Shown in pieces: positions 1 to 20,000 of a stretch of 20,000 nucleotides of DNA; positions within the stretch are counted from its first letter, which is position 1, and the number at the start of each line of letters is the position of its first letter. The notes under the pieces are model-generated. The model was not told where the DNA came from and made no database searches. It was given only the letters and a program-made list of their open reading frames with translations. The stretch is from an uncultured virus (IMG/VR IMGVR_UViG_3300005617_000177) (Duplodnaviria; Heunggongvirae; Uroviricota; Caudoviricetes): the IMG/VR virus record IMGVR_UViG_3300005617_000177; one strand, given 5' to 3'. The position numbers and the translations under genes were made by a program.

Positions 1-69
1 GATCAAAAGTTCGTGGGCTTTGTAGAGTTTTTTCGTCGCGGCGGTAATTAGAGCTGATATCTCATTCAT
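1..69 (-). CDS. Hypothetical protein, 5' fragment (MNEISALITAATKKLYKAHELLI...), runs off the window
   Basis: ATG at 69 preceded by GAGG (gaggtttctATG); frame open to the window edge; not in ORF track. Confidence 0.65.
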   Translation of the reverse strand, partial: MNEISALITAATKKLYKAHELLI

Positions 70-110
70 AGAAACCTCGTTCTGCGCTCCTACAGTTTAC
101 CGTCGCGTAA

Positions 111-1037
111 CTAATTCTCTAACTTTTTAGGTTCTACTCTTTTGAATTCAGCATTAGATTCGACTCGTTTGAATTCTTCGACTGTTTCATCATCGAAGAA
201 CTCTCGATCGAGGGACCACGCTTCGAATAGCATGTCAGCGATGATGCTTCGATCGGATCTGTTTTCGAATTCAGGTTCTTTCTTGCGCCACCATCTACAG
301 AAACCAGCAATCGCCCACGAATCCCATAGTTCTGGTGGGGCTATCTCCGGTTCCGTCGCCGATACAGTATTGATCCAGTCCGCGATTTTCTCGCCCTCGG
401 GTCTGGTGTCTCCCAACTCGGTAGTTCTCTTGTCGAAGTCGTCCAGAATTTCTATGGCCGACTGTGATGCCTGCAAGAACTTGACCTTCTTTGGCTCTAC
501 AAAGACCCGGCGTTTAAGCGACTCAACCAGAGCTTCGAATTCCTGAATGTTCTTTGTTGTCTGCGCTTCTTTGAGAAGCTGTGTCCGCATTTCCCGATCT
601 ATGTATCGGATGCAGTAACTCATTTTCAGTAGATAACGGAATGGAATATCTTTAACTTGTTCGAATCCCCACTGTTCTTCGATCAGCATCACCAGAATAT
701 TTGCCTGCTGTGATGCTGTCTTCTGAGATCGGTTGATAGAGAACGATGCTCGTAGGAATCTATAGAGCGCCGTGATCGGATTGGGATCGTCCCATATCTT
801 ATAGTCATCACTTTTCCACGGCTTCTGTTCCAAGCATTCATAGGCAAAGGGAATCGCCGTACGATAGAAGGACTCAATTGTTTTCTGGAGAGACGCTTCC
901 AGTCTCTCGCTTATGATCCGCCCCTGAACAAATAGCTCACGAGCAGATTTCAAAGTTTCGACTGGTACGGACTCTGGTTCAGACGCAGACTCCGCCGCTG
1001 GCTCTGGAATTAATTGTGTACCTTCCATAGAAACCAA
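111..1037 (-). CDS. Hypothetical protein (~305 aa, helical, possibly DNA-binding)
   Basis: Long ORF on the coding strand; start TTG 1037 or ATG 1028; no recognisable motif. Confidence 0.8.
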   Translation of the reverse strand: MVSMEGTQLIPEPAAESASEPESVPVETLKSARELFVQGRIISERLEASLQKTIESFYRTAIPFAYECLEQKPWKSDDYKIWDDPNPITALYRFLRASFSINRSQKTASQQANILVMLIEEQWGFEQVKDIPFRYLLKMSYCIRYIDREMRTQLLKEAQTTKNIQEFEALVESLKRRVFVEPKKVKFLQASQSAIEILDDFDKRTTELGDTRPEGEKIADWINTVSATEPEIAPPELWDSWAIAGFCRWWRKKEPEFENRSDRSIIADMLFEAWSLDREFFDDETVEEFKRVESNAEFKRVEPKKLEN

Positions 1038-1045
1038 GTTTCCAA

Positions 1046-1074
1046 CGCCCCGCTACCAGGATAGCAGCGGGGCG
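1046..1074 (-). other. GC-rich intergenic hairpin (transcript 3'-end or processing element; no U-tract)
   Basis: Minus strand CGCCCCGCUGCUA-UCC-UGGUAGCGGGGCG: 13-bp stem with two G-U pairs, just downstream of the 1091 stop. Confidence 0.7.
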
Positions 1075-1090
1075 GTTTGAGTCAGATTAC

Positions 1091-2284
1091 TCAAAAAGGA
1101 ATTTCTTCGTCGTCTGCCGCACTCACCGTTGCCGCCATTGCTGCTATTGGCGCAGGTGGTTGCCGAGATTCAGATCCCCGGGTTGTTCGAGATTGGGCTG
1201 CGCTGGCTGGAGCCGCTTGCTGCTTTAGATTATCGGCTTCCAGTTTCAGGTGGTCGATCAATATGCTCGCCCCTGCTTGCGTCAGGTTAAAGATCGTTGA
1301 ATCATCGGTGCCGCCTTTGAGTTGCCCGGCCCCGCGCAACACGGCCAATTCAACATCGGGATCCTGATCGACCTTCTCGGCCAACTCTTTGATGCGTTCC
1401 ATCTGTGCATCGGTTGCGAGTTTATCAGCATCTTCTGTGAAGTGTCCGGCTTCGGCGGCTTTGCTGCTGGACAATTCCTTGACCATGCCGCCATACGTAT
1501 CGATCCATTCTACGATCGTTTTGATTCGTTCGCTCCCGTCGTTCTTCTTTGGGATGTAGAGCTTCTTCAACTCATCAAGGTTGTCCGCAAACATCTTGAG
1601 AGTCGATACGCCCGTTCGACCGTCCTTTGTTGTTCGCAGGCCGCGTTCTTCCAGATCTTGAACAGGACACGCCCACGAAACGTCAGGAGATTTCCCAACC
1701 AGCATCGGTCTATGCTTCACCGGGAGCAGAAATTGATTATAGGAAAGCGACTTTGCAGTCGGATTCTTCCTCTTGTGTTCGGCGGTCGCAGCGCCGACAA
1801 CATAGCGCAGAAAGTTCCGAACGTGAGCACACATCCGATATCCATTCGACTTGCCGCTGTACTTGATCCTGAATGGCTTCGATGGCGACCAGAACTGCCA
1901 GATACCGGCTATGAGATAGAACGCAACCTTTCCCGATTGCTCGCTTGTCCACGCGACCGGACCCCGATCATCGTGGTCGAAGGCGACCACGGTCAGATGG
2001 TAGTTCGGTAGAATCCATCCTTCTTGTCGCTTGAATCCCCCCGGCGAGTCTTCATCCAGATGATCTATGACGAGTCTCTTTGCGTACTTCTCGTCAATTA
2101 TCGCATCATCGGGAACCTGACTGTCCGGAATGAAAAGTCCTCCGTTTTCGCCTTTGGAGTCCTTGTCGTTGTGAATGTAAATGATCGGCAGTTCCAGTCT
2201 GGCTTCTACAGCCGCTTTGTCGTGCCGACCTTCGTCTCCGAAGTAGCTATCAACGCCAGAGGCGTCATCTCTAGGTTCGTCCAT
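1091..2284 (-). CDS. Putative ssDNA-binding / single-strand annealing protein
   Basis: Low-complexity linker then SSB-type acidic tail DDEEIPF; ATDAQMERIKEL...LTQAGASILIDHL resembles the AT.KQ...LT..EAS..ID.L module of phage Rad52/ERF C-termini. N-terminal domain not recognised. Confidence 0.6.
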   Translation of the reverse strand: MDEPRDDASGVDSYFGDEGRHDKAAVEARLELPIIYIHNDKDSKGENGGLFIPDSQVPDDAIIDEKYAKRLVIDHLDEDSPGGFKRQEGWILPNYHLTVVAFDHDDRGPVAWTSEQSGKVAFYLIAGIWQFWSPSKPFRIKYSGKSNGYRMCAHVRNFLRYVVGAATAEHKRKNPTAKSLSYNQFLLPVKHRPMLVGKSPDVSWACPVQDLEERGLRTTKDGRTGVSTLKMFADNLDELKKLYIPKKNDGSERIKTIVEWIDTYGGMVKELSSSKAAEAGHFTEDADKLATDAQMERIKELAEKVDQDPDVELAVLRGAGQLKGGTDDSTIFNLTQAGASILIDHLKLEADNLKQQAAPASAAQSRTTRGSESRQPPAPIAAMAATVSAADDEEIPF

Positions 2285-2297
2285 GGGTTTGTCTACC

Positions 2298-2331
2298 TTT
2301 CGTCACAATTTTCGTCACCAAATTTTGTCAC
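2298..2331 (-). repeat. Three tandem GTGACRAAA copies in the 5' leader of the SSB-like gene
   Basis: Minus strand GTGACAAAA-tttg-GTGACGAAA-att-GTGACGAAA; copies at 2323-2331, 2310-2318 and 2298-2306. Confidence 0.8.
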
Positions 2332-2342
2332 TAATAGATCCC

Positions 2343-2371
2343 ATCTTGAACCTACTACAGTCCGCTGTCAA
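2343..2371 (-). promoter_or_regulatory. Sigma70-type promoter for the SSB-like gene
   Basis: Perfect TTGACA (2371-2366), 17-nt spacer, imperfect -10 CAAGAT (2348-2343), intergenic. Confidence 0.55.
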
Positions 2372-2386
2372 TTCTTTTAATCCTGC

Positions 2387-2647
2387 TCACTACGAAGCAG
2401 TTAGTAATCGCAGCTATACACTTCGCCAGTCATGAAGTTCCAAAAGATACAGAACGATCTGTTCTTTAACTCGCTGCGTTCATCGACTTCATACTCACAA
2501 TACAACTCGACATCGAATGGACTATTGCCACACTCGGCGTGCGCTTTCCGACTCGGACTTCCAAACACCAACATCAACACTGCTGCAATCAGCACCAGCT
2601 TCCTCAAGGTATTCTTCATGAGTTTCCTTTCTCTTCACTACGAAGCA
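2387..2647. repeat. 13-bp direct repeat TCACTACGAAGCA flanking the 72-aa gene
   Basis: Identical copies at 2387-2399 and 2635-2647. Confidence 0.75.
2401..2619 (-). CDS. Small secreted Cys-containing protein (72 aa)
   Basis: Basic N-terminus, hydrophobic stretch LVLIAAVLMLVFG, AHA cleavage site; four Cys in mature part; ATGA overlap and AGGA RBS. Confidence 0.75.
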   Translation of the reverse strand: MKNTLRKLVLIAAVLMLVFGSPSRKAHAECGNSPFDVELYCEYEVDERSELKNRSFCIFWNFMTGEVYSCDY

Positions 2648-2873
2648 TTCGTCTAATATTCTCAGTTATCTCGTGTTGAATTCTGAGAACCTCTTTGTCT
2701 TTCAGGAAGTCTGCGGTTGGACCTCCCTCAATGGGCATCACTCTGCAACCGATAGCGCAGGCGAGGCGTGCATGACGAGGGCAGAATGGATAGTGACTTC
2801 CGGTCTCGTAATACACAGCCTCTTCCCCGCAATCATCCCAATTCTTATGCTCGATTAGCCACGAACAGGTCAC
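2616..2873 (-). CDS. Hypothetical Cys/His-rich protein (85 aa)
   Basis: C..C..CxxH pattern; coupled to both neighbours. Confidence 0.75.
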   Translation of the reverse strand: MTCSWLIEHKNWDDCGEEAVYYETGSHYPFCPRHARLACAIGCRVMPIEGGPTADFLKDKEVLRIQHEITENIRRMLRSEEKGNS

Positions 2874-3535
2874 TACTTCCCTTTCTTGCTGTGCTCGTCG
2901 TCTTCAAGCATCTCTCTCTGTACTTGGCTGTATTGAAGATCCGCAGCGTTGCTGCTCTTTCGATACGAGGCCACGTTTGCCGATGCGACTTTCATAGCCG
3001 TAGCTCCTTGCGCTCTAGAGAAGTTGGCGGCTGCTGCTGCGGGGATCCCGATGTCGGCTGCGGCCGCAAATGCGTCCTGGCTGGCGCCGAGATACACAAA
3101 CTGCCATTTATACACGTCATGCTGATGGGCGGTCATCTCTCGAATTTGTATCGCGGTGAATTCTCGACTGTGATTCTCCAGCCCATCGGTGTAGATGCAG
3201 AACACAACCTTATCGGGTCTGTCCTGTTCCGGTATCGCGGACAATCGAGCCCCGGTCTTGATAATGGTTTGACCCAAGGCGTCTCGAAGAGGCGTCATAG
3301 CACCGGGAATGAAGGTGTCGGGTGTGAGCAGCTTGGCGTCCTTGATTGGGACGGCATCCTGTACAGTATCAATCGACTGGCTGTCGAACTGGACCAGGGT
3401 GAAGACAGCGTTGTCTCCGATCTCCTGTTGCTGCTTGACGAATTGATTGAATCCTCCAATGACGTCAGTCTTGATGTCATTCATAGATCCAGAGCGGTCA
3501 AGTAAGACCGTTATGTCGGTTGAGTCTTTGGCCAT
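2873..3535 (-). CDS. von Willebrand factor A (vWA) domain protein
   Basis: MIDAS LLDRSGSM, GAMTPLRDAL, YTDGLENHSREF, WQFVYLGA; AGGAG RBS. Confidence 0.93.
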   Translation of the reverse strand: MAKDSTDITVLLDRSGSMNDIKTDVIGGFNQFVKQQQEIGDNAVFTLVQFDSQSIDTVQDAVPIKDAKLLTPDTFIPGAMTPLRDALGQTIIKTGARLSAIPEQDRPDKVVFCIYTDGLENHSREFTAIQIREMTAHQHDVYKWQFVYLGASQDAFAAAADIGIPAAAAANFSRAQGATAMKVASANVASYRKSSNAADLQYSQVQREMLEDDEHSKKGK

Positions 3536-3542
3536 GTTTCTC

Positions 3543-4151
3543 CTATAGCGGTTGAGTGGTGACTATGCGCTGTCCGAGCCATCGGACTTCTGTGATGCCG
3601 AAACAGGCCCCTCGAGATTCAGCATCGAAGGCGAAGACTTTATCTCCCGACCCCCAATTACTGACTACCTCCCGGTTCCCGTCTCTATTAACCTTGATCC
3701 TGAAATTGCTGAAGTGAAGCTGCGCTCCAATCAAGCCCATAGTAGCAAACAACAAAGCGTGATAAGAAGCACCACAGACTGTACACCGAAGCCAAGTATC
3801 CAGCTTCGCTGGTTGGTCCGGATCCCAATCCAGTACTCCCTCACAGTCGATGTGTGGACCATCTATGAGACTCGGATTGTATTCAGGGTTATCAAAGTCG
3901 GGGGCCCCTTCCCGTGTCAGGGCGAGAGACCCCTCCACTCGCAGTGACATGCGAGTTACCGGATATTTGCGGTGCCTCAAAAAGCAGGGAATGTACCGTC
4001 GCTGATTCGCTTTCGGACATCGCGCATTTCGACACACCACAAAGAAACTTTTGTCAGTACGAACAAACAGAGAGAGTTCACCACAACCATCGCAAAGCCT
4101 GCCGAGGTCGAATGGAACAGTGTGTTCTGTTTTTAATAGCGGCGCGAACAT
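3543..4151 (-). CDS. Hypothetical Zn-ribbon-containing protein (202 aa)
   Basis: CDGC, CRNARC and CTVC motifs; has its own upstream promoter. Confidence 0.75.
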   Translation of the reverse strand: MFAPLLKTEHTVPFDLGRLCDGCGELSLFVRTDKSFFVVCRNARCPKANQRRYIPCFLRHRKYPVTRMSLRVEGSLALTREGAPDFDNPEYNPSLIDGPHIDCEGVLDWDPDQPAKLDTWLRCTVCGASYHALLFATMGLIGAQLHFSNFRIKVNRDGNREVVSNWGSGDKVFAFDAESRGACFGITEVRWLGQRIVTTQPL

Positions 4152-4165
4152 GTTTTACGAGTGAG

Positions 4166-4194
4166 ACAATAAATCAAACCTTGATCGGAGTCAA
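4166..4194 (-). promoter_or_regulatory. Sigma70-type promoter
   Basis: TTGACT (4194-4189), 17-nt spacer, TATTGT (4171-4166), 14 nt upstream of ATG 4151. Confidence 0.65.
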
Positions 4195-4547
4195 GGGAAA
4201 TCTAAAGGATGGATATAAAAAGGCATCTTCCGTGCTCTGGCCTTTCTGATGATGTCGTATGTTCCGTCAGACGTCAGCTTAGGGTGCGGAATTGCGATAA
4301 GCGCTTCACCGGCCTTAATCATTTCCGCGTTGCGAATTGGGCCGGCGCGCTTGCCGTATTTAGTCCAGTCGGCGGGATGTGGTTCGACAGGGATACCTCT
4401 CGATTCAGCCCATTCTCTTGCGGTTAAATCGATTCCCCAATACTCACCTTCAATGAGTAAAGTGATCTGAAAGCCAGAGGCCCGAACAGCATCATCAACG
4501 ATCTGTTCGTCCGCAATGAATCTCGAGCCTGCGATTATGACTTTGAT
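4191..4547 (-). CDS. SLOG-superfamily (DUF2493/YspA-like) protein, 118 aa, predicted ATC start
   Basis: Hand translation: (M)KVIIAGSRFIADEQIVDDAVRASGFQITLLIEGEYWGIDLTAREWAESRGIPVEPHPADWTKYGKRAGPIRNAEMIKAGEALIAIPHPKLTSDGTYDIIRKARARKMPFYIHPLDFP; signature IIAGSR, PADW..YGK.AGPIRN.EM and S.GT..I. Absent from the ORF track. Confidence 0.9.
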   Translation of the reverse strand: MKVIIAGSRFIADEQIVDDAVRASGFQITLLIEGEYWGIDLTAREWAESRGIPVEPHPADWTKYGKRAGPIRNAEMIKAGEALIAIPHPKLTSDGTYDIIRKARARKMPFYIHPLDFP

Positions 4548-4804
4548 TTCGATTCCTCGTCGGGTCTGAGTTGTCTGTGCTGCTTGAATATCAAGTTGGC
4601 CTGCTCAGTTCTTAACGAAGCTGAGATCATAAAGCCTTTACCACAAAGTCGGCATAGATATTCAGGCGCTTTGAACTCCCAGGATGGGCGTCCACCTACT
4701 CTGCGATTCGGATCTTCGTGATCCTTGCGGTACAAATCTCGTTCAAGCGTTTCCGTTCCGCACCAGGGACACCACGTTGCCCCGGTGTATGTTTTGTTGC
4801 CCAT
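4535..4804 (-). CDS. Zn-ribbon hypothetical protein (89 aa)
   Basis: CPWC...CRLC; TAATG coupling. Confidence 0.75.
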   Translation of the reverse strand: MGNKTYTGATWCPWCGTETLERDLYRKDHEDPNRRVGGRPSWEFKAPEYLCRLCGKGFMISASLRTEQANLIFKQHRQLRPDEESKSKS

Positions 4805-5235
4805 TAGCAGGTAAAAGCTGGTCCTGTTCCGAAAGCAGTCGCAAGTGCGAGAGCCTTTTCTTCGGCTTGGCTCTTAGCTTCCTCCAGCGTCTCTGCTTGA
4901 TGTGTGTCGCCTACGAATGTGAGATCAGCGATATAGAATCCCAAGTCGATACAGTACTCCCATCCCACTTCGGCTTCTTGTACTCTTAAAAAGATCGTGA
5001 CTTTCGACTCGCCAAACGTAGTCCCCGATACAGGATCATACGCGTGAACAACCTGTCCGATATTTATCTCGGCGGCATGAAATGGAGTATCGCCCAGGGA
5101 GCCTCCAACATATACCGATTTTGCTTCTATGCCAGCATTAGCCCACGCCTGTTCGATTCCTTCTTTTATTGCTTCTGCACTATATTCCGGTGATGTCGGA
5201 TCAACGTAATGCCAATCTATAGCAATTGTATTCAA
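4804..5235 (-). CDS. Hypothetical acidic protein (143 aa)
   Basis: TTG start with AGGAG RBS; fills the gap on the coding strand. Confidence 0.75.
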   Translation of the reverse strand: MNTIAIDWHYVDPTSPEYSAEAIKEGIEQAWANAGIEAKSVYVGGSLGDTPFHAAEINIGQVVHAYDPVSGTTFGESKVTIFLRVQEAEVGWEYCIDLGFYIADLTFVGDTHQAETLEEAKSQAEEKALALATAFGTGPAFTC

Positions 5236-5253
5236 GTGGCTCCTGTGTATTCA

Positions 5254-5440
5254 ATCTTGGACGGCCCGATGCCCGATTCTCCGCGGGCGCCTCCCGCTCC
5301 GAGGATCGCTATCATACCCCGGTATTATCGACGTTGCCACGGGTGTGCTAATTTCAGCCGGGTTCGAAGTGGCTGGACCGAAGTCTTAATCGTGTCTACC
5401 AAGGGTGGTTAGCCCTCTGTATCTACACCACGTCCAAGAT
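5254..5440 (-). ncRNA. Putative novel structured non-coding RNA (~187 nt)
   Basis: Perfect 10-bp terminal stem AUCUUGGACG/CGUCCAAGAU enclosing several internal helices, a C(UUCG)G tetraloop and a GCAA tetraloop; fills the only long intergenic gap; G-U pairs and tetraloops favour the minus strand. Confidence 0.7.
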
Positions 5441-5448
5441 CGAGACCG

Positions 5449-5931
5449 TTACTTCGAGGTTTTGTACTTCGTGCCCCAGACCGGTTCATTGGAGAAATTA
5501 ACAATGACGGCGATCTGTGGTCCTGCGGTCGGAACCTGGGGTGCGTTGTCTCTTATGTGAGAGGCAAGATAATGCAACCCAATGTCCGCAATGGCCAGCG
5601 AGGCCAGTATCGTCGTTTTCTGGCTGGCGGTCAGTTGATTGATGTCTTCATTCACAATACTAGAGAATGTAGGAATCAACTGAGAGAGCAGGGCTACTGC
5701 TTCGGTGGTCTGGCTTGCGGCGACCGCATCCTTCAGCTTTGTGGCTATCGTAATAGCCTGATCGAACTTCACTCCCGATCTCGGTAGAAGCTGATTGATC
5801 AAGGGGCGCGCGGCCGTGAGTGCTGTCAGAACATCATTGGCATTGCTAACAAGACTCTGTTTCGAACACGTCGCGGCGACGGTGCTCAGAAGAAGAACTG
5901 CGCTGAGAACTATTGAGGTACTTCTTTTCAT
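5449..5931 (-). CDS. Putative lipoprotein (160 aa)
   Basis: MKR, hydrophobic h-region, lipobox-like VAAT-C at residue 22; amphipathic helical body; GGGAG RBS. Confidence 0.75.
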   Translation of the reverse strand: MKRSTSIVLSAVLLLSTVAATCSKQSLVSNANDVLTALTAARPLINQLLPRSGVKFDQAITIATKLKDAVAASQTTEAVALLSQLIPTFSSIVNEDINQLTASQKTTILASLAIADIGLHYLASHIRDNAPQVPTAGPQIAVIVNFSNEPVWGTKYKTSK

Positions 5932-5940
5932 ATATCTCCC

Positions 5941-6996
5941 TTAAAGTTCGCTTACTCGAACTCTCTTTCCCTGCATTTTCTTTATGGTGGCGGTATCGGT
6001 CCCGATGTCTCGAGAAATCAGAATGCTTCCGCCCATCTTCACTTTGTCCAGAACACCAGTAAAAGACGCCTTATCCGGTGTGGGAGGTTCGGGCTTTGGC
6101 GGCTCCGGCTTTGGTGGTTCTGGTTTCGGCGGCTCCGGCTTTGGTGGCTCCGGCTGCGGTACTACTTTCTCGGCGGTGAGAACTCGCCCTTCCCAGAATG
6201 GACCATTCTGCATCTGGAAGTATTCGAAGGGGACTGCAAAGTCGCCGGGTCGCATCTGGAATCCGAACTGTGCGGCATCAGCAGACCAGCCGGTACTCCA
6301 GGAGTTGGCACATAATACGAACCCAGGAACTACAGCCCATGCCAGAAACGCGTGGCCTGCGGATGTGAACTGTCGAATACCAGCAGGTAGTTTCCCACCT
6401 TTGGGATTGAACCAGGCATCCGGCCAGGCGCTTGCCAGGGCAACAGCTTTATTTTGATTGATCGCATTCCAGATGTGTTCAAGGAATGTTCCACCCGAAG
6501 GATAGAAAGGCAAATGGGAGAACTCATAGTCTGCTCCCTCATCCCATTTGTAATTATCATACGCGTAGGTTGCGCTATCGACATAGCCGGTCTCAGCCGT
6601 CAATAACGGTGATCCCAATAGAAGCTGATCGAGATTATCAGCTAGATAGGATCCACTATCTTGCGGAAACCAGCCCTGCTTGATTCTGGATTGTGCGTAG
6701 AGCGGCCCGGGATTGATTGTCTTGGCCACTCGACCGGGATTCGCAGCGTTGTATACCAGTTCGACACCTGACTTTGAAGTACAAGAAGCGCAGCTTCCGA
6801 TGCCACCTTGATAGAAGATGGCAGGGCGCGGATCGAAGTCGGGACGCACCATAGATGTTGCTATGTTCAGATCGGCGATAGCCGGTGGAGGGGCGAAGAG
6901 GGACCATTTGTATTTGTCTTCAGATTCCGTCCTGGGGCGAACATTCGCTCCCAGACAAAGAACTAAGCCGTCCTGATTCCTCTTGTCTAGTTCCAT
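5941..6996 (-). CDS. Papain-like cysteine peptidase (family C1A) with Pro-rich linker and small C-terminal domain
   Basis: YQGGIGSCAS (oxyanion Gln and catalytic Cys), DSGSY, AGHAF (His), ANSWSTGW (Asn), GDFAVPFEY. Confidence 0.88.
   Translation of the reverse strand: MELDKRNQDGLVLCLGANVRPRTESEDKYKWSLFAPPPAIADLNIATSMVRPDFDPRPAIFYQGGIGSCASCTSKSGVELVYNAANPGRVAKTINPGPLYAQSRIKQGWFPQDSGSYLADNLDQLLLGSPLLTAETGYVDSATYAYDNYKWDEGADYEFSHLPFYPSGGTFLEHIWNAINQNKAVALASAWPDAWFNPKGGKLPAGIRQFTSAGHAFLAWAVVPGFVLCANSWSTGWSADAAQFGFQMRPGDFAVPFEYFQMQNGPFWEGRVLTAEKVVPQPEPPKPEPPKPEPPKPEPPKPEPPTPDKASFTGVLDKVKMGGSILISRDIGTDTATIKKMQGKRVRVSEL
6083..6157 (-). repeat. 15-bp coding tandem repeat, about five (K/Q)PEPP units
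   Basis: PQPEPPKPEPPKPEPPKPEPPKPEPPTP with synonymous codon variation between units; boundaries approximate. Confidence 0.85.
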
Positions 6997-6998
6997 TG

Positions 6999-8522
6999 CT
7001 ATCCCCTCATAGCTAAGGCTTCTTCGTGAGCCGTTGGCACGTCAACAATTTTTCGCAGGGCATCTGCCCATTGATGAACATTACTTCTTAGATCAAAATT
7101 CGTTTTTACATATTGATCTGCGGCTGTCAAGTACTTCGCTCTCTTTTCTGAATCATAGATCAGATCGTAGAGTCCGCGTGAGAACTGTTCGGGTGTTCTC
7201 GCCTTGACTGCGCAATCATCCGGAATCGAACTGAATGGTCCTGTGTCGGTCAGAACACAAGCGGCGCCGGCGACAGTGGATTCAATGTACTTGATCGGAG
7301 ACTTGGACAGATTGAATTCCAGATTCGGATCGAGCGGACAGATGCAAATGTCCGGTTGTAGAGTAATCAATGTATCGTGAAATAGATGAACATCAACGCC
7401 TTTGATGTAGCGAATGTTCTCACGACCTTTGACTATAAACTCTGCCGCTCTGATCTTCATTGAGGGGTCGCCGTTCAGATAAAGCTCCGGCGCGCGGCGC
7501 AGATCGGCCTCGGTGTACTTCTCAGCCCTTGCCAGGACTCCCATTGACATATAAGGATCCAGGAATTTCGGAATGTATCCCATGAATCCTAAGACTATGG
7601 TCTTGCCAATCTTTTCTTCCAGCTTTGCTTTTTTGTTAGTGATGAAATCGGCCAGAGTCTTTGCAGTCCAATTTATGTCGACGTCATGAGTCTCTCCACC
7701 GTGCCAGAGGACGAACAAGAAAGACGACTCTTCTCTCTTCGGAATCGTGAACTTATTAATGTCTATGGCGTTGGGGAGTACGAACGTCTTTTCAGGGAAA
7801 CCAAGTTTCTGCGCGAGGTAATCGTTGGATACAAAAATGGCGTCGCTAATATCTCTGAGCCAGGAGACGAATCGACGTTGGGATGCAGTGTAAACGAAGC
7901 GAGCGGCATTGCCGGTTGGCATTCCATCCAGGTCGTCATCAATCTCATAGACTATCTTTGTGCCACCCTGCTTGAGTTTGTTCACTACAGATTGAACGAT
8001 CGGGCAAATGTCGTTGCCGTCTCCATAGTTGCCGGCTCCGAACAATCCTCTCTGGACTACAACTATATCGTAGGCTCGCATGGCCTCGTAGTTCAGTTCT
8101 GAACTGGCTTCGGCCAATATTTCATCTGGATATGTTTCGTTCAGAATGCGAGCCGGTTCAAGACAACGCCAGAAAGCGCAACCACTTGTCCCGTTCTGTA
8201 GGAAATAAGCGGTGATGCGTTTTTCATTCAGAGTTTTGTATATAGCAGCGTCAAGAAAGTCGGAGCATCGAAGGATCGCTTCTGAATCTAGAATGCCGTA
8301 GCCTTGTGGAGTTGCGAACGCCTGTCGGCCGTGCTGTACTAGAGGCTGTACATATTGATCGTAAATCGTGGCATCTATAACAGACGTAGCTCCACAGTTT
8401 GTGATCTCGATCATTCCATCGCAGCGGCGTAAGACTTGAGCTCCGGAGAGGATTCTAAGAGCGGCTTGCTTTGCTTCCCGCAATCGGATCGTTGCTCGAT
8501 CTATGCTCAGTTCGGAATTCAT
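6999..8522 (-). CDS. GT-B fold glycosyltransferase (GT4-like, phage type) with ~100-aa N-terminal extension
   Basis: SGCAFWRCLEP, VVVQR, VYEIDDDL, VSNDYL, VLPNAID, WHGGETH, DICICPL...FNLSKSPIKYIE...G...TDTGPF. Confidence 0.9.
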   Translation of the reverse strand: MNSELSIDRATIRLREAKQAALRILSGAQVLRRCDGMIEITNCGATSVIDATIYDQYVQPLVQHGRQAFATPQGYGILDSEAILRCSDFLDAAIYKTLNEKRITAYFLQNGTSGCAFWRCLEPARILNETYPDEILAEASSELNYEAMRAYDIVVVQRGLFGAGNYGDGNDICPIVQSVVNKLKQGGTKIVYEIDDDLDGMPTGNAARFVYTASQRRFVSWLRDISDAIFVSNDYLAQKLGFPEKTFVLPNAIDINKFTIPKREESSFLFVLWHGGETHDVDINWTAKTLADFITNKKAKLEEKIGKTIVLGFMGYIPKFLDPYMSMGVLARAEKYTEADLRRAPELYLNGDPSMKIRAAEFIVKGRENIRYIKGVDVHLFHDTLITLQPDICICPLDPNLEFNLSKSPIKYIESTVAGAACVLTDTGPFSSIPDDCAVKARTPEQFSRGLYDLIYDSEKRAKYLTAADQYVKTNFDLRSNVHQWADALRKIVDVPTAHEEALAMRG

Positions 8523-8529
8523 TTCCGGC

Positions 8530-8538
8530 AGTATACCA
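8530..8538 (-). promoter_or_regulatory. Extended -10 promoter (leaderless transcript) for the glycosyltransferase
   Basis: TGG-TATACT-N7-ATG; no Shine-Dalgarno. Confidence 0.65.
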
Positions 8539-8541
8539 CAA

Positions 8542-9489
8542 TTAAGTCAAACCTGTTCCACTGATAATCCATTCAGTGTCGGCGATCTTCATGGCTGTGG
8601 CTATGCCGTTCGCGGCAAGAGATCTGTTTCCTGTTGAGCCGGTACCTGCCATAGTCAGAATGTCTGAGACAATCGCAATGGTAACGGTGTTGATCTTGTT
8701 GACGAAGATAATAGTTGTTCCCAGAGGATAGGCAAGATTGACATTATCGGCAATCGTAAACGTTCTAGGATTGTTATCCGATGCCGGATGGAACACGTGC
8801 CCACCAGAATCTAAAATCGTTGTGGTGTAATCAGCTATCTGTGAGTTTTGTTGTCTGGCTATATTCTGCTTGGCATTCAACGCCAGGTTCAAATCTGTTT
8901 GGCTGAAAAGAGTGCCGACGATCTGTCCCCAGGTTGGCGGGCCTCCTGTCGGCGGCGTGAAGTACTCGAGAACTGGTTCGTCTATCTTAACTCGAATCTG
9001 CTGAAGGGGAGTCCCGATATCAGCAATCTCTTGTAAATGCTGAGAGAACGGCTGGACGCTGACATTGACCTGCCCGGGTGGATCCGAATCCGCGGTGGCG
9101 CCTTCAAAGTTTATGATTGTGGCGGATTCATCTAATACAGTGCCATCCACCTTAATCATTATGCTGCGAGGAACTATCACGGTCGCAAATCCTGGAGGAT
9201 CATTGACGGTTTGCAGCAACATGAGGGTTGCAGCCCCGGCATCGGGGATCTCTACCGGCGTTCCACCAGCCACATTAAAGCCTTCAATCACAGCTTCGAT
9301 GTAGGCAAGACAGTTCGGCCCGCGCGGAACTGTGAATGTGAATGAGCCATCAGCTAAAGTGCGTGTCAGGCTTGGAGAAGCCGCAGTCAGAAGCTGGTCT
9401 TTTAGGACGCGAACAATACGAATCTCAACACCCGGCTTGGGTTGGTTGTTCGGTTTGAAGACATATCCAGTGACTACACAGTTTGCCAC
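8542..9489 (-). CDS. Tail-fibre / virion accessory-like protein
   Basis: N-terminal prealbumin-like segment (VTGYVFKPNNQPKPGVEI...TLADGSFTFTVP), PTWGQIVGTLFSQTDL...LNAK linker, C-terminal QNSQ.ADYT..I.D.G...RTFTI...WIISGTGLT beta domain that I recognise from environmental phage structural proteins. Confidence 0.7.
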   Translation of the reverse strand: MANCVVTGYVFKPNNQPKPGVEIRIVRVLKDQLLTAASPSLTRTLADGSFTFTVPRGPNCLAYIEAVIEGFNVAGGTPVEIPDAGAATLMLLQTVNDPPGFATVIVPRSIMIKVDGTVLDESATIINFEGATADSDPPGQVNVSVQPFSQHLQEIADIGTPLQQIRVKIDEPVLEYFTPPTGGPPTWGQIVGTLFSQTDLNLALNAKQNIARQQNSQIADYTTTILDSGGHVFHPASDNNPRTFTIADNVNLAYPLGTTIIFVNKINTVTIAIVSDILTMAGTGSTGNRSLAANGIATAMKIADTEWIISGTGLT

Positions 9490-9495
9490 GTCTTC

Positions 9496-9504
9496 ATTCT
9501 AGCA
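9496..9504 (-). promoter_or_regulatory. Extended -10 promoter (leaderless transcript) for the tail-fibre-like gene
   Basis: TGC-TAGAAT-N6-GTG; no Shine-Dalgarno. Confidence 0.65.
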
Positions 9505-9511
9505 CCGACGC

Positions 9512-9952
9512 TCAATTTTGATTCGAGCGTTGGTAGACCAAATCGAGGAATGGTTCGACCTGGGACCGTGCCTTGAGGTATCGGTCTCTGGTCTTCGCGA
9601 GTCTCTGATCGAACCGAGAGCCGCTCTCGTCCGAACCGATCATCTTGTTCAGTTCAGACAGGAGACCGGCAGCTTCATCGATCTGTGCTTGCTGTTCGGG
9701 GTTGAATTCGTGTGTCATTTCGACCTCCGCACTATCAGTATCAATGGATTGCAGAAGAAATTCAACGTCTTCAGTCAGTTCCCGCAACATCTTGACGGTG
9801 ACCTGGAGAAGATTCTTACCTTCTTCCCGTTCCCACTTCTTTGCTAAATGCGGTCTGAGTCGTTTTGGATCTGGCGAGATTGTGTGAGCCCTGTTGATGG
9901 CACCCAGGGCAGTACGGATCTCTTCGTAGAATCTTTCTGCCTTCGTTAACAC
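9512..9952 (-). CDS. Hypothetical helical protein (146 aa)
   Basis: GTG start overlapping upstream TAG (TAGTG). Confidence 0.75.
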   Translation of the reverse strand: MLTKAERFYEEIRTALGAINRAHTISPDPKRLRPHLAKKWEREEGKNLLQVTVKMLRELTEDVEFLLQSIDTDSAEVEMTHEFNPEQQAQIDEAAGLLSELNKMIGSDESGSRFDQRLAKTRDRYLKARSQVEPFLDLVYQRSNQN

Positions 9953-10221
9953 TAGTTGACACTCGAATGCAAATGCTGTGCGTCGGTCCTTTCAGAGCAA
10001 TTTGCATCATAAACTCGAAGGATGCGGGCGACGTTGGTCATCTTTTCCGGCCCTCGAACTCCCAGGACGTGACACATAAAGGCAACCATATTACATCGTT
10101 CGGTCCAACATATTGAACCCTGATGGTCTTCATTGGCCTCGTGTTTCTCGACAACTTGCAGGATAGCTTTCTTCAGTTCCTGCATGTTCGCATCGTTTTC
10201 GCTGATGTTTGGTTTGTCCAT
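9952..10221 (-). CDS. Hypothetical protein (89 aa)
   Basis: AGGAG RBS; coupled to the next gene. Confidence 0.75.
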   Translation of the reverse strand: MDKPNISENDANMQELKKAILQVVEKHEANEDHQGSICWTERCNMVAFMCHVLGVRGPEKMTNVARILRVYDANCSERTDAQHLHSSVN

Positions 10222-10229
10222 ACCTTCTC

Positions 10230-10682
10230 CTATTGTCTCAATTCTTTTCGTACTTCCATCAATAATTTGCCAAGCATGTTTTCGCCGTAGCCGTGAGCAG
10301 GACAGATGCAGACGCCAAAGAAGACGTCGTGCCAGGTGTTGCCTTCGATCAGTTCTCGCTCGCCGGTCTGTTGCAGACGGAGCCAGAAGTCGCCCTGACT
10401 AAACTTCTTCATAAGCAACTCCTTCATTATCCCTAGCTTGATCTCATCCCACCCCGCCCTGAGTGTAACCGCATGTCGGCCCATCCATTTGGCCAGCCCT
10501 GGCCCTGCGGCCGTTCGGATCTTTTCTCGCTGTTTAGGGTTCAGCGTCTTTGCAGCCTGAAATGCAGCCTCAAGTGTTGGATAGATGGCCCCTTCATACT
10601 CGATTTCGCAAGGCTCGAAGTTGGATAAAAATTTGTATTCACCCTTGAAGCGATCAATCGGCGGAAGAGTATCGAAAAGCAT
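10230..10682 (-). CDS. NADAR family protein (YbiA / T4 gp30.3-like ADP-ribosylhydrolase or N-glycosidase)
   Basis: FLSNF, YPTLEAAFQAAK, AK..GR, LR.GWD, KF.Q, LIEGNTWHD.FFG, GENMLGKLLMEVR; start set at ATG 10682 (TAATG overlap). Confidence 0.93.
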   Translation of the reverse strand: MLFDTLPPIDRFKGEYKFLSNFEPCEIEYEGAIYPTLEAAFQAAKTLNPKQREKIRTAAGPGLAKWMGRHAVTLRAGWDEIKLGIMKELLMKKFSQGDFWLRLQQTGERELIEGNTWHDVFFGVCICPAHGYGENMLGKLLMEVRKELRQ

Positions 10683-11059
10683 TATTTGATTTCCTTCATC
10701 CAGATCCAAGGTGTTCGTTGCACTATAAGACCGGCGCCAGCGAGCATGCTTTCCATCCGCGCGCTCCCTACCGGATTCAGAGAATGAATAAAGAAGGTGG
10801 TCTTCTTGAACAGTTCTGTGTGCTCGATAATCCAGGCCACAAGCGCTGTGCCAGAAGCATCCTTGTTGTCCTTCTCATAGTGTTCCTCAGCGAGATCGTG
10901 ATCGAGACAGATCAAATCGTACGGACCTTTCAACTCGGTTGCTAAAAGAGCCGCCATTCCGGACGCGAAAGAAAATGCGAACTCCAGTTCATGAGTCCAG
11001 TTGCGCTCTCTGAAATCTTTGGCCCTGTGTTCGCCGTCATCAACGAATAGGATTTTCAT
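10682..11059 (-). CDS. Stand-alone cyclic-phosphate-processing receiver domain (cREC)
   Basis: KILFVDD..R, DLICLDHDL, SG..LV.WI, IHSLNPVG..RM: motifs of this divergent receiver family rather than CheY. Confidence 0.85.
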   Translation of the reverse strand: MKILFVDDGEHRAKDFRERNWTHELEFAFSFASGMAALLATELKGPYDLICLDHDLAEEHYEKDNKDASGTALVAWIIEHTELFKKTTFFIHSLNPVGSARMESMLAGAGLIVQRTPWIWMKEIK

Positions 11060-11249
11060 TTACAGCCTCGTATTGATCTCGCAGTCGAATGGCAGCGCCG
11101 ACATCAACGCCATTCATTTTTCTCTCTATGAGAACGTATCTCACTGCTAATTCAGATGGAATCACACGCGCATCCCGGCACAGAGCACAACACACAACAG
11201 CAGGATTTCCGAAACAACGTGGGCATTCTGTCAGTTTGGATTCACTCAT
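11040..11249 (-). CDS. Small Zn-finger protein (69 aa)
   Basis: CPRCFG...CALC; ATG 11249 with GAGG upstream preferred to the TTG in the track. Confidence 0.7.
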   Translation of the reverse strand: MSESKLTECPRCFGNPAVVCCALCRDARVIPSELAVRYVLIERKMNGVDVGAAIRLRDQYEAVNENPIR

Positions 11250-11673
11250 CTCTAGCCTCTTTAACCACCAACTCAGTCCGCGGCCCGTCTTGATCTTCCC
11301 ATCGCTTTTCAACCAGGTCGTAGCGACAGATCATGGAATCGCTTTGCGGCCAGAGAGCATCTTCAATAGCTTTTATGCAGTTGGCTGTATCTGGTTTTGA
11401 TGTGTGCAGCCGGCCACGCATCTGCTCGCGTTTCTTCTTAGACCAACTCTCCGGCATTCTAATGAATATTTTGGCGCTCAGACATATCGGACCAGTCTGA
11501 AGAAGATTCAGCGGGCGAATTTGATTTGCGATGTCGCACCAGTCTCGGTAGCGAGCTACAGGTGGTCGAAGGTTCCACTTATCCGAACGAGTCATCCGAG
11601 GTTTAGGCACAGGATCGCCTGGGATCGTAAACTCCCAGGTGCCTATCTGATTCGGAGATCTCTTTATTATCAG
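11242..11673 (-). CDS. rusA: RusA-family Holliday junction resolvase (predicted CTG start)
   Basis: FTIPGDPVPKPRM, MPESWSKKKR, HTSKPDTANCIKAIEDAL...DS.I, PRTELVV; the reading frame extends upstream of GTG 11610. Confidence 0.88.
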   Translation of the reverse strand: MIIKRSPNQIGTWEFTIPGDPVPKPRMTRSDKWNLRPPVARYRDWCDIANQIRPLNLLQTGPICLSAKIFIRMPESWSKKKREQMRGRLHTSKPDTANCIKAIEDALWPQSDSMICRYDLVEKRWEDQDGPRTELVVKEARDE

Positions 11674-11939
11674 TTCAACGCTCCGAGGATCTCTTCAATG
11701 GATTCGTCTCCAGGCCATTTATTCCAGATCTCTTTTAATGGCGCTGCGCGCAGATTACCTTCCACGACATATACGACCAGGTTATCTGGCCTTGGTGGAG
11801 CTAAAGCCGAAGCCCAATCCTTTTCCCATCCCAAGGTTTTAACTGCGCTACCCCAAACCAAGTCGGCTGCAACACTGTCTCCTAGATTGCGAACAATCTG
11901 ATCGAACAGGGCATTAACAATGAATGGTTCACATTTCAT
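11670..11939 (-). CDS. Hypothetical protein (89 aa)
   Basis: ATGA overlap at 11936-11939. Confidence 0.7.
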   Translation of the reverse strand: MKCEPFIVNALFDQIVRNLGDSVAADLVWGSAVKTLGWEKDWASALAPPRPDNLVVYVVEGNLRAAPLKEIWNKWPGDESIEEILGALN

Positions 11940-12187
11940 CTCTTCACCCACATTTCTACGATCTTTGAATCGTCTTTTGGATCTCTGCCTATGTTTCTTC
12001 GATCTTTGGGAATAGATTCCCTTGCTTCTTTGAGGGTATCAGCCAGTACAATGTCAGAGCCGGGGACTGGTGTGCTGATTCCATGAGCGATAGCCCATTC
12101 CCTAACGACAAAGTACTCAGGGTAATCTGCGGGATGATCGTAGATTACGTGAACAGTGAGAATGAGATCTCCGCGTTTGAGGTTCAT
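11936..12187 (-). CDS. Hypothetical protein (83 aa; IYDHPADYP..FVVR.W...R...DD..IVE.W)
   Basis: ATG 12187 directly follows the upstream stop; the motif pattern looks like a recurrent uncharacterised phage family. Confidence 0.7.
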   Translation of the reverse strand: MNLKRGDLILTVHVIYDHPADYPEYFVVREWAIAHGISTPVPGSDIVLADTLKEARESIPKDRRNIGRDPKDDSKIVEMWVKR

Positions 12188-12188
12188 A

Positions 12189-12425
12189 CTAGACAGGTTT
12201 GACTTCTCGCTGTAAAGAATTTGCGATGTGTACCGATACGATTGGTTTGTGACACGTACCGCATCCGATCGACAAGATGCCGGATCCAACAAGATACTTC
12301 ACTTCCATGCCTGATCGCATGTGACATTGAGCATGGACGTACATTTCGCCGTGATCTTCTGTGCAGCCCTCAGCTTGACAGCCGCCGCTCATTACTCGAT
12401 CCAGTTCTTCCTTGTACAACGGCAT
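12189..12425 (-). CDS. Small Cys/His-rich metal-binding protein (78 aa)
   Basis: CQAEGC...H...HAQCH...CGTC. Confidence 0.7.
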   Translation of the reverse strand: MPLYKEELDRVMSGGCQAEGCTEDHGEMYVHAQCHMRSGMEVKYLVGSGILSIGCGTCHKPIVSVHIANSLQREVKPV

Positions 12426-12427
12426 AG

Positions 12428-12631
12428 TTACACCTTCTTTGTTTTGTATTTTTTCTTGATGTGTTCTTTCAGGTAGATTCCCTTGCTTGGGGCGGCCATT
12501 AGTTCTCTGAAGACTCGTTCGGGAACATCGTAGTATTCGTAGATCGAGCCGTTCAGGAAGGAGATGGTGAGAACTGAGTCCTCGTAGCCAATCGCTTCTA
12601 TGTGAGACGATTCAACAGGAGTAAGTTTCAT
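12428..12631 (-). CDS. KTSC domain protein
   Basis: PVESSHIEAIGY...L.I.F.NG.IYEYYDVP...F..LM.APSKG.Y...HIK. Confidence 0.95.
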   Translation of the reverse strand: MKLTPVESSHIEAIGYEDSVLTISFLNGSIYEYYDVPERVFRELMAAPSKGIYLKEHIKKKYKTKKV

Positions 12632-12637
12632 GGCCGC

Positions 12638-12646
12638 ATTGTACCA
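12638..12646 (-). promoter_or_regulatory. Extended -10 promoter (leaderless transcript) for the KTSC gene
   Basis: TGG-TACAAT-N6-ATG; no Shine-Dalgarno. Confidence 0.65.
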
Positions 12647-12653
12647 AACAATC

Positions 12654-12974
12654 TTATTGATTGCTGGCCTTTTGAAGTATGTGTGGAAGTTCGAGATCCG
12701 CTCTGAGTAGATCTGTGGTGAAGGGATTGAGTGCCTTCTCTATCAATTCTTGAGCGATCTTAGCTGTGAGATAGTTAGTCTCTTCGAGAGATCCGTCTGT
12801 GTATTCCATGATGATCTGATCCACCAGGGTTACAGAGATTTCAACCAGACGTTGACGCTTGAAGTCCTTGGCTTTCATATCTGTATCGAACTGAATCTCT
12901 TCGATCTCTTTAGACAGTTCCTCCAGTTCCGGAATCATTTGTTTGCTCCTTGTCACCGCCATGATCGTGGACAA
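12654..12974 (-). CDS. Hypothetical acidic helical protein (start uncertain; ATG 12962 or 12938 possible)
   Basis: ORF on the coding strand filling the gap. Confidence 0.65.
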   Translation of the reverse strand: MSTIMAVTRSKQMIPELEELSKEIEEIQFDTDMKAKDFKRQRLVEISVTLVDQIIMEYTDGSLEETNYLTAKIAQELIEKALNPFTTDLLRADLELPHILQKASNQ

Positions 12975-13341
12975 CCCGACTAATTAGAGCGGCGAGTTTG
13001 TTCAATGCATTCTGAGAATCGACATGGTAGCTTCCAACAGATAATCCCCTGTACCAAAATAGGGGCGGGCGGCATGCACAATCGCCAGCGACTCGCGCTT
13101 CGGTGCCGCATTCGTCGTAGAATGGCTGTGCGTAGCTCATTGGGATTCCTGGCCCATCTGCAATCCAATAACACCATGCTCGCTTGAACGACCAGCCATA
13201 TAACGTACCCATAACAATCGTCCGCATTTCCGGGTGTCGATCTCGAGTAAACTCAGGGAGTTTCACTACTTCAATTCCAGCCTCGGAGAGCTCTGCGGCG
13301 ATAGCGTCATCGGCGTCGACCACTCCCGCATAGTTCTTCAT
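12910..13341 (-). CDS. Hypothetical protein (143 aa)
   Basis: GAGGA RBS, TAATG coupling; W.F.RAW.YW...YHVDSQ pattern. Confidence 0.75.
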   Translation of the reverse strand: MKNYAGVVDADDAIAAELSEAGIEVVKLPEFTRDRHPEMRTIVMGTLYGWSFKRAWCYWIADGPGIPMSYAQPFYDECGTEARVAGDCACRPPLFWYRGLSVGSYHVDSQNALNKLAALISRVVHDHGGDKEQTNDSGTGGTV

Positions 13342-13589
13342 TAATTGACATCCTCTTCGGTGCTCCAGGTTCCATCCTTTTTGAAGCGTCCGATCTCGAA
13401 AGGAACACCGTCCAGGGCCGGAAATATATTCTTGATGATCTTCTCGCCTTCTTCTACATTGACATTAGGAGCGGACAGCAACATAAAGAAAGGACTGGCG
13501 CCGCCATGTTCCGTATCTATCTGCCGCATAAGATCGGCAATCTTTTTGAGATCGTCTTCAGTGAACTCGCCCTTCAGTAACACGTCCAT
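13341..13589 (-). CDS. Hypothetical acidic protein (82 aa)
   Basis: Strong AAGGAG RBS. Confidence 0.75.
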   Translation of the reverse strand: MDVLLKGEFTEDDLKKIADLMRQIDTEHGGASPFFMLLSAPNVNVEEGEKIIKNIFPALDGVPFEIGRFKKDGTWSTEEDVN

Positions 13590-13818
13590 AAATCTCCTTA
13601 AGGAATACCTCTTGTCCCAGTTTCTCGCGACAATCCTTACACAGAAAAGCCTGGATTATGGTATCTATTTGATTCTTTTCTGCAAAATTCTTAGTCCCTT
13701 CCAGATCAGTCAGGCATTCCCACCCTGTCTGCTTGCACATCTCGCAGAGGCGGTCCTGACACAAATCGCAATGCTTCTCTGGATAGAGACCAACAATGTT
13801 CAGCATTGATTTCTTCAT
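13558..13818 (-). CDS. Small Zn-finger protein (86 aa)
   Basis: CDLC, CEMC, CKDC; ATGA overlap. Confidence 0.7.
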   Translation of the reverse strand: MKKSMLNIVGLYPEKHCDLCQDRLCEMCKQTGWECLTDLEGTKNFAEKNQIDTIIQAFLCKDCREKLGQEVFLKEIYGRVTEGRVH

Positions 13819-14180
13819 ACAGTCCCGGGTCTCGGCAAGCCACAGCTACTCACATAAGCCGAGAACTCATAGCTATGAGTTTGTCCTCCCATTCCTCCGC
13901 TCATGTCGTATGCTAGGAACTCAACAAAGATGGCATGATCGCTGCGCCCTGCATTGATTACATTGGTTATGTGCCCGTTCTCGTCGACTCCAAATCTTCT
14001 TAGGGCTGTCTTATATGCTGTATCGCATGCTTTGTCGAATCCAGTTTCTTGTCTATCAACCGTAAAGCGAATTCTTTCTCCTAATTTGTATTGTGGTGTC
14101 ATAGTGTCCTTCTTAGCTTCTTCTACTCTTTTGAACCACGCATCCATTCTCTTTATTTTCTCTCTTGTTGGTGGATTCAT
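13815..14180 (-). CDS. Hypothetical protein (121 aa)
   Basis: ATGA overlaps at both ends. Confidence 0.75.
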   Translation of the reverse strand: MNPPTREKIKRMDAWFKRVEEAKKDTMTPQYKLGERIRFTVDRQETGFDKACDTAYKTALRRFGVDENGHITNVINAGRSDHAIFVEFLAYDMSGGMGGQTHSYEFSAYVSSCGLPRPGTV

Positions 14181-15820
14181 CTTGCCATTGCCCTTTTCTT
14201 TAATCTGTTGAGCAGATCTCCTACAACATCACCGCTCAATACTCCCTCGGAAGCAACACCATCAACAATTTGAGATGCCATCTCCATCTTTCTCTCTATG
14301 ATCTCCATCAGATCATCATCAATTGTGTTCGAAGCCAACAGAAACCACGCGGTTAGTCCGTGTGGATCGATCAGCCGGCCGTAGGCGCGGTCGAGAACTT
14401 GATCGAGAGTTTTGGCTGTGTTAGGAAGTTCTAGAATGATGCAGTTGTAGGCAGCGGTTAAGTCCAACCCTTCGCCTCCAGCTTCCATAGAGACCAGAGC
14501 GACGCGCGGACCCTTCGGCGCCTGAAAGAGTTGTTTTGAACGATCTCTCTCTGCTGCTGTTTGCCCACCGATGATGGACACGGCTTCAGGGATTTTAGCC
14601 AGAATAGCTTCTTGAACATCTCGGTGATGGGCGAAGACTAAGAGCTTCTCGTCCGGAGAATCAACAAGAAAGTCTTTGATCCATTCGATAGCTGTTGCTA
14701 CTTTACCCATGCCGGCCAGATGTCGAAGCACTCCGAGTCGAACTAGCGCCTGGGCTCGCTCGGCTGTACGAGTCTTTGACCTGGCCCATTCTTCTCTAAG
14801 AATCTGTCGCATCTTCTTGACGCGATCCTGATATGGAAAGGCTTCGAATTCCTTTAGAAGATCCGGCTCCATCTTCTCGCACAGTTCTTGATAAGACATT
14901 TGTCGAAGACTTTCATTGAATTTCACATCTCGCAGAGCTACTTCCTTGAGATATGCTATGAGATCGTCTTCGGCTGCATCGTACTCTCGGCTATTGCTGA
15001 GAGCGACTGGCACCAGAATCTTCTGTTTTGGAGGGAGATCGGGCAGCGCTTCTTGCTTACTCTTGGACCACATGCAAGTGACTTTCAATCGCATGTGAAG
15101 CTCGTCTAAGTTCGAAGATCCGCTGTAGTCGTAAAAGACTTTCTTCTTCCCGTTCTTTAATTTGATCTCTTTCTTTTGTAGATTACAGAATCTGCTTGTA
15201 TATCCCTTCCAACCTCCGAACAGAGGCAGCTTGCTTAATATCTTGAGAATCCCGATCAGATCTGCGGGTTGATTGACAATAGGAGTACCGGATAATCCGA
15301 ATATGTATTGAGATTCGTTAACTTTCTGAAGTCGTTCAGCGAGAAAATTACAAGCGAGATGTTGATATGTTGAAGAATCCTTGCAGCGGTGGACTTCATC
15401 CAGGATCAAGACTCTATTCTTGCGCATGGCTATGGCCTGCGCCCAGTTCCAAACAATAGAGTAATTGACGATAACAACGTCAGCGGAGAGGTCGTTGATT
15501 GGTATAGAGACTCTGCCCCGACCGCGCACCGTAATGACTAGGGATTCGCCGAGTGGGATATTCTTTTTGCCTTGAAGTATCGAGACAGTTTTACCTTCTT
15601 GTAGCCAACACAGAACTTCTCCGGCCCACTGCATGGAGACTGATGCAGGACAGACTATGACAGCCGGATATAGTTTGGCTGTATCCATCGCGGCGATAGC
15701 CATGACAGATTTACCAAGTCCCCGGGAGGCCGCATTAATGCTGCGCTTAGTGGCGAGCATGTATTCAATCCCATCGTACTGGAACGGCCTCAATCCTTGG
15801 ACTGTGATTTGTTCGCGCAT
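14177..15820 (-). CDS. SNF2-family (SMARCAL1/HARP-like) helicase/translocase
   Basis: LRPFQ Q-motif, GLGKS, VCPAS...W..E, ILDEVH, LSGTP..N, VFAHH, GEGLDLTAA, QVLDRAYGR. Confidence 0.93.
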   Translation of the reverse strand: MREQITVQGLRPFQYDGIEYMLATKRSINAASRGLGKSVMAIAAMDTAKLYPAVIVCPASVSMQWAGEVLCWLQEGKTVSILQGKKNIPLGESLVITVRGRGRVSIPINDLSADVVIVNYSIVWNWAQAIAMRKNRVLILDEVHRCKDSSTYQHLACNFLAERLQKVNESQYIFGLSGTPIVNQPADLIGILKILSKLPLFGGWKGYTSRFCNLQKKEIKLKNGKKKVFYDYSGSSNLDELHMRLKVTCMWSKSKQEALPDLPPKQKILVPVALSNSREYDAAEDDLIAYLKEVALRDVKFNESLRQMSYQELCEKMEPDLLKEFEAFPYQDRVKKMRQILREEWARSKTRTAERAQALVRLGVLRHLAGMGKVATAIEWIKDFLVDSPDEKLLVFAHHRDVQEAILAKIPEAVSIIGGQTAAERDRSKQLFQAPKGPRVALVSMEAGGEGLDLTAAYNCIILELPNTAKTLDQVLDRAYGRLIDPHGLTAWFLLASNTIDDDLMEIIERKMEMASQIVDGVASEGVLSGDVVGDLLNRLKKRAMAR

Positions 15821-15822
15821 TG

Positions 15823-16161
15823 TTAGTAGCCAGCGTGTGGTTTTCTTCTAAACTCAAAGGTCTCGTCGTAAGTTTCGTTGTACGACGGGCTGTCATAGGT
15901 GACGAGCCATCCTGCGGCGCTGTAGGCCGGCTCGATGTCAAGCCAATGATTGTCAAAGATTTCCTGACTGAGAACGCCTACTGCCTTGTCCTCTGAATTC
16001 GGCATAACTGCCACTATCGCCAAGACGATATCTTTCTGTTTGATGATAGCGGAACGCCCATTCCATTTTTTCTTTATCAGGTTATTGACGCATTCGATTA
16101 CAAACTCAGGTAGTTCCTTGACTTTGTACTCGTGTACTTCTTCTGGTGTGATCGGTTTCAT
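15823..16161 (-). CDS. Hypothetical phage protein (112 aa; MKPITPEEV...WLDIE..Y...GW.V.YD.P.YNE)
   Basis: ATG 16161 lies just after the upstream stop; looks like a recurrent phage hypothetical family. Confidence 0.8.
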   Translation of the reverse strand: MKPITPEEVHEYKVKELPEFVIECVNNLIKKKWNGRSAIIKQKDIVLAIVAVMPNSEDKAVGVLSQEIFDNHWLDIEPAYSAAGWLVTYDSPSYNETYDETFEFRRKPHAGY

Positions 16162-16165
16162 TGTT

Positions 16166-16747
16166 TTACCAATGTCCTGTAAGATCCGGCACCGCTGCCG
16201 CGAAGCCGCGCTGCTCGAATTCTCCTGGTGTATAGAATGGACCACCGAGTTTGGATGTGCGATCCCAAAGTATGGCGGTCGCCGCGGTTGCCAGATTCAA
16301 GCAATGCTTCGTTGGAATTACGACGAAGCGGTGACAGTGCCGAATGAGAGATGTTGGTATGCTTCCGTCTTCAGGTCCGAAGACGTACACCGCATTCTCC
16401 GGATGTTCGAACTGATGGAGAAGCTCTGCCTGTGGGCGCACTTCGATTGCGATAGGGATGACGTCAGGACCGAACGCATCGAAAGGATAATCGTAATTGA
16501 TGATGTCCACTTCTTTGTATCCCTTCATCCGTTCTTCTCGAGGAAGCCTCTTGGATACTTCCAGGTCTTCCGTGATGCGATTGCCGGTGAACCATACCTG
16601 TTTGAAGCCAAAACAAGACGCCAATCTTACTACCATTCCGGCGTTATGTGCATGTTTTGGATTCACTAAGATAATGGAGGGAGTGACTCCCTTGGGAGGC
16701 TGATACTGAATGCGCTCGACCATTTGATCTTTAATCGGTCTTCTCAT
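16166..16747 (-). CDS. SpoU/TrmH-family (SPOUT) RNA 2'-O-methyltransferase
   Basis: Motif 1 NPKHAHNAGMVVRLASCFG, motif 2 YVFGPEDGSI, motif 3 VIPTKHCLNLATA..ILW; start ATG 16747 with AAGGA RBS. Confidence 0.9.
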   Translation of the reverse strand: MRRPIKDQMVERIQYQPPKGVTPSIILVNPKHAHNAGMVVRLASCFGFKQVWFTGNRITEDLEVSKRLPREERMKGYKEVDIINYDYPFDAFGPDVIPIAIEVRPQAELLHQFEHPENAVYVFGPEDGSIPTSLIRHCHRFVVIPTKHCLNLATAATAILWDRTSKLGGPFYTPGEFEQRGFAAAVPDLTGHW

Positions 16748-17144
16748 TGCTTGTCCTTCTGGCTGCGCGAACTTCTTCCGCACTCCATATTTCCGTGCTT
16801 TGCATATCTGGTGCTATACCGCACTTCGGACATTGGTATCCTCCGTGGAGTCCCACCAGCGGAGTGCCGTGACAATCTCCACCATCAGCATGTACTAATA
16901 CTCCGTTGTGCTTGCTTACTATCGGTTGCTCGGGCTGACTCTTATTCTCTTTCTTTGCCCAGAATGTTTCATTCTGGGGCGGAGTCTCAGTAGTGAACAG
17001 AGTGCGCGGCCGAAGTTGGACAATAACTTCGTAGTCTTCTTCTCCGTGCGAAATGAAGTATCTGATACAGCTTGAATGGACTAACGCCATCTGCTCAACA
17101 GCCACATTCAACAAAGAATGTAGCGCTTCACTCTGTTTCCCCAT
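16731..17144 (-). CDS. Hypothetical protein with C-terminal Zn-ribbon (137 aa)
   Basis: H...CH...CPKC; start uncertain (17144 or 17165). Confidence 0.65.
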   Translation of the reverse strand: MGKQSEALHSLLNVAVEQMALVHSSCIRYFISHGEEDYEVIVQLRPRTLFTTETPPQNETFWAKKENKSQPEQPIVSKHNGVLVHADGGDCHGTPLVGLHGGYQCPKCGIAPDMQSTEIWSAEEVRAARRTSNEKTD

Positions 17145-17394
17145 TGTTAAATCTCCTGATAGCATTATCGAGATCAGCCAGAATCACATCCAATTCTTTT
17201 GCGGCGCCTGGATCTTCCAGTTCATGTTTGACCTTATTCAGTTGCAGTCGCTTAGTGATAACTTTTATATGCTCACAGAATTCCTGCTCTGCCGCAGTCC
17301 GAGGCATATCAAGAAGCACGTCATCTCGGGTGTCTCGATCTTGGAGCACCCTTGATAAGAAGACACCCCAAAGATTACTCAGTCTATTCTTCAT
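17128..17394 (-). CDS. Hypothetical helical protein (88 aa)
   Basis: ATG 17394 overlaps the end of the upstream 54-aa ORF. Confidence 0.65.
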   Translation of the reverse strand: MKNRLSNLWGVFLSRVLQDRDTRDDVLLDMPRTAAEQEFCEHIKVITKRLQLNKVKHELEDPGAAKELDVILADLDNAIRRFNNGETE

Positions 17395-17548
17395 CTTCGT
17401 CTTCCTCTGGCATACCGCCGATCTCACAGTAATCGTCTTGAGGATCATCTACCATGCGTAGACACAAACCGCCATCGTCTACGCCAACGTAGGCCCCGGC
17501 AGGTAGACTTTCCAACCAATTGATAATCTCTTCTTTTGGTTTAGCCAT
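17384..17548 (-). CDS. Small very acidic protein (54 aa)
   Basis: MAKPKEEIINWLESLPAGAYVGVDDGGLCLRMVDDPQDDYCEIGGMPEEDEDEE; perfect AGGAGG RBS; below the ORF-track cutoff. Confidence 0.8.
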   Translation of the reverse strand: MAKPKEEIINWLESLPAGAYVGVDDGGLCLRMVDDPQDDYCEIGGMPEEDEDEE

Positions 17549-17555
17549 GAACCTC

Positions 17556-19565
17556 CTAAGTTAACTGAATGGTCCGGTCGGCAGGCAGATTCTTGTGAGA
17601 GACAAGTATGACCTGCTGGACCGAATTCTCGGCGAGTTTCTTCAAACAATCATACGTAGCTGTCGCTCGTTCTTCGTCCATCGACGCATCGAGTTCGTCT
17701 CCTAGAAACACCGAGAAGACTTTATTGGTCAACACCTGGCCGAGTCCTATTCGCAGAGCCAGATTAGCAACAGCTTTGGTCGATCCTGAAAGGGTGGCCA
17801 ATGGTTGCTGATCGACCATGACGTCGAAGTCTTCGTCTACTGCAACCTGAGTATGTGTGCCGGATGTCATTTGAGATACGAGGGCCGAGGCTGCGGATGA
17901 AAGACTCGGAATAAGGTAGGATTTAATTCTGCTCTTAAGATCCTTGACTGCGGCTTTGGCTTTCCCAAACTGTTCTATCTTGTTTTTGTAGCTGTCTAGC
18001 TCTGCCATCGCAACTTCATACGCCTGCTTTGCTGCCTTGTAGATCTCAACTTGCTGTTCATAAGCCATCGCGCCGCGTATCCTGGTGTCGAGTGCTGCGA
18101 TCTTCTCTTCAGTGTTTGATAGTTCAGCGGCTCGTTTGGACTTCTCTTCTTTCTCGATTAGATACGCTTTGTACGCTCCAACAGACAGGATGTAATTCTT
18201 CATCTCGAGTTCGAATCGTTGCCGTTCCTGTAGATCTTTTCTGAGATCCGGCGTCTGCGCCAACTGAGCTTCTAGTTCCTTTGTTTGTGCTATCAACCGA
18301 TCTATTTCTTCCTTGCGTCCAAGGTTGTCCTTAAAGAATTCAATATCTTTGCGAGGCAGATTAGGCTTTTTGACTTCCTTAACTGTCTGATACTTTGCAT
18401 GATCGATTGCATTCCAGCGGCCGAGGATGTATTCCAGCTTATCGAGATCCCGGGAAGTCACTTGGGGTTGTGGTATCTCAACAACATCATCAAACTCTTT
18501 GAGTGCTTCTTTTGCCAACGGATATTCAGTCCCGCATTTTGGACAGATTGTTGTGCCCTGATCGAGCAAAGACTTCTTTAACTGCCACCGTTGATACGAG
18601 ACTAGTTGTTGTCGTACTTCTTCTATCTGTTCTTTCGTGAAGGTTGGCTCTGTCTCGCGCTTATAGACTTCACATTTCTCCAGCCAGAGATCATAAGCGG
18701 TCCATTGCTTCTCTAATGCTTTAAGTTGTCTGAGCGTGAGTGAAGGTCCGTAGGCCATCTCCTGTTGAAATCCAGCATAGACAGGATTGAGAGCCAACTG
18801 AGATTTGATCCTGAGAAGCTCTTGTTCCAGAGTCGACCGTGCCGTGCACGCCTCTTCCAGCAATTTAAGAGGCTGCATGACCGTAGTCTTGGGTTCGATT
18901 GGCTCTTCCAGAACGTGGGAGAGCCAGCCCTTCAAGATCAGATATTCTTCAAGGAGCGCCAGCAAAGGTTTCTTTTCGAGATCGAGACTGGAAGAAGACT
19001 GATAGCCTTCTGGTTCTGTCGGCGGTGCCGGCTCCACGATGCCCCGCGCGAGGACGTCATATATCTTTGTTGTGCTTCCGGCCTGCTCTGTGAACCAAGC
19101 AATAAGGGTATCCATAGCAGACAGCCCTATTGTTTGTTCAATCATCGCTCGGCGCTCGGCTGGCTTCATCTGAGACAGAGCTTCGACTTCGCCCTGGCCG
19201 CAACAGTTAGCAGAGTCAAAGACGTTCAAGCCATAGCCAAACAGATTCTTGATGCGGAGATTGACCGCGGTAGTTCCTGAAGCGAGGTTTTTGCCTGTTG
19301 AATCGGATAGGAGGACTCTGGATCCTGCGCGACGAACGCGATAAGTTTCACCGTTTATTTCGAAGTCCAGTTCGATGACGAGCTTTTTGTAATCGTCTGC
19401 TTTGCCACGAAGAGCGGCGGAACCGAATAAGCCGGCACGACACATTTCAAGCAGCAGAGATTTCCCGGCTTCATTCTCTCCGGTAATCACAGTCAATCCC
19501 GGCTGGAATAAGAATTCAGCCTGATGATGCTTGAAGGCATTTTCTAGGTAGAGACGACGAAGCAT
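17556..19565 (-). CDS. sbcC: SbcC/Rad50/gp46-like recombination ATPase
   Basis: Walker A GENEAGKS, Q-loop GQGEV, coiled coils with central CPKC zinc hook, signature LSGST, Walker B/D-loop FLGDELDASMD, H-switch VSH. Confidence 0.93.
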   Translation of the reverse strand: MLRRLYLENAFKHHQAEFLFQPGLTVITGENEAGKSLLLEMCRAGLFGSAALRGKADDYKKLVIELDFEINGETYRVRRAGSRVLLSDSTGKNLASGTTAVNLRIKNLFGYGLNVFDSANCCGQGEVEALSQMKPAERRAMIEQTIGLSAMDTLIAWFTEQAGSTTKIYDVLARGIVEPAPPTEPEGYQSSSSLDLEKKPLLALLEEYLILKGWLSHVLEEPIEPKTTVMQPLKLLEEACTARSTLEQELLRIKSQLALNPVYAGFQQEMAYGPSLTLRQLKALEKQWTAYDLWLEKCEVYKRETEPTFTKEQIEEVRQQLVSYQRWQLKKSLLDQGTTICPKCGTEYPLAKEALKEFDDVVEIPQPQVTSRDLDKLEYILGRWNAIDHAKYQTVKEVKKPNLPRKDIEFFKDNLGRKEEIDRLIAQTKELEAQLAQTPDLRKDLQERQRFELEMKNYILSVGAYKAYLIEKEEKSKRAAELSNTEEKIAALDTRIRGAMAYEQQVEIYKAAKQAYEVAMAELDSYKNKIEQFGKAKAAVKDLKSRIKSYLIPSLSSAASALVSQMTSGTHTQVAVDEDFDVMVDQQPLATLSGSTKAVANLALRIGLGQVLTNKVFSVFLGDELDASMDEERATATYDCLKKLAENSVQQVILVSHKNLPADRTIQLT

Positions 19566-19597
19566 AGACAGGTTGTATCACAACTGAGACAACAAAT

Positions 19598-19978
19598 CTA
19601 GGAATTCTTTCGTTTCTGATGTTGTCTTTCCAAGTAGATGTTTACCAGTTGTCGCTCGTCCTCGAGCAGTTTTTCTATCTGATCTGGCATTGATCCGTAT
19701 ACAGGACTATCAGGGAGATTCTCTAAAGAGAACAGGTGGGGATGATCTCCGGTCGGGAAGAACTTAGAGCCTTCGCTGGAGATAACTAGCGGGATACCAT
19801 TTGCTATTCGCAATCCACATGCTGCGGCATGCTCGGTGACAAGCGCTTTATCTTCCCACGGAGTCAGGAAGACAAAGTATGGCAAGTCATCGAACATACA
19901 GCAGAACATCTTGAAGAGGGAGTTGCGCGGAGTCTCCGGCTTATAGTGTGTGTATTCCAGTGTGGTTGAGAACTGCAT
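19598..19978 (-). CDS. Hypothetical protein (126 aa)
   Basis: AGGAG RBS; coding strand. Confidence 0.75.
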   Translation of the reverse strand: MQFSTTLEYTHYKPETPRNSLFKMFCCMFDDLPYFVFLTPWEDKALVTEHAAACGLRIANGIPLVISSEGSKFFPTGDHPHLFSLENLPDSPVYGSMPDQIEKLLEDERQLVNIYLERQHQKRKNS

Positions 19979-20000
19979 GACTCCTGGCCGGTATTGGCCG

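What the first reader, a model, noticed from the sequence alone, without database searches (positions are those of the whole stretch)
5254..5440. Candidate new phage-encoded structured RNA (~187 nt, multi-branch, possible pseudoknot)
Seen: this is the only ~200-nt gap in a gene-packed window, and a perfect 10-bp terminal stem (AUCUUGGACG 5440-5431 / CGUCCAAGAU 5263-5254) brackets almost all of it. Minus-strand interior, 5'->3': a long arm GUGU-aga-UAC-a-GAGGG-(CUAACCA)-CCCUU-g-GUA-g-ACAC; GAC(UUCG)GUC; CAGCC-(ACUUCGAACCC)-GGCUG with a T-loop-like UUCGAA; an (A)CCCG...CGGG(GU) arm carrying a G(GCAA)C tetraloop; and a three-way junction closed by CGAU/AUCG holding CCUC/GAGG and GCCCG-(CGGAGAAU)-CGGGC. 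Loop (G)CUAA is complementary to the UUAG(C) linker, a possible pseudoknot. Established: C(UUCG)G and GNRA loops and end-pairing are typical of stable ncRNAs. I cannot match it to tRNA, tmRNA, RNase P, 6S, raiA, HEARO or the small ribozymes. Inference: a stand-alone RNA (decoy, scaffold or ribozyme), or a leader controlling the 5235 gene, whose AGGAG lies just 3' of the closing stem. The nearby SpoU methyltransferase and KTSC protein are possible partners.
Basis: partly seen in the sequence, partly recalled or inferred. Interest (0 to 1): 0.85.

Follow-up and report, generated by a model that had tools for sequence, protein, structure and literature searches.

The report
Unproven end-paired RNA in phage gap
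A 213-base gap between two genes of an unknown soil phage is bracketed by a perfect 10-base inverted repeat and turns up in RNA libraries, so it may encode a new small stable RNA, but its proposed fold is unproven.

Summary
The sequence features are real. The gap 5236-5448 is the only gap over 135 nt in the window. A perfect 10-bp inverted repeat (5254-5263 / 5431-5440; 13 bp with one mismatch) brackets it. Only the terminal stem exceeds chance: 16 of 20000 shuffles of the gap gave such a bracketing repeat. Without that stem the interior folds no better than shuffles (z +0.31 minus strand, -1.04 plus strand). There is no Rfam, tRNA or tmRNA match, and no peptide family match in any frame.

Two metatranscriptome runs each hold one perfect contig lying wholly inside the element (5260-5421 and 5271-5427) and none on the flanking genes. 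However, those runs were selected with this same stretch, and contigs show neither strand nor ends.

No homologue could be retrieved. Covariation therefore remains untested.

My best reading, at about 0.4, is a stable non-coding RNA closed by the terminal stem and of no known family. The rivals are an ordinary promoter/leader region, an invertible DNA switch, or chance. The suggested SpoU and KTSC partners lie 7-11 kb away and have no support.

The parts
5236..5448 (.). Intergenic gap of 213 nt, GC 0.57, the longest gap in the window
   Evidence: no family match for any stop-to-stop peptide
5431..5443 (-). 5' arm of the terminal stem (10 perfect bp over 5431-5440; 13 nt with one mismatch)
   Evidence: (pair probabilities 0.55-1.0)
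5251..5263 (-). 3' arm of the terminal stem (perfect part 5254-5263)
5392..5428 (-). Hairpin A (GUGU/ACAC, UAC/GUA, GAGGG/CCCUU, loop CUAACCA). The core is well supported in the ensemble (0.64-0.91); the outer GUGU/ACAC is at about 0.3
5376..5385 (-). Small hairpin GAC(UUCG)GUC, pair probability 0.26
   Evidence: CTTCGG is common in the window
5355..5375 (-). Hairpin C, CAGCC(ACUUCGAACCC)GGCUG, pair probability about 0.6. The 11-nt loop is not a canonical T-arm
5267..5343 (-). The pairs exist but have probability 0.00-0.04, and the MFE uses other pairings
5260..5427 (.). Union of the two RNA-library contigs (X9 5260-5421, 162 nt; X10 5271-5427, 157 nt; no mismatches). The strand is not known
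5233..5244 (-). AGGAG (5244-5240) and TTG start (5235-5233) of the downstream 143-aa gene
4804..5235 (-). Downstream gene, 143 aa, acidic, near-orphan (one relative at 36% identity)
5449..5931 (-). Upstream gene, 160 aa, lipoprotein-like signal with invariant Cys22. It has relatives at 99, 81, 63, 59 and 56% identity whose DNA could not be reached

Best explanation
The gap encodes a non-coding RNA domain of about 190 nt whose two ends pair: 10 perfect bp, or 13 with one mismatch. It is transcribed, and it persists in environmental RNA at a higher level than the two flanking genes.

Most likely it is part of the minus-strand multi-gene transcript, since all genes run that way and I found no convincing promoter or intrinsic terminator of its own. 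It would survive as a stable piece because the terminal stem and two or three internal hairpins (A and C, perhaps B) protect it. It would then act in trans, most plausibly as a protein-binding scaffold or decoy rather than a base-pairing regulator.

Shown: the inverted repeat is beyond chance, no coding signal is present, no known family matches, and RNA-library contigs lie on it. Inferred: that the repeat acts as an RNA stem, the strand, the ends, the release from a longer transcript, and any function.
For: The terminal repeat bracketing the gap appeared in 16 of 20000 shuffles and is unique at that span in the 20 kb. The stem pairs have probability 0.94-1.0 for the central eight pairs, and the stem extends to 13 bp in the 244-nt fold. 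The gap has GC 0.57, against about 0.50 in its flanks and 0.38-0.51 in the other gaps over 55 nt. No peptide signal was found. The upstream protein ends where its five relatives end, so this is not an intron in a split gene. RNA runs X9 and X10, from two studies, each hold one whole contig with no mismatches confined to 5260-5427 and none on the flanking ORFs. Their only other perfect contigs lie at 1444-2550 and 3635-3808. DNA run X3 has a contig (4704-5396) that runs on across the lower border.
Against: The interior folds no better than shuffles on either strand. The whole element on the minus strand has z -1.08, and it is unremarkable among all 187-nt windows.

The RNA runs were found with the stretch 5000-5700, so their cover of that stretch is by selection. 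Given that selection, I estimate the chance that both roughly 160-nt contigs fall inside the 213-nt gap at about 0.01, by my own arithmetic. Depth is only about 3. Contigs show neither strand nor true ends. The two studies may belong to one campaign, and DNA in the RNA libraries is not excluded.

No promoter or terminator of its own was found: no terminator-like site, and the promoter-like hexamers lie inside the element. No homologue was found, so there is no covariation evidence.
Confidence: 0.4

Rival explanations
1. This is an ordinary regulatory spacer: a promoter plus 5' untranslated leader for the 143-aa gene. The end-pairing either stabilises the mRNA 5' end or has no role.
For: Three of the four sigma-70-like hits in 4700-6100 lie on the minus strand in or at the gap (5351-5324, 5340-5311, 5254-5225), against 1.3 expected. 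AGGAG and the TTG start follow the stem by 9 nt. The interior is not unusually structured.
Against: The RNA contigs cover 5318-5427, upstream of the predicted starts, and neither run has a contig on the 430-nt ORF. The Shine-Dalgarno sequence is not sequestered by the element in the 244-nt fold, so no expression platform is apparent. A GC of 0.57 is atypical for a promoter spacer.
Confidence: 0.25
2. The feature acts at DNA level. The inverted repeats would flank an invertible promoter segment (inverton), or be the ends of a small inserted element or paired protein-binding sites.
For: The only feature beyond chance is the inverted repeat itself. It flanks 167 bp just upstream of a gene, with promoter-like hexamers inside. 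Invertons are described as promoters with inverted repeats at both ends (abstract starts in the search listing only: 10.1101/2023.10.25.564076 and PMC11602134).
Against: There is no strand-changing joint at 5254 or 5440 in the 4 of 4 runs laid, though these are contigs, which drop rare forms. None of the 32 proteins scanned is a recombinase. The flanks show no target-site duplication (read). There is no second copy in the window, nor in the phage or plasmid collections. The two IMG/VR hits that share the termini are unrelated inside. RNA confined to the interior is not what an outward-firing promoter would give.
Confidence: 0.1
3. Nothing functional is here. This is a spacer with a chance inverted repeat and a chance pile-up of a few RNA-library fragments.
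For: Eight repeats of this size occur within 400 nt across the window, mostly inside genes. The fold statistics are at background. RNA depth is about 3, in runs selected with this very stretch.
Against: A repeat that brackets the one long gap appeared in only 16 of 20000 shuffles. Both RNA runs place their single contig from the 701-nt query inside the gap. The gap is GC-rich.
Confidence: 0.2

Closest known systems
Bacterial and phage Y RNAs (YrlA/Yrn1)
   Same: These are non-coding RNAs of comparable size (size recalled) whose 5' and 3' ends pair in a stem that closes a multi-stem module. Some are phage-encoded and processed from a precursor (PMC4201824: abstract and passages read).
   Different: No Rfam match at E up to 10. 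No TROVE/Ro60 protein among the 32 proteins of the window. No GGUCCGA-like motif in the 5' strand. No D- or T-arm: ARAGORN finds none, and hairpin C has an 11-nt loop.
phi29 prohead RNA (pRNA)
   Same: As recalled, not from a call: about 174 nt, paired ends, a three-way junction, and complementary loops used for RNA-RNA contacts.
   Different: No Rfam match. The contig is at least 61 kb, not a small phi29-like genome. The three-way junction proposed here is disfavoured in the ensemble.
6S RNA
   Same: As recalled: about 184 nt, abundant, stable, with paired ends, acting as a protein decoy.
   Different: 6S is a rod with a central bubble, whereas this element is predicted to be multi-branched. 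No Rfam match.
Retron msr-msd non-coding RNA
   Same: As recalled: inverted repeats of about 10-13 nt (a1/a2) bracket roughly 170 nt of RNA gene.
   Different: No reverse transcriptase in the window. The downstream ORF is a 143-aa near-orphan.
Invertible promoters (invertons, fimS-like switches)
   Same: Short inverted repeats flank an intergenic segment of about 170 bp upstream of a gene, with promoter-like hexamers inside (search-listing abstracts).
   Different: No recombinase in the window. No reads or contigs in the flipped orientation. The RNA lies on the interior only.
Operon-embedded processed phage RNAs (P1 c4, P4 CI, T4 stable RNAs C and D)
   Same: As recalled: small stable RNAs cut out of multi-gene phage transcripts, lacking their own terminator.
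   Different: Those are shorter. c4 and CI have known complementary targets nearby. Here the only long complementarity elsewhere is a 14-nt match to 17332-17345, and that motif is not enriched.

Membership tests
Any Rfam 15 family | Covariance-model score at or above the family's gathering score | tested here: not met
   No hit at gathering thresholds in the 20 kb. In E-value mode the only hits were malK-II (15.8 bits against 52.9) and MAT2A_D (13.6 against 32).
tRNA / tmRNA / tRNA-like | Cloverleaf or tmRNA detected by ARAGORN | tested here: not met
   No genes found. None at the 80% threshold with or without introns. Only junk calls appear at 60%.
Y RNA / YrlA | Encoded next to a Ro60 (TROVE) orthologue | tested here: not met
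   None of the 32 window proteins hits TROVE. The rest of the contig was not available.
Y RNA / YrlA | GGUCCGA-like motif in the 5' strand of the terminal stem, plus D- and T-arm-like stem-loops (PMC4201824, passages) | tested here: not met
   The 5' strand reads AUCUUGGACG. Hairpin C has a 5-bp stem with an 11-nt loop. No Rfam hit.
Retron msr-msd | Inverted repeats a1/a2 bracketing the RNA gene | tested here: met
   The defining feature is recalled, not taken from a call.
Retron msr-msd | Reverse transcriptase gene in the same operon | tested here: not met
   None of the 32 proteins has an RT domain. The downstream ORF is 143 aa.
Inverton | Inverted repeats flanking an intergenic segment that holds a promoter | tested here: inconclusive
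   The repeats are present. The promoter evidence is only consensus-like hexamers.
Inverton | Both orientations present in sequencing data | tested here: inconclusive
   No strand-changing joint in the 4 of 4 runs laid, but all are contigs at depth 2-5.
Inverton | Site-specific recombinase | tested here: not met
   None among the 32 proteins of the window. The rest of the contig was not seen.
Riboswitch-like cis leader | Aptamer closed by a P1 stem just upstream of the regulated gene | tested here: met
   The stem ends 9 nt before AGGAG.
Riboswitch-like cis leader | Expression platform: alternative pairing that hides the Shine-Dalgarno sequence, or a terminator | tested here: not met
   In the 244-nt fold the Shine-Dalgarno region pairs only in a local 4-bp hairpin with the start codon. 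No terminator-like site was found.
Miniature inverted-repeat element | Terminal inverted repeats with a target-site duplication and several copies | tested here: not met
   The repeats are present. The flanks are not duplicated. No other copy exists in the window or in the phage and plasmid collections. The IMG/VR termini hits are unrelated.
Structured RNA in general | Base pairs kept by compensatory changes in homologues | not testable with these tools
   No homologous DNA could be retrieved.

The most novel reading that the evidence does not exclude
The element is the first seen member of a new class of phage-encoded, end-paired stable RNA of about 190 nt. It would be found in a small clade of rhizosphere phages next to a conserved lipoprotein gene, would accumulate well above its neighbouring mRNAs, and would act as a protein-binding decoy or scaffold during infection or lysogeny.
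Probability: 0.3. Interest if true: 0.6.

Novelty: new variant of a known kind. Interest (0 to 1): 0.4.

Why it matters
Phage genomes carry few recognised non-coding RNAs beyond tRNAs. Those that are understood (pRNA, Y RNAs, c4/CI, 6S mimics) each revealed a distinct mechanism. A new abundant RNA from an uncultured soil phage, with no Rfam relative and visible in field metatranscriptomes, would be a worthwhile target for structure and partner discovery.

As it stands, it is a single sequence with one statistically supported stem and low-depth RNA evidence. Its value therefore depends on recovering the relatives' DNA and on stranded read mapping.

Tried and rejected
Searches for homologues, all empty.
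- blastn of the gap against phages and plasmids.
- Both flanking proteins and two neighbours against IMG/VR. The single relative locus, L001 (43% identity to the 220-aa protein), has no match to the element by blastn or nhmmer, nor in its whole record.
- The alignment of the 160-aa family against genome, metagenome and viral collections.
- tblastn of P0004 against phages and plasmids.

DNA patterns.
- An exact 21-mer found nothing.
- Loop-based patterns gave L002 and L003, and nothing in genomes. In both hits only the pattern itself aligns.
- A termini-based pattern gave L004 and L005, both unrelated in the interior.

Other dead ends.
- No whole genome is held for this window.
- The earlier-findings index returned nothing.
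- The idea of a spurious ORF carrying relatives failed: the 67-aa plus-strand ORF has no database relative.
- The strand could not be decided. The plus-minus energy difference is ordinary (z -0.75), and each strand's MFE has 5 G-U pairs.
- The 143-aa protein model was too poor to search with (pLDDT 50.7). PADLOC gave no hit for six neighbours.
- GGA motifs (CsrA-sponge idea): I counted four by eye, about the number chance would give, so I dropped the idea.
- The third copy of the stem motif at 17332-17345 is not enriched: 5 matches against 2.7 expected, and 33 of 200 shuffles reached 5.
- No RNA contig lies on the flanking ORFs. This comes from low-depth contigs of runs chosen with this stretch, so a part without cover proves little.

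Full report
**Setting.** The window is a gene-packed stretch with every plausible gene on the minus strand. It carries phage replication and recombination genes: an SbcC-like ATPase, an SNF2 helicase and RusA. It also carries accessory genes: NADAR, cREC_REC, KTSC and SpoU methylase. It has almost no close relatives.
- There were no hits in the GenBank phage set for the element or for the 351-aa neighbour.
- IMG/VR gave one distant relative for the 220-aa protein, at 43% identity.
- Sequencing runs that hold the stretch are rhizosphere metagenomes.
- No whole genome is held for the window.

**The observation.** The gap 5236-5448 (213 nt) separates a 160-aa lipoprotein-like gene (5449-5931) from a 143-aa gene that starts at TTG 5235 behind AGGAG. 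It is the longest gap in the window. The others are 32-135 nt, and the apparent 380-nt gap at 4152-4534 is a YAcAr/SLOG gene without a listed start codon.

The perfect 10-bp inverted repeat 5254-5263 / 5431-5440 is real and extends to 13 nt with one mismatch.

**What exceeds chance.**
- Across the window, eight inverted repeats of 10-14 nt lie within 400 nt of each other, mostly inside genes. This is the number expected from the window's size by my own arithmetic, so the stem's length alone means little.
- Its placement does mean something. Only 310 of 20000 dinucleotide shuffles of the gap held any perfect 10-bp inverted repeat.
- Only 16 of 20000 held one spanning 170 nt or more. The real pair is also the only one with a span of 170-213 in the 20 kb.

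**The interior does not exceed chance.**
- The 187-nt element folds with z -1.08 on the minus strand (27 of 200 shuffles do as well) and z -2.56 on the plus strand (0 of 200).
- With the terminal arms removed, the interior gives z +0.31 (121 of 200) on minus and -1.04 (31 of 200) on plus.
- Against all 187-nt windows of the 20 kb, after regression on GC, it ranks 455 of 1982 (minus) and 137 of 1982 (plus).
- In the ensemble, the terminal stem (0.55-1.0), the core of hairpin A (0.64-0.91) and hairpin C (about 0.6) hold. The cUUCGg hairpin is at 0.26. Arm D and the three-way junction are at 0.00-0.04.
- CTTCGG is common in the window, 18 sites against 12 expected.
- The plus-minus difference in stability is ordinary (z -0.75), and each strand's MFE has 5 G-U pairs, so the strand is not decided.

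**What the element is not.**
- Rfam 15 gives nothing at gathering thresholds. In permissive mode it gives only two or one meaningless low scores.
- ARAGORN finds no tRNA or tmRNA, even at 80% thresholds or with introns allowed.
- No stop-to-stop peptide of the gap matches Pfam or PHROGs convincingly.
- The 67-aa plus-strand ORF has no relative among 5.8 billion proteins.
- It is not an intron. The upstream protein ends exactly where its five relatives end.
- There is no reverse transcriptase, Ro60/TROVE protein or recombinase among the 32 proteins scanned.
- There is no second copy in the window and no target-site duplication at its ends.

**Expression.** One call found runs holding 5000-5700. 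Ten hold part of it, two of them metatranscriptomes, each with 13% of the sampled words. I laid the two RNA runs and two DNA runs on the whole window.
- Each RNA run has exactly one contig in the query stretch: X9 at 5260-5421 (162 nt, depth 3.3) and X10 at 5271-5427 (157 nt, depth 3.6).
- Both contigs are whole, have no mismatches, and lie inside the inverted repeats.
- The only other perfect RNA contigs lie at 1444-2550 (both runs) and 3635-3808 (X9). Neither flanking ORF is covered.
- DNA run X3 has a contig (4704-5396) that runs on across the lower border.

Caveats apply to this evidence.
- The runs were chosen because they hold words of this stretch, so cover somewhere in 5000-5700 is by construction.
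- What is not by construction is that both contigs fall inside the 213-nt gap. By my own arithmetic that is roughly 0.1 each, or 0.01 jointly.
- Depth is low. Contigs of about 150-175 nt also occur in isolation inside genes. Ends and strand cannot be read from contigs.
- The two studies may be one campaign, and DNA in the libraries is not excluded.

I take this as moderate evidence that the element accumulates as RNA above its neighbours. It is only weak evidence for discrete ends.

**Homologues.** None could be obtained, and I used every collection scan.
- The 143-aa gene is a near-orphan: only itself in one search, and one 36% relative in the exhaustive search.
- The 160-aa gene has relatives at 99, 81, 63, 59 and 56% identity. 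Their contigs are in none of the collections I could read.
- The pattern scans gave four loci, L002-L005. In each, only the pattern itself aligns.
- Covariation, the decisive test, therefore remains undone.

**Mechanism.** The best-supported feature is the terminal pairing, and the RNA evidence lies between its arms. I therefore favour, at about 0.4, a stable non-coding RNA closed by that stem.
- I take it to sit within the minus-strand multi-gene transcript. There is no terminator-like site, and I saw no convincing promoter upstream on reading.
- It would persist after the mRNA decays and act in trans, most plausibly by binding a protein.
- The internal architecture beyond hairpins A and C is open, and the proposed pseudoknot is untested.

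The rivals are these.
- A plain promoter-plus-leader region (0.25). Three promoter-like hits lie in or at the gap, but the RNA lies upstream of those starts, and the Shine-Dalgarno sequence is not sequestered.
- A DNA-level inverted-repeat element such as an inverton (0.1). The geometry fits, but there is no recombinase and no flipped form.
- Chance (0.2).

**Comparison with known systems.**
- It works most like the end-paired stable RNAs: Y RNAs, 6S and pRNA. It meets none of their testable defining features, as set out in the membership table.
- For Y RNAs I read the abstract and passages of PMC4201824.
- For invertons I saw only search listings and abstract starts.
- pRNA, 6S, retron a1/a2, P1 c4, P4 CI and the T4 stable RNAs are recalled from memory.

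The suggested partners have no support. SpoU (16166-16783) and KTSC (12428-12631) lie 7-11 kb away.

**Verdict.** This is a real and statistically odd terminal inverted repeat around the window's one long, GC-rich, non-coding gap, with modest RNA-library support. The elaborate multi-branch fold is not supported by thermodynamics and cannot be tested by covariation. It is a reasonable candidate for a new phage RNA but is not yet established.

Noticed in passing
window 4191-4547 (-): A YAcAr/SLOG-family gene (Pfam E 8e-12) reads through the apparent gap 4152-4534. It has no ATG, GTG or TTG start at its 5' end and overlaps the end of ORF 4535-4804. This suggests an unusual start codon or translational coupling.
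   Followed up: partly
window 2285-2400 (-): The 116-nt gap upstream of the 397-aa gene holds a TTGACA hexamer and three tandem GTGAC(A/G)AAA repeats, which look like operator sites. This gene region (1444-2550) is the main part of the window covered by the RNA-library contigs.
   Followed up: no
window 1038-1090 (-): A GC-rich hairpin (CGCCCCGCTGC...GTAGCGGGGCG) lies right after the 397-aa gene. It looks like a terminator but has no clear T run.
   Followed up: no
window 1091-2284 (-): The 397-aa protein has no Pfam or PHROG hit. Its nearest clusters in the protein atlas are DUF5895/Pam3_Gp34, with RecT/Sak-like annealing proteins among the weaker structural matches (scores 0.83 or less, TM under 0.5). 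This is a lead only.
   Followed up: partly
window 10230-11059 (-): A NADAR-domain gene and a cREC_REC (cyclic-phosphate-processing receiver) gene sit next to each other and overlap slightly. This pairing has an RNA-repair or ADP-ribose flavour.
   Followed up: no
window 6074-6160: A 15-nt periodic repeat encodes Gly-Ser-Gly-Phe-Gly units inside the 351-aa protein. Contigs from other organisms match it partially in the runs laid.
   Followed up: no
window 5433-5446 and 17332-17345: A 14-nt perfect inverted match links the element's 5' stem arm plus flank to a site inside ORF 17128-17448. About 0.02 such matches are expected by my own arithmetic, but the motif is not enriched in the window.
   Followed up: partly
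window 5449-5931 (-) and P0002-P0006: The 160-aa protein family keeps an N-terminal signal with an invariant A-x-T-C-S-K lipobox-like motif (Cys22). It looks like a phage lipoprotein, perhaps for superinfection exclusion.
   Followed up: partly
L005:480-715: This IMG/VR contig carries several copies, in both orientations, of a roughly 25-nt motif (GATCTTTGCTTTCGTCCAAGATC-like). It is a repeat element unrelated to the window apart from the shared 10-mer.
   Followed up: no
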